Source: Bacteroides uniformis (GTDB lineage: Bacteria; Spirochaetota; Spirochaetia; Sphaerochaetales; Sphaerochaetaceae). Taken from it: DNA of 40,537 bases. The translations under genes and the position numbers were made by a program. How positions within the stretch are numbered: the first letter of the stretch is position 1; the number at the start of each line of letters is the position of its first letter. The stretch lies in assembly GCA_963618365.1 (NCBI GenBank), contig CAVESN010000001.1, forward strand, positions 9,892 through 50,428, written 5' to 3'. The notes beneath the pieces were generated by a model. It had not been told where the DNA came from. It was given only the letters and a program-made list of their open reading frames with translations, and did not search any database. Below are positions 1-40,537 of this stretch, piece after piece.

Positions 1-554
1 GGCTTCACATCCAAAGACTTCGACGCAACATAGGCGCGGAAACCCTCTTTCGAGGTTGCGGACTGGGCGACACCGACAATCTTGCCATCAAGATCGGTGA
101 TTGAGGAGATTCCGGAGTCCTTGTTGACCAGAAGTCCGACCGCATCGGTATAGTAGGGGGTGGAGAAGTTGTATGTCTCCTTGCGAGCCTCGGTGATGGT
201 AAAGGTGGCGATGACCAGGTCAAGGTTGCCGTTCTCCAGCAAAGGGCCACGGGTCTTTGCAGTGACACCAGTGAAAGAGACCAGCTTCTTCTCCTTGGCT
301 TCGCTGGGACTCACCCCGAAGATGTCCGCTGCAATCGCATAGGCCAGGTCATCCTCGAATCCCTCATATTCCCCCGTCGCCGTGTTCTCTAGCGAGAAGT
401 TGGGAACATCCGTCTTACAGCCAACCTTCAGCACTCCGGCAGAGCGAATCTTGTCCAAGCTGGAGGAAGCGGAGCTTTCCTTCGAGCCTTGGGCAAAAAG
501 GGAGATGGTCCCGGCCATAATCAGAGCCATCACACACAAACCTGTCTTTTTCAT
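1..554 (-). CDS. Amino-acid ABC transporter substrate-binding protein (family-3 SBP); the 3' end runs off the window
   Basis: Not in the ORF track because no stop lies in the window. The minus-strand ATG at 554-552 is preceded by GGGAAGAAGGAGAGAGAAG. My translation reads MKKTGLCVMALIMAGTISLFAQGSKES...LKVGCKTDVPNFSLEN...GFEDDLAYAIAADIFG...LVIATFTITEARKETYNFSTPYYTD, which is a signal peptide followed by typical SBP_bac_3 motifs. It lies directly downstream of the ABC ATPase. Confidence 0.8.
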   Translation of the reverse strand, partial: MKKTGLCVMALIMAGTISLFAQGSKESSASSSLDKIRSAGVLKVGCKTDVPNFSLENTATGEYEGFEDDLAYAIAADIFGVSPSEAKEKKLVSFTGVTAKTRGPLLENGNLDLVIATFTITEARKETYNFSTPYYTDAVGLLVNKDSGISSITDLDGKIVGVAQSATSKEGFRAYVASKSLDVK

Positions 555-582
555 CTTCTCTCTCCTTCTTCCCTCACGGGAA

Positions 583-1314
583 TCAATGAATAATCTTGCT
601 AAGGAAAAGCCGTGTCCTTTCCTGTGTCGGATTGGTAAAGAAATGCTCCGGAGTCCCCTCTTCGAGGATGTAGCCGCCATCCATGAAGATCACCCTGTCG
701 GCGACCTGTCTCGCAAAACCCATCTCGTGGGTCACGCAAATCATCGTGATGTTCTCCTTGGCGAGCTCCACCATAACCTTGAGCACCTCCCCCACCATCT
801 CCGGGTCCAGTGCGCTTGTCGGCTCGTCGAACATGATGAGCGGCTGCTTGGTGCAAAGCGCGCGTGCAATTGCCACTCGCTGCTGCTGCCCTCCCGAAAG
901 CTGGGAAGGATACGCTCCCGCCTTTTGCTCCAATCCCACGCGGCCGAGGGCCAAAAATGCACGATCCCTCGCCTCACGCTTGGGCACGTGCTGGAGCTTG
1001 ATGGGTGCCAATGTCAAATTGTCAAGAACCGTCAAATGGGGATAGAGGTTGAATTGCTGGAAGACCATCGAGGAATACTTCTTGGCAATCTCCAGATGAT
1101 TCTTCCGGGTAACCAGGTTGCCCGCCACATAGACCTTTCCGCTTGTCGGCTCCTCCAGGAAGTTGATGCAACGGATACAGGTGGATTTCCCGGACCCGGA
1201 GGGCCCGATAATGACAAGCTTCTCCCCCTCCCGAACAGTCAGGTTGATATCCTTCAGAACCTCAAGGTCCCCAAAGTTCTTTTTCAAATGCTCCACACGA
1301 ACCATTTCACCCAT
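583..1314 (-). CDS. Polar amino-acid ABC transporter ATP-binding protein (GlnQ/ArtP-like)
   Basis: Walker [10 protein letters not shown], signature [15 protein letters not shown], Walker [13 protein letters not shown] and H-loop VTHEM are present. The 243-aa length is typical of the family. Confidence 0.93.
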
Positions 1315-1571
1315 CGCGCACCCCTAGGCATAAAAAAAGACATTCCGAACCCCACAGGTCCAGAACGCCATTGTTCTTGTTGCGACCGAGAATAGCCACA
1401 GAAAAGAATCATGTCAATACATGATGCATAAAAATTCTAGTAGCATGCATTTCGGTGAGTAAAACAGAGGTTTGCACATCCGCTCTATTATGGTATAATA
1501 AATTCTATATTAGACGGGATTTATATCTACTTGAAGGCCGTCTTAAAACATTCCTTCTAAAGGAGGCCATC

Positions 1572-2345
1572 TTGGCACATTCGCTCATTTTGCACATTCC
1601 ACATGCATCGACCAACATCCCGTTCGAAGACAAAAACAACTTCTTCCTTCTCCATGACGAAGCAATCACGCAGGAACTACTTGCAATGACGGATTGGTAT
1701 ACGGACGAATTGTTCGACCATGCGGCGGGAAAGGCGATTGTCGCTCCTGTCAGCCGACTGGTATGCGACATGGAACGTTTCAGCCACGACGAAGAAGAAC
1801 CAATGGCGAAAAGAGGTATGGGATTCTGCTATGAGAAAGGCTCCCAAACCCAATCCATCAAAAATTGTCCTCCGGAATACAAGAATGAGATTCTGCGCAG
1901 ATACTACATACCCCACCACATCGCATTGTCGGACGCCGTCACCTCCTCGCTGAACGAAAACGGGAAAGCGCTCATCCTCGACTGCCACTCATTCTTTCCG
2001 CAGCCATTGCCTTATGAACCGGATCAAAATGAAAAACGACCGGAAATATGTATCGGCACAGATGACTTTCACACCTCGAAGCAACTGGAAACAACTGTGG
2101 AGAATTTCTTCAGAAGCAGGGATTTCCATGTTGGTTTCAATGCCCCCTATTCGGGAACCATGGTGCCGCTTCGGTATTATCGGAAAGACAAGAGAGTCCA
2201 ATCCATCATGGTTGAAGTCAACCGCGGCCTTTACCTTGAACCGGGAACATCACGCAAAAGCTCCAACTTTCAAAAGATGCAGATGGTTCTGTTTGAGCTG
2301 GAGGCCCTGCTTTCGAACGAAGAAAGCATATGGGAGCTCCTATAA
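1572..2345 (+). CDS. N-formylglutamate amidohydrolase (FGase) family protein
   Basis: Motifs HIPHAST, SRLVCDMER, LDCHSF and NAPYSG match the FGase family. The track ORF starts at GTG 1455. An in-frame TTG at 1572 sits 5 nt after a strong AAGGAGG (1559-1566) and just before the conserved LILHIPHAS, so I prefer that start. Confidence 0.8.
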   Translation: MAHSLILHIPHASTNIPFEDKNNFFLLHDEAITQELLAMTDWYTDELFDHAAGKAIVAPVSRLVCDMERFSHDEEEPMAKRGMGFCYEKGSQTQSIKNCPPEYKNEILRRYYIPHHIALSDAVTSSLNENGKALILDCHSFFPQPLPYEPDQNEKRPEICIGTDDFHTSKQLETTVENFFRSRDFHVGFNAPYSGTMVPLRYYRKDKRVQSIMVEVNRGLYLEPGTSRKSSNFQKMQMVLFELEALLSNEESIWELL

Positions 2346-2435
2346 TGTTTATCACGCATTACCCGGCTTTCCGACCCTGGCGCTGCATCAACTTTAAGAC
2401 ATACGACACAACGCCATCCAGGACAGAGGGGGTGT

Positions 2436-3710
2436 TCAGCGAAGGCAAAAGCTCTCAATCAAAAGGAATTTTCCCTGTTGGGCAAATATGGTGAACTGCT
2501 CCTGCTTCAGGATAGACTGGTCCTTGCCCATATAAGTCACCGTCAAAAGATGTTCTCCTGCCGCGAGATCGACAGACCCGACATAGGCACACCCCGGAAG
2601 GAAATGGGACATGCGCACATCGGCTCGCTCGGAGAAATTGCCGAACAGGTTTGCCGCAAGGGTCAGCATATCCGCAAGGAAGGAGACTCCTCCGCTCTTG
2701 TCGTTGCTGCTAGCGGCCGTCTCATGGGAGAGCACATCCACCACGTCCGTGGCAACCAGCTTTCCTGTAGCCCGCATAATCGCCTTTGCATAAATTCCTG
2801 ACTCCTTGAGCAGATAGGTAGTCGTGGCAATCTGCGAGATATCCTCAATCTTCTCCAGTATAAGCCGTTTTTTTCCATCAAGGTCGGCGACAATGGAGGA
2901 CACTTCAGACTCTCGTGTTTTCAACACAGGAGTTGCAACCGTCATCCAATTGCCACTTGGCGTCCATAGCGAGGTCCGCTCCTCCTGCTTGCGGGGTTCT
3001 ATGTTGGTGAAGGAGAGCAGATAAAGCCTTGCCTTGCCCTCTTCGACTGGAAGATAGGCTGCCGCCTCCGGCTTCTCGAAAGGATACACTGTTTTTTCAT
3101 CGGCGAACGCTGAATCAATCTGGCGCGCGTAATACTGCGCATCGTTCCGATCCCCGAGATGATGGCTGAAAAGCATGCCAAGCCAGGAGGCAAGCGCACT
3201 GTGGGTGAAATGGATCTTCTCCTCATGGCTCTGGTTATACTCGCTGTAGATATCCTTCAGCACCTGTTGCTTCTCGGAAGAGCGACGTATCTCGACCATG
3301 GCATCAGAGATTTTCTCCATATGGGCGTAGTTCAAGGACATGAACACATTGGAGTAGATGTCCTCGAAGTCTTCTCCCGGATACTCCTTGGTGTTGTCGT
3401 TGAGGACAAAGCTGGCAGCAGAGCGGGTAAGGCTTTTGGTATACGCATCCCCTATACGCTTCTCCGCCTCGGACAGGCTGGCATTGGACCCTGCATAATC
3501 TCCGGCGTAATGCTGCACCATCCCCACATCAAGCGCACGGACAATCGGCCCCTGCCGGCTCTCGATATGGCTGGATTGTTCATACACCTTCTGAAGAGCT
3601 TCCCCATAATCCCCACGGTAGAGCTCGATTTCGGTCTTATGCACATCCACTGTGCTTGCGCAACCAGCCAGGAGGCTGGCTGCGGCAAGAAGCATAATCC
3701 CCCCACGCAT
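2436..3710 (-). CDS. Lipoprotein of unknown function (COG3014-like), partner of the LpoB-like gene
   Basis: Signal peptide with lipobox LLAGC|AST. The gene starts 6 nt after the stop of the upstream LpoB-like gene, so the two form an operon. The family assignment is from memory of the COG3014/COG3417 pairing and was not computed. Confidence 0.6.
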   Translation of the reverse strand: MRGGIMLLAAASLLAGCASTVDVHKTEIELYRGDYGEALQKVYEQSSHIESRQGPIVRALDVGMVQHYAGDYAGSNASLSEAEKRIGDAYTKSLTRSAASFVLNDNTKEYPGEDFEDIYSNVFMSLNYAHMEKISDAMVEIRRSSEKQQVLKDIYSEYNQSHEEKIHFTHSALASWLGMLFSHHLGDRNDAQYYARQIDSAFADEKTVYPFEKPEAAAYLPVEEGKARLYLLSFTNIEPRKQEERTSLWTPSGNWMTVATPVLKTRESEVSSIVADLDGKKRLILEKIEDISQIATTTYLLKESGIYAKAIMRATGKLVATDVVDVLSHETAASSNDKSGGVSFLADMLTLAANLFGNFSERADVRMSHFLPGCAYVGSVDLAAGEHLLTVTYMGKDQSILKQEQFTIFAQQGKFLLIESFCLR

Positions 3711-3716
3711 GCGCTG

Positions 3717-4304
3717 CTAGAATTTGAAATGGTCTTTCTGGATATATTTCTTGACAGTCTTCTCGTTTATCCAGACCTTTTCACCGGAAGCAATGTCGAC
3801 AAGCTCCAAGGAAACATAATAGGTCCTGACGCTTTGTTTTCCCCTTTGGTCCACATTGATGGAGACGGAGCCCAGAAGGATGTAGTCGGCCCCTGTCTCA
3901 CTCCCGCTCGCCTTTGCCGTCTTCGAGGAAGCATTTTTCGCCTGGTAGGCTCTCGCCTCCTCCAATGTCCCGCGGTTCTCAAAATCACAAACCGTGACAA
4001 CCTTTCCGCTGGAGACCATGGCCGCCTCAAGTTTCTTGGCGATGATGCGGGTGTCGATATGTTCGCTGGAACGGTTCTCGATGGTGCCGATGACGACCAC
4101 GGGCTTCTTTCCCACAGTATCGATCTTCAACCACCGTCCGTGAAGACAATCATCAATCATGTCATCGGAAACGATGGTGATATCGGTATCGTTCCAATTG
4201 CCGGAAAGGTCAATCTTCTTATCTTCTTTTACTCTTGAAATCCGTGTAGTGGTGCATCCGGCCAACACTACCAGGCACATAGCCAGCGCAAGGAACTTTT
4301 TCAT
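3717..4304 (-). CDS. LpoB-like (COG3417/PF13036-type) lipoprotein
   Basis: Lipobox VLAGC|TT. The motifs SGNWNDTDITIVSDDMIDDCL, KKPVVVIGTIENRSSEHID, ETGADYILLGSV and YYVSLELVDIASGEKVW follow the LpoB-family pattern. Confidence 0.75.
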   Translation of the reverse strand: MKKFLALAMCLVVLAGCTTTRISRVKEDKKIDLSGNWNDTDITIVSDDMIDDCLHGRWLKIDTVGKKPVVVIGTIENRSSEHIDTRIIAKKLEAAMVSSGKVVTVCDFENRGTLEEARAYQAKNASSKTAKASGSETGADYILLGSVSINVDQRGKQSVRTYYVSLELVDIASGEKVWINEKTVKKYIQKDHFKF

Positions 4305-4481
4305 GAAAGCCTCCCTTTTGTGTCTCTTTTCCGTTTATATCACATTATTTTTTCAAGGTCAGTAACTTATGCGGAGTGTTGTTGTTTATCTCTTGTGAAA
4401 CAACTTGCCCATATATTTCAAATCGGGTTAGTATGAGAGACAGGACAGACTTTGTCTGTACCTTACGAGGAGATTTTCATT

Positions 4482-5135
4482 ATGAAGAAAACGTATTCCC
4501 TGGGCGTCGCCGCCCTGCTTATGATTGCGATGCTGGCCTCTTGCGCCACCACCACATCCCAAGAGGTCGAGCAAATCCCATCTGCCCCCGCCGCAGTTCC
4601 CGCGGCCCCTGCCGCCGAACCGCAGAAGGCATCTGCGACGACCGAGAAGAATGCAGCATCCGAAAAAACCGTCCAAGAGACGAAAGCGCCTGCTCCCCAA
4701 AAGGCCGCAGAGGAAACAGGCTTGACCCTTGCGGAACAAATTGCAATGGCCGACGCCAGTAGCATCTCCGTTGATGATGCGCTTGCAATCGCCGAGCAGC
4801 TCCTCGATCCCGCCAACGATCCGGATGGAAAACTCACACAGGAAGCTCTTGCGAAAGCGGAAGAGATTGTCACATCCCTCATTGACGGTGCGACAAGCGA
4901 AGAGGAGATTGACTCCTACATTGACTTGATGAACCAGGGAATGGAAGCATACGGCTCCTATGTCAATGCTCTCGGCATCGACGTCAAGCCCTTCCTTGAC
5001 ATGGCACAGGAAAGAAAGGTCGCCATCGAGGCCTACAACAAGAACAGCTACTACTACTATCTGAAGCAATACCGCAAAGACGGACGCTACAAGAAAGAGC
5101 TCTCGTCCCTGCTTGCACAGAAGAACGCCAAGTAA
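4482..5135 (+). CDS. Lipoprotein of unknown function with an Ala/Pro-rich linker
   Basis: The ATG at 4482 lies 9 nt after GAGGAG. The product starts MKKTYSLGVAALLMIAMLASC|ATT (lipobox), continues with a low-complexity PAAVPAAPAAEPQK linker and ends in a helical C-terminal part. A strong terminator follows. Confidence 0.7.
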   Translation: MKKTYSLGVAALLMIAMLASCATTTSQEVEQIPSAPAAVPAAPAAEPQKASATTEKNAASEKTVQETKAPAPQKAAEETGLTLAEQIAMADASSISVDDALAIAEQLLDPANDPDGKLTQEALAKAEEIVTSLIDGATSEEEIDSYIDLMNQGMEAYGSYVNALGIDVKPFLDMAQERKVAIEAYNKNSYYYYLKQYRKDGRYKKELSSLLAQKNAK

Positions 5136-5155
5136 CCATTTGGCTTACAGGACCA

Positions 5156-5185
5156 GGAGGGTTGCTTCGGCAACCCTCTTTTCGT
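5156..5185 (+). terminator. Rho-independent terminator
   Basis: A 9-bp GC-rich stem GAGGGTTGC/GCAACCCTC with a TTCG loop is followed by TTTTCGTTT, 20 nt after the stop at 5135. Confidence 0.8.
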
Positions 5186-5227
5186 TTGCCTCTTTCCGTT
5201 CGGCCACCAACCTGTTAAGATAGGTGC

Positions 5228-6175
5228 ATGTTGTTGCAAGATTCCGTGTACGATGGCATGTATGGGCTTTGTATTGGCGATGCTGTGGGAGTTCCCGCTG
5301 AGTTCATGTCACGTTCCGAGCTTGCCGAACACCCCATCATCGACATGACCGGCTACGGAACCCATTACCAAAAACCGGGGACATGGTCCGATGACAGCTC
5401 CCTTGCCCTTTGCACGCTGGACAGCCTCACGGGCGGTATCGATTATCTGGACATGATGGACAGGTTCCGCTCCTGGGTGGAACTTGGCATGTACACCCCC
5501 TACGGGAAAGTCTTCGACATAGGTCTCGCAACAGACCAGGCGATTGACCAATACATCCGCGATGTGCCCGTACTCCAATGTGGAGGGACCGACGAGTACA
5601 ACAACGGCAACGGCTCCTTGATGCGGATTCTTCCCCTCTCCTTCTATTTCAAGGCGAAAGAAATCAGCTATGGCCAAGCAATGGAGATTACCGCGGATGT
5701 CTCATCGCTAACCCATGCGCACCTGCGCAGCAAGATGGCATGCCAGATCTACATCACCATCGCACTCCACCTGCTTGAGGGAGAAGAGCTCCACGAAGCC
5801 ATCAAAAACGGCATTGCGCAAGCAAAAGAGTTCTGCACCCAGCGAAGCCTCTTCGAAGCCAACCATTTCCAGCGGTTGTTCCATGAAGACTTTAAAGAGA
5901 CACCCAGCGAAGAAATCGCAAGCTCCGGCTATGTGGTGGACACATTGGAAGCCGCCATATGGTGCCTTCTCAACACGGCATGCTACAAGGATTGCATCTT
6001 GAAGGCAGTCAATCTTGGAGAAGACACAGACACCACCAGCAGTGTCGCAGGAGGCCTTGCAGGACTCTTCTATGGCAGAAAAGGAATGCCACAAGGATGG
6101 ATAGCGGATCTAGCCCGCAAGGATATGATTGACGAGATTTGCGAACGATTCATTTCCAAGAACTGTTCAAAATAA
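5228..6175 (+). CDS. ADP-ribosylglycohydrolase family protein
   Basis: The N-terminal GLCIGDAVGVPAEF, the WSDDSSLALCT motif and the C-terminal GEDTDTTSSVAGGLAGLFYG are hallmark ARH/DraG-family metal-binding motifs. Confidence 0.9.
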   Translation: MLLQDSVYDGMYGLCIGDAVGVPAEFMSRSELAEHPIIDMTGYGTHYQKPGTWSDDSSLALCTLDSLTGGIDYLDMMDRFRSWVELGMYTPYGKVFDIGLATDQAIDQYIRDVPVLQCGGTDEYNNGNGSLMRILPLSFYFKAKEISYGQAMEITADVSSLTHAHLRSKMACQIYITIALHLLEGEELHEAIKNGIAQAKEFCTQRSLFEANHFQRLFHEDFKETPSEEIASSGYVVDTLEAAIWCLLNTACYKDCILKAVNLGEDTDTTSSVAGGLAGLFYGRKGMPQGWIADLARKDMIDEICERFISKNCSK

Positions 6176-6255
6176 CTCGTCCCCAACACCACAAAACCAG
6201 CATCTAATTTGCAAACCATGTGGATAATCATCAACAATTAGCCTAAGATAGGGGT

Positions 6256-6912
6256 ATGTGGAAGTGGTTGAGACTGACAATGCTGGCATGCGCTCTGGGA
6301 CTCATGCCCCTGGGAGCGAACTCCCTCTCCTATCGGGCAGGCTATACGGAGAGCACACTCAGCGATACATGCTTTGACACACAGCTCACCTTCACGCACG
6401 AAGCGCTTACCACCGGAGTCCGTTTTCACAGTGAACCCACTTGGCAGGCAGCGCTCTCCTGGAACGACACCATCGGCAAATATGGGGTCTGGGAAGCGAA
6501 AGGGGATGCCTTGATGGATGAATACGGCTCAGTGCTTGACGGGGAGTCCTCCATCGGCCTTGGCGGCAGCTTCAAGCATCTGTATGGGGGAATGACATTC
6601 GGCCTCCACCACATGCTCCGTTTCCACAACGACATGGACAAACCCCTTTGCAACCTCAACTTTGCCATGCATGCATGGATTGGCGCAAAGTACGGTCCGC
6701 TGGATTGCAAGTTCGCGTGGGACAGCTCGACCTTGTTCCTCTACTCGTACCAATGGTTTTCCCCCATCCTGAGCCTCACCGTGGGGTACCAGCTCAACGA
6801 TGCGTGGGTTATCTCCCTCATCGGCGCAACCCGGATCGCCGACGCCGCGCCAAACGAGCTGGTCAGTTTCACGCTCGCCCATTTCAGCGCCGTCATCACA
6901 AGGAGGTTTTAG
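6256..6912 (+). CDS. Secreted hypothetical protein, possibly a small outer-membrane beta-barrel
   Basis: It has an N-terminal signal peptide (MWKWLRLTMLACALGLMPLGANS), alternating aromatic/polar segments and a C-terminal ...ITRRF ending in Phe. No recognisable family. Confidence 0.5.
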   Translation: MWKWLRLTMLACALGLMPLGANSLSYRAGYTESTLSDTCFDTQLTFTHEALTTGVRFHSEPTWQAALSWNDTIGKYGVWEAKGDALMDEYGSVLDGESSIGLGGSFKHLYGGMTFGLHHMLRFHNDMDKPLCNLNFAMHAWIGAKYGPLDCKFAWDSSTLFLYSYQWFSPILSLTVGYQLNDAWVISLIGATRIADAAPNELVSFTLAHFSAVITRRF

Positions 6913-6913
6913 G

Positions 6914-7861
6914 ATGCGTCGTTTCCTTGTCCCTCTTCTCACCTTGCTTCTTGCCTCCTCTTGCTCCCTCGGGCTATTAGGCAACCAGGACGACGATCTT
7001 GAGAATGCGGGAGACTTCAATGCCATAGATTTGGGAATCAGTGGAGACTGGAACGCATTGATCATGACCGATACCCATGTAGGGCGGAAAGCAGAGAAAT
7101 ATCCCGACAACTTCCAATGGTTCAAAAGCTGGTATGAGAACAACAAGAGCGAGGGAGGAATCGAAATCAACCTGATCCTCCACCTTGGGGACCTTACCGA
7201 CGACTCGGCCAAAAGCCAGTACCTCGAGGCAAAGAGAGAGTATCTCGAATCGCTTTCCGACACCTACGCCTACTTTGTCGGCTCTGCCACGACACAAAGG
7301 ACAGTCCCCGCCTTCTTTACCCCAGGAAACCATGATGTGCGCGATGACGGAAGGGACCATTTCCTCTCCACCTGCGGACAAAGCGAATGGAGAGTGGTCA
7401 TCGGAGATGTCAGCCTCTACGGACTGGACTCGGGAAGGCGATTCTTTGGAGGAACCCAGATCGACAAGCTGGAGAGCGCTTTGCGATCGGATTCCGGCAA
7501 GAAGCTCTTTTTCAGCCACATGCCACTTTCCGACCAGGATATCCGCTACACCTACCTTACCTTGACCAACGAGGAGGAGAGAGCCAGGCTTATCCATGAC
7601 ATGGCCAAATACAAGGTGAGCGCTTTCATCGACGGGCACCGGCACATGCTTATCGGCCCCTATGACATCACCAGCGACATCCAGGAAATCTCACTCTCCT
7701 GCTTGAACGGCCCGAACCTGCTGGACGACCAACCACCATGCTGGTACATCCTCCATTACGATTCGACTATGGGAAAAGCTACGCTCACACAATACAAAAT
7801 TGAAAGCGAGGAGAGCACATTGAGTCCAAAGACGAAAGAGGTCATGACCATCAGCTTCTAG
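6914..7861 (+). CDS. Metallophosphoesterase (calcineurin-like), putative lipoprotein
   Basis: AGGAGG at 6901-6906 precedes the ATG at 6914, which lies 1 nt after the previous stop. The product has a signal/lipobox LLASSC and the motifs IMTDTHVG, HLGDLTDD and GNHD. Confidence 0.85.
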   Translation: MRRFLVPLLTLLLASSCSLGLLGNQDDDLENAGDFNAIDLGISGDWNALIMTDTHVGRKAEKYPDNFQWFKSWYENNKSEGGIEINLILHLGDLTDDSAKSQYLEAKREYLESLSDTYAYFVGSATTQRTVPAFFTPGNHDVRDDGRDHFLSTCGQSEWRVVIGDVSLYGLDSGRRFFGGTQIDKLESALRSDSGKKLFFSHMPLSDQDIRYTYLTLTNEEERARLIHDMAKYKVSAFIDGHRHMLIGPYDITSDIQEISLSCLNGPNLLDDQPPCWYILHYDSTMGKATLTQYKIESEESTLSPKTKEVMTISF

Positions 7862-7862
7862 G

Positions 7863-8525
7863 TCACACTTCCCAGCGCTGCCCCTTCTTATGGACATCAA
7901 CCACTTTCCTGCCGAGCGCTTTAGCCAGCTTCTGGCTTATAGCCCAGTCATTCTGAAAACCCATGGGAAAAACCATCTTGACGTTTCTTCCGTCAAGGAT
8001 TTCCCGTGCGCTGGTCGCCACATGCACCAAATCGACCGGCACGAGAGCAATATCATACGAGGCATCCAGCTTTTCCAAAGCCTTCATGAACTTCCTGTGC
8101 CTTTTCTTTCCCTCCTCGTCCGGCACGAAGCAGTCGATCAAGGACCCGGCATGCAGCACGTGGAAGGTGCTCACTCCGAATGAGAAAGCAACCCCCAAGG
8201 CCGCACTCGGCATGGCATGGAGATGAAACCTGGCAAGCTGGAAATCCTCGTCTTGGTGGACGAAAGTGACAAGTTTCACCTTCTCCTTAGGAATTCTCCC
8301 TCCCCCCTCGATATCCGAGGAGAGAAAATAGTAGACATTGTCATATTGGTCATCCAGACGGAAAATCCGCTCGTTGTAATGATCAGGTTCCCGGCTGGAA
8401 GCAAGCACGTAGATAGGCTTGTCGGTACGGAGGAGTGGAAGCTTCCCCCTCACGTAGTCGATGATGATGGTGCAATTGACCGCCTCAAACAGATAGCCGT
8501 AGTGCTCAAGATACGTTATGGTCAT
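7863..8525 (-). CDS. MBL-fold (beta-lactamase-like) hydrolase-related protein
   Basis: The internal ATG at 8525 is preceded by GGAGGAGG. The product MTITYLEHYGYLFE... resembles UlaG-like MBL-fold proteins, but the family call is only moderately secure. The upstream part of the track ORF overlaps the AraC gene and is not coding. Confidence 0.6.
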   Translation of the reverse strand: MTITYLEHYGYLFEAVNCTIIIDYVRGKLPLLRTDKPIYVLASSREPDHYNERIFRLDDQYDNVYYFLSSDIEGGGRIPKEKVKLVTFVHQDEDFQLARFHLHAMPSAALGVAFSFGVSTFHVLHAGSLIDCFVPDEEGKKRHRKFMKALEKLDASYDIALVPVDLVHVATSAREILDGRNVKMVFPMGFQNDWAISQKLAKALGRKVVDVHKKGQRWEV

Positions 8526-9471
8526 TATCCTCCTCCTTCCCGATATGCATCCTCCACCTCCCGGGAGAGATTCCCGTGGCCTTGTGGAAGAACCGGCAAA
8601 ACCGCTGGGGATCAAGCGAGAGCCGATCTGCCACATTCTTGCAGGAAAGGCCCGACTTGAGCAACTTGCACGCAAGATTCAACCGCTCTCTCTGTGCAAT
8701 CCCGCTGAAAGTCATTCCCGTCTCCCGATGGACGAGAAAGGAGAGGTATGCGGGAGTAACCCCCACTTCCCCGGCGAGCTCCTTCTGGCTGAGAGAACCT
8801 CCGCTATCACGGAGACGGGAAAGCACATGCGAGAGCCTGAGGCTTTTCGCATCGCTTTCGACAAGCGATTGGGCCGAGCCTTTTCCCAACCGGTAAAAGA
8901 ACTCCGCAAGGCGGAGCTTGGCATACACACCCTCTCCATACGCCAAATCGGGAAGCAAAAGAAACGCGTCATGGCACCCATGAACCAGAACACAACCAGG
9001 CACTCCGCTTTGAGCACGAAGTATGTCGAACAATTTTCCCGCTTCCCCCTCACGGGGAGCGAATGGCAGGCAATCCATGGTGGTCTCAAGCCGCACCAAA
9101 AGATTGCACACTATTGTATCTTCCGAAAACACGCCTATTGCATGGTAAGTGTGTGGAGCGATAAGAAGCGCATCCCCCTCATGCATGATGACATGGCGAC
9201 CATAGATGTCCTGGCTGCAAAAGCCTTTTGCAACCACCTCTATTTCCAAAAACTCGTGGTCATGGGGATAGAGAGGAAGGAAACAGGGATGCTTCTGCAC
9301 CACCACATCCCTTCCCCTTTCCAGGAGGTTTTCCCCCAGCGTGACTCCTCGACCCTCCTCATGGACATCTTCCGGCCTTTTGGGAAGTCTTCCTGCATTG
9401 AACAAGGCCTGATAATGCCTTTCTTTTTCGGTTAATTTTGAAAATTGGTCAATAAAAACGGGATAATCCAC
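8506..9471 (-). CDS. AraC-family transcriptional regulator (RhaS/RhaR-like by context)
   Basis: The N-terminus is a cupin-type sensor and the C-terminus has two HTH_18 units (SQKELAGEVGVTPAYLSFLVHRETGMTF ... VADRLSLDPQRFCRFFHKATGISPGRWR). The gene is divergent from rhaBAD. Confidence 0.9.
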   Translation of the reverse strand: MDYPVFIDQFSKLTEKERHYQALFNAGRLPKRPEDVHEEGRGVTLGENLLERGRDVVVQKHPCFLPLYPHDHEFLEIEVVAKGFCSQDIYGRHVIMHEGDALLIAPHTYHAIGVFSEDTIVCNLLVRLETTMDCLPFAPREGEAGKLFDILRAQSGVPGCVLVHGCHDAFLLLPDLAYGEGVYAKLRLAEFFYRLGKGSAQSLVESDAKSLRLSHVLSRLRDSGGSLSQKELAGEVGVTPAYLSFLVHRETGMTFSGIAQRERLNLACKLLKSGLSCKNVADRLSLDPQRFCRFFHKATGISPGRWRMHIGKEEDNDHNVS

Positions 9472-9561
9472 CCAGATATCGTATCATAATCGTAAAAAAA
9501 GGCAATCTCCTCCGATAAGCTGGCAATTGAGGCATATCTGAAGAAGGCCCATGATGGAAAC

Positions 9562-10950
9562 ATGGAATATGTGACTATTGATATCGGTGCCTCCAGCGGA
9601 AAAATCCTGAGAGGAAATTTGTCCGGAGGGATCATGAAATGCTCGGTAATCCACCGCTTTCCCAACGGATATACGGCTAAGGATGGCCACCTTGTATGGG
9701 ATGTGGACAAACTGTTCATGGAGATCCTCGCGGGATTGAAGAAGGCCCACGAAATCGGAGTCAGGCCGAAAACCATAGCCATAGATACATGGGGCTGCGA
9801 CTATGTGCTCCTTGACGGAGACGGAAGAAGAATCGGAGAGGCTGTCGCTTACCGAGACAACAGGACCGATCATGTACCCTGTCCGGTTTCACGGCAGGAA
9901 ATCTACCGCCACACAGGCATCCAGCATCTTTCGTTCAACACGATCTATCAGCTGTTGGCGCTAAAGAAGGAGAGGCCGGAAGATTTGGAAAAAGCGCAGC
10001 ATTTGCTGATGATACCGGACTACCTTGCCTGGAGGTTGACCGGCGTCATGCACCAGGAATACACCAATGCGACCACCACTTCCCTGGTGGACGCCATGCT
10101 TCGGTGCTGGGATTTGGGGCTTATTGCCCGGCTCGGGCTTCCCGGGAGGTTGTTCAAGCCTCTTGTCATGCCAGGGGCCTGCTACGGCCCGCTCTCCGGG
10201 GAGGTCGAACGGGTCACCGGCATGCACACCACTCTTGTCGCGGCTCCCACGCACGACACTGCAAGTGCCGTATTGGGTTCTCCCCTCAGAGAGGGAAGCG
10301 CATTCCTTTCAAGCGGCACATGGTCGCTCCTTGGAGCAGTGATTGACAGCCCGATTGTCAACGATGAGGCGATGAAAGAGAACTTCACCAACGAAGGTGG
10401 CTATCGTGGCACCATCAGACTCTTGAGAAACCTCATGGGAACATGGATGCTTCAGAACCTCAAAAAAGAATGCAATGAGAATCTCTCCTTCCCCCAGTTG
10501 GCGGAAAAAGCGAAGGAGGAGGGGGATTTCCCCTCCGTAGTGGATATCGAGGACGAACGATTCCTCGCTCCAAGGAGCATGACCGAGGAAGTCAAAGCCG
10601 CATGCAGAGAGAGCGGCCAGAAAGTTCCCGCCACAACCGGGGAAACAGCCAGCTGCATCTACCACAGTCTTGCCCTGGGATACCAGAAGGCAATCAGTCG
10701 CCTCGAGAGGATCACCGAAAAACGCTACCGCCATCTCGCCATCGTCGGAGGCGGCTCGAAGGATGCATACCTCTGCCAGCTCACTGCCGACAAGACCGGC
10801 CTGGAAGTGACAGCCGGCCCCGATGAGGGTACAGCCTACGGCAACCTGCTTTGCCAGATGATGGAAAGCGGAGAAATCAAGGATAGGGAAGAGGCCTCGT
10901 CCATTTTACGGAACTCTATTGATGTGAAGATATATCGGAGGAACAAATGA
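9562..10950 (+). CDS. rhaB: Rhamnulokinase (FGGY family)
   Basis: The FGGY N-terminus DIGASSGK is present, the product is 462 aa, and the gene overlaps rhaA by 4 bp (ATGA) within a rhaB-rhaA-rhaD arrangement. Confidence 0.92.
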   Translation: MEYVTIDIGASSGKILRGNLSGGIMKCSVIHRFPNGYTAKDGHLVWDVDKLFMEILAGLKKAHEIGVRPKTIAIDTWGCDYVLLDGDGRRIGEAVAYRDNRTDHVPCPVSRQEIYRHTGIQHLSFNTIYQLLALKKERPEDLEKAQHLLMIPDYLAWRLTGVMHQEYTNATTTSLVDAMLRCWDLGLIARLGLPGRLFKPLVMPGACYGPLSGEVERVTGMHTTLVAAPTHDTASAVLGSPLREGSAFLSSGTWSLLGAVIDSPIVNDEAMKENFTNEGGYRGTIRLLRNLMGTWMLQNLKKECNENLSFPQLAEKAKEEGDFPSVVDIEDERFLAPRSMTEEVKAACRESGQKVPATTGETASCIYHSLALGYQKAISRLERITEKRYRHLAIVGGGSKDAYLCQLTADKTGLEVTAGPDEGTAYGNLLCQMMESGEIKDREEASSILRNSIDVKIYRRNK

Positions 10951-12188
10951 GTCGATACGAAGAAGCAAAGAAAGCCTATGCTGCGCTAGGGGTGGATACC
11001 GAGCTTGCCATGAAAAAACTCTCGGAGATCCCCATCAGCCTCCACTGCTGGCAGGGAGATGATGTACGCGGTTTCGAGCACGGAGGAACGGACCTCTCCG
11101 GGGGAATTCAGGCAACGGGGAACTACCCTGGCAGGGCTCGCAGCCCCGAGGAATTGATGGAGGACCTCTCCTTCGCCTTGGGAGAAATCGGTGGCCGGCA
11201 CAGGTTGAACCTGCATGCGAGTTATCTTGTCACCAAGCGCGATGTCCAGCGGAACCAGATTGAGCCCGAAGATTTCACGCCTTGGATTGATTTTGCGAAG
11301 GAGCACCACCTCGGCCTTGATTTCAACCCGACATTCTTCTCCCATCCGATGGTGAAGGACAACCTGACGCTCTCCAGCCCCGAAAAGGAGGTGCGCTCCT
11401 ATTGGATTGAGCACGGCAAGCGCTGCCGCCGCATCGCACAAAGCTTCGCGATGGCCCTTGGGGGACACTCCCTTTGCAATGTCTGGATTCCTGACGGCTA
11501 CAAGGATGTGCCGGCCGACCGCCTCGGGCCACGGCTACGTCTGAAAGAGAGCCTTGACCAGATCTTCAGCGAGAAGATGGACAATGTCGTCGACAGCGTG
11601 GAGAGCAAGACATTCGGAATAGGACTTGAATCGTTCACGGTGGGCTCGAACGAATTCTATGCCTACTATGCGGCAAGCCACAAAGGGGTCTACCAGCTGA
11701 TGGACACCGGCCACTACCATCCCACGGAGATGGTGAGCGAGAAACTTTCCGCACTGCTATGCTATGCCGACTATGTGCCGCTACACGTCTCCCGACCGGT
11801 ACGCTGGGACAGCGACCATGTCGTGACGCTTTCCGACGAGCTGAAAGAGCTCTCGCGGGAGATTGTGCGTTCTGGCGCCACCGAGAAAGTACTCATCGGC
11901 CTCGATTTCTTCGATGCCTCGATCAACCGTATCGCCGCCTGGATCATCGGTACCCGGAACATGCAGAAAGCGCTTCTGATTGCGCTCCTTGAGCCAGGAA
12001 AAACAATGAAGGAGATGCAGGACGCCTGCCGTTTCACCCAGCTTCTTTCCCTCAAGGAAGAGCTTAAGACGCTCGACTGGGGCGCAGTCTGGGAAGAGTT
12101 CCTCTTTAGGGAGGGGGTCGATGGCAGCATGGCTTGGCTTCCCAAAGTCGAAGCCTATGAAGAGAAAGTCCTTGCTGGGAGGAGGTAG
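10947..12188 (+). CDS. rhaA: L-rhamnose isomerase
   Basis: The 413-aa product has an N-terminus ...IPISLHCWQGDDVRGFE... typical of RhaA. It sits between the kinase and the aldolase. Confidence 0.92.
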   Translation: MSRYEEAKKAYAALGVDTELAMKKLSEIPISLHCWQGDDVRGFEHGGTDLSGGIQATGNYPGRARSPEELMEDLSFALGEIGGRHRLNLHASYLVTKRDVQRNQIEPEDFTPWIDFAKEHHLGLDFNPTFFSHPMVKDNLTLSSPEKEVRSYWIEHGKRCRRIAQSFAMALGGHSLCNVWIPDGYKDVPADRLGPRLRLKESLDQIFSEKMDNVVDSVESKTFGIGLESFTVGSNEFYAYYAASHKGVYQLMDTGHYHPTEMVSEKLSALLCYADYVPLHVSRPVRWDSDHVVTLSDELKELSREIVRSGATEKVLIGLDFFDASINRIAAWIIGTRNMQKALLIALLEPGKTMKEMQDACRFTQLLSLKEELKTLDWGAVWEEFLFREGVDGSMAWLPKVEAYEEKVLAGRR

Positions 12189-12192
12189 GATT

Positions 12193-12990
12193 ATGACACA
12201 GACAATGGAAAGCTTCGCGCGGATGTGCAATGACGGATGGCTTCAGGGATGGCATGAGCGCAACGGGGGAAACCTCTCCTACAGGATGAGCGAGGAGGAT
12301 GTCAAAGCCTGCATGGGATTGCTGAAAGGAGAAAGGAAATTTTCCCTTCCGAAACCGATCAAGGAGGTCGCCGGAGCATATTTCATGGTCACCGGGACAG
12401 GACGTTACCTGCGCAACGTGACACTGGATCCCGAGCACTCCTATGGCATCATCAAAATCGACGACAAGGGAGAGGGATACCAAATCCTGTGGGGGTTGGA
12501 GGATGGGAAACCGACCAGCGAGCTGCCCACCCACCTGCTCAACCATGCGGTGCGCTACCAAGCGACAAAAGGGAAATGCAGGGTAATCTACCATGCCCAT
12601 CCCGCGAACATCACCGCACTCACCTACACCATTGAACCTGATGCGAAAAAACTGAGCAGGATTCTTTGGCAAAGCGAGACAGAGTGCGCCGTAGTCTTCC
12701 CCGAGGGCATCGGCATCGTACCCTGGATGGTTCCCGGCGGGACCGAAATCGCTGATGCGACTGCGATTCTCATCAAGGAGTATCCCGCAGTTGTCTGGGC
12801 GTTCCATGGGGTGTTCGCAAGCGGGAGCACCTTTGACGAGGCCTTCGGACTAATGCACACCATCGAGAAGGCGGCGCAAATCTACCTGAAGGCGAAGGGA
12901 GCCGGCATAGTGAATACCATCACAGATGACAACCTCAAATTGCTTGCAAAAGCTTTTAAAGTGACACTGAACCCCGCTTTCCTGGAATAG
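12193..12990 (+). CDS. rhaD: Rhamnulose-1-phosphate aldolase (class II aldolase)
   Basis: The ATG at 12193 follows GGAGG at 12181. The product contains GWHERNGGNLSYR and HAHPANITAL motifs characteristic of RhaD. Confidence 0.9.
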   Translation: MTQTMESFARMCNDGWLQGWHERNGGNLSYRMSEEDVKACMGLLKGERKFSLPKPIKEVAGAYFMVTGTGRYLRNVTLDPEHSYGIIKIDDKGEGYQILWGLEDGKPTSELPTHLLNHAVRYQATKGKCRVIYHAHPANITALTYTIEPDAKKLSRILWQSETECAVVFPEGIGIVPWMVPGGTEIADATAILIKEYPAVVWAFHGVFASGSTFDEAFGLMHTIEKAAQIYLKAKGAGIVNTITDDNLKLLAKAFKVTLNPAFLE

Positions 12991-13013
12991 GGAAGCGGCC
13001 TATACTGGGCATC

Positions 13014-13505
13014 ATGCTGCGAGGTTTCTATGCCGACACCATCATGATGCTCGCACTGGGGGGAGCATCCAGCCTGATAGAAAACCATCCCTTTTGGATG
13101 CTTCTTCTCCTTGTGGGCATCTCTTTCGGCGCCATAATCCTCCCCACACAAAGCAAGACACCTCTTGCATTTTGCACATTGCTGCTTCTTGGGGCTTATA
13201 CCCTCAGGCCTAATCTCCCCACCTTCTTTCTTGCAGCCATTGCCACTTTGACAGCCTCCCTCATCACAAAGCAAGGAAACAACAAGATCTTGTCCCTTAT
13301 CGAGGCCATCGTATGGGCCATTTCCTTGTTTCTCTTTCCTTTGGTCCGTTCCTCGAATCCTCTTGCAAACCAGCTCCAGCTTGCCCTGCTCTGCCTGACC
13401 TTTGCCTATGGGCTTTGCCTTTCTTTTCTCGACAAGGGAACCTCCTCCCAAAGACCGATACCGCTATGCCTGGTGCTCCTTCTTTTCTGGGTTCTATCCC
13501 GATAG
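13014..13505 (+). CDS. Hypothetical integral membrane protein
   Basis: The 163-aa product has 4-5 hydrophobic helices and no recognisable family. Its codon usage looks like that of its neighbours. Confidence 0.5.
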   Translation: MLRGFYADTIMMLALGGASSLIENHPFWMLLLLVGISFGAIILPTQSKTPLAFCTLLLLGAYTLRPNLPTFFLAAIATLTASLITKQGNNKILSLIEAIVWAISLFLFPLVRSSNPLANQLQLALLCLTFAYGLCLSFLDKGTSSQRPIPLCLVLLLFWVLSR

Positions 13506-13541
13506 ATTGTTTTTCCCTATACTAACGCAAGGAGATAAAAC

Positions 13542-14933
13542 ATGTTGCCCACCACACCGGAAAGCCAGGGGATACCCTCAAAATCCATCATCGCCCTTCT
13601 TGCCGAACTGGAAGCGAAACGGCTTCCCATGCACAGCCTGCTTGTCATGCGCCACGGGAACCTGGTCAGCGAGACCTATTGGAAGCCATTCTCACAGACG
13701 AGCCTGCAGCGGATGTACTCGGTGACCAAGAGCTTCGTCTCAATCGCCATCGGCATGCTTGCCGAGCAAAAGAAAATTTCCCTTGATGACAAGATCTGCT
13801 CCTACTTTCCCGAGAAAATGCCGGAGCATCCCAGCAAGGAACTAGCGGATACCACCATCCGAGACATGCTGCGGATGGAGAGCTGCCACATGAAGACCAC
13901 CTACAAGCTTGTTGGCTGCGATGACTGGGTCGGATCCTTCTTCAGCGTGCCCGCGGACCATGCTCCGGGAGCCTTCTTCTCCTACGACACCAGCGCAACC
14001 CATGTGCTTGGCGCGCTCGTGGAAAAGATTACCGGGATGGAGCTTCTTACGTTTCTCCGGGAACAATGGCTTGACGGCATCGGTTTCTCCAAGGAAGCGA
14101 AGATGCTCAAGGATCCCCAGGGGACAACCCTTGGAGGGAGCGGGTTGCTCTCTCGCGCACGGGACTTGCTCAAGGCCGCCAAAGATCTCACCAGAGAAGA
14201 AAGCGCCTGCCATGCGTATTTCCTGGAAGCATCCAAAAAGCATGTCGACACGTGGCCAGACGCCGCAGGAGGGTTGAAGGATCTCCAGCAAGGGTATGGC
14301 TATTACATCTGGAGAACCACCCATGACAGCTTTTGCTTCTACGGAATGGGGGGACAATTAGTCGTTTTTGTCCCCAAGAAGGATGTAATTGTGGTCACCA
14401 CCGCATGGGTAAAGCACATACACGGTGGACTCCAGGGCATCTTTGATGCCATCTGGCGCATGGTCGAGGCAATCTCGGACCAACCGCTTGCAGAGAACTC
14501 CATCAATCTTGCCCTGCTTCGGAAAATGGAACGTTCCCTAGAGCTACAGGTCGCACCCGGAACGACAGAAGGGATGGAGAAGGTGTGCGGAACCTACACG
14601 CTAGGAGAGAACGAGACAAGGATCCGCACCATTGCCATCTCGAAAAGGGAGAAAGAACTTGCCATCTCCATCAATGGCATCTACTGCGGAAATGCGGGAA
14701 TCGGATGCAACCACGTCGGGTCTTTTCTCTTCCAAGAGGGATGGAAGGCGGCAACGAGCGCCGCACTCGACATGCAGGGGAATCTTGTCATCCATATGCA
14801 AATCCTTTTCCCGGATCTAGGCGACCTTACCTTGATCCTCTCCAAGAACTCCTTGAGGGTCTCCCTCTGCCTGGAGCCGAAGATTGCCATAAGCCAGGGA
14901 GCTGCTTCCTGCTCGTTCGCCCCGCTCGCATGA
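13542..14933 (+). CDS. Serine hydrolase (beta-lactamase/transpeptidase-like) with an uncharacterised C-terminal domain
   Basis: It has the SxxK motif (YSVTKSF) and YDTSATHVLG in a class-C-like fold. GGAG lies upstream of the ATG. Confidence 0.85.
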   Translation: MLPTTPESQGIPSKSIIALLAELEAKRLPMHSLLVMRHGNLVSETYWKPFSQTSLQRMYSVTKSFVSIAIGMLAEQKKISLDDKICSYFPEKMPEHPSKELADTTIRDMLRMESCHMKTTYKLVGCDDWVGSFFSVPADHAPGAFFSYDTSATHVLGALVEKITGMELLTFLREQWLDGIGFSKEAKMLKDPQGTTLGGSGLLSRARDLLKAAKDLTREESACHAYFLEASKKHVDTWPDAAGGLKDLQQGYGYYIWRTTHDSFCFYGMGGQLVVFVPKKDVIVVTTAWVKHIHGGLQGIFDAIWRMVEAISDQPLAENSINLALLRKMERSLELQVAPGTTEGMEKVCGTYTLGENETRIRTIAISKREKELAISINGIYCGNAGIGCNHVGSFLFQEGWKAATSAALDMQGNLVIHMQILFPDLGDLTLILSKNSLRVSLCLEPKIAISQGAASCSFAPLA

Positions 14934-15092
14934 CATCAGAATCACCAAGTTTGTATTGTCCAACTCGAGTTCTGAAAAATCACAAAGAGTTTTTTTGACA
15001 ATCGGGAAAAGGGAATTTAGACTACTCTTGTTGATTATCCCCTTTCGGGGTTCTTTTGTTTTGTGTTCTTCACATTCTGCAAGGAGGAATTT

Positions 15093-16670
15093 ATGAAGAT
15101 GCATCGTAAGACATTGATCTTTTCCGCGGCATTGCTTGCGGTCGGATCTTTCGCATTTGCCCAAGGCCAGAACGAAGCTTCCAGCAAGAAAGCCTCTTCC
15201 GGTCCCGTCCATGTGACCCTTTGGTATCCCGCCACCCAGACCGAGGTAGGCCCGCTTCCCAACGATTGGGCAGGCTACCAGATTGTCAAGGACAAGTTCG
15301 GCATCGAGCTTGAGGCACAGACCCTGCCTTCCGGCACCCAGGACCAGGATGTGAAGATTCAGGCCGCGGCAGCCGCAGACGATCTTCCCGACATGTTCGT
15401 CGCCGGACGTGAAGTGTGGCTTCGCCTGGCCAAGAACGGAATGCTCGCCGATGTGACCGACCTGTACAGCCGCATGCCCAACAGAACCAGGCTTATGTTC
15501 GACGACGGCGCGAAGGCGTACACCACCCTCGACGGCCGCAGCTACGGCTTTGCAACCCCCGCAGCCGTTTCCCGCAACGAGGGTCTGATCATCCGCAAGG
15601 ATTGGCTGGATAACCTCGGACTGGAAGCTCCCAAGACCACTGAGGAGCTGCTCAATGTGCTGCGCGCATTCACGTTCAATGATCCGGATGGCAACGGCCA
15701 GAAGGATACCTACGGCTTTGGCGCCTTCATCGAAGCCAACAACTACGAAGCCTATCCAGGCCGCAGGCTTGAGCCGCTGATGGGTGCATTTGGCGTCGAG
15801 GGCACCTGGAACATGACCAAGGCGAACTTCGGGCTACAGATCAACAAGCCCGAGTTCTATGACTTCATGGTATTTGCGAAGCAGATCATCGACGAAGGTC
15901 TGATTGACCCGAACTGGATGGCATACAAGAAGGATGACTTCCGCGGTGCCTGGAAACAGGGCAAGTTCGGATGCTTCCGCGAGCAGAACGGCGCTCTCCA
16001 TGGCGAGAACAACTACACTCCGTTCGACATGAACTTCCCCAACGGAGATCTTATCGTCATCGATCCTCCCGTCGGCCCCAGCGGCAAATCCTCCGTTGGT
16101 CCCGCGGTCCGCACCATGAGAGTCTGGTGCATCTCCGCCAAAGCAGCCGAAGAGGGCAAAGCCGAGAAGATTGCCGACATGTTCGAGTGGATGAGCTATG
16201 ACGAGGGATACATGCTCTGCGGTTTCGGACGCGAAGGTGTCGAGTATACGCTGGATGCCGACGGCAACCCGCAATCCACCCCCGGAGCGCAGGGATACAA
16301 CGGCTCTGTAGGCCAGACCTACATCCAGCTGCGCAACATGGCCTTCAACTACGTCGACAACAAGGAGCTTGCAAGCCGCTATCCGACCTACACTGCAAAG
16401 AATTCGGGTAAGACGATGTCCTCCCTGGTGACCCTGCACAACATGCAGTCCAAGAAGTGGACCGATGCGGTTGGCATGGAGTCCATGCCGGTTCCTTCGA
16501 CCGACCTGAAGACCTTCTACGAGCAGGGCTTGGCCGAGTTCTTCTCCGGCAAGCGCGCCTTGACCAAGGAGAACTGGGATGCGTTCGTCAAGCAGTTCAA
16601 CGACCTTGGAGGCAAGGCATGGGAAGCGGAAGGTCGCGCCTATGCCGAGGAGAATGGCTTGCTGAAATAA
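15093..16670 (+). CDS. ABC transporter extracellular solute-binding protein (family 1/CUT1, LipO-like large SBP)
   Basis: AAGGAGG precedes the ATG at 15093. The product has a signal peptide MKMHRKTLIFSAALLAVGSFAFA|QG, is about 525 aa long, and its gene is followed by two CUT1 permease genes. Confidence 0.9.
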   Translation: MKMHRKTLIFSAALLAVGSFAFAQGQNEASSKKASSGPVHVTLWYPATQTEVGPLPNDWAGYQIVKDKFGIELEAQTLPSGTQDQDVKIQAAAAADDLPDMFVAGREVWLRLAKNGMLADVTDLYSRMPNRTRLMFDDGAKAYTTLDGRSYGFATPAAVSRNEGLIIRKDWLDNLGLEAPKTTEELLNVLRAFTFNDPDGNGQKDTYGFGAFIEANNYEAYPGRRLEPLMGAFGVEGTWNMTKANFGLQINKPEFYDFMVFAKQIIDEGLIDPNWMAYKKDDFRGAWKQGKFGCFREQNGALHGENNYTPFDMNFPNGDLIVIDPPVGPSGKSSVGPAVRTMRVWCISAKAAEEGKAEKIADMFEWMSYDEGYMLCGFGREGVEYTLDADGNPQSTPGAQGYNGSVGQTYIQLRNMAFNYVDNKELASRYPTYTAKNSGKTMSSLVTLHNMQSKKWTDAVGMESMPVPSTDLKTFYEQGLAEFFSGKRALTKENWDAFVKQFNDLGGKAWEAEGRAYAEENGLLK

Positions 16671-16691
16671 AATCAGGCTTGCCTGCATCAG

Positions 16692-16720
16692 ACAGGGGTG
16701 GGAGACCACCCCTGTTTTCG
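16692..16720 (+). terminator. Rho-independent terminator/attenuator after the SBP gene
   Basis: A 10-bp stem ACAGGGGTGG/CCACCCCTGT with a GAGA loop is followed by TTTCG, 22 nt after the stop at 16670. Confidence 0.6.
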
Positions 16721-16873
16721 TCGCAGGGGGGCATGCTTGAATTCTCCAATTCCAGTTCGGTATATTCTTATTGATATTTTTTGACAGCTTGTTAAGCAAC
16801 AGGTAGAATTATCAATACGTATTTACATTCAGGAAAATTCACACGGGCATGCCCGTTGGATGATATACAAGGA

Positions 16874-17812
16874 ATGGCAATGGAACAAAAAAACTTCAAA
16901 GTCAAGAAAAACCTGAGAAGGGAGATGGGTCGCTACAGCTCTGTCTACGCGCTGATTGCAATCCCCGTCATCTTCTACATCGTCATGAAGTACACGCCGC
17001 TGTGGAATGCGCAGATTGCATTCAGGGACTTCAAGTCGGTGCGTTACGGCATTACCAAGAGCACCTTTGTGGGACTGAAGAATTTCAGCGAGTTCTTCCA
17101 CTCCTACTACTTCTGGCCGCTCATCCGCAACACTCTGATGTACAGCTTCGGAAAGCTCCTCATCAGCCTGCCGCTCTCCATCGTGCTGGCAATCACCATC
17201 TATGAGTGCCGCCACCGCTGGTTGAGCAAGACGGTCCAGACGCTTGCCTATCTGCCCCACTTTCTTTCCTGGGTTATCATGTACGGTATCTTGCTCGCTC
17301 TGCTCGCTCCCGGCGACGGTGTGGTAAACGATCTGATCAAGCTGGCTGGGGGCAAACCGGTCGACTTCCTCACCAACTCCACCGCATTCCCCTGGATTGT
17401 CATCCTCAGCGATGCATGGAAGGAGATGGGATGGAGTGCAATCATCTTCATCGCCGCTTTGATGGGAATTGACGTCTCCCTCTTCGAGGCCGCCATGGTC
17501 GAGGGTGCTAGCAGCCTGCAGAGAGTGCGCTACATCACCCTCCCCTCCATCAGGCCGGTGATTGTCACTGTGCTGCTTCTTAAGATTGGAACCATCATGG
17601 AGGCTGGCTTCAACCAGATCTTCATGCTCTACAGCCCCGCTGTCTACAACATCGGCGACATCATCGACACCTGGGTCTACCGCCAAGGTCTGCTTGATGG
17701 GCGTTTCGGTCTTGCCACAGCCGCCGGCTTGTTTAAAGGTGTCATCGGAATGTTACTGGTCTTCACCAGCAACTACTTCTCGAAGAAAGTCACCGAGAAC
17801 TCGCTGTTCTAA
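16874..17812 (+). CDS. Sugar ABC transporter permease (LplB/MalF-like)
   Basis: A multi-TM product with the EAA-type loop (ALMGIDVSLFEAAMVEGASSLQRVRYITLP). The start is ambiguous: ATG 16874 or ATG 16880, the latter 6 nt after AAGGA. The track's TTG at 16856 is unlikely. Confidence 0.9.
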   Translation: MAMEQKNFKVKKNLRREMGRYSSVYALIAIPVIFYIVMKYTPLWNAQIAFRDFKSVRYGITKSTFVGLKNFSEFFHSYYFWPLIRNTLMYSFGKLLISLPLSIVLAITIYECRHRWLSKTVQTLAYLPHFLSWVIMYGILLALLAPGDGVVNDLIKLAGGKPVDFLTNSTAFPWIVILSDAWKEMGWSAIIFIAALMGIDVSLFEAAMVEGASSLQRVRYITLPSIRPVIVTVLLLKIGTIMEAGFNQIFMLYSPAVYNIGDIIDTWVYRQGLLDGRFGLATAAGLFKGVIGMLLVFTSNYFSKKVTENSLF

Positions 17813-17830
17813 CTTGAGGAGGATGCTGGT

Positions 17831-18748
17831 ATGGCTAAGAAACAAAACTCATTGAAACCACAAACCTCGGCGGTCGTAAGGCTGTCCAGGGCGGACCAGA
17901 TTTTCAGCATCAGCGTAGATGCCATCATGGTCTTCTTCCTGATCATCATCGCTGTTCCCCTTTGGAGCACGATTATGCTCAGCATGCGGCCCTCCACGTT
18001 CATCGGTTCCTACCTGCAGGGAATGGTGCTTCCTCCCTGGAAATGGTCGCTCGCGGCATACAGGTCGCTACTCGGCAACAACGGCTTCCTGCTCGCATTC
18101 GTCAACTCGGTGAGAATCCTTGTAGGCGGTGTTGTGTGCGCCTTGATTCTGAACATCCCCCTTGCCTACGGGCTTTCCGTCAAAGGCCTTCCGGGAAAGA
18201 AGCTGCTGACCATCATGGTCGTCATCCCCTACGTCTTCAACGTGGGCATGGTGCCGACCTACATCATGGTCGCCAAGTTCGGTTTGACCAACAAGCTCGC
18301 TTCCGTCTATCTTCCGGTCGCCATCAATACCTACAACCTATTGATCATGCGCTCCTTCTTTGAGGGAATCCCCAACGAGCTGAGGGAGAGCGCTTCCATC
18401 GACGGTTGCAACGAAGTGCAGACCCTGATCAAGATCATCCTGCCCCTTTCAAAGGCAATCATCCTGACCATCGGACTCTTCTACGGTGTCAACTTCTGGA
18501 ACAACTACTTCAACCCGATGCTCTACTTGAGCAAGGACTACCTCAGACCGCTTCCGATATTGCTGCGCAACATCCTTATCGGCGCCAGCATGAACGAGTT
18601 CGTCGAGGCAAACGCATTCAGCGACGCTCCGGTAGAAGCCATCAAGGCCGCTTCGGTCTTCATGAGCGCAATCCCGATGGTGATCGCATATCCGTTCATC
18701 CAAAAGTACTTCACCAAGGGTACCTTGCTTGGTTCAGTCAAAGGCTGA
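17831..18748 (+). CDS. Carbohydrate ABC transporter permease (LplC/MalG-like)
   Basis: A six-TM permease with the EAA loop (ESASIDGCNEVQTLIKIILPLS). GAGGAGG lies upstream of the ATG at 17831. Confidence 0.9.
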   Translation: MAKKQNSLKPQTSAVVRLSRADQIFSISVDAIMVFFLIIIAVPLWSTIMLSMRPSTFIGSYLQGMVLPPWKWSLAAYRSLLGNNGFLLAFVNSVRILVGGVVCALILNIPLAYGLSVKGLPGKKLLTIMVVIPYVFNVGMVPTYIMVAKFGLTNKLASVYLPVAINTYNLLIMRSFFEGIPNELRESASIDGCNEVQTLIKIILPLSKAIILTIGLFYGVNFWNNYFNPMLYLSKDYLRPLPILLRNILIGASMNEFVEANAFSDAPVEAIKAASVFMSAIPMVIAYPFIQKYFTKGTLLGSVKG

Positions 18749-19089
18749 GCACGTCAAAACGGCTTTTTGATGAGCACCATCAGAAAGTCGTTTCTTTTTG
18801 CCTGTCCCCCCATTAGATATTCCCGGGGCACTCATAAGACTCCAGCACTCTCCTCATCCTTCTCCGACTTACTTCTTCAGAAGAAGTTCCCCTATTCTCA
18901 AAACCATGCCAGTGAGGCGGGTGTGGTTGCCATAACTGTCAAACTATCAGCACCTTGGGATTTTCATGGCATCAAATCCCATTCGCCACGAAGCCGGAAT
19001 ATTGATTAAAAGGTTGGCTTATGCAAAAAGAAAAGAGCCATGAACTCAACGTCATGACTCTTTGATTGTCCGGGAGGATCCCTGCTACA

Positions 19090-19698
19090 TTAGAACCTAC
19101 GAATCGGCCGTACAAGATACTGACTATCGCGGCTTTGTGGCCCACTGTCCAAGCCATTAACTACTCTCTTTATTGCATATGCTGTATCGGTAACAGCTTC
19201 AGTGTTATAATCATAGACTTCAGAGCTTGTCCAGTAGTATGTATTTAATTCAAAAGAGTCTGCCAAGTCAGTGTTATACATAAGAGTTAAAAGCTCTTCT
19301 TTGCTTGGAAGGAACCAGTCTGTACATCCGTTTTCGTAGAGATCTTTATTATATACTTTATAGGCTGCCTCGTACTTTTCACCCATCTCGAAAAGTTTTT
19401 TAGTATTGTCAAGGCCACCTCCAATACTAGTTACAGTTTTGCAGTCTTCTGCTTCTTTCTCTCCCCAAGCGCAATTTACAGAAGCACCACCAAGATTACT
19501 TGCATAATCGGTTTTCGCAGCCTCAAGGTATGTCCATCCATCGGTTGAAGCTTTTGGGTTAACGTAGAAAATGGTTCCACCGGCAGGACCAGGGTCGCCA
19601 ACTTTGTAGGTGGTTGACTTGGTTTCGCTATCGTCGCACGATACAATGAGCATTGCAGAAAGCAATACCATCATCAGAACAGTAAGAGTTTTCTTCAT
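19090..19698 (-). CDS. DUF1566 (Lcl C-terminal-like) surface lipoprotein
   Basis: The ATG at 19698 opens MKKTLTVLMMVLLSAMLIVSC|DDSE, a canonical lipoprotein signal. The motifs GGTIFYV, DWFLPSKEELLTLMYN, YYWTSSE and VRPIRRF fit the DUF1566 pattern. The gene is visibly more AT-rich than its flanking genes. Confidence 0.8.
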   Translation of the reverse strand: MKKTLTVLMMVLLSAMLIVSCDDSETKSTTYKVGDPGPAGGTIFYVNPKASTDGWTYLEAAKTDYASNLGGASVNCAWGEKEAEDCKTVTSIGGGLDNTKKLFEMGEKYEAAYKVYNKDLYENGCTDWFLPSKEELLTLMYNTDLADSFELNTYYWTSSEVYDYNTEAVTDTAYAIKRVVNGLDSGPQSRDSQYLVRPIRRF

Positions 19699-19740
19699 GT
19701 AATCAATCCTTTGCAAGACAAAAGGTTCTTGCGAGGGGCA

Positions 19741-19770
19741 AGTATACCCCCCCCCGTGTATCTTGTGCAA
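19741..19770 (-). promoter_or_regulatory. Predicted sigma70-type promoter of the DUF1566 lipoprotein gene with a poly-G spacer
   Basis: The minus strand reads TTGCAC (19770-19765), then the 18-nt spacer aagatacacGGGGGGGGG, then TATACT (19746-19741). About 36 nt further on come AAGGA and the ATG at 19698. Confidence 0.5.
19747..19755 (-). repeat. Homopolymeric G9 tract (C9 on the + strand)
   Basis: Counted directly: four C at 19747-19750 plus five C at 19751-19755. Confidence 0.95.
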
Positions 19771-19827
19771 GAGGGGGACAATCACCGTCTCTTTTTCTTT
19801 TGGGGAGGAAAGGGATATGATGGCACC

Positions 19828-21162
19828 ATGCAACAAGATTTAACCATCGGTTCCATCAAGAAGAATTTGATAACATTCTCCCTTCCCTACCTTGCTTCCT
19901 GTTTTCTGCAATCGTTCTATGGCATGGCAGACCTCTTCATCACGGGAAAGTTCAACGGCGCGGAAGTCATCAGCGCTGTTGCCATCGGCAGCCAGCTGAT
20001 GCACATGCTGACTGTCATGATTGTCGGAATGGCAATGGGCACCACCGTGAACCTTGGCAAGGCGGTAGGGGGCGGGGACAAAGCCATGAAAGGGAAAGTA
20101 ATCGGGAACTCCGTGCTCTTCTTCCTTCTTCTCAGCATTCCCCTGACCGTGGCACTCACCCTCCTAACCGATCCGATTCTCCGGCTTCTTGCTACTCCCA
20201 TGGAGGCTTTCGAGCAAGCCCATGGCTACGTGCTGGTATGCATGCTGGGAATTCCATGGATAATCGCATACAATGTGGTGGCCTCCCTGTTCCGGGCTCA
20301 GGGGGACAGCAGGACCCCCCTTTTGTTCATCATGGTCGCAGGAATCGCCAATGTGTTCCTTGACTGGCTTTTCATCGGACCGTTGGGCATGGGCGCCACA
20401 GGGGCGGCCCTTGCCACCGTCATCAGCCAGGCGCTCAGCTTCCTCCTCTCCCTCCTCGCAATCCTCAAGAAGCACTTGCTACGCCTCAAGAGAGAGGATT
20501 TCAGGTTCGACCGCAAAATAGTCAAAGCAATCGTCGGAGTAGGCTTTCCCATTTGCGCACAGGATGGATGTATCCAGGTCTCCTTCCTCCTCATCACCGT
20601 GCTTGTCAACCATCGTGGCGTCATCGATGTGGCTGCGGTGGGCATTGTCGAGAAGATAATCAGCTTCCTCTTCCTCGTACCCTCCGCGATGCTCAGCTCG
20701 GTCAGCGTGGTTGCGGCCCAAAACGCGGGAGCGGGAAGGAACGACCGTTCCTTGCAATCGCTTTTCTGGGCAATCTCCTTCTGCCTGACCTTCGGATTCG
20801 TGGTCTCCCTTCTGGTCCAGTTCTTTGCAAAGGAAATTATCGGGCTCTTCACAAGCGACCCCTTGGTGGTAACCCAAGGGGCCTCCTACTTTCGCTCCTA
20901 TGTGTTCGACTGCCTCTTTGCCGCATTCCATTTCCCCATGTGCGGTTTCTTTTGCGCCTACGGGAAAGCCGGATACTCTTTTCTCAGCAACATCCTCTCC
21001 ATCATCCTCGTGCGCATCCCTGGCGCCTGGTGGGGTTCCATGGCATTTCCCGCCACCTTGTTGCCACTGGGGATGGCGGCTCCGCTAGGGAGCGTCTTCT
21101 CCTCGGTCGTGTGCGCATTGCTGCTTTTGAAGCTTTGGAGGAAAGGGAAAACCAAACCATGA
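19828..21162 (+). CDS. MATE-family efflux transporter
   Basis: The N-terminus ...IKKNLITFSLPYLASCFLQSFYGMADLFITGK... and the 12-TM pattern are typical of MATE/NorM. I chose the start at ATG 19828. The upstream part of the track ORF crosses the divergent promoter region. Confidence 0.9.
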   Translation: MQQDLTIGSIKKNLITFSLPYLASCFLQSFYGMADLFITGKFNGAEVISAVAIGSQLMHMLTVMIVGMAMGTTVNLGKAVGGGDKAMKGKVIGNSVLFFLLLSIPLTVALTLLTDPILRLLATPMEAFEQAHGYVLVCMLGIPWIIAYNVVASLFRAQGDSRTPLLFIMVAGIANVFLDWLFIGPLGMGATGAALATVISQALSFLLSLLAILKKHLLRLKREDFRFDRKIVKAIVGVGFPICAQDGCIQVSFLLITVLVNHRGVIDVAAVGIVEKIISFLFLVPSAMLSSVSVVAAQNAGAGRNDRSLQSLFWAISFCLTFGFVVSLLVQFFAKEIIGLFTSDPLVVTQGASYFRSYVFDCLFAAFHFPMCGFFCAYGKAGYSFLSNILSIILVRIPGAWWGSMAFPATLLPLGMAAPLGSVFSSVVCALLLLKLWRKGKTKP

Positions 21163-21983
21163 CGACGAAACAGAATCTCCATACCCACTCAACTTACTGC
21201 GACGGGAATTCCCCCATGGAGGAAGTGGTTCTCCATGCGCTCAAGGCAGGACTCGACTCCCTTGGCTTCTCCAGCCACAACCACACCGGTTTTCCCTGGG
21301 ACACTTGCCAGATTCCCCAAGAGAAGATTGACTCCTACTTTCAGGAGATCAACCAGCTACAGGAAAAGTATCCCCAAATCAAGCTATATCGTGGATTCGA
21401 GATAGAAAGCAGGAGCCAAAGCGGCCAGATAGAGTTCGACCCCCGGCTCGACTACAGCATTGGATCCTGCCATCTCTTTGACACGCCCAAGGGATTGATG
21501 GAAGTTGATTATTCCCCAAAGAGGTTCCAGGAGGCGATTGACGCATTCGACGGCAACATCAAGGCTTTACTTGAAAGCTACTACAAGGAAGTGGCACGGT
21601 TCGCAAACGAAAAGCCTTTCTCCATCATCGGCCACTTTGACCTTGTGACCAAATTCCTGGAGAAGCAGCCGTTCTTCGACGAAGGGGAGAGCTGGTACCA
21701 GGATTTGGCGGCGGGATATCTGGAAGAGACCGCCAAATCAGGCAAAATCTTTGAAGTGAACACAGGCGCCATCAGCAGGGGGTGGAAGAGCACTCCCTAC
21801 CCCGCGCCGTTTTTGCTGGAGAGGCTTAAAAACCTCCATGCCCCCCTCATCATCTCTAGCGACTGCCACAAGTCCGATGCGGTTGTCTCCCATTTTGAGG
21901 AGGTGGAGACCATGCTCAAGAGCATGGGCTTCAAGGAGCAAATGAAGCTGACCGACAGAGGGTTTCAGAGTGTCGCACTTTGA
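21159..21983 (+). CDS. PHP-family histidinol-phosphatase-like phosphoesterase (HisJ family)
   Basis: The product MTTKQNLHTHSTYCDGNS... carries the PHP metal-binding motif and is about 274 aa long. The gene overlaps the MATE stop by 4 bp (ATGA). The long upstream extension in the track (20553-) is a shadow of the MATE gene. Confidence 0.85.
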   Translation: MTTKQNLHTHSTYCDGNSPMEEVVLHALKAGLDSLGFSSHNHTGFPWDTCQIPQEKIDSYFQEINQLQEKYPQIKLYRGFEIESRSQSGQIEFDPRLDYSIGSCHLFDTPKGLMEVDYSPKRFQEAIDAFDGNIKALLESYYKEVARFANEKPFSIIGHFDLVTKFLEKQPFFDEGESWYQDLAAGYLEETAKSGKIFEVNTGAISRGWKSTPYPAPFLLERLKNLHAPLIISSDCHKSDAVVSHFEEVETMLKSMGFKEQMKLTDRGFQSVAL

Positions 21984-22553
21984 TCATCCCTTGAGCGCCA
22001 ACCCATCCTTGAACGCATGGCCGACCACCGCTCCAAGCGCACGGTAGACGTGGTTGGAAGAATCGTAAACAATAGGCTGAAGTTTTTCCGTGTCGATTTT
22101 CCCGTCCGTCAGGATGGAAGGGTCCGCGTCCACTTCCACGATGCGGCCGACGACGGTGATGTCATCCGGTCCGACCTGGTTGAAGGATTCGACCTCACAC
22201 TCCAACGCCAAGGGAAGTTCCTTGAAGAGAGGAGCATTGACCTTGCTTGCCTTCTCGCAGTGCCAGCCGGTCCTCTCCATCTTGTTTTCCACATCGCCTG
22301 CGCTGACGATCCCCACATAGTCCGCGGGGACAACCTGGCTCTGGGTGGCAAAGCTCACGGTGAACGCTTTCGTGATCTTCATGTTCTCCGTACTCCTATG
22401 CGGAGCAAGATAGATGACGACTTTCTTGTAGTCGCACTGGATGGCCCATGCCGCATTCATTGCGTTCGGGTTTCCCTTCTCGTCATAGGTCCCTATCACA
22501 TAGACGGAAAGAGGATAGATGACCGGGGCTTTGATGCCGAGTTGCTGTTTCAT
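21984..22553 (-). CDS. Flavin reductase-like/flavoredoxin family protein
   Basis: The start MKQQLGIKAPVIYPLSVYVIGTYDEKGNPNAMNAAWA... is the typical FMN-binding split-barrel N-terminus. GGAGA lies upstream of the ATG at 22553. Confidence 0.85.
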   Translation of the reverse strand: MKQQLGIKAPVIYPLSVYVIGTYDEKGNPNAMNAAWAIQCDYKKVVIYLAPHRSTENMKITKAFTVSFATQSQVVPADYVGIVSAGDVENKMERTGWHCEKASKVNAPLFKELPLALECEVESFNQVGPDDITVVGRIVEVDADPSILTDGKIDTEKLQPIVYDSSNHVYRALGAVVGHAFKDGLALKG

Positions 22554-22610
22554 GGTAAATCTCCTTCTCAATTGCTTCGAAAGTAGCAAGTAAGGAGAGC
22601 TTCGTCCATC

Positions 22611-23306
22611 TCACTTCTGGAAAAGAAGCGCTTCCTCATGCACGTTCAATTCCCTGATCTCCCCTTTTTCCATCGTCCCGAGGGTGAGTCCACCCTCCTG
22701 TATGCGCTTGAGGTAGGTGACGTGAAGAGCTCTGGATGCCATCATTCTCCTCACCTGGTGGTATTTCCCCTCCTCAAGGACAATCTCGCTCTTTCCTTGT
22801 CCGAGGGGCTTCAGCAAGGCGGGCATGCACGCCTCCCCATCCTTCAGGATGATTCCGCTTTTGAAGGCAACAACATCCTCCCCTGTTGCCATTCCCTCAT
22901 GCTCGGCATAATAGATCTTCCTCACTCCCGACTTGGGGGAAATGAGCCTGTGTGCAAGCACTCCGTCATTGGTCATGACAAGAAGCCCCTCCGTCTCCTT
23001 GTCGAGCCGTCCCACAGGAAAGAGATCCATCTTCCTCATCGCATCGGGAATCAAGTCCATCACCGTGGGACCCTTGTCCTTGGTGCTGGTCACATACCCG
23101 CTTGGCTTAAAGAGAAGACAGACCATACGCCGCTTCCTTTCGACGGGATTTCCGTCAAGGGCGATTACCGCTTTTTCGCTTACTTTCGAGGCAGGATCCT
23201 TGACAACACACCCATCCACGGTGACACGGCCACTATGGATGATGGACTTCAAGACACTTCTGCTCGCCACATCGGATGCGGCAAGCAACTTGTCGAGCCT
23301 GGTCAT
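22611..23306 (-). CDS. rRNA pseudouridine synthase (RsuA/RluB family)
   Basis: An S4 domain (RLDKLLAASDVASRSVLKSIIHSGRVTVDG) is followed by the catalytic motif GRLDKETEGLLVMTNDG. Confidence 0.9.
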   Translation of the reverse strand: MTRLDKLLAASDVASRSVLKSIIHSGRVTVDGCVVKDPASKVSEKAVIALDGNPVERKRRMVCLLFKPSGYVTSTKDKGPTVMDLIPDAMRKMDLFPVGRLDKETEGLLVMTNDGVLAHRLISPKSGVRKIYYAEHEGMATGEDVVAFKSGIILKDGEACMPALLKPLGQGKSEIVLEEGKYHQVRRMMASRALHVTYLKRIQEGGLTLGTMEKGEIRELNVHEEALLFQK

Positions 23307-23309
23307 AAC

Positions 23310-24398
23310 CTATCTCCGGTCAATCCAACCGGTCTTGTACAGGTACTCCGCGGCTTCGACGCCACCACCGGCAGCTCCACGGAGCGTATTATGGGAGAGT
23401 CCCACGAACTTGTAATCGAAAAGCGTATCAGGGCGAATGCGTCCTATGGAGATGCCCATCCCCTTCTCCCAATCCACATCAAGCTTCACTTGCGGCCGGT
23501 CCTCTTCATCGAAATACTGGATAAACTGTTTTGGAGCCAGGGGAAGATTGAGTTTCTGTGGCTCCCCCTCATACTCGCGCAAGGCTTTGATGAGCTGCTC
23601 CTTGGTCGGCTTCTTATGGAAATTGACGAAAACGGTGGCGGTATGGCCGTTGAGCACGGGAACGCGGATGCACTGGCTGGTGATAACCAAATCATCGGCC
23701 AATGCGATCTTCCCTCCTTCGAGCTTGCCAAGCACCTTCAGCGGCTCTTTCTCCGATTTTTCCTCTTCTCCGGAAATGAAGGGAATCACATTGCCCACCA
23801 TCTCCGGCCAGCTTTCAAAGTTCTTTCCTGCACCGCTGATGGCCTGATACGTGGAGACCACCACCTGGTAGGGTTCGAAAACGCGCCATGCGGCGAGAGC
23901 GGGAGTGTATGACTGGATGGAGCAATTCGGCTTGACTGCGATAAAACCTCTCTTGGTGCCCAACCGGCGTCTTTGCGCCTCAATCAAGCCATAATGGTCC
24001 GGATTGATTTCAGGGACCACCATCGGCACATCAACTGTCCAGCGATGGGCGCTATTGTTGGAGACTACCGGACATTCGCGGCGCGCATATGCCTCTTCAA
24101 GGTCCTTGATATCCTCTTTGGGCATGTTGACCGCGCAAAAGACAAAATCAACATCCTTGACGATTTGATCCATGTCATCCTCAAGCTCCTTGATGCGCAT
24201 GGACGCCACATATTCCGGCATGGGAACATCGAGCTTCCACTTGTTGCCTTCCAGTGCCTCGGCGTAGGTCTTTCCCGTAGTCGCCCTGCTTGCGACGACT
24301 TCAGTCAACTCGAACCAAGGATGGTTCTCCAAGAGGGTCACGAACCGCTGGCCAACCATGCCAGTGGCACCGAGAATACCGACTTTCAATTTCTCCAT
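23310..24398 (-). CDS. asd: Aspartate-semialdehyde dehydrogenase
   Basis: The NAD(P) motif GILGATGMVGQRF is present, together with an active-site region containing NCSIQ and a C-terminal GLSHNTLRGAAGG. Length is 362 aa. Confidence 0.92.
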   Translation of the reverse strand: MEKLKVGILGATGMVGQRFVTLLENHPWFELTEVVASRATTGKTYAEALEGNKWKLDVPMPEYVASMRIKELEDDMDQIVKDVDFVFCAVNMPKEDIKDLEEAYARRECPVVSNNSAHRWTVDVPMVVPEINPDHYGLIEAQRRRLGTKRGFIAVKPNCSIQSYTPALAAWRVFEPYQVVVSTYQAISGAGKNFESWPEMVGNVIPFISGEEEKSEKEPLKVLGKLEGGKIALADDLVITSQCIRVPVLNGHTATVFVNFHKKPTKEQLIKALREYEGEPQKLNLPLAPKQFIQYFDEEDRPQVKLDVDWEKGMGISIGRIRPDTLFDYKFVGLSHNTLRGAAGGGVEAAEYLYKTGWIDRR

Positions 24399-24510
24399 TG
24401 CTCATACCCTTTCAAACAACAAATAGCTAGCCGTGATTAAACCCCCTTATGGGGTTTGTATCAACCCAATAGGGTAAAAAAGTCAGATATTTTTTGTCAT
24501 TACCGAGATT

Positions 24511-25023
24511 TCAGAACGCCCAGTCTAAGACTATTCCCTCAAGCTTGAGGAGCATCCCTTTTCGTGCAATTCCTCCACCATATCCCACAAGCCTTCCAGA
24601 AGAGCCAATCACACGATGGCAGGGGATGATCAGGAAAACGGGATTGCGTCCCACCGCCTGTCCTACCGCTTGAGAGGAAATGCGTTCCTTGCCCAGACGG
24701 GAAGCAGCCTCTTTGGCAATCTCTCCGTAGGTGACCGTCTCCCCGTAGGGAATGGAAGAGAGGAGCGCAATCACCGTGCAAAAGAAGAGGGACCCTTCCA
24801 CTTTTGTCTCGGGAGTAAAGTCTGGATTCTTTCCGGAGAAATAGATATCGAGCCATCGGCGCGTCTTCTGGAAGATGGCGAGGCTTTCATTGGCAGCCGT
24901 AGGCCCAGACAAGCATCTCTGAAAAGGATGCTGCTCTTCAAACCACAAACCGGTAAGAGAAACTCCGTCACTCACCATGGAAAGAAGGCCCAAAGGAGAA
25001 GGGTAGGAAGCGGCGTAGGTCAT
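24511..25023 (-). CDS. ogt: Methylated-DNA--protein-cysteine S-methyltransferase
   Basis: The active-site motif IPCHRVIGSSG and the helix-turn-wing segment YGEIAKEA are present. The gene overlaps the upstream gene by 4 bp. Confidence 0.9.
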   Translation of the reverse strand: MTYAASYPSPLGLLSMVSDGVSLTGLWFEEQHPFQRCLSGPTAANESLAIFQKTRRWLDIYFSGKNPDFTPETKVEGSLFFCTVIALLSSIPYGETVTYGEIAKEAASRLGKERISSQAVGQAVGRNPVFLIIPCHRVIGSSGRLVGYGGGIARKGMLLKLEGIVLDWAF

Positions 25024-25691
25024 TCCTGTAGTGGCTCCAAAGTAAGAACTCCCGAAGGGATGTGCGAGCTATCGAGAGAGATCGTATGCGCTCCCTTCTC
25101 CTCAAGAGAGCCAAACACTTTCCGAATCTCGCTGATATCGGAAAGCACTCCGTAACCACGGCATCCTTTCCTGAAATGCATGAGAATGGAGAGAGCGGCA
25201 CCGCTACGGGCGATAAGCTCTCTTGCCTGCAAGGGGCCTATGGTGTAGAAACCACCGCAAGGAACCAGCAGGATATCTGCTTTTCGGAGAAACGCATACT
25301 CGCCTTCCGTCGGAAGCCGTCCATAATCCCCTAGGTGTGCGATATTGACACCGCCAAGAGAGACCATGACCACGTCGCACATGCCGCGTTTCCTCCCCTT
25401 GGCATCATCATGGGGCACACGCATCCGATGCACGGGAAAAGGGTCCCGTTTGGCTGTCACTTCCACCAAACCCCTCGCACAGTGGTCCGCATGGTCATGC
25501 GAGCAATACAGCGCATCCACACATATCCCGCGAGGAAGCTTCAGCCCCGGCACACTACCATCCTGATACGGATCGAACAGCACGCTTTTCCCTCCATAGG
25601 AGAGCTTGAAGCACGCATGGCCGTAGTAGGTGAGAAAAAGGGGTGCCATGCCATCTTGCTCCTCTCTGTCCAAAAACTCGCACATAGGCAC
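25020..25691 (-). CDS. MBL-fold metallo-hydrolase
   Basis: It contains YYGHACFKL and the SHDHADH metal motif. The true start may be the internal ATG at 25649 (MAPLFLTYYGHAC). Confidence 0.8.
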   Translation of the reverse strand: MPMCEFLDREEQDGMAPLFLTYYGHACFKLSYGGKSVLFDPYQDGSVPGLKLPRGICVDALYCSHDHADHCARGLVEVTAKRDPFPVHRMRVPHDDAKGRKRGMCDVVMVSLGGVNIAHLGDYGRLPTEGEYAFLRKADILLVPCGGFYTIGPLQARELIARSGAALSILMHFRKGCRGYGVLSDISEIRKVFGSLEEKGAHTISLDSSHIPSGVLTLEPLQE

Positions 25692-25714
25692 TTTCCTCTG
25701 TCAGAATTTGCCGA

Positions 25715-26902
25715 TCAGCATGTTTCCTTGAAAAGAGTTACCCCTTTTGCAAGGCGAACAAGCCCATCTTCCACCACACGCTCCGGACAAGCCACGTTCA
25801 TACGGACAAATCCCTCCCCTCCCTTTCCGTATTGGGATCCGTCGCTAAGATAAAGCCCGGCATGCTCCCGGAGAAAAGAAGCGAAACCTTTTCCTTCATG
25901 CGGGAGTCCATGCACGTCGATCCAAACCAAATAGGTGGCGTCCTCGACAATCATTTTCAATTCAGGAACCTGGGAACTGAGAAAAGCGGCAACCCGCTGC
26001 TTGTTCCGGTATATATACGCTCTCACCGCATCCAGCCAAGAAGATCCTTTGGAAAATGCGGCTACCGCCACTTCCACTGCGAACGAGTTTGGCTCTGCAA
26101 CTTCATCCGTGTTCAACGCACGCCAGACCTTATGGCGTAGAAGTGCATTAGGAACCACAACAGCGGCGCTATGGATGCCCGCCACATTGAACGCCTTGCT
26201 TGGACTGATGCAGGTGACGCTTATCTCTCTTGCAATCGGGCTGACGCTGGCAAACGGTACATAGGAGACTCCGGGGTCGGTAAGGTCGCAATGGATTTCA
26301 TCGCTTATCACCACCACCCCATGCTCCTCGCAAAGCTGGGCGATTCTTGCAAGCTCCTCTTTCCTCCATACCCGGCCTCCCGGGTTCTGGGGATTGCACA
26401 GGATCAGCAATGTGGCTTGCCCGTCGGCAAGCTTCTCTTCCAAATCGGTCCAGTCCACATCGTATCCTTTCTCGGAAAGACGTAGCGGACTCTCCAAAGG
26501 ATACCTGCCATTGTTCACGATGGAATTGAAGAAGATGTTGTAGACGGGAGTCATGAGCACAACCTTCTCGGCAGGAGTAGTCAATTTACGGACAAGGCAG
26601 GAGATGGCGGGAACCACCCCGGAGGCAAAAATCAGCCAGGATTTGTCCATGACAAACCCATGACGTTCCTTCCACCAACCCACGTAGGCCTCATACCACG
26701 AATCCGGGACAATCGAGTAGCCGAATATGCCATGGTCCAGACGCCTCTGGATTGCTTCACGAATTTCCGGGGCTGTCCTGAAATCCATGTCGGCCACCCA
26801 CATGGGAAGCTCTCCCTCCTTCACATCCCATTTGTCGCTGTGAAACGGTCTGCGGTCCACTATCTCATCAAAATCGTACATCTGCTTCACCGATTGCCTC
26901 AA
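25715..26902 (-). CDS. MalY/PatB-family PLP-dependent C-S lyase (cystathionine beta-lyase-like aminotransferase)
   Basis: The N-terminal YDFDEIVDRR...SDKWDV, the PLP-lysine region SPSKAFNVAG and the approximately 390-aa length fit the family. Confidence 0.88.
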   Translation of the reverse strand: MRQSVKQMYDFDEIVDRRPFHSDKWDVKEGELPMWVADMDFRTAPEIREAIQRRLDHGIFGYSIVPDSWYEAYVGWWKERHGFVMDKSWLIFASGVVPAISCLVRKLTTPAEKVVLMTPVYNIFFNSIVNNGRYPLESPLRLSEKGYDVDWTDLEEKLADGQATLLILCNPQNPGGRVWRKEELARIAQLCEEHGVVVISDEIHCDLTDPGVSYVPFASVSPIAREISVTCISPSKAFNVAGIHSAAVVVPNALLRHKVWRALNTDEVAEPNSFAVEVAVAAFSKGSSWLDAVRAYIYRNKQRVAAFLSSQVPELKMIVEDATYLVWIDVHGLPHEGKGFASFLREHAGLYLSDGSQYGKGGEGFVRMNVACPERVVEDGLVRLAKGVTLFKETC

Positions 26903-27768
26903 TTTGCAATGATCCGGGTTTTCTCTTTGTCACAATTCTCTTCTTCGATAATCACTTCACCAATATCCTTTGCGCGGATAATGCCACTGCCCGGATTCAG
27001 GATGGAATCGATATGTCCAGTCACCTCGACATCCATCTCCTTGCAATACTCAAAGGCATAGGTCGTCCCCACCAGCTTACAACCAACCATCTTCAGGTTC
27101 TCGATATAGTCGAGCCCCTGGGAGCTCTCAATCGTGCAATTGACCAGAGTGAGGTTTTTTGTGTTCCAGGCAAGATATTCTCCTGAGATAATGGAGTCAT
27201 AGACAGTCACATTCTCGCAATTCCAGAAACAATCCTTGGTAATCAGCTTACAGGAGCGCAAGGTGAGGTTTCTCGCACCGTCAAACGCATAGTTGCCGAA
27301 GATCTCAAGATGGTCGGCCAAGACATCCTGGCTGTTCATGGCAAAGTAGTCGCCACGTACGCTCACATGGTCCAGCGTAATGGAGGAACAATTCCAGAAC
27401 GTCTCCTGCGCATTGAAAAGGGAAACTCGGCGTAGCGTGATATCATGGCAACGCCTGAAGTTCTTTGGCGCTCCGACAATGGAATCCTCGACAATCATGC
27501 AGTCGGTGTACCACACTCCGCTACGCCCCATCTCCTGCCAGACGCAATCCTTCACATATACGTGCTGCGAATACCAAAGCGGATATTTCCACTGGAACTG
27601 GCAGCCATAAAGCTTCACGTTCCGGCTCTCCTTCAAAGGCGATTCGCCATCATGGAATATCGTATCGTGGATCTCAAGATTTTCACCCCGGTAGAGTGCA
27701 CGCTCCCCACTCAAGCTTTCCCCTACGATTGTCTCATTGGATCGCCTTAACGGATTGAATCTTTCCAT
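26899..27768 (-). CDS. DUF3737-family protein (parallel beta-helix repeats)
   Basis: It has repeated about 20-aa units of the NxxLxxC/V type and the conserved N-terminus GESLSGERALYRGENLEIHDTIF. The gene overlaps the next gene by 4 bp. Confidence 0.75.
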   Translation of the reverse strand: MERFNPLRRSNETIVGESLSGERALYRGENLEIHDTIFHDGESPLKESRNVKLYGCQFQWKYPLWYSQHVYVKDCVWQEMGRSGVWYTDCMIVEDSIVGAPKNFRRCHDITLRRVSLFNAQETFWNCSSITLDHVSVRGDYFAMNSQDVLADHLEIFGNYAFDGARNLTLRSCKLITKDCFWNCENVTVYDSIISGEYLAWNTKNLTLVNCTIESSQGLDYIENLKMVGCKLVGTTYAFEYCKEMDVEVTGHIDSILNPGSGIIRAKDIGEVIIEEENCDKEKTRIIAN

Positions 27769-27850
27769 CGTCTTACTCCCGTTCTCCGAAAGATACTCAT
27801 TTCCGCCCCATTATACAAACATGATTCACCTTCCCGCCATCCCCACAGGT

Positions 27851-27929
27851 TGCTTCAATTGCTTCAAACAGACTTTGAAGTAAGATTGAAGTAAACTTTG
27901 AAGTAAGATTGAAGTAAACTTTGAAGTAG
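27851..27929 (+). repeat. Iteron-like repeat array
   Basis: TGCTTCAA occurs twice, at 27851-27858 and 27860-27867. The inverse motif TTGAAGTA then occurs five times, starting at 27875, 27886, 27898, 27909 and 27921. These five copies make up a 23-bp unit ACTTTGAAGTAAGATTGAAGTAA present in two full copies plus a 12-nt partial copy (27872-27929). Confidence 0.95.
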
Positions 27930-27971
27930 TGCAAAGGAGAATCGCATATGGTACTGTAAGAGCTCGTCAAT

Positions 27972-29384
27972 TTGCATCCGATTGAATCCTTAACATTGGA
28001 GACAAAAGCCCGGCTCGACCGAACAAACATAGTTGGATGGCTGAAAACGATAGCAGGATTTGCCAATGCGGAAGGAGGCACGCTTTTCATCGGAGTCGAG
28101 GACAAAACGAGCAAACTCATTGGATTCGACAAGAAGGATGCCGATAGCGAACGTGGGTTCCTTTACCAACAAGTGAACGAGCATCTTCTTCCACGGCCTT
28201 CCATCAAACTTACGTTTCTCCCTTATATGGCCAACAAGAGAACACTTTTCATCATCAAGGCGGAAATCGAGCAGTCGCCCGCAAGGCCAATAACACTCAC
28301 CTACAAGGGAATCCCGGGCATCTATATGCGAAGGGATGGATTCACCAACGGGGCAACACTGGAAGAGATCACCACGATGGTGACATCCAACCAGAACCTC
28401 CAATATGACACACTCGATTCGGATATGCCCTATCAACGAAAGGATTTCACCAAACTTATCCAGTTTTCCCGCGAACACGAGGGGAAACCCCTCTCAGACA
28501 AAGCGTTTGCAAGCATGGGTTTTTTTAGCGAACACGGGAAATTGAAGAACGGAGCGGTACTCTTCAGGGACCAATACAAAGGAGAAAAGGCAGCCTTGCA
28601 ATGCGCTCTGTACACCGGCCTTTCCAAAGGAAGCGACAGGATCCTCTCCGTCAACAAGTTCCAAGGCAACCTTATCGACTCAATTCAGTTCGCCATGGAT
28701 TTCATACAGCAACGAATGAACCGCACGATAATCAAAAAGAATTTCGGCAGAGAAAATCTAGACGCATACCCCCGGCGTGCTCTATTTGAGGGGGTGATCA
28801 ATGCGATTGCACACAGGGACTATTTCCTCGACGGTACGCAGATTCAGGTTGACATGTTTAAGGATCGGTTGGAAATTTCAAGTCCGGGGAGCTTCTACAA
28901 GGGGGCAAGGATAGAAAGGACGCACGATCTCTCGCGATACACATCGAAAAGGAGGAATGAGCTCATCTCGGACATCCTGGTGGCCTGCAATGTGATGGAG
29001 GCGGCAGGCACCGGTTTCGACAAAATCATCCAAGCATACGAAAAAGTGGACGACCGCCATAAACCTGTCATCTATTCCACATCGGATCACTTCACCCTCA
29101 TACTCCCCGACCTCACCTATGCAGAGGGAATCGCCTCCTTGGACGAACTTCCCCAAATCGACTTCATGGCACTCGAGAAAAATTCCGAATACGATGAAAA
29201 AATTCTCACCTATTGCCATTACGGCGCCCGGAAAGTGGCCGAAATCGCCTCCTTCATTGGAGTCAAGAATTCAAGTTACCTGCGCAGCCATATCATCGGA
29301 TTCCTTGTGGAGAGAGGATACCTCAGAGAAGTGAGCGACAAGATTCCCAGACGCTACCGAACCAATCCCGACTTCATCCTCTAA
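27972..29384 (+). CDS. AlbA_2 (Schlafen-like) DNA-binding domain + HATPase_c_4-like domain + C-terminal wHTH protein (often annotated RecG-like/putative transcriptional regulator)
   Basis: The N-terminus ESLTLETK...IAGFANAEGGTLFIGVED is the AlbA_2 signature. The central NAIAHRDY...SPG...AAGTGFDKI is the HATPase_c_4-type part. The track start is the TTG at 27972. A better SD+ATG at 27948 is in frame but separated from the ORF by a TAA (see findings). Confidence 0.8.
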   Translation: MHPIESLTLETKARLDRTNIVGWLKTIAGFANAEGGTLFIGVEDKTSKLIGFDKKDADSERGFLYQQVNEHLLPRPSIKLTFLPYMANKRTLFIIKAEIEQSPARPITLTYKGIPGIYMRRDGFTNGATLEEITTMVTSNQNLQYDTLDSDMPYQRKDFTKLIQFSREHEGKPLSDKAFASMGFFSEHGKLKNGAVLFRDQYKGEKAALQCALYTGLSKGSDRILSVNKFQGNLIDSIQFAMDFIQQRMNRTIIKKNFGRENLDAYPRRALFEGVINAIAHRDYFLDGTQIQVDMFKDRLEISSPGSFYKGARIERTHDLSRYTSKRRNELISDILVACNVMEAAGTGFDKIIQAYEKVDDRHKPVIYSTSDHFTLILPDLTYAEGIASLDELPQIDFMALEKNSEYDEKILTYCHYGARKVAEIASFIGVKNSSYLRSHIIGFLVERGYLREVSDKIPRRYRTNPDFIL

Positions 29385-29514
29385 AAACAGGTACAGCCTC
29401 TTCTCAAGGGCGACTGCTTCTTTACCCATCGCAAAGAACAATCATGTATCGAGCTACAACTTTCTTCCCATATTCCCGTATGATTCAAAAACTTCCGGAA
29501 CTTGAAGCCATGGA

Positions 29515-30174
29515 TCAAACCTTGACTATGAAATGATTCTTATCGAACTCCAATAACCCTTCATTTTTCATTTTTCCCAGCTCAACGGATAGACCGCTAC
29601 GCTCGACGGCAAGGAAATCGGCAAGCTGTTGCCGGGTAAACGGAATGTCAAACTCATATCTTCCCGCTTTTCGTGCCATCGCGGAAAAATAGGACATCAA
29701 CTTCGCCCGGGTGCTTCTTTGCCCCAAATGGGAGAGTTTCTCGCTGAGCAGCAGATTCTTTTCCGCGACTTCGCAAAGAAGATTATGGATGATCCGGCTA
29801 TGATGGGAACAGGATGCGGAGCAAACGTTCAGAATGCGTTTCATGTCCAGGAAAAGAATCTCCGCACAGCTCTCGGCGCACACGCTCACAGAGAGAGGCA
29901 CATCCGCACACGCATAGGAGGCCGCAAAGGTTTCTCCCGCCCCCACGGCCCTGACGATATTGCGGTTTCCCCATATATCCTCCTGAATGACAAGGAGCGT
30001 GCCTTCCAGCACCAGCCCGAGCGCATGCACGCGATCCCCCACGCTTAGGAGAAACGAATCTTTCTGATACCGCTTCCTCCTTGCGTCAAGGCAGGCCAGC
30101 ATGGCCAAAATCTCCCCATCTGCCACACCGGCAAAAAGAGGGCACATGCGGATAACTGGGAGAAACGGTTCCAT
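29515..30174 (-). CDS. Crp/Fnr-family transcriptional regulator (HcpR-like by context)
   Basis: The ATG at 30174 follows CAGGAGG. A cNMP-binding-like beta-roll (CPLFAGV...) is followed by a C-terminal HTH (TRQQLADFLAVERSGLSVELGKMKNEGLL). The gene is divergent from ferredoxin-hcp. Confidence 0.88.
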   Translation of the reverse strand: MEPFLPVIRMCPLFAGVADGEILAMLACLDARRKRYQKDSFLLSVGDRVHALGLVLEGTLLVIQEDIWGNRNIVRAVGAGETFAASYACADVPLSVSVCAESCAEILFLDMKRILNVCSASCSHHSRIIHNLLCEVAEKNLLLSEKLSHLGQRSTRAKLMSYFSAMARKAGRYEFDIPFTRQQLADFLAVERSGLSVELGKMKNEGLLEFDKNHFIVKV

Positions 30175-30187
30175 AAAACCTCCTGTT

Positions 30188-30203
30188 TGTTGAAAATTCA
30201 ACA
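30188..30203. promoter_or_regulatory. Candidate Crp/Fnr (HcpR) operator
   Basis: TGTTGAA-AA-TTCAACA is a 16-bp dyad in which only the two central bases are non-complementary. Its centre lies 41.5 nt upstream of a TSS inferred from the -10 element TACAAT (30225-30230). Confidence 0.5.
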
Positions 30204-30256
30204 GCCTTATAAAGGCTTCTACCCTACAATGGAAGGAGAAATCAAGGAGTGTAACC

Positions 30257-30964
30257 ATGAAACGAAGAATTATTCAAATCGACAGAGAGAAGTGTAACGG
30301 TTGCGGCGCTTGCGCGGCCGCCTGCCATGAAGGGGCGATTGCCATGGTGGATGGCAAAGCCAAGCTCATGCGGGACGACTATTGCGACGGCCTGGGGGAT
30401 TGCCTTCCCTCATGCCCCACCAAAGCGATCACCTTTGTGGAAAGAGAGGCAGCGGCATACGATGAGAAAGCGGTGATGGAGCACAAGAAGCAGAAGATGC
30501 AGAAAGAGGGGAATACGCTCCCCTGCGGATGCCCGGGCACCCAGTCGAAGGCAATCACACACTCCGAGTGCGAATGCCATGAGCATCATCAGTCGATGGC
30601 AAGCAGGTTGTCCCAGTGGCCGGTGCAAATCAAGCTAGTCCCGGTGAACGCACCTTATTTCGATGGGGCAAAGCTTCTGATTGCCGCCGATTGCACAGCC
30701 TATGCCTACGCCAGCTTCCATGAGGATTTCATCAAAGGGCACATCACCTTGGTCGGATGTCCCAAGCTGGACGGGGTCGACTATTCCGAAAAGCTGACGG
30801 AAATCATCAGCCAGAACGACATCAAGAGCGTCACCGTGGTGCGCATGGAAGTTCCCTGCTGCGGAGGCTTGGAGCAAGCTGCAATCACCGCGCTCAAGAA
30901 TAGCGGGAAATTCATTCCCTGGAATGTCGTGACCATCTCGATTGACGGAAAGATTTTGGATTAA
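30257..30964 (+). CDS. 4Fe-4S dicluster ferredoxin-domain protein (hcp-associated)
   Basis: It has CNGCGACAAAC and CDGLGDCLPSCP cluster motifs plus a Cys-rich C-terminal domain. AAGGAG lies 7 nt upstream of the ATG, and the gene sits directly upstream of hcp. Confidence 0.8.
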   Translation: MKRRIIQIDREKCNGCGACAAACHEGAIAMVDGKAKLMRDDYCDGLGDCLPSCPTKAITFVEREAAAYDEKAVMEHKKQKMQKEGNTLPCGCPGTQSKAITHSECECHEHHQSMASRLSQWPVQIKLVPVNAPYFDGAKLLIAADCTAYAYASFHEDFIKGHITLVGCPKLDGVDYSEKLTEIISQNDIKSVTVVRMEVPCCGGLEQAAITALKNSGKFIPWNVVTISIDGKILD

Positions 30965-30980
30965 AGAGGAGAGAAATCAT

Positions 30981-32576
30981 ATGGACAAGAAGATGTTCTG
31001 CTTCCAATGCGAGCAAACTGCCGGATGCAGAGGGTGTACGGGAAATGCGGGAGTATGCGGGAAAAGCGCACCTGTGGCAAAACTGCAGGATGAGTTGACC
31101 GGCTCGCTTGTCGGGCTTGCACGGGTCACAGAAGGAAACGACAAAGTCTCTTCACGGACCTGGGAGCTTCTGATTGAGGGACTCTTCACCACGATTACCA
31201 ATGTGAACTTCAATGAGGAGACAATCAAGAATCTCATCGACGAAGTGCATAAAGAAAAAGCACGTCTCGTGCCGGAATGCGGCTCCTGCCCCTCCGCCTG
31301 CGGACGCAGTAGCGACTACGACATGGAGGCCCTATGGAACGCGGATGAAGATATCCGCAGCCTCAAATCCCTTATCCTTTTTGGCATCCGCGGCATGGCG
31401 GCCTACGCGCATCACGCCATGGTGCTGGGATACAGGGATGAAGAGGTGAACAAGTTCTTTGCAAAAGCGCTCTTCGCCATCGGAGAGGATTGGAATATGG
31501 ACGCATTGCTTCCCATCGTCATGGAAGTAGGGGAGAAAAACCTCGCATGCATGGCGCTTCTGGACAAGGCGAACACCCAAAGCTTCGGGAACCCGACTCC
31601 GACCACTGTAGAGCTAACCATCGAGAAAGGACCTTTCATCGTCATCAGCGGCCATGACCTGCATGACCTCAAGTTGCTCCTAAAGCAAACCGAAGGGAAA
31701 GGAATCAACATCTACACCCACGGCGAGATGCTGCCGGCTCACGGATATCCCGCTCTCAAGAAGTATCCCCACCTCAAAGGGAACTTCGGAACGGCATGGC
31801 AGAACCAGCAGAAGGAGTTCTTGGACATCCCCGCACCGGTTGTCTTCACCACCAACTGCCTCATGCCACCGAAAGAGAGCTACAAGGACCGTGTGTTCAC
31901 TACGGCAGTAGTCTCCTATCCAGGACTCGTGCATATCGGAAAAGAGAAGGATTTCACCCCGGTCATCGAGAAAGCGCTTGAGCTGGGAGGCTATCCGGAG
32001 GACAAATCCTTCACCGGCATCAATGGCGGGTGCAGTGTCACCACAGGGTTCGGCCATGAAGCGGTGCTCTCAGTCGCAGACAAGGTTGTCGACCTAGTAA
32101 AGAGTGGCGCCATCAAGCACTTCTTCCTCGTAGGAGGATGCGATGGCGCGAGAATGGGACGCAGCTACTATACCGAACTGGTACAAAAGGCACCCAAGGA
32201 CACCGTGGTATTGACCCTCGCATGCGGCAAGTACCGGTTCAACGACCTTGACCTTGGCACCATCGGCGCAATACCCAGGCTCATGGACATCGGGCAATGC
32301 AACGACGCATACAGCGCCATCCAGATTGCCCTCTCCCTTGCGAAGGCATTTGACTGCACCGTAGGAGAACTCCCTCTTTCCATGGTGCTCTCCTGGTATG
32401 AGCAGAAAGCGGTATGCGTCCTGCTTACCTTGCTATACCTCGGCATCAAGCACATCAAGCTCGGACCCACGCTCCCCGCCTTCCTCTCACCCAACGTCCT
32501 CAACTACCTGGTGGAGCATTTTGCCATCGGACCGACCACCACGGCGGAAAAGGATCTGGAGGAGATGCTGAAGTAA
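30981..32576 (+). CDS. hcp: Hydroxylamine reductase / hybrid-cluster protein
   Basis: The N-terminal MFCFQCEQTAGCRGCT...GVCGK cubane-cluster motif is present. The approximately 531-aa length and the conserved regions (GHDLHDL, NCLMPP, GQCNDAYSAI) fit class-1 Hcp. Confidence 0.95.
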   Translation: MDKKMFCFQCEQTAGCRGCTGNAGVCGKSAPVAKLQDELTGSLVGLARVTEGNDKVSSRTWELLIEGLFTTITNVNFNEETIKNLIDEVHKEKARLVPECGSCPSACGRSSDYDMEALWNADEDIRSLKSLILFGIRGMAAYAHHAMVLGYRDEEVNKFFAKALFAIGEDWNMDALLPIVMEVGEKNLACMALLDKANTQSFGNPTPTTVELTIEKGPFIVISGHDLHDLKLLLKQTEGKGINIYTHGEMLPAHGYPALKKYPHLKGNFGTAWQNQQKEFLDIPAPVVFTTNCLMPPKESYKDRVFTTAVVSYPGLVHIGKEKDFTPVIEKALELGGYPEDKSFTGINGGCSVTTGFGHEAVLSVADKVVDLVKSGAIKHFFLVGGCDGARMGRSYYTELVQKAPKDTVVLTLACGKYRFNDLDLGTIGAIPRLMDIGQCNDAYSAIQIALSLAKAFDCTVGELPLSMVLSWYEQKAVCVLLTLLYLGIKHIKLGPTLPAFLSPNVLNYLVEHFAIGPTTTAEKDLEEMLK

Positions 32577-32586
32577 TAAATCTGAT

Positions 32587-32630
32587 GGAGTCTTCAAGCC
32601 ATAAAAAGCAGCTTGGGGACTCCGTTGTTT
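32587..32630 (+). terminator. Possible imperfect hairpin after hcp
   Basis: GGAGTC..CAAGC/GCTTG..GACTCC forms a bulged stem followed by GTTGTTT. It is weak. Confidence 0.35.
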
Positions 32631-32828
32631 CGACGGGCGTCAATAAAAGATAGAGTTGTCGTAGAGGCGGACTCTCTGGAAAATCTCTACTGGCCTCTTC
32701 TTGATAGCGACATCGAGACTGATTCTCCGAAGAACCCCGAAAAACATCCTCTCATGTATTCCTGACAGGTAAAACTTCGAAACGGCAGAAACAGAACAGC
32801 AGAAAAGAGTCTGGCGCCCACATACATG

Positions 32829-32875
32829 GCACCCCGCCCTCTTTAGGAGAACGGGGTGCTGCTTTTCCTTTTCGG
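32829..32875 (+). terminator. Rho-independent terminator oriented for the + strand, 250 nt downstream of hcp
   Basis: An 8-bp stem GCACCCCG/CGGGGTGC with a 15-nt loop is followed by TGCTTTTCCTTTTCGG. There is no A-run on the other side, so it is not a canonical terminator for the convergent dehydratase gene. Confidence 0.55.
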
Positions 32876-32887
32876 ATGGAATTATAC

Positions 32888-34696
32888 CTACGCCATATAG
32901 GCTCCCTTCATGGGACTGACTGCGTGCTGGGAGTAGAGTTTCAAAAGGCCATTGGTGTACTTGGGCTTTCTCTCCTTCCATTTGGCGCGTCTCTCTTTCA
33001 GGATTTTTTCCATCTCCTCTTTTGTTTTCTCCTCTCCCCTAACGCCGACAATCGCTAGGATTCGGCGGGGGATGTCGATACGGATCAGGTCATCTTTCTC
33101 AACCAATGCGATAGGACCTCCGACTGCCGCCTCTGGGCTGACATGCCCGATGACGGGGCCGCGGCTCGCGCCTGAGAAGCGGCCATCGGTGATCAATGCG
33201 ACACTGCATGCGAGCTCAGGATCCGCACAAATGGCCTCTCCCGTATAGAACATCTCCGGCATACCGCTGCCTCGCGGCCCTTCATAGCGGATGAAGATGG
33301 CATCACCCGGAGCCACTCTCCCGTGAAGAACCGCATCGATGCACTCCTCCTCGCTGTCATAGGGATTTGCCCGCAATGTGACCTGGAACATGCTCTTCGG
33401 GCATGCGGTATGCTTGATCACGCACCCCTGCGGGGCGAGGTTTCCCTTAAGGACAGCGATGCTGCCATCCGTGCCCTTGGCATGGTCGAAACTATGGATG
33501 ATATCCTCCCGGGTGACTTTCCGGGAAAGATGCTTGCTCTTTTGCTCCAAGAGACTATCGACGCGGTCATAGAAGCCATTTTTCTTCAATGCTTCTAGAT
33601 TCTCTCCCAATGTCTTTCCTGTTACCGTAAGCACATCAAGGTGGAGCATCGACTTGATCTCCTCCATAACCCGCGGAACTCCACCCGCATAATAGAAATA
33701 TTGGGCAGGCCAATCCCCCGAGGGGCGGATGTTGATTAGGTAATGGGCTCCCCTGTGCATCCGGTCAAACGTCTCGGCATCGATATCAAATCCGAACTCA
33801 TGCGCTATGGCGGGAATGTGCATCGTCGCATTGGTGGAACCGGAGATGGCGGCGTGGACCATGATGGCATTCTCAAAACTCTCCCTGGTGACAATATCCC
33901 TTGCCGCAATCCCTTTTCTCACCAAATCCATCAATTGCACCCCGGCGTCATGGGCTGCCTTTCGCAATTCTGGTGCGGTTGCCGGCATCAATGCCGTACC
34001 CGGCAGCATAAGGCCCAACGCTTCCGCCATGACTTGCATGGTGGAGGCGGTTCCCATGAAAGAGCATGCCCCGCAGCTGGGACACGCATGGTACTTGTAA
34101 TAGTCGAGCTGGCGGCCAGGGATGAGCCCCTTCTTCTCCCATGCATCAAACTTGCCGATTTGCTCAAGCGTCAAGAGCTCGCCGATGGCGCAAGAGGGGT
34201 CGTCGATGACATAGGAGGAGGGAAGGTCATATGCCTCCATGACGCCACCGGTAATTACAATCGCGCTCATTTGCTTCAGGCGACCGATGCTCATCAACAT
34301 GGCAGGCATCGACTTGTCGCAGCTGGCGATGAAGATTCCTCCGTCATAGACGCTGGCATTGGCCTGCGCCTCAACAAGATTGACGATGGCATCCCGATGG
34401 GGAAGAGAATAGTTGATGCCATCATGCCCCTGGGCGATTCCGTCGCACATGTCGGTGGCATAGTAGCGGGCAGCCTTTCCCCCATGCGCATTCACCGCAC
34501 TCACCGCCTCATCAACAAACTGGTTGAGATGGGCGCTGCCCGGATGGCTGTCGCCGAAGGTGCTCTCCACAAAAATCTGAGGCTTGGAGAGATCCTCCAC
34601 CTTCCATCCCATACCTATCTTAAGCGGGTCATTCTCGGGCGCCAAAGTCCGCACCCTCTGTGATTGCAACTCCATATGCTCCTCCATAGTCATCAT
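32888..34696 (-). CDS. IlvD/Edd-family dehydratase (sugar-acid dehydratase-like)
   Basis: The 602-aa product has the Fe-S/Mg motifs ASCDKSMPAMLM and CPSCGACSF. It is adjacent to a GntR/FadR regulator, which suggests sugar-acid catabolism rather than biosynthetic IlvD. Which of the first few ATGs is the start is uncertain. Confidence 0.9.
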   Translation of the reverse strand: MMTMEEHMELQSQRVRTLAPENDPLKIGMGWKVEDLSKPQIFVESTFGDSHPGSAHLNQFVDEAVSAVNAHGGKAARYYATDMCDGIAQGHDGINYSLPHRDAIVNLVEAQANASVYDGGIFIASCDKSMPAMLMSIGRLKQMSAIVITGGVMEAYDLPSSYVIDDPSCAIGELLTLEQIGKFDAWEKKGLIPGRQLDYYKYHACPSCGACSFMGTASTMQVMAEALGLMLPGTALMPATAPELRKAAHDAGVQLMDLVRKGIAARDIVTRESFENAIMVHAAISGSTNATMHIPAIAHEFGFDIDAETFDRMHRGAHYLINIRPSGDWPAQYFYYAGGVPRVMEEIKSMLHLDVLTVTGKTLGENLEALKKNGFYDRVDSLLEQKSKHLSRKVTREDIIHSFDHAKGTDGSIAVLKGNLAPQGCVIKHTACPKSMFQVTLRANPYDSEEECIDAVLHGRVAPGDAIFIRYEGPRGSGMPEMFYTGEAICADPELACSVALITDGRFSGASRGPVIGHVSPEAAVGGPIALVEKDDLIRIDIPRRILAIVGVRGEEKTKEEMEKILKERRAKWKERKPKYTNGLLKLYSQHAVSPMKGAYMA

Positions 34697-34760
34697 ATGT
34701 TTTCATGGTAAGTTGCAGGATTTGGTTTTGCAAGCGTTTTTAGCACCCGTATTCATCAGA

Positions 34761-35456
34761 CTACTTTTCTTCCAATGACTTGATATATGTGCGGTTGTAA
34801 TTCAGGTGCATCACCATGGCCGCCTTTGCGCCAATGGAATCATGGGATGCGATGGCATCACTTATCATGCGGTGGGTTGCGATTGTCTCCTCAGTCAGTT
34901 TTTTACGGGTGACGTCGACGAACATCATGACCGCGGTGTCGATGATGGGAACCAGCTGCTTTATCACGCTGTTCTTGCTGCATTCGGCAACACAGGCATG
35001 AAACGCAATATCATCCTCTATGTAGGACTCCCCCTTCCGAATCTTGGACTCGATTCTCTCGCAAAGCCGAAGGAGCCGCTGTATATCATCCTCCGTGGCA
35101 TGAGAAGCCGCCATGGCAGCGATACCAGGCTCAAGCAGAAGGCGGAGATCCGCAAGGTCCATGGCAAGCGCTTTCTTGTCCTTGACCGACCCAAGGCCGA
35201 GAGGGTCATCCTTTCCCTTGGACAAGCTCTGCACATAGGTGCCCGAACCTTGGCGCACCTCGACAATTCCCTTGCTGGAAAGCAGTTTTATCGCCTCTCG
35301 GATAGTGCTGCGGCCAACACCGAAACGCTCCCCCAGCTCAAACTCATTGGGCAGTTTCTCGCCCACCAGAAAGGAAGCATCAAGAATGTAGTGCCAGATT
35401 TGCTCCTCCACCCGCTCTGCCAGCAATTTCTCCTTCACATGGGAGAACTCAATCAT
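34761..35456 (-). CDS. GntR/FadR-family transcriptional regulator
   Basis: The ATG at 35456 follows AAAAGGAGGGG. An N-terminal wHTH (LPNEFELGERFGVGRSTIREAIKLLSSKGIVEVRQGSGTYV) is followed by an FCD helical domain. Confidence 0.9.
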   Translation of the reverse strand: MIEFSHVKEKLLAERVEEQIWHYILDASFLVGEKLPNEFELGERFGVGRSTIREAIKLLSSKGIVEVRQGSGTYVQSLSKGKDDPLGLGSVKDKKALAMDLADLRLLLEPGIAAMAASHATEDDIQRLLRLCERIESKIRKGESYIEDDIAFHACVAECSKNSVIKQLVPIIDTAVMMFVDVTRKKLTEETIATHRMISDAIASHDSIGAKAAMVMHLNYNRTYIKSLEEK

Positions 35457-35829
35457 CCATCCCCTCCTTTTCGCCCAATCCCCCTTGTCCGGAAACCGAC
35501 TTGTAATATGCGCCAAAATCCGCAAGAGAATCCAAGACCGGAAGCAAGTTCCTCCCAAGTTCCGTCAAGCCGTAATCCACCTTGGGCGGCATCTTCATGT
35601 AATCATGCCGATAGACGAGTCCGTCATCCATCATCTGCCTGAGACTGTCGGTAAGCACTTTCTGGGAAATCCCCTCAAGGTCCCTTTGCAGCTCGTTAAA
35701 CCTCCACGGCCGTACTCTCAGATTGCGGATAATGAGCAATTTCCACTTGCCACCAACAAGCGACAGCGCCGTCGCCACAGGGCATGCAGGCAACTCCTCT
35801 TTCCTCTTCATCAGCTCCTCCCCGTCCAT
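35449..35829 (-). CDS. HxlR-family transcriptional regulator
   Basis: CPVATALSLVGGKWKLLIIRNL...RFNELQRDLEGISQKVLTDSLRQMMDDGLV is the HxlR wHTH signature. The gene overlaps the GntR start by 8 bp. Confidence 0.9.
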   Translation of the reverse strand: MDGEELMKRKEELPACPVATALSLVGGKWKLLIIRNLRVRPWRFNELQRDLEGISQKVLTDSLRQMMDDGLVYRHDYMKMPPKVDYGLTELGRNLLPVLDSLADFGAYYKSVSGQGGLGEKEGMDD

Positions 35830-35937
35830 TTAAACACACTCTTTTTTGCATGTACAGTTATAAAAAAGTGCGTACTGTTCCTCCAAAGAACCCTTGGATA
35901 TCATCACAGCCAACCAATGAACCATGGAGGTAGAAAG

Positions 35938-36291
35938 ATGGCAATCTATGCAAAAACACATGTGGGAAACGAACCAAGAACAGAACTGCACGAGAAGCTT
36001 CAACTCTCTGGATCGGAAATCAGCATCAACACCCTGCCAAAGGGAACGAGCATCCCTTTCGTCCACTCGCACAAGCACAACGAAGAAGTGTACGGAATTC
36101 TCTCCGGCAAGGGAAAAGTGGTGATTGACGGAAAAGAAATTCCGCTCTCATGTGGCGACTGGATAAGAATCTCCCCCTCCGCAAAGCGACAATTCTTCGC
36201 TTCGGAGGATAGCGGCATCTCCTTTGTCTGCATCCAAACCAAGGAAAACTCCCTTGAAGGCTTCACCGCCTCCGATGCGGTTCTCCTCTGA
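35938..36291 (+). CDS. Cupin-domain protein
   Basis: The ATG at 35938 follows GGAGG. The product has the cupin motifs FVHSHKHNEEVYGILSGKG and GDWIRISP. The gene is divergent from the HxlR regulator. The upstream part of the track ORF is a shadow of the HxlR gene. Confidence 0.8.
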   Translation: MAIYAKTHVGNEPRTELHEKLQLSGSEISINTLPKGTSIPFVHSHKHNEEVYGILSGKGKVVIDGKEIPLSCGDWIRISPSAKRQFFASEDSGISFVCIQTKENSLEGFTASDAVLL

Positions 36292-36927
36292 GAACAAAGC
36301 CGCATCTAGCCAACCAACATCTTCATTCCATGAGGCACCAATCCCAGAATGGGAAAAGGCAAGGAGAGCATGGATTATGAAGCATCTGTAGCGCAATTAC
36401 TGCGAAGCAACTTGTGGCAGCTGGCCACCTATAGGGAAGAAGGCCCCAATGTGGTGGCTGTCGCATACAAAAGGAAAGCTGGTGGGTGACGTGCTTCAGA
36501 AGACCACTCTCCGCAAACTGGCTGAAAGTGATGGCAAAAGGCGCCCTCATCACCACACCGGGGAAGGAGAGCAAGAAAGCATTGGAGACGAACAGGGGAG
36601 GAAGCGCCACGTACCGGAGGATCCGCTACAGCAGACTGCGTGGCGGGATGGGCAACACCTTTGCAAGCGGCATTGCAAAGCGCCAGTCATTCAGCGAGGT
36701 TCCTCCCCATGGGTAAACCCGAAAGCGCATACCTGCCATCATTGAGTGCATGCTTCCGTCTCCCCCACATGGCAGCTGCACAAATGCGCAAACGTGGCAA
36801 CCTTTCGCAAAGACAAAAAGAAAACTACTGGAGCACGGACCCCAAAGGATCTGCCAAATTTAGTCAGTAGTTTTCCAGGAAACTTAGGGAGCCTGCCCCA
36901 TTCTATTGTTGTGCACCAAGCAACGTC

Positions 36928-37650
36928 TTACTCGCCAATTTTCATTTCCCCATCCCTACACTTGATGGTCACTCCTTGTATACCCAACGCGCTACCATAG
37001 CCCGAAGCTGAATTGAAATCTTCCTTTGTTCCACCATAGTGGATTGTCTTTAGACTAGCACAACCACTGAACGCACCTCTACCAATATTTTTTATGCCCT
37101 GCGGGAGATAGACAGTCGTTTTAGCCAAACCTGCAAAACCAGACGCCTTGATTTCTGTTACAGTAGCGTTTGCGTTACCTGCTGTTTTGGCAGGTATATA
37201 AAGTGTGCTGTCGCTTGATGCAGAAGAAAGCGACACAACAAGTTGATTAGTGTAACCGTCAACATAATCATACGTTAGACTGTCTGGGACAGACACCCAA
37301 ATAGCATTAAAAGTTGTGTCCTCTGTTATTGTTTCAGTGAAATCAAACGCTTTGCTACTTTCTGCTTTTCCCCACCCGATGAATGCGTAATCATTCCGAG
37401 TCGGATCTTCCGCAAGTCTTGTAGCCGTCTCTCCCTCATTGACAGTCTGAGAATCTAATTCGGTATCCCTATCCTTGAATATAACTGTATACGATATTGG
37501 GGAACTCGGAGTCGAGGGATTCGAGGTCGACGAACTCGAGTCGTCGCAGGCAACGAAAAGTGCCGCAATCGTGAAAACAAAAGAGATTACGCAAAGACGC
37601 TTAATCTGAGAGGGATACCCCCCCCCCGTACGGTTATTTCTGTATTCCAT
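36928..37650 (-). CDS. Surface lipoprotein with a Listeria-Bacteroides repeat (Flg_new) domain and BspA-type LRR C-terminus
   Basis: The lipobox is ALFVAC|DDSSS. YTVIFKDRD...NDYAFIGWGK...FDFTETITEDTTFNAIW matches the List-Bact repeat. IKNIGRGAFSGCASLKTIHYGGTKEDF matches the BspA-like LRR_5 ending. The start is one of ATG 37650, 37665 or 37674, all upstream of the G10 tract. The gene is AT-rich relative to the window. Confidence 0.75.
   Translation of the reverse strand: MEYRNNRTGGGYPSQIKRLCVISFVFTIAALFVACDDSSSSTSNPSTPSSPISYTVIFKDRDTELDSQTVNEGETATRLAEDPTRNDYAFIGWGKAESSKAFDFTETITEDTTFNAIWVSVPDSLTYDYVDGYTNQLVVSLSSASSDSTLYIPAKTAGNANATVTEIKASGFAGLAKTTVYLPQGIKNIGRGAFSGCASLKTIHYGGTKEDFNSASGYGSALGIQGVTIKCRDGEMKIGE
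37618..37627 (-). repeat. Homopolymeric G10 tract (C10 on the + strand) inside the lipoprotein ORF
   Basis: Counted directly: three C at 37618-37620 plus seven C at 37621-37627. The tract is read as acG GGG GGG GGG (T-G-G-G). Confidence 0.95.
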
Positions 37651-37895
37651 ATACTTCTCTTTCATACATTGCATTGGCTACAGTTGCATTTTGTTGTCCA
37701 TCCGATCTCTTTACGCCCCTACAAGGACAAGCCTCGGATATCCATCTGCTCCCTGCCCTGCACAACCAATCGATTACGTTCCTATGACCGCACCATCGCC
37801 ATGCTAGAGCAGAAAGTCTACCGGGAAATCAACAAAAACCAACTCTAGGCAAACCATTGGGGCGTGTCAAGAACGCACCCAACTCCCATCTCCTT

Positions 37896-38156
37896 TCACA
37901 TGTGCTGATCCGGTATTCTCCAAACTCCTCCCCTCCTCGCTCCTTCCCGGCAAACCAGGCCACGAGCCTGCAGGGAAACAGTGATCCTTTGCACTTTGGA
38001 TCGGGAATAACCCGTCCGCCTGATCATCTCCGACTGGCTGATTTGAGAATTCAGTCGGATCATCTCCAAGATTGCACGCTCATCCTGTGTTTTAGCTTCA
38101 ACACGATAAAACATCCGTGAGTCGATGTTGTTTCGCAGAACAAGATGAACTAATAA
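37896..38156 (-). pseudogene. 5'-truncated remnant of a gene encoding a C-terminal MarR-like wHTH tail of the kind found on AlbA_2/HATPase_c_4 proteins
   Basis: The product ...DERAILEMIRLNSQISQSEMIRRTGYSRSKVQRITVSLQARGLVCREGARRGGVWRI is a wHTH. The reading frame stays open upstream of the listed ATG as far as the ISL3 terminus at 38157. Confidence 0.5.
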
Positions 38157-38423
38157 GGCTCTTCATGCAAAGGTGTGGGTAAAAGCATGATCAGGCGGCC
38201 TTCTCTGGTTTTGGGTAAGTCTTTCCCGGGAGAGGGACAACGAGGCCGAAACAGCAGAGGTAGATCATGTCGGGCATGCTTTTGAAGTTTCTGAAGCCGT
38301 AGGCGCGTCTGATGATGAGCTTGATGTTGTTGTTCGTAGCCTCGATGCGGGCGTTGCTGAGGCCGAGGGCGATGGTGTTGAGAATGAATGGCTCGTTCCT
38401 CTTTATCTTGGCCGAGAGGTTCT
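38157..38423 (-). mobile_element. ISL3-family element, 3'-terminal fragment (transposase C-terminus plus terminal IR)
   Basis: My minus-strand translation of 38421-38191 is NLSAKIKRNEPFILNTIALGLSNARIEATNNNIKLIIRRAYGFRNFKSMPDMIYLCC...*, the conserved ISL3 transposase C-terminal motif. The terminus GGCTCTTCATGCAAAGG at 38157 matches the GGCTCTT start typical of ISL3 IRs. Confidence 0.7.
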
Positions 38424-38468
38424 CCTGACTTTAGGACTTTAGCCTAACATCAATATTAACGTAAATCT

Positions 38469-38497
38469 TCCCGGAGAAAAGAAATCCGGGATTTTTT
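38469..38497 (+). terminator. Terminator-like hairpin just inside the left IS end
   Basis: A 7-bp stem TCCCGGA/TCCGGGA with a 9-nt loop is followed by TTTTTT. It lies upstream of the transposase start. Confidence 0.5.
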
Positions 38498-38591
38498 ATG
38501 CTATGATTTAAGATAAAAATTTGTCCGCTTCAGAGCGACCAACTACTTTACTTCATCAACACTTAGTTGTATGATTTCCTCAGAGGTTACA

Positions 38592-40382
38592 ATGTACGTT
38601 TCATTGACGGGGCCAAAGGGTTACGAGCAGGTAGTAATAAAGGAATCAATCAGGATTCCGGGAACGAAGGACAAGAAAAAGGAATACATCATCGAAAGGC
38701 ATGGAAGGCTGAAGGACTGCCTTGAAAAGGATCCTGACTACATAGCCCATCTGAGAGAGAAGCTCAAGAAGGAGAAGGATGAGGCGGCAAAGGACAAGAC
38801 CATCACGATTACAGTCAGGCCCAAGGAGATAAGCGGCTCATCGGACCAGAGAGCATCCTTCCATTTCGGGCATATGATAGTCAGCAGGCTCTGGGATGTG
38901 ATGAAGCTTGATGCGTTCTTCGATAAGAACGTGAATGCCAGGAATGAGGATCATGTGATTGAAGGCATATACAATCTTCTTGCAGCAAGGCTGGGAAGCC
39001 CTGCAAGCATACTGAGCATCTCGAAGGGGCAGAAGAAGAATGCCGGGATGAAGGTCATATCCCTTGATGTCCTGTATTCCGTGCTTGATGTTCTTGATGA
39101 CTCCAGGGAGGATCTGATCAGGCATCTGTCAAAGTTCTTTGCGAAGAACACGAAGAGGGATCTGAAGACAGTTAGCTATGATGTCACCAACTACTATTTC
39201 GAGAGCCAGAAATCAGGGGAGCTGAGATTATTCGGATACAGCAAGGAGAATAAGCATAATGAGGTGATTGTCGTAATGGGGCTTCTGATAGACAGCAATG
39301 GCATACCTGTGACAATGCGCATATTCCCAGGAAACACAATGGATCAGAATACACTGCAGGACTCAATAGATGATCTGAAGAATCTGTATGGCTTTGAGAG
39401 CATAACAGTGATAGCAGACAGAGGCATGAACAGCAAGGAGAATCTTGTATTCCTATCTTCCAGCAGCCAGCATTTCCTCATCAGCTACACATTGAAGAAA
39501 GCATCCGGGCAGATAAGGAACTCATGTCTTGCGGGTGACTGGCAGGAGATGGAGACGAATGATGACGGAGTGATTGTATATGCATCGAAGATTCTCGATG
39601 CGAAGGTGTCCGCAAAGATGGCGCTTACAGAAGGGGAGATTGAGAAGATGAAGGCAGAAAGGAGGGAAAAAGGAACAAAAGGCAGGATGCCGAAGTACAA
39701 GACAGTTGAGGTTGATGCAAAGCTTCATGTCTCATACAGCCGGAAAAGAGCGGAGAAGGACTATTACGATAGGCAGAGGGCTATAGAGAAAGCAAGGAAG
39801 AAGATTGAGAGCGGAAGCGCATCCCAGGCTATCAGACATGGCGTGAACAAATACCTTGAATTCAATGAGGATCTGAAAGTGACGGGCATCGATGAGGAGA
39901 AGATAAAGGAAGAGGCAAAATGGGATGGCTATTATGCTGTCATCACAGATAATGCAGACCTTACGAGCGAAAAGGTATTCGATCTATATAAGACACAATG
40001 GAAAATCGAGGAATGCTTCCGCATACTGAAGACCGATCTGAATGCACGTCCTGTATATGTCCATAATGACAAGCACATATATGGGCATTTCGTTCTCTGC
40101 TATCTTGCCTTATGCATGATACGCTATCTTCAGTACAAGCTGAAAAGCGAGCACAAGATCGAAATGAGTGCTTCAAGGATCATGGCATGCATAGCAGAGC
40201 CTATAGCGGTAGTCACAGGAGAGCCGCCCAAGGTCATCATAACGCCCACTCATCTTGATGATGACTTCATTGCGGTAATCGACAAGCTTGGATTCAGGAA
40301 GCTTGAGACGGAAATGACTCCGACAAGATTCAGGGCTGTGACCAAGCTTGACCTGAAAGACCAGTTGGAACAGCTTATTTAA
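38592..40382 (+). CDS. IS1634-like (IS4 superfamily) DDE transposase
   Basis: It contains VSYDVTNYYFES (D1 region), ITVIADRGMNSKENL (D2) and YKTQWKIEECFRILK, which fits Y(2)[R/Q](3)E(6)K. The start ATG at 38592 lies 5 nt after GAGG. The track's 38571 start is an alternative. Confidence 0.9.
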   Translation: MYVSLTGPKGYEQVVIKESIRIPGTKDKKKEYIIERHGRLKDCLEKDPDYIAHLREKLKKEKDEAAKDKTITITVRPKEISGSSDQRASFHFGHMIVSRLWDVMKLDAFFDKNVNARNEDHVIEGIYNLLAARLGSPASILSISKGQKKNAGMKVISLDVLYSVLDVLDDSREDLIRHLSKFFAKNTKRDLKTVSYDVTNYYFESQKSGELRLFGYSKENKHNEVIVVMGLLIDSNGIPVTMRIFPGNTMDQNTLQDSIDDLKNLYGFESITVIADRGMNSKENLVFLSSSSQHFLISYTLKKASGQIRNSCLAGDWQEMETNDDGVIVYASKILDAKVSAKMALTEGEIEKMKAERREKGTKGRMPKYKTVEVDAKLHVSYSRKRAEKDYYDRQRAIEKARKKIESGSASQAIRHGVNKYLEFNEDLKVTGIDEEKIKEEAKWDGYYAVITDNADLTSEKVFDLYKTQWKIEECFRILKTDLNARPVYVHNDKHIYGHFVLCYLALCMIRYLQYKLKSEHKIEMSASRIMACIAEPIAVVTGEPPKVIITPTHLDDDFIAVIDKLGFRKLETEMTPTRFRAVTKLDLKDQLEQLI

Positions 40383-40483
40383 GCGGACAAATTTTATTTT
40401 CTTTTTTGAGCAAAAACCTCGTTCTATTGCACTGGAATGAGGTTTTTCTATGGTTTTAGGCTAATTGAAGTCCTAAAGTCAGG

Positions 40484-40537
40484 TATGAGCTTTATATTGT
40501 TGTTCGTAGCCTCAATCCTTGCGTTGCTGAAGCCGTA
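40484..40537 (-). mobile_element. Fragment of a second, diverged ISL3 transposase copy that runs off the window
   Basis: The minus-strand translation is YGFSNARIEATNNNIKLI. At the nucleotide level, 40485-40537 aligns to 38315-38367 with 9 mismatches in 53 positions by my count. Confidence 0.6.

Follow-up and report, generated by a model that had tools for sequence, protein, structure and literature searches.

Two low-GC lipoprotein genes of a probable spirochaete are likely poly-G contingency loci with separate 5' cassettes

Two genes within the window (the whole 40,537-nt stretch of DNA that was analysed) are probably slipped-strand contingency loci, in which poly-G tracts govern accessory genes of low GC content that encode putative surface lipoproteins. 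The tract of the first gene (locus 1) would act as a promoter-spacer switch and that of the second (locus 2) as a frame switch, each being located in a conserved 5' cassette of its own. The mechanism, a random on/off switch, is already known; here it is built from several reusable 5' cassettes. The uncultured, host-associated organism is probably a spirochaete, and the genome is apparently that of a non-motile, commensal-type MAG. The relevant features, with the basis of each call in brackets, are as follows.

19032..19063, minus strand: terminator-like hairpin past the stop codon of locus 1 (consensus match only)
19090..19698, minus strand: locus 1 gene, 202-aa lipoprotein with a weak Lcl_C (DUF1566) match (ORF, translation, Pfam)
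19636..19698, minus strand: signal peptide of cassette A, MKKTLTVLMMVLLSAMLIVSC, then DDSE (translation)
19699..19740, minus strand: 5' UTR of cassette A, with hairpin and RBS AAAGGA (alignment of paralogues)
19712-19707, minus strand: RBS AAAGGA of locus 1, ahead of ATG 19698
19732-19727 and 19718-19713, minus strand: arms of the UTR hairpin, GCAAGA pairing with TCTTGC
19741..19770, minus strand: predicted sigma-70-type promoter of locus 1 (direct reading, consensus scan, paralogue conservation)
19770-19765 and 19746-19741, minus strand: −35 box TTGCAC and −10 box TATACT, separated by an 18-nt spacer
19747..19755, minus strand: G9 tract in the 3' half of the spacer, adjoining the −10 box
36928..37650, minus strand: locus 2 gene, 240-aa lipoprotein with a List_Bact repeat and a BspA-type LRR (ORF, Pfam, frame simulation)
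37546..37617, minus strand: rest of cassette D, YPSQIKR, hydrophobic core LCVISFVFTIAALFVA and lipobox Cys, then DDSSS (translation)
37618..37627, minus strand: G10 tract inside the ORF (CDS nt 24-33), between start codon and signal peptide
37842..37870, minus strand: candidate tract-free promoter of locus 2, TTGACA-17-TAGAGT (consensus match only)

The two genes are compositionally atypical, as the earlier note on this DNA had it, and belong to the lowest 2% of the genome by GC content when ranked among 1472 long ORFs (genome ORF mean 0.534). Locus 1 has a GC content of 0.420 and a GC3 of 0.374 (0.2 percentile), and locus 2 has values of 0.451 and 0.407 (1.9 and 0.6 percentile, respectively). 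The Lcl_C domain (formerly DUF1566) was matched in locus 1 with 25.9 bits against a cut-off of 34.9 (E = 1.3e-5, Pfam), and PF07603 is present in homologues of the protein. Locus 2 gave 42 bits for List_Bact and 26.1 bits for LRR_5 (cut-off 27.7). A search for tandem repeats found none in locus 1; locus 2 has just a short, Ser-rich repeat in a linker. An exact-protein look-up of locus 1, both as 202 aa and as 248 aa, returned no other record. The two cargos had been described as unrelated, but List_Bact and Lcl_C are joined in single proteins in homologues elsewhere, and we therefore regard them as alternative modules of one shuffled family.

The spacer of the locus 1 promoter consists of aagatacac followed by the G9 tract, which is placed 48 nt before the RBS-preceded ATG; its total length of 18 nt is near the 17-nt optimum. 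A consensus scan identified TGCACA-17-TATACT at the same place. The −35 box is imperfect (TTGCAC), and shuffled sequence gives about as many matches in such scans, so that the promoter call rests on conservation among paralogues rather than on the scan. Indeed, counterparts of both boxes are kept in the paralogues, and in assembly L070 they read TTGACA-18-TATAAT. Downstream of the boxes, the UTR contains invariant columns throughout (alignment A1), and its stem has a 7-bp consensus in 12 sequences; a structural role of the hairpin is unproven because compensatory changes are absent among these 12 sequences. The signal peptide is kept in 6 paralogous loci of the genome and in other organisms.

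The position of the tract inside the promoter spacer points to a transcriptional switch or dial as the most likely reading of locus 1. With one G more or one G less, the spacer length would move between 17, 18 and 19 nt, and we infer that promoter strength would be altered along with spacer length. A translational switch, in which the real gene is a 248-aa ORF starting from TTG 19836 with the G9 tract inside it, is very improbable. No stop codon interrupts the frame between 19836, the tract and the lipoprotein, but the 46-residue extension is not conserved and the upstream frame in the paralogues is different or closed. What is conserved instead is a series of DNA boxes (−35, −10, UTR hairpin and AAAGGA) that precedes ATG and a canonical signal peptide; in the closest homologue the region upstream is AT-rich and has TTGACA-18-TATAAT. 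Translation of locus 1 through the tract was therefore rejected. Reading through either tract yields GGGY, as had been remarked before, but in locus 1 this arises because Gn precedes TAT, and it is non-coding there, being located upstream of ATG 19698.

At locus 2 the tract lies within the coding sequence. The start codon ATG 37650 corresponds by homology to the starts of the paralogue and the orthologues, and all of these starts, that of locus 2 included, have a purine-rich RBS ahead of them. In a frame simulation G10 gave the 240-aa protein, G9 a product of 20 aa and G11 one of 16 aa, the full-length protein being obtained at G7, G10 and G13. Between the tract and the lipobox Cys there is no in-frame ATG, GTG or TTG. 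Locus 2 is thus most likely a translational on/off switch as judged from its reading frames, with G10 as the ON frame, and a change of one G would end translation after 16-20 residues. Cassette D is kept in the C2 paralogue, and in assemblies L074 and L075 as TGGGYSSQIK...FVACDDD. The tract of the C2 paralogue is G8 and out of frame (MEFRNAYGGGAPRWLGAFA-stop after 19 aa), and the next frame codes for an intact 425-aa lipoprotein. Given that a −10-like TATCCC after the locus 2 tract is conserved (TATTCC in orthologues), there is a small chance that this tract also acts at the DNA level.

The preceding observations bear on the proposal, made in the earlier note, that one homologous 5' cassette common to both genes has been grafted onto two unrelated cargos. 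Both loci indeed have low GC, a long G tract in the context ac-Gn-tat, and a lipobox Cys followed by D-D-S residues (...IVSC then DDSE, and ...FVAC then DDSSS). Without the tract, however, the two 5' regions aligned with a local score of 16 as compared to a shuffle mean of 16.4, whereas locus 1 versus its C62 paralogue gave z = 39 and locus 2 versus its C2 paralogue z = 26. Apart from the tract with its TAT and the codons for Cys-Asp-Asp, the two regions are not alike. Moreover, only the locus 2 tract is part of a coding sequence, that of locus 1 being non-coding, and a paralogue of cassette D reads ac-G8-tgc, which means that the 'tat' is not conserved within its own family. A distance of 50-60 nt between tract and hydrophobic core had been given for both genes; it holds for locus 1 (~60 nt), but not for locus 2 (~21 nt). 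A cassette common to the two genes is accordingly very unlikely. The broader notion of a modular switch-plus-signal cassette attached to different cargos does apply to this genome, where the search for further loci and the alignment of their 5' regions revealed several paralogous cassettes; it does not apply to the two named genes as a pair.

Cassette A consists of promoter, tract, UTR hairpin, RBS and the signal peptide MKKTL...VSC-DD. It is present in six copies on different contigs, all with G8-G10 tracts, and its cargos are Lcl_C, List_Bact plus DUF6273, or List_Bact. Similarity in alignment A1 covers the stretch between the −35 box and the codons for Cys-Asp-Asp and ends there; the 5' DNA of the paralogues is 75-88% identical, while the mature proteins are 41-45% identical or unrelated. 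Over the boxes and the spacer the main difference is the G count, which is G8, G9 or G10 in the paralogous copies, and the spacer measures 16 or 18 nt. Every genomic copy of cassette B also has a G8-G10 tract, with spacers of 15-19 nt. Cassette D consists of RBS, a short N-terminus, tract and the signal peptide ...FVAC-DD. Three distinct cassettes (A, C and D) are found with List_Bact cargos, and the cassettes are reused ahead of different adhesin-like modules (Lcl_C, List_Bact, LRR_5 and DUF6273). The C55 gene (MEKRYWGGGYPS) was considered as a relative of cassette D, but the alignment was not convincing.

The data support the earlier suggestion that these are not two coincidental homopolymers; the tracts of both loci belong to a set that is spread across the genome. 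The genome contains 21 G/C runs of at least 9 nt, a 14-fold excess over the ~1.5 that extrapolation predicts; A/T runs of this length number only 2. Most of the G/C runs are located at the 5' ends of low-GC genes for lipoproteins or of genes for exported proteins, and across the genome ~20 tract-linked genes encode lipoproteins or other exported proteins. A TAnnnT motif immediately 3' of the tract was observed for 17 of the 36 runs of at least 8 nt, compared to 0.8% after G4-6 runs and none of 40 after G7 runs. The runs linked to TAnnnT have TTGACA-like −35 boxes at 15-19 nt, and spacers of 15, 16, 17, 18 and 19 nt are all represented among the promoter-type loci. In five congeners no Gn-TAnnnT site was found, versus 17 in this genome. 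Likewise, C-D-D after the lipobox Cys occurs in 8 of 10 tract-linked lipoprotein-like N-termini versus 3 of 39 others (Fisher p = 1.4e-5), the N-termini having been picked with a crude detector. A gene for a C5 DNA methyltransferase in the same genome is broken exactly at a G10 tract.

Several tract loci are close to contig ends, as might be expected if the runs were artefacts of sequencing or assembly, such as G calls of two-colour chemistry. Both tracts of the window are nevertheless internal to a 50-kb contig and have unique flanks, and the same tracts occupy the same cassette positions in assemblies obtained independently from different samples and organisms (L070, L071, L074, L075 and L077-79). 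Furthermore, the contig breaks are explained by the repetition in the genome of a cassette of ~150 nt, by which the ends of C2 and C86 overlap. An artefact is hence extremely improbable.

Differences in tract length were observed in a relative, whose orthologous cassette D locus (47% aa identity) has G9 in assemblies L075 and L079 and G8 in L077 and L078; any homopolymer length taken from a short-read MAG assembly may be off by one base. These assemblies derive from different samples, and their flanks are identical over 300/300 positions upstream and 700/700 downstream, so that G8 versus G9 is the sole difference over 1 kb. As a negative control, tract-free homologues of cassette A were identical across samples; among these are further homologues of locus 1 (P0005, P0007, P0008 and P0012), whose cassettes lack long tracts. 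Four runs with the window were available as Logan contigs of 2-6x depth, none of which spans either tract, and JGI metagenome pattern scans for cassette A with and without the tract gave no match. In the contig scan, other cassette-bearing contigs were only three, from MAGs labelled Muribaculaceae, Coriobacteriaceae and 'bacterium', labels that are probably binning errors. We infer that the tracts vary in length in the organism itself.

Alternatively, the tracts could be fixed elements with no useful rate of switching, the first tuning its promoter as a G-rich spacer and the second providing the pre-protein with a Gly3 linker. In a homologue without a tract, the corresponding spacer position is occupied by G4, which implies that the G-richness may pre-date the tract, and the cassette D orthologues conserve GGG-Y at the protein level. 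Fixed elements would, however, be hard to reconcile with the 14-fold excess of long runs concentrated 5' of genes for exported proteins, with a G8/G9 change as the sole change in 1 kb between samples of the relative, or with one paralogue and one methyltransferase gene being frame-broken exactly at tracts. In addition, slippage of G8-12 tracts is known from other bacteria, T. pallidum among them (PMC7864442). We consider fixed elements unlikely, and slipped-strand switching remains our preferred reading of the tracts.

Poly-G tracts of at least 8 nt are known from promoters of surface-protein genes, namely tp0126, tprE/G/J and tprL of Treponema pallidum and porA of Neisseria meningitidis (PMC7864442). 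In both tp0126 and porA the −35 and −10 boxes flank the tract, and a spacer of 17 nt gives the best expression (PMC7864442). The present system resembles these in having poly-G in the predicted sigma-70-type promoter of a gene for a presumed outer-surface protein, and T. pallidum in particular in having many tracts per genome; the phylum is probably the same (Spirochaetota). It differs from both in that the promoter tract always adjoins the −10 box and in being known from sequence alone, and from T. pallidum in that the products are lipoproteins with List_Bact, Lcl_C or LRR modules instead of Tpr or OmpW.

The Vlp genes of Mycoplasma hyorhinis, described by Yogev, Citti and Wise, reportedly share a 5' block that comprises a promoter with a spacer homopolymer and a lipoprotein signal peptide, followed by divergent mature regions, and each member of Vlp and of the related Vsp is said to be expressed independently and stochastically. 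The paralogues studied here likewise share a 5' block of promoter, homopolymer and lipoprotein signal ahead of diverging mature regions. Unlike in Vlp, where the homopolymer is poly-A and the genes form one cluster, the tract here is poly-G and the genes are scattered over different contigs, and the mature parts are globular domain modules without long tandem repeats. The system thus works like Vlp, but it is not a member of the Vlp family. Intragenic poly-G contingency genes are represented by the 5' coding tracts of the pilC/opc type in Neisseria and by those of Campylobacter jejuni. Locus 2 is similar in that its tract is in the 5' coding region, that a one-G change truncates the product in simulation, and that on and off alleles exist among its paralogues and in the relative; phylum and protein family are different. 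The nearly uniform C-D-D start of the tract-linked lipoproteins also recalls the lipoprotein export signal (LES) of Bacteroidetes, which is acidic just behind the lipid-modified Cys and has the consensus SDDDD in B. fragilis (PMC5080379). This is a resemblance only, since the acidic pair is at +2/+3 without a preceding polar or basic residue, and in a different phylum.

A more tentative idea, which we hold to be possible though rather doubtful, is that the ~150-nt 5' cassettes are self-contained, horizontally exchanged switch-plus-export modules that circulate among host-associated spirochaete lineages of differing GC and are recombined onto new adhesin modules. Such a module would consist of a sigma-70 promoter containing the G tract, the conserved hairpin of the UTR, and a lipoprotein signal with the acidic C-D-D as a surface tag at its end. 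If so, a newly acquired surface domain would enter the phase-variable repertoire at once, and the 17 Gn-TAnnnT sites as compared to none in the congeners would reflect a recent invasion by modules.

Multi-locus contingency control of surface proteins through poly-G tracts is familiar from pathogens (T. pallidum, Neisseria, Campylobacter and mycoplasmas), and the present findings probably extend it to an uncultured, host-associated and apparently non-motile spirochaete-like commensal, in which predicted promoter-spacer switches, predicted coding-frame switches and a frame-broken DNA methyltransferase gene occur together in one small genome. They are also of use for annotation, since gene callers lengthen or shorten ORFs depending on tract length: the calls were 248 versus 202 aa at locus 1, and 197 versus 239 aa in the relative.

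The genome that contains the window (2.08 Mb in 191 contigs, GC 52.8%) holds 21 G/C runs of at least 9 nt, where about 1.5 are predicted by log-linear extrapolation from shorter runs, and 2 A/T runs of that length. About 16 of these 21 runs are found either directly ahead of a gene whose product has a lipoprotein or secretory signal peptide or within the first codons of such a gene, and among the 36 runs of at least 8 nt this applies to about 23. This bears out the suggestion in an earlier note that the two homopolymers of the window are no coincidence. TAnnnT immediately follows 17 of the 36 runs, as compared to 0.8% of G4-6 runs and 0 of 40 G7 runs, and a TTGACA-like box lies 15-19 nt upstream of these 17 tracts. 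Sites matching GGGGGGGGTANNNT number 17 in this genome and 0 in five congeneric species, with 2 for the reversed pattern as a control; further members of the family have 0-4, and some of these sites likewise lie ahead of C-D-N/D lipoproteins.

The two lipoprotein genes of the window, locus 1 (19090-19698, 202 aa) and locus 2 (36928-37650, 240 aa), carry their tracts in different places, as the following features indicate.

19770-19765, minus strand: locus 1, -35 box TTGCAC, read from sequence
19747-19755, minus strand: locus 1, G9 tract, read from sequence, which together with aagatacac forms the spacer
19746-19741, minus strand: locus 1, -10 box TATACT, read from sequence
Before ATG 19698, minus strand: locus 1, 42-nt leader ending in AAAGGA (19712-19707)
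19627-19635, minus strand: locus 1, C-D-D region
37650, minus strand: locus 2, start ATG with a purine-rich RBS ahead
37618-37627, minus strand: locus 2, G10 in the coding sequence, between GAA TAC AGA AAT AAC CGT AC and TAT CCC TCT CAG ATT AAG CGT
37537-37545, minus strand: locus 2, C-D-D region

At locus 1 the tract would make up the 3' half of the spacer in a sigma-70-type promoter, such that G9 gives 18 nt, G8 the canonical 17 nt and G10 19 nt. We infer the transcription start and promoter activity of this locus, as well as the surface exposure of the products. The locus 1 protein starts with MKKTLTVLMMVLLSAMLIVSC, followed by DDSE, and its Pfam match to Lcl_C (formerly DUF1566) is weak. 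Its closest homologue, on ENA contig L070 (72% aa identity), has TTGACA, 9 nt plus G9, and TATAAT; it shares the UTR and signal peptide of locus 1, and the DNA around it is very AT-rich. Remoter homologues share this UTR and signal peptide and have an ordinary 16-17-nt spacer without a tract, which argues that the tract is an add-on to a pre-existing promoter; these tract-free homologues show no differences between samples. A 248-aa ORF from TTG 19836 reads through the G9, and was rejected as the coding frame because paralogues conserve the DNA boxes, RBS and ATG but not the extra N-terminal part.

At locus 2 the tract is coding, since there is no start codon between tract and lipobox. The IKR stretch is followed by a hydrophobic core and the lipobox ...FVAC-DDSSS, and Pfam identifies List_Bact and a borderline BspA-type LRR. 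The protein is full-length with a tract of G7, G10 or G13, and is cut to 20 aa with G9 and to 16 aa with G11. The paralogue on contig C2 has G8 and a stop after 19 residues, with an intact 425-aa List_Bact/LRR lipoprotein in the adjacent frame; judged by these frames, the allele is OFF, and G9 would be required to turn it ON. Locus 2 orthologues (47-49% identity), on contigs with 37-38% GC, have their tract at the corresponding position with G9 in frame, and their N-terminus is MKH[KR]NSTGGGYS.QIK...FVAC-DDD. In four assemblies of one relative, from different samples, the flanks of this tract are identical at 300/300 positions upstream and 695-700/700 downstream; the tract itself is G9 in L075 and L079 (gene called 239 aa) and G8 in L077 and L078 (197 aa, internal start). 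This difference is the most direct evidence for slippage, with the caveat that short-read MAGs in general can miscount a homopolymer by one base, and it is the relative's, not this genome's.

The earlier note attributed both loci to one switch-plus-signal cassette joined to two unrelated cargos. The ac-Gn-tat context, lipobox and C-D-D-S are indeed common to both, as read from the sequence. A GGGY reading also arises in both, but it is trivial since Gn is followed by TAT, and the locus 1 instance is non-coding. The proposed distance of 50-60 nt between tract and hydrophobic core applies to locus 1 (~60 nt) but not to locus 2 (~21 nt). Without their tracts, the two 5' regions have a best local alignment score of 16, where shuffles average 16.4, and all that is left over is eight bases, TGCGACGA, which are the Cys-Asp-Asp codons. 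As positive contrasts, locus 1 and its C62 paralogue gave z = 39, and locus 2 and its C2 paralogue z = 26. Most of the observation thus stands, and so does the idea behind the interpretation, but not the claim that the two named genes share a cassette and a mechanism. Instead, several conserved 5' blocks were distinguished, besides further single tract loci.

Cassettes (conserved 5' blocks of G tract and lipoprotein signal peptide) in the genome; C numbers are contigs.
Cassette A: C1 (locus 1), C2/C86b, C62, C86a, C109, C175; G8-G10; spacer 16 or 18 nt; MKKTL..VLMMVLL..VSC-DD
Cassette B: five loci; G8 or G10; spacer 15-19 nt; signal peptide MK.R.KAMLIALMAMAC.MVGC-DDGDD
Cassette C: two loci; G9, G10; spacer 18 nt
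Cassette D: locus 2 and C2:24765; G10, G8; tract in coding sequence

All A and B copies of the genome carry the tract. Similarity among cassette A copies (alignment A1) spans the -35 box, spacer, tract, -10 box, UTR hairpin, RBS and signal peptide, and stops at the Cys-Asp-Asp codons. Behind it lie Lcl_C (C1 and C62, 41% aa identity), List_Bact+DUF6273 (C2b and C86a, 45% identity) or List_Bact alone (C175), and similarity between the Lcl_C and List_Bact groups is undetectable. Cassettes C and D also bear List_Bact cargos, and among homologues elsewhere a single protein can have both List_Bact and Lcl_C. Cassettes and cargo modules are therefore mixed and matched: the modularity proposed earlier was found, though not as one cassette and one mechanism for the named pair, and the two cargos are better regarded as alternative modules of one shuffled family.

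The cassette A hairpin (7 bp, GUAAGAC...GUCUUGC; 19713-19732, minus strand) lies immediately 5' of the RBS and is conserved in L002, L011, L015, L018, L021, L060, L066 and L070-L073, sequences from this genome and other organisms. Conservation is at the sequence level, with zero compensatory changes across the compared sequences, and the hairpin may serve mRNA stability or be a protein or RNA binding site. Directly after the locus 1 -10 box there is a terminator-like hairpin, CTTGC-ccctc-GCAAG, with a T-rich tail (19728-19742, minus strand). The two hairpins have a GCAAG arm in common, so that two alternative pairings are possible; the terminator-like one was not seen in this form in the paralogues. 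Two short cassette A contigs (L071, L072) sit in MAGs that bear the labels Muribaculaceae and Coriobacteriaceae; their canonical TTGACA/TATAAT-type promoter and their homology with the genome studied here point to a binning error and not to the real hosts. Many tract or cassette loci are found at contig ends (C2:45123-45135, C86:7990-8040, C175:18, C69:44, C39:16913, C163:222), and the C2 and C86 ends, which have the same sequence, are probably one locus. The assembly seemingly breaks at the ~150-nt repeated cassette, so the true copy number may exceed our count.

By a crude detector, 8 of the 10 lipoprotein-like N-termini linked to a tract have C-D-D directly after the lipobox Cys, versus 3 among 39 others (p = 1.4e-5). 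The motif is reminiscent of the lipoprotein export signal of Bacteroidetes, which is acidic as well (PMC5080379), and may be a mark or sorting tag of surface-destined lipoproteins.

The atypical base composition noted earlier for both genes was confirmed against 1472 long ORFs of the genome (mean GC 0.534, sd 0.029): locus 1 (GC 0.420, GC3 0.374) lies at the 0.2 percentile and locus 2 at the 1.9 percentile for GC (0.451) and the 0.6 percentile for GC3 (0.407). The bottom 7% holds 14 of 17 tract-linked genes (Mann-Whitney p = 2e-8). In the congeners G005, G004 and G003 (L036, L037, L038), genes for a 534-aa solute-binding protein and a 164-aa acetyltransferase replace locus 1 between the same flanks, making this slot (18750-19826) variable; the locus 2 gene was not found in the congeners. 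Cassette-bearing contigs elsewhere have 37-44% GC. The low GC3, the absence from congeners and the low-GC carriers would fit accessory genes that this genome has in common with relatives of lower GC or has obtained from them. The organism itself probably belongs to Spirochaetota, judging by atlas neighbours of one window protein. Flagellin (PF00669) has zero matches in the genome (95.5% completeness), which, with the Spirochaetota-like proteins, agrees with a spirochaete lineage that is non-motile.

The locus 1 spacer tract matches the design of the Treponema pallidum tp0126 promoter, where the spacer between -35 and -10 contains poly-G and a length of 17 nt was shown experimentally to give optimal expression, and likewise that of Neisseria meningitidis porA (PMC7864442). 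Locus 2 would work like intragenic poly-G contingency genes; neither mechanism is new. In the Mycoplasma Vlp family, a conserved promoter-homopolymer-signal block, with poly-A as the homopolymer, is joined to variable mature parts. The cassettes described here have a similar family organisation, but the genes are dispersed, the mature regions are not repeat-built and the tract is poly-G; the tract-linked set is not a member of the Vlp family.

Some tracts differ from the main class. C7:664-671 (G8) and C69:44-53 (G10) share the context ...cagttttgac-Gn-aagggt, in which the tract abuts a -35-like TTGAC and not a -10 box; at least the C7 tract is upstream of a lipoprotein gene (MKRLMILFGMLATLAFIGC-NDQ). 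C34:12171-12179 (L006, G9) and C55:8022-8032 (L010, G11) belong to paralogous genes for non-lipoprotein exported proteins that resemble beta-barrel outer-membrane proteins (C-terminus e.g. ...LSLRYEW). The frame that contains the C55 tract is open and reads MEKRYWGGGYPS, which recalls cassette D, and the C55 gene is GC-rich (0.61), in contrast to the lipoprotein genes. A C5 DNA cytosine methyltransferase gene (L022:548-1803, minus strand) is broken into two ORFs precisely where a G10 tract lies (C60:7201-7210), with GSPCQ, ENV and QRRRR in the N-terminal part and TPVECERLQGFP and GNSMAVPV in the C-terminal part; this methyltransferase is a candidate for phase variation (phasevarion) and is at present OFF. 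A G8 tract at C71:8817-8824 (L023) is located inside a gene with an NPPY motif and an N6-adenine methyltransferase-like product, possibly a second phase-variable modification gene.

Follow-up and report, generated by a model that had tools for sequence, protein, structure and literature searches.

Surface lectins and adhesins are typical targets of phase variation, and repeat-driven phase variation has, to our knowledge, been studied almost entirely in pathogens, namely Neisseria, Haemophilus, Campylobacter, Helicobacter and T. pallidum. In the vlp system of Mycoplasma hyorhinis, lipoprotein genes have a common block of promoter, 5' UTR and signal peptide, each copy carries a poly-A tract between its -35 and -10 elements, and the genes are switched on and off combinatorially. 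In N. meningitidis porA, a G tract lies in the -35/-10 spacer, and its length sets a graded expression of the surface protein, from high to none (PMC7864442). T. pallidum tp0126, which encodes an OmpW homologue, likewise has a poly-G tract between -35 and -10, and its transcription is optimal with a spacer of 17 nt; the true start and signal peptide of this gene were first masked by an over-long upstream ORF (PMC7864442). Among 17 further T. pallidum poly-G tracts of at least 8 nt, 76% are clearly length-variable (PMC7864442). Variable poly-G tracts also lie upstream of tprE/G/J and tprL, where transcription is permitted by up to 8 G and reduced by longer tracts, but the length of these tracts leaves the -35/-10 spacing unaltered, and the authors exclude that they work like porA (PMC7864442).

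Here we describe a G9 homopolymer in the predicted promoter of a putative surface lipoprotein gene, located within a window of 40,537 nucleotides (the whole stretch of DNA that was analysed). The feature belongs to the known promoter-spacer homopolymers of the porA/tp0126 type, of which it is a new instance. We consider it probable, from the comparisons given below, that changes in tract length switch transcription of the lipoprotein gene by way of the spacer. The original prediction for this DNA had read the tract as a candidate phase or rheostat switch, and that reading is supported by the consensus layout of the promoter in a homologue of 72% identity, by the occurrence of G8, G9 and G10 in related cassettes, and by the invariance of shorter tracts.

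Results

Promoter and lipoprotein gene

The elements assigned to the lipoprotein gene and its upstream region are as follows.

19765 to 19770, minus strand: -35 hexamer TTGCAC, from direct reading and a promoter scan; the homologous cassettes all have TTGACA at the aligned position.
19756 to 19764, minus strand: non-repeat half of the spacer, aagatacac, 9 nt; its sequence is not kept between cassettes, and its length is 7 to 9 nt in all of them.
19747 to 19755, minus strand: G9 homopolymer (C9 on the plus strand), the proposed hypermutable element; it abuts the -10, and homologous cassettes have G8, G9 or G10.
19741 to 19746, minus strand: -10 hexamer TATACT, from direct reading and the promoter scan.
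19713 to 19732, minus strand: GCAAGA-N8-TCTTGC, a conserved palindrome or else a hairpin of the 5' leader, shortly after the predicted start of transcription.
19707 to 19711, minus strand: Shine-Dalgarno sequence AAGGA, separated from the ATG by 8 nt; every cassette has AAAGGA here without variation.
19090 to 19698, minus strand: lipoprotein coding sequence, 202 aa, with a probable C-terminal DUF1566/Lcl_C domain; the ATG is at 19698.
19636 to 19698, minus strand: signal peptide and lipobox (LIVSC) with Cys21.
19022 to 19063, minus strand: terminator-like hairpin with a 12-bp stem at 19063-19032 and a T-rich tail, which closes the monocistronic unit.

Read directly, the minus-strand letters from the -35 to the lipoprotein start are ctcTTGCACaagatacacGGGGGGGGGTATACTtgcccctcgcaagaaccttttgtcttgcAAAGGAttgattacATGaagaaa. 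The arrangement originally proposed, TTGCAC followed by aagatacac and nine G and then TATACT, with an 18-nt spacer, is thus confirmed, and nine of the 18 spacer nt in this register are G. The promoter scan also returned an alternative -35, TGCACA at 19764-19769, which together with TATACT gives 9 of 12 matches and leaves a spacer of 17 nt, so that the spacer at G9 is 18 or 17 nt depending on whether the -35 is read as TTGCAC or as TGCACA. At nine G (19755-19747), the tract reaches the length needed for slippage (about 8 nt or more).

The -35 is weak at this locus, with 3 of 6 matches for TTGCAC and 4 of 6 for TGCACA, and the scan tool returned two promoter-like sites in 1.5 kb compared to 1.6 +/- 1.2 in shuffled sequences. 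The hexamer pair on its own is no better than chance. Due to the terminator-like hairpin that comes after the ORF, the lipoprotein gene appears to form a self-contained transcription unit, and the G-tract promoter is the only recognisable candidate promoter for this monocistronic gene. We would like to note that sigma-70-like use of this promoter is an assumption, because the taxonomic placement rests on MAG labels and on synteny with a Spirochaetales MAG.

Transcription is predicted to start at about 19734. The leader between the end of the -10 and the ATG at 19698 is 42 nt long and includes the AAGGA. Both of these elements had been noted before at a distance of about 36 nt; they are indeed present, but the true distances from the end of the -10 are 30 nt to the AAGGA and 43 nt to the ATG. 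The sequence of the leader palindrome is kept in 7 cassette types, with one compensatory pair only and a fold energy of z = -0.77, and the palindrome could serve as a 5'-terminal stabilising stem or as an operator. A structured leader hairpin was weakly supported, given the little covariation and the unremarkable folding energy, and the leader of the lipoprotein gene had no Rfam match among known RNA elements. A terminator or attenuator considered at 19742-19728 overlaps the -10, lies largely upstream of the inferred start and is absent from other cassettes, and was set aside as a chance occurrence.

The lipoprotein begins with MKKTLTVLMMVLLSAMLIVSC, which comprises the signal peptide and lipobox, in agreement with the canonical lipoprotein signal peptide that the original prediction had placed at ATG 19698. 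Its family members are about 190-260 aa long and have a common signal peptide of the form MKKTL-VLMMVLL. The earlier assignment to DUF1566 finds support at the level of the family but not of the single sequence: searched alone, the protein scores 25.9 bits against Lcl_C/DUF1566 (PF07603), which is below the cut-off of 34.9 (E = 1.3e-5), whereas a profile of 24 family members matches the Lcl domain in PDB 8Q4E with E = 4e-10 over the C-terminal 88 positions. PF07603 is also listed in the precomputed annotation of an identical protein (P0001) and of most homologues. The lipoprotein is therefore probably a divergent member of the DUF1566/Lcl_C family. PDB 8Q4E comes from the Legionella collagen-like adhesin, whose C-terminal domain it represents; this domain has a C-type-lectin-like fold and recognises sulphated glycosaminoglycans. 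Because of the signal peptide and lipobox, together with the match of the family profile to this glycosaminoglycan-binding domain, we infer that the lipoprotein is surface-exposed or host-interacting. Our literature search found no paper linking DUF1566 with phase variation.

Related promoter cassettes

We compared the DNA of eight homologues of the lipoprotein, and found a cassette with a constant order of elements: TTGACA, 7-9 nt, a G tract, 0-3 nt, TATACT/TATAAT/TACACT, 8 nt, GYAAGAC...GTCTTGC, AAAGGA, 7-8 nt, and ATG AAG AAA AC. The closest homologue (P0002, at locus L082), whose protein is 72% identical, has TTGACA, atatcaata, G9 and TATAAT, followed by 41 nt to the ATG. Its hexamers are perfect consensus sequences with the same spacer of 9 + 9 nt, and they stand inside an otherwise unrelated AT-rich intergenic region. 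Across 11 cassette copies the -35 and the -10 are kept (the latter as TATACT, TATAAT, TACACT or TAAAAT), and the ATG always follows the -10 at 40-42 nt. The hexamers and their positions are therefore conserved while the sequence of the spacer is not, which is the footprint expected of a real promoter. That the tract lies between a -35 and a -10 thus holds at the sequence level, with the same layout recurring around consensus hexamers in the homologous cassettes.

The cassette fronts different lipoprotein families, namely Lcl_C (P0018/P0028) and DUF6273. A scan of JGI metagenomes for the exact pattern of leader, Shine-Dalgarno sequence and ATG yielded no matches, and a scan of the same metagenomes for the family retrieved relatives at no more than 42% identity. 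The few G/C runs of at least 8 among these JGI relatives include none at a promoter-like position upstream of a lipoprotein gene.

The same comparison bears on whether the tract could be coding, such that the lipoprotein would be made from an upstream start in the ORF 19090-19836 and a change in tract length would shift its frame, as at the second tract described below. The ORF is open from a TTG at 19836 through the tract into the lipoprotein frame, and the translated GGGY...PSQ resembles the N-terminus of the protein encoded at the second tract. Nevertheless, there is no in-frame ATG upstream of the tract, the TTG start would fall inside the divergent MATE gene, the N-terminal extension lacks signal-peptide character, and a canonical lipoprotein start (AAGGA, 8 nt, ATG, MKK) lies downstream. 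In L082, moreover, an in-frame TAA read from the sequence separates the G tract from the ATG and closes the upstream frame, so the tract is non-coding there. We regard a translational switch at this promoter as highly improbable.

Variation in tract length

Related cassettes differ in the length of the tract. The lengths listed here are consensuses of short-read assemblies, in which homopolymers are error-prone, and are not read counts.

P0018/P0028 locus: G8, spacer of 17 nt (sample ERZ27313896).
P0018/P0028 locus: G10, spacer of 19 nt (samples ERZ27313956, ERZ27313954 and ERZ27313969).
DUF6273 locus: G9 in L083, G10 in L084.
Cassette copy with G6: spacer of 14 nt, identical in 5 samples.
Cassette copy with G4: invariant in 3 loci/samples.
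Cassette copy without a tract: TTGACA, 18 nt, TAAAAT, identical in 8 loci.

At the P0018/P0028 locus, an alignment of L195 to L196 has 0 mismatches over 1,754 nt, and its sole gap, of 2 nt, is in the tract. Over 3,805 nt at the DUF6273 locus, L083 and L084 show 8 mismatches and a single gap, and the tract is surrounded by a 201-nt aligned stretch that is identical apart from the tract itself. Differences in length are limited to tracts of at least 8 G. Slipped-strand mispairing would be expected to depend on length in this way, and the pattern speaks against generic assembly noise.

The window locus itself is known in only two assemblies, the window and L001, a Logan contig of SRR13434632. Each has G9, and a common sample of origin is likely, so that the two are probably not independent. 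Look-ups of the exact protein sequences of the lipoprotein and of the second-tract protein retrieved no other contig, and that of the MATE protein retrieved a single Logan contig, with G9. Variability at the window locus is for this reason inferred by homology. The original prediction had suggested comparing tract length in related genomes, and that comparison bears it out for the homologous cassettes, in which G8, G9 and G10 occur within near-constant flanks, while the window locus has only G9.

One alternative is that the tract was inherited with the cassette as a spacer that is in effect fixed, in a promoter that is constitutive or conventionally regulated, with the length differences elsewhere reflecting strain differences or assembly noise. 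This would agree with the constant G9 in both assemblies of the window locus, with the unchanged G9 in L082 and L192/L193, and with the errors of short-read assemblies in homopolymer length. It does not account well for the identity of L195 and L196 save for the 2-nt tract change, for the constancy of the G4, G6 and no-tract copies across 3 to 8 samples, or for the absence of long G runs elsewhere in the genome region and in the sister species, and we judge a fixed spacer to be rather unlikely.

A second alternative grants that the tract is hypermutable and regulatory, but has it act through DNA structure or a regulator (CRP-like, or a protein bound to the palindrome) rather than through spacing. 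The model for this would be T. pallidum tprE/G/J/L, whose poly-G is adjacent to the -10 or start region or overlaps it. In favour of this alternative are the weak -35 of the window locus, its tract placed immediately next to TATACT, the conserved palindrome after the -10, and the G6 copy that persists with its 14-nt spacer; the stable retention of this copy indicates that not every cassette copy needs functional spacing. On the other hand, the tract in the relatives stands between a perfect TTGACA and TATAAT/TATACT at exactly 17, 18 or 19 nt, which is what the spacing model predicts, and no regulator site was identified. Action by a route other than spacing is, in our estimation, unlikely.

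Long G runs and a second tract

The window has a base composition of 52.1% G+C, and its G/C runs number 50 at length 5, 8 at length 6, 0 at lengths 7 and 8, 1 at length 9 and 1 at length 10. When the decay in run length is extrapolated with the two long tracts masked, about 0.02 runs of at least 9 are expected per window compared to the 2 observed (Poisson P(>=2) about 2e-4), so that long G runs are about 100-fold over-represented relative to this masked expectation. Values from Markov models whose training data still contained the tracts are less extreme, with P(>=2) between 0.018 and 0.095; they are inflated by this inclusion and by the over-prediction of long runs at low order.

In the window and in the loci of close relatives, G runs of at least 8 are all found at the 5' ends of lipoprotein genes, with the G on the coding strand, and the sister-species loci, which amount to about 64 kb, have no G/C run of at least 7. 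That long G runs are otherwise missing, both in this part of the genome and in the sister species, argues for selection rather than neutrality. An artefact of two-colour sequencing chemistry, which can yield poly-G, was ruled out, as the tract is internal to contigs and has the same flanks in independent assemblies.

The other long run is located as follows.

37618 to 37627, minus strand: G10 in the 5' part of the coding sequence of a Flg_new/BspA-LRR lipoprotein gene (36928-37650/37674), a candidate companion contingency locus.

No in-frame start was found between this G10 and the signal peptide. Homologues of 47-49% identity begin MKH(K/R)NSTGGGY and so keep the GGG codons. By computation, G10 yields the full product of 240 aa, whereas G8, G9, G11 or G12 yields 15-21 aa, and the tract looks like a classical translational on/off switch, which would now be in the ON state. 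With one tract inside a gene and G9 in a promoter, the genome would use poly-G in two ways on surface lipoproteins. Efforts to find homology between the two tract regions returned only the common context ACG(n)TAT, and the alignment was otherwise unconvincing.

Divergent gene and genomic neighbourhood

The lipoprotein promoter lies in the intergenic region between the lipoprotein gene and a divergent neighbour.

19828 to 21162, plus strand: divergent MATE efflux gene, a neighbour only (MatE E = 3e-49), with its first ATG at 19828.

The start at 19828 had been given correctly as that of the divergent MATE gene. It had also been suggested that the tract could affect this gene, and we considered a reading in which the tract chiefly tunes MATE, or both genes. 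The tract is indeed only 72 nt upstream of the MATE ATG, within a 129-nt intergenic region common to the two genes. However, none of the plus-strand promoter-like sites returned by the scan includes the tract, and the MATE orthologues in the sister species and in another related locus (L002) have a different upstream neighbour and no tract. The tract accompanies the lipoprotein cassette, not MATE. An effect on MATE thus finds no support, and we consider it very unlikely; the lipoprotein gene is the one that the tract would regulate.

By MATE, the nearest genome is the uncultured Spirochaetales MAG RUG13351 (65% amino-acid identity), which is without the lipoprotein and the tract. In the sister species, whose Asd is 87% identical, the order Asd, PseudoU synthase, flavin reductase, PHP and MATE is kept, and the slot of the window lipoprotein is taken by an acetyltransferase gene; in L002 it holds a 164-aa ORF. 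Nucleotide homology between the window and the sister species breaks at 18749-19875. The lipoprotein unit and its proposed switch are thus specific to this lineage, either gained or put in the place of another gene. We also looked for flanking repeats, direct or inverted, that would mark the unit as inserted, and obtained only two short and unconvincing inverted pairs.

Named matches to Asd span Oribacterium, Lachnospiraceae, Pseudoscardovia and Spirochaetales, too wide a range to discriminate between taxa, and a neighbour gene at one homologue locus carries the TP_0008 Pfam family. Taken from sequence comparison, the host points to an uncultured gut or rumen spirochaete-like lineage that is apparently commensal.

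Discussion

As a spacer switch, the G9 tract would work as follows. Slipped-strand mispairing at replication would gain or lose one G, so that G8, G9 and G10 would give spacers of 17, 18 and 19 nt in the TTGCAC register, or of 16, 17 and 18 nt in the TGCACA register. The change in spacer would alter both the rotational and the linear fit of the hexamers to RNA polymerase, and within a clonal population the lipoprotein gene would be transcribed strongly in some cells, at an intermediate level in others and very weakly in the rest. Promoter strength would in this way be graded, heritable and reversible.

A broader interpretation, which we offer tentatively and hold to be possible but somewhat doubtful, is that the -35, G tract, -10, palindromic leader, Shine-Dalgarno sequence and MKKTL signal-peptide start form a portable contingency cassette, which an uncultured clade of gut/rumen spirochaetes has copied to positions upstream of unrelated lipoprotein genes (Lcl_C, DUF6273) and inserted at new loci. 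Together with intragenic G tracts in BspA-LRR lipoproteins, such a cassette would give a commensal a multi-locus surface-lipoprotein repertoire that switches combinatorially, comparable to Mycoplasma vlp. Under this interpretation, the cassette in the window may replace the acetyltransferase gene next to MATE, and the conserved palindrome could be a second, protein-mediated layer of control.

The mechanism is a textbook one, and the promoter G tract therefore opens no new question; the interest lies in the uncultured, commensal-type spirochaete host and in the reuse of the cassette across lipoprotein families. The locus suggests that commensal spirochaetes, too, vary their surface stochastically. 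For metagenome searches it provides a signature, TTGACA, N7-9, G8 or more, TATAMT, about 41 nt and ATGAAGAAA, and for annotation it provides a warning that ORFs extended through such G tracts are artefacts.

Among the systems compared, the original prediction had cited a layout in Neisseria, which holds in the form of porA, and had described poly-G tracts upstream of tpr genes as acting the same way. The latter comparison is imprecise because the length of the tpr tracts does not alter the -35/-10 spacing; the likeness to tpr is that of variable poly-G upstream of surface-protein genes in a treponeme, and the true T. pallidum analogue is tp0126. The window locus is similar to porA in having homopolymeric G in the promoter spacer of a surface-protein gene, and differs in that porA belongs to another phylum and encodes a porin instead of a lipoprotein, and in that the window tract directly abuts the -10. 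Its likeness to vlp is in the promoter/leader/signal-peptide block in front of different lipoprotein genes; vlp differs in its poly-A rather than poly-G tracts, its Mollicute host and its repetitive coding regions. With tp0126, the locus has in common a poly-G tract of about 8-10 nt in the sigma-70-type spacer of a spirochaete surface/outer-membrane protein gene, as well as a spurious in-frame upstream extension. In contrast to tp0126, an OmpW-type barrel of a pathogen, the window gene encodes a probable Lcl_C/DUF1566 lipoprotein in an uncultured, commensal-type gut/rumen lineage, and its predicted promoter lies in a duplicated cassette common to several lipoprotein genes.

Cassette copies in related contigs

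In related metagenome contigs, the window's cassette of promoter, leader and signal peptide stands ahead of lipoproteins whose families, Lcl_C and DUF6273, are unrelated, and its tract there is G8, G9 or G10, differing from sample to sample.

1228-1236 of contig L083, cassette tract
1227-1236 of contig L084, cassette tract
About 760-770 of contigs L096-L099 and L105, cassette
Contigs L111, L195-L197 and L192-L194, cassette
About 1950-2000 of L083 and about 1440-1500 of L096, hairpin in place of tract

Collapsed copies, in which the spacer is 14 nt at G6 and about 11 nt at G4, are invariant; presumably they are either locked off or transcribed together with the gene ahead of them. Some copies that are second in an operon carry a short hairpin (GCCCTTTGG...CGAAGGGC) directly 5' of TATACT instead of the TTGACA and G-tract part, as though an intercistronic stem-loop had taken the place of the tract region.

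Every cassette copy keeps a palindrome, or leader hairpin, that lies past the -10 hexamer and before the SD; it occupies the equivalent position in L082 (which carries a 72%-identical homologue), L083, L088, L096 and L192.

19713-19732, minus strand, leader palindrome GCAAGA-N8-TCTTGC

This palindrome could act as a 5'-terminal mRNA stem or as a protein operator giving a second layer of control; its conservation is mainly at the sequence level, with one compensatory pair and z = -0.77.

A second G tract inside a coding region

A further long homopolymer, tract 2, lies within the 5' coding region of another lipoprotein gene.

37618-37627, minus strand, tract 2 (G10)
36928-37650/37674, minus strand, Flg_new and BspA-LRR lipoprotein gene
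37870-37842, minus strand, promoter-like site ahead of this gene (TTGACA, 17 nt, TAGAGT)

At G10 the gene is in frame and encodes 240 aa, while a gain or loss of 1 or 2 G would cut the product at 15-21 aa; no in-frame start is present between tract 2 and the signal peptide. The sequence MKH(K/R)NSTGGGY is kept in two homologues of the protein (P0133 and P0134). Tract 2 has the look of a switch for translational phase variation, at present ON.

Genomic surroundings

About 900 nt upstream of the tract 2 lipoprotein gene is an intact IS1634-family transposase gene, and IS66- and IS110-family transposases likewise border lipoprotein genes that carry the cassette in L083/L084 and L088.

38571-40382, plus strand, IS1634-family transposase, 603 aa (NCBIfam E = 1e-101)
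23310-24398, Asd gene, archaeal type (asd_EA)

Compared with the sister species (L198/L200), whose Asd is 87% identical to that of the window, and with the Spirochaetales MAG RUG13351 (L002), the entire lipoprotein transcription unit (18749-19875) is lineage-specific: its slot in those loci holds an acetyltransferase-type gene of 164 aa, divergent from MATE. The adjoining ABC-transporter genes, too, stand in a different order as regards the solute-binding protein and the permeases. Beyond the immediate clade, the nearest named relatives of both Asd (70-73% identity) and MATE (19828-21162; about 50%) are Firmicutes and Bifidobacteriaceae. This is a hint that genes have been exchanged with other bacteria of the gut, and it means that a taxonomic placement from any one gene is unreliable for the window.

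An extended reading frame through the main tract

The lipoprotein frame is open upstream across the G tract as far as a TTG at 19836.

19090-19836, minus strand, in-frame ORF extension of the lipoprotein

A gene caller could give a 248-aa protein in which the signal peptide is masked. The same annotation pitfall has been described for tp0126 and tprL of T. pallidum (PMC7864442).

Follow-up and report, generated by a model that had tools for sequence, protein, structure and literature searches.

This locus raises the question of whether a run of ten G, located near the 5' end of a small lipoprotein gene, can turn this gene on and off. Slipped-strand translational phase variation had been proposed in a first-pass annotation, and we followed it up in the whole stretch of DNA (40,537 bases, hereafter the window, with a G+C content of 52%) and in homologous loci. 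In our assessment, the G10 run is quite probably a simple-sequence contingency switch in the coding region, which would result in ON/OFF phase variation of the lipoprotein. The features of the locus, the alleles of one homologue and the related promoters are collected in Table 1.

Table 1. Features of the window around the G10 run, promoters of the relatives of the second-tract gene, and alleles of the homologous tract.
Locus	Feature	Position	Strand	Remarks
Window	G10 homopolymer, ACG GGG GGG GGG, codons 8-11 from ATG 37650	37618..37627	-	proposed slipped-strand switch element; homologous G9/G8 tracts in L001, L002, L017, L018, L019
Window	TAA stop, G8 and G11 frame	37601..37603	-	simulated alleles
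Window	TAA stop, G9 and G12 frame	37587..37589	-	simulated alleles
Window	lipoprotein CDS, 240 aa from ATG 37650	36928..37650	-	Flg_new (Listeria-Bacteroides repeat) domain and BspA-type LRR region; Pfam and homologues
Window	signal peptide coding region	37546..37650	-	MEYRNNRTGGGYPSQIKR (n-region holding the tract), LCVISFVFTIAALFV (hydrophobic core), lipobox FVAC, then DD
Window	most likely start codon, ATG	37648..37650	-	homologous to the ATG of both relatives (alignment A1); further in-frame ATGs at 37665 and 37674
Window	weak Shine-Dalgarno-like AAAGAGAAG	37654..37662	-	homologous to AAGGAGAAG in L002
Window	near-cognate ATT, conserved	37603..37605	-	candidate alternative start, directly before KR and the hydrophobic core
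Window	sigma70-like promoter, TTGACA-17-TAGAGT	37842..37870	-	about 190-200 nt upstream of the ATG; conserved in alignment A1
L011	promoter TTGACA - 18 nt including G9 - TATAAT			12/12 matches
L026	promoter TTGACA - 16 nt including G8 - TATAAC			
L012 and L013	promoter TTGACA - 18 or 19 nt - TATACT			G9 vs G10 is the sole difference in 1600 nt
L020-L025	same cassette			no G run
L002	homologous tract, G9			Logan ERR10754012; ON
L019	homologous tract, G9			ERZ15610578; ON
L017	homologous tract, G8			ERZ15610560, 106-kb contig, 10x coverage; OFF
L018	homologous tract, G8			ERZ15609774, 850-nt contig, 1.4x coverage; OFF

The run was recovered by a sequence check where the annotation had placed it, in the 5' coding region of the Listeria-Bacteroides repeat/LRR lipoprotein, as C10 on the forward strand and thus G10 on the minus (coding) strand. 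Only two runs of G or C of at least nine bases are present in the window, each located at the 5' end of a lipoprotein gene, with the G on the gene strand. From base composition, about 0.1 runs of at least ten bases are expected in the window (0.074 for C and 0.025 for G).

The tract is contained in an open reading frame of 248 aa at 36928-37674 on the minus strand. All three in-frame ATGs (37674, 37665 and 37650) are located upstream of the tract, and no in-frame ATG, GTG or TTG is found between the tract and the hydrophobic core, both as the first-pass annotation had stated. The first canonical in-frame start past the tract is a GTG at codon 127 (37296); the near-cognate ATT had been omitted from that annotation.

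Simulated alleles also agree with its claim that G10 leaves the frame open and that G9 and G11 truncate the product before the signal peptide. The frame is open with G7, G10 and G13. With G9 and G12 it ends in ...GGGIPLRLSVFA, the G9 product reading ...TGGGIPLRLSVFA, and with G8 and G11 it ends in ...GGVSLSD* and ...TGGGVSLSD*, respectively. These four alleles stop after 15-21 codons, ahead of the hydrophobic core and lipobox. A homopolymer of at least about 8-9 bases therefore lies within the reading frame if ATG 37650 is the start in use, as homology, the Shine-Dalgarno-like sequence and the conservation of the frame suggest. A one-unit change leads to a frameshift and a premature stop that no canonical downstream restart rescues, with the near-cognate ATT at 37605 as a candidate start.

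In terms of codon usage, GGG makes up 21% of the glycine codons in the long reading frames of the window, and the probability of three GGG codons, given three glycines, is about 0.009. Elsewhere in the window gene, GGG is used at three further glycines that one or both relatives also have, and none of these is encoded by GGG in the relatives. This improbable choice at the tract, together with the lack of GGG in the relatives at the other conserved glycines, points to selection on the homopolymer itself, beyond the peptide that it encodes.

As for RNA structure, the G run can pair locally with the following CCCUCUC, yet the fold is no better than that of shuffled sequences (z between -0.5 and +0.2), and this candidate was rejected. 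Rfam gave no match at gathering thresholds anywhere in the window, and none within 37500-38000 at E <=1.

The product carries a Pfam Flg_new domain (PF09479, 42 bits against a cut-off of 27) and a BspA-type LRR_5 match (PF13306) that, at 26 bits, is slightly under its cut-off of 27.7. Both families are present in the precomputed annotation of the identical protein and of its two close homologues (P0001-P0003). Signal peptidase II lipoprotein features are present when the rule is applied by eye, in the order MEYRNNRTGGGYPSQIKR-LCVISFVFTIAALFV-A-C35. This rule (PROSITE PS51257) consists of a positive n-region, a hydrophobic core and a lipobox cysteine within about 35 residues of the start. The lipobox cysteine is Cys35 when counted from ATG 37650 (37546-37548), and both this residue and the motif FVACDD are invariant in the N-terminal alignment of the three family members (A2). 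The product is probably a surface-exposed, adhesin-like lipoprotein with Flg_new and BspA-type LRR regions, judging from its sequence. An AlphaFold2 model built from three sequences had a mean pLDDT of 51 and was too poor to use.

When 5.8 billion proteins were searched, the window protein had a single identical entry (P0001), and its close homologues were limited to P0002 (49% identity, 250 aa) and P0003 (47%, 239 aa). The N-termini of the two homologues read MKH(K/R)NSTGGGY..QIK...FVACDDD. In the corresponding DNA, L001 for P0002 and L002 for P0003, there is a G9 at the equivalent position, in frame as GGG GGG GGG and coding for T-GGG-Y. All three known family members thus keep the tract, its upstream ATG and the reading frame, with 47-49% protein identity between the window protein and the other two.

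The alignment of the three loci (A1) shows how the frame is kept. In each locus a threonine codon precedes the run (window, ACG; L001, ACC; L002, ACA), and the window has one extra codon (a 3-nt indel) when compared with the relatives. The interval from the ATG to the TAT is composed of 20 nt plus G10 in the window and of 18 nt plus G9 in the relatives, and both totals are multiples of three. The synonymous threonine codons, the 3-nt indel, the kept frame and an AGGAG at the ATG of the relatives are signs that the tract region is coding.

ATG 37650 is most likely the start in use, as judged from these alignments. In L001 and L002, AGGAG is found 5 nt before the homologous ATG, with a dG of -7.3 and -8.9 kcal/mol, respectively, against a generic anti-Shine-Dalgarno; the corresponding AAAGAGAAG of the window reaches -2.9 kcal/mol. 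At the site equivalent to the promoter of the window, both relatives have TTGACA-17-TAAAGT.

A leader of about 110-195 nt separates the conserved promoter from the ATG (37651-37841 on the minus strand of the window, 2516-2624 in L001 and 2807-3000 in L002). Within this leader, blocks such as CGTAATCG are conserved and an indel of 77 nt is present, and no Rfam match was found. Further upstream, a 72-aa MarR-type winged-helix reading frame (37896-38114, minus strand) ends 26 nt before the -35 element of the promoter, and neither L001 nor L002 has a counterpart there. This reading frame could code for a local regulator or represent a gene fragment beside an IS element. An IS1634-family transposase gene (38571-40382, plus strand, NCBIfam 341 bits) is located about 450 nt past this small reading frame, and the exact transposase protein is absent from the public protein collection. 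Among plasmids, tblastn matches to this transposase were limited to unrelated taxa, at 32% identity or below.

All known family members come from metagenome-derived assemblies. The relatives have a G+C content of 37-40%, compared with 52% in the window. Going by the lipoprotein types and the sigma70 and Shine-Dalgarno signals, a treponeme or another spirochaete would be a guess for the source. The window gene is possibly a paralogue of the L002-family gene, since its locus is not syntenic with that family.

Wider searches added no further members. The profile of the three N-termini (A2) had no match in the 5.8-billion-protein set, and the search of 1.84 billion representatives with the full-length profile (A3) was dominated by giant multi-repeat proteins, with end-to-end matches only to P0001 and P0003. 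The exact window protein is not in the contig index, with P0001 being present in the protein collection. A pattern of the tract and its downstream flank found nothing beyond the L001 contig among genome contigs. Among JGI metagenome contigs it found seven unrelated contigs, all sharing a GGGGGGTACCCCCC element. Those catalogued as L005-L010 hold an unrelated conserved non-coding element around this palindrome, a chance match of the degenerate pattern. The contig of L001 and L003 (CAVDPO010000091.1, 4126 nt) is assigned to a metagenome bin of Segatella copri. It is probably misbinned, because its TTGACA-17-TAAAGT promoter and AGGAG site are atypical of Bacteroidota.

Natural variation in tract length was found in the species of one homologue (P0003/L002), for which four independent consensus assemblies from four samples are compared. 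The 90% cluster of P0003 includes P0141, a protein of 197 aa starting at Met43, just past the signal peptide, and the full-length P0142. In the G9 assemblies (L002 and L019) the full 239-aa lipoprotein is called. In the G8 assemblies (L017 and L018) the gene can be called only from the internal Met43, giving 197 aa without a signal peptide.

L002 and L017 show one difference in 3531 aligned bases, which is the single G of the tract. L002 and L019 differ by seven substitutions, with G9 in both, and L017 and L018 are identical across 850 nt. The neighbours in common are P-II, an RlmI-like methyltransferase and Pta, followed by the lipoprotein gene, with L018 (850 nt) too short to show them. A cation-efflux gene comes after the lipoprotein gene in L017 and L019, where the sequence extends that far.

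The first-pass annotation had suggested comparing the locus in other isolates and had named two outcomes that would speak against its proposal, the use of a downstream non-canonical start (weighed below) and the absence of length polymorphism in any population or strain. On the latter point the comparison, run on the homologue, found the opposite, with G9 and G8 in two assemblies each. These alleles, along with the conservation of tract, ATG and frame, lend support to slipped-strand translational phase variation. It is in a related species, at the tract homologous to that of the window, that near-identical genomes differ in tract length; the window organism is represented by a single assembly. 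P0001 forms a single-member cluster, and no 122-aa call of the OFF type appeared in the protein search.

The second run of the window, a G9 on the minus strand at 19747-19755, is located 46 nt upstream of ATG 19698. The gene concerned (19090-19698, minus strand) codes for an unrelated lipoprotein, MKKTLTVLMMVLLSAMLIVSCDD..., with a DUF1566/Lcl_C domain (P0021). This run lies between TTGCAC and TATACT, with a spacer of 18, and the 5' cassette, which comprises promoter, leader and signal peptide, recurs in relatives of the gene. A position between -35 and -10 applies to the run at 19747-19755 and to L011, L012 and L026, and not to the 37618-37627 tract.

The 19747-19755 run thus looks like a case of promoter-spacer phase variation. 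Since L012 and L013 differ by G9/G10 alone, the comparison shows that such G runs change length in this bacterial group, where they are used repeatedly at lipoprotein genes. In L021, a DUF1566 lipoprotein gene (601-1206) has a Flg_new and LRR_5 gene (1225-1806) 18 nt downstream of it, and therefore both G-tract lipoprotein types of the window are adjacent elsewhere.

In the mechanism that we propose, transcription would start from the conserved sigma70-type promoter about 190 nt upstream (with the first base predicted near 37835, about 7 nt past TAGAGT), and translation would proceed from ATG 37650 through the Thr-Gly-Gly-Gly tract into the signal peptide with lipobox FVAC. Slipped-strand mispairing at replication would add or remove one G. 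Lengths other than 7, 10 or 13 would then shift the frame, and translation would end ahead of the signal peptide, within 15-21 codons, as in the simulated alleles. With no canonical restart before codon 127, no exported lipoprotein would be made in the OFF state. The G10 of the present assembly would correspond to ON, and the expected outcome is a reversible and heritable mixture of ON and OFF cells for a probably surface-exposed, adhesin-like lipoprotein.

Three other explanations were weighed against this one. The tract could be part of the 5' untranslated region, with translation starting at the near-cognate ATT 37605, the G run taking the role of a Shine-Dalgarno sequence and the upstream ATG opening only a short leader ORF, so that tract length would tune translation through spacing or uORF overlap. 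None of the three family members departs from this ATT, and in each it leads into K-R/H, a hydrophobic core and the lipobox, which together form a canonical short signal peptide. The G run has a dG of -11.5 against a generic anti-Shine-Dalgarno and ends 10-12 nt before the ATT in the three members, a spacing that is, however, above the optimum. The window has a weak Shine-Dalgarno ahead of ATG 37650, whereas a good AGGAG precedes the ATG of L001 and L002. The TAA of the G8/G11 frame overlaps ATT-AAG. On the other hand, the interval from ATG to ATT is in frame in the window, L001, L002 and L019, and the changes within it are a 3-nt indel and the synonymous ACG/ACC/ACA. ATT is also a very inefficient initiator in the bacteria studied, and overall we regard a start at this codon as unlikely. 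A position of the tract within a promoter spacer, sense or antisense, where its length would control transcription and not translation, seems extremely improbable. Related lipoprotein genes do carry G8-G10 between TTGACA and TATAAT/TATACT, and TAT also comes next after the tract studied here. However, no -35-like hexamer is found 16-19 nt upstream of TATCCC/TATTCC, both hexamers lack the invariant final T, and promoter scans of the window, L001 and L002 found no sense-strand sigma70-like hexamers flanking the tract in any of the three loci. An antisense site, TTGAAA (L002) or TTGAGA (L001)-17-TACTAT, does span the tract (L002 3014-3042, L001 2638-2666, minus strand), but it matches at 9/12, no more than shuffled sequence gives, and the window equivalent CTGAGA-17-TACGGT fails the criteria. 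Moreover, a conserved promoter is already found about 200 nt upstream.

The remaining explanation takes the run as a conserved Gly-Gly-Gly of the signal peptide n-region without any switching, the G8 alleles being homopolymer assembly errors or one-way pseudogenisation. In its favour, the window organism is known from a single assembly, L018 has a coverage of 1.4x and all three species-level consensus sequences are ON. The difference between G8 and G9 could be an assembly error, but L017 has 10x coverage and each length occurs in two independent samples, four in all, which come from one study and pipeline as well as from Logan. Against plain glycines there is also the lack of any other difference between L002 and L017 over 3.5 kb, the low probability of three GGG codons (about 0.009) and the variation of promoter-spacer G tracts between otherwise identical contigs. 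We find this explanation highly improbable.

A broader version of the coding-region switch would treat the G8-G10 run and the TAT as one contingency module of this uncultured group, placed in two positions at lipoprotein genes, the promoter spacer and the coding n-region of the signal peptide. The coding G run may then double as a Shine-Dalgarno for the conserved AUU, so that out-of-frame alleles would keep a low basal level of lipoprotein and the switch would be graded and not binary. We consider this idea quite unlikely.

With the coding-region switch as the preferred reading, a previously undescribed family of small Flg_new/BspA-LRR lipoproteins joins the genes predicted to switch by homopolymer slippage. 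The tract is kept across deep divergence (47-49% protein identity), and alleles of both the ON and the OFF type are present in nature. Coding-type and promoter-type G switches would occur together on lipoprotein genes of one genome. The conserved tract, the ON/OFF alleles and the promoter-spacer tracts on neighbouring lipoprotein genes suggest that these bacteria may vary their surface stochastically, as known pathogens do. Furthermore, genes assembled with an OFF tract, such as the one coding for P0141, are easily mis-annotated as truncated genes or pseudogenes.

In terms of known systems, variable G runs of 7-12 are found at the putative outer-surface protein genes TP0126, tprE/G/J and tprL of Treponema pallidum, and the run of TP0126, placed between -35 and -10, acts through spacer length (PMC7864442). 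The window tract at 19747-19755 and the relatives L011, L012, L013 and L026 are similar to TP0126. Unlike these promoter tracts, the G10 tract is inside a reading frame, about 200 nt downstream of a conserved promoter.

Surface-structure genes of Campylobacter jejuni and Helicobacter pylori are controlled by G/C homopolymers, of which each genome has several, both within genes and in promoters. The lengths of these tracts are also reported to differ between otherwise identical isolates (Moxon et al. 2006, cited in PMC8049484). The loci described here resemble these poly-G/C contingency genes for surface structures. In contrast with these phasomes, which are experimental and genome-wide, we describe two tracts in one 40-kb window and a few metagenomic relatives.

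Lastly, the tract of Neisseria pilC is reportedly located in the signal-peptide-coding region, while the tract described here falls in the extended n-region of a lipoprotein (SPase II type) signal peptide. Both are G/C runs of at least nine bases inside the frame of a surface-associated adhesion protein (a putative one in the window), where a frameshift by one G would switch the product ON or OFF. The product here is a Flg_new/BspA-LRR lipoprotein of another organism, and its switching is deduced from sequence. In pilC, the G tract is genic and ranges from 9 to 20 (PMC5953494). Translational phase variation by slipped-strand frameshift is an already known kind of switch, and for the lipoprotein gene of the window such a pilC-like assignment is well supported by the sequence comparisons.
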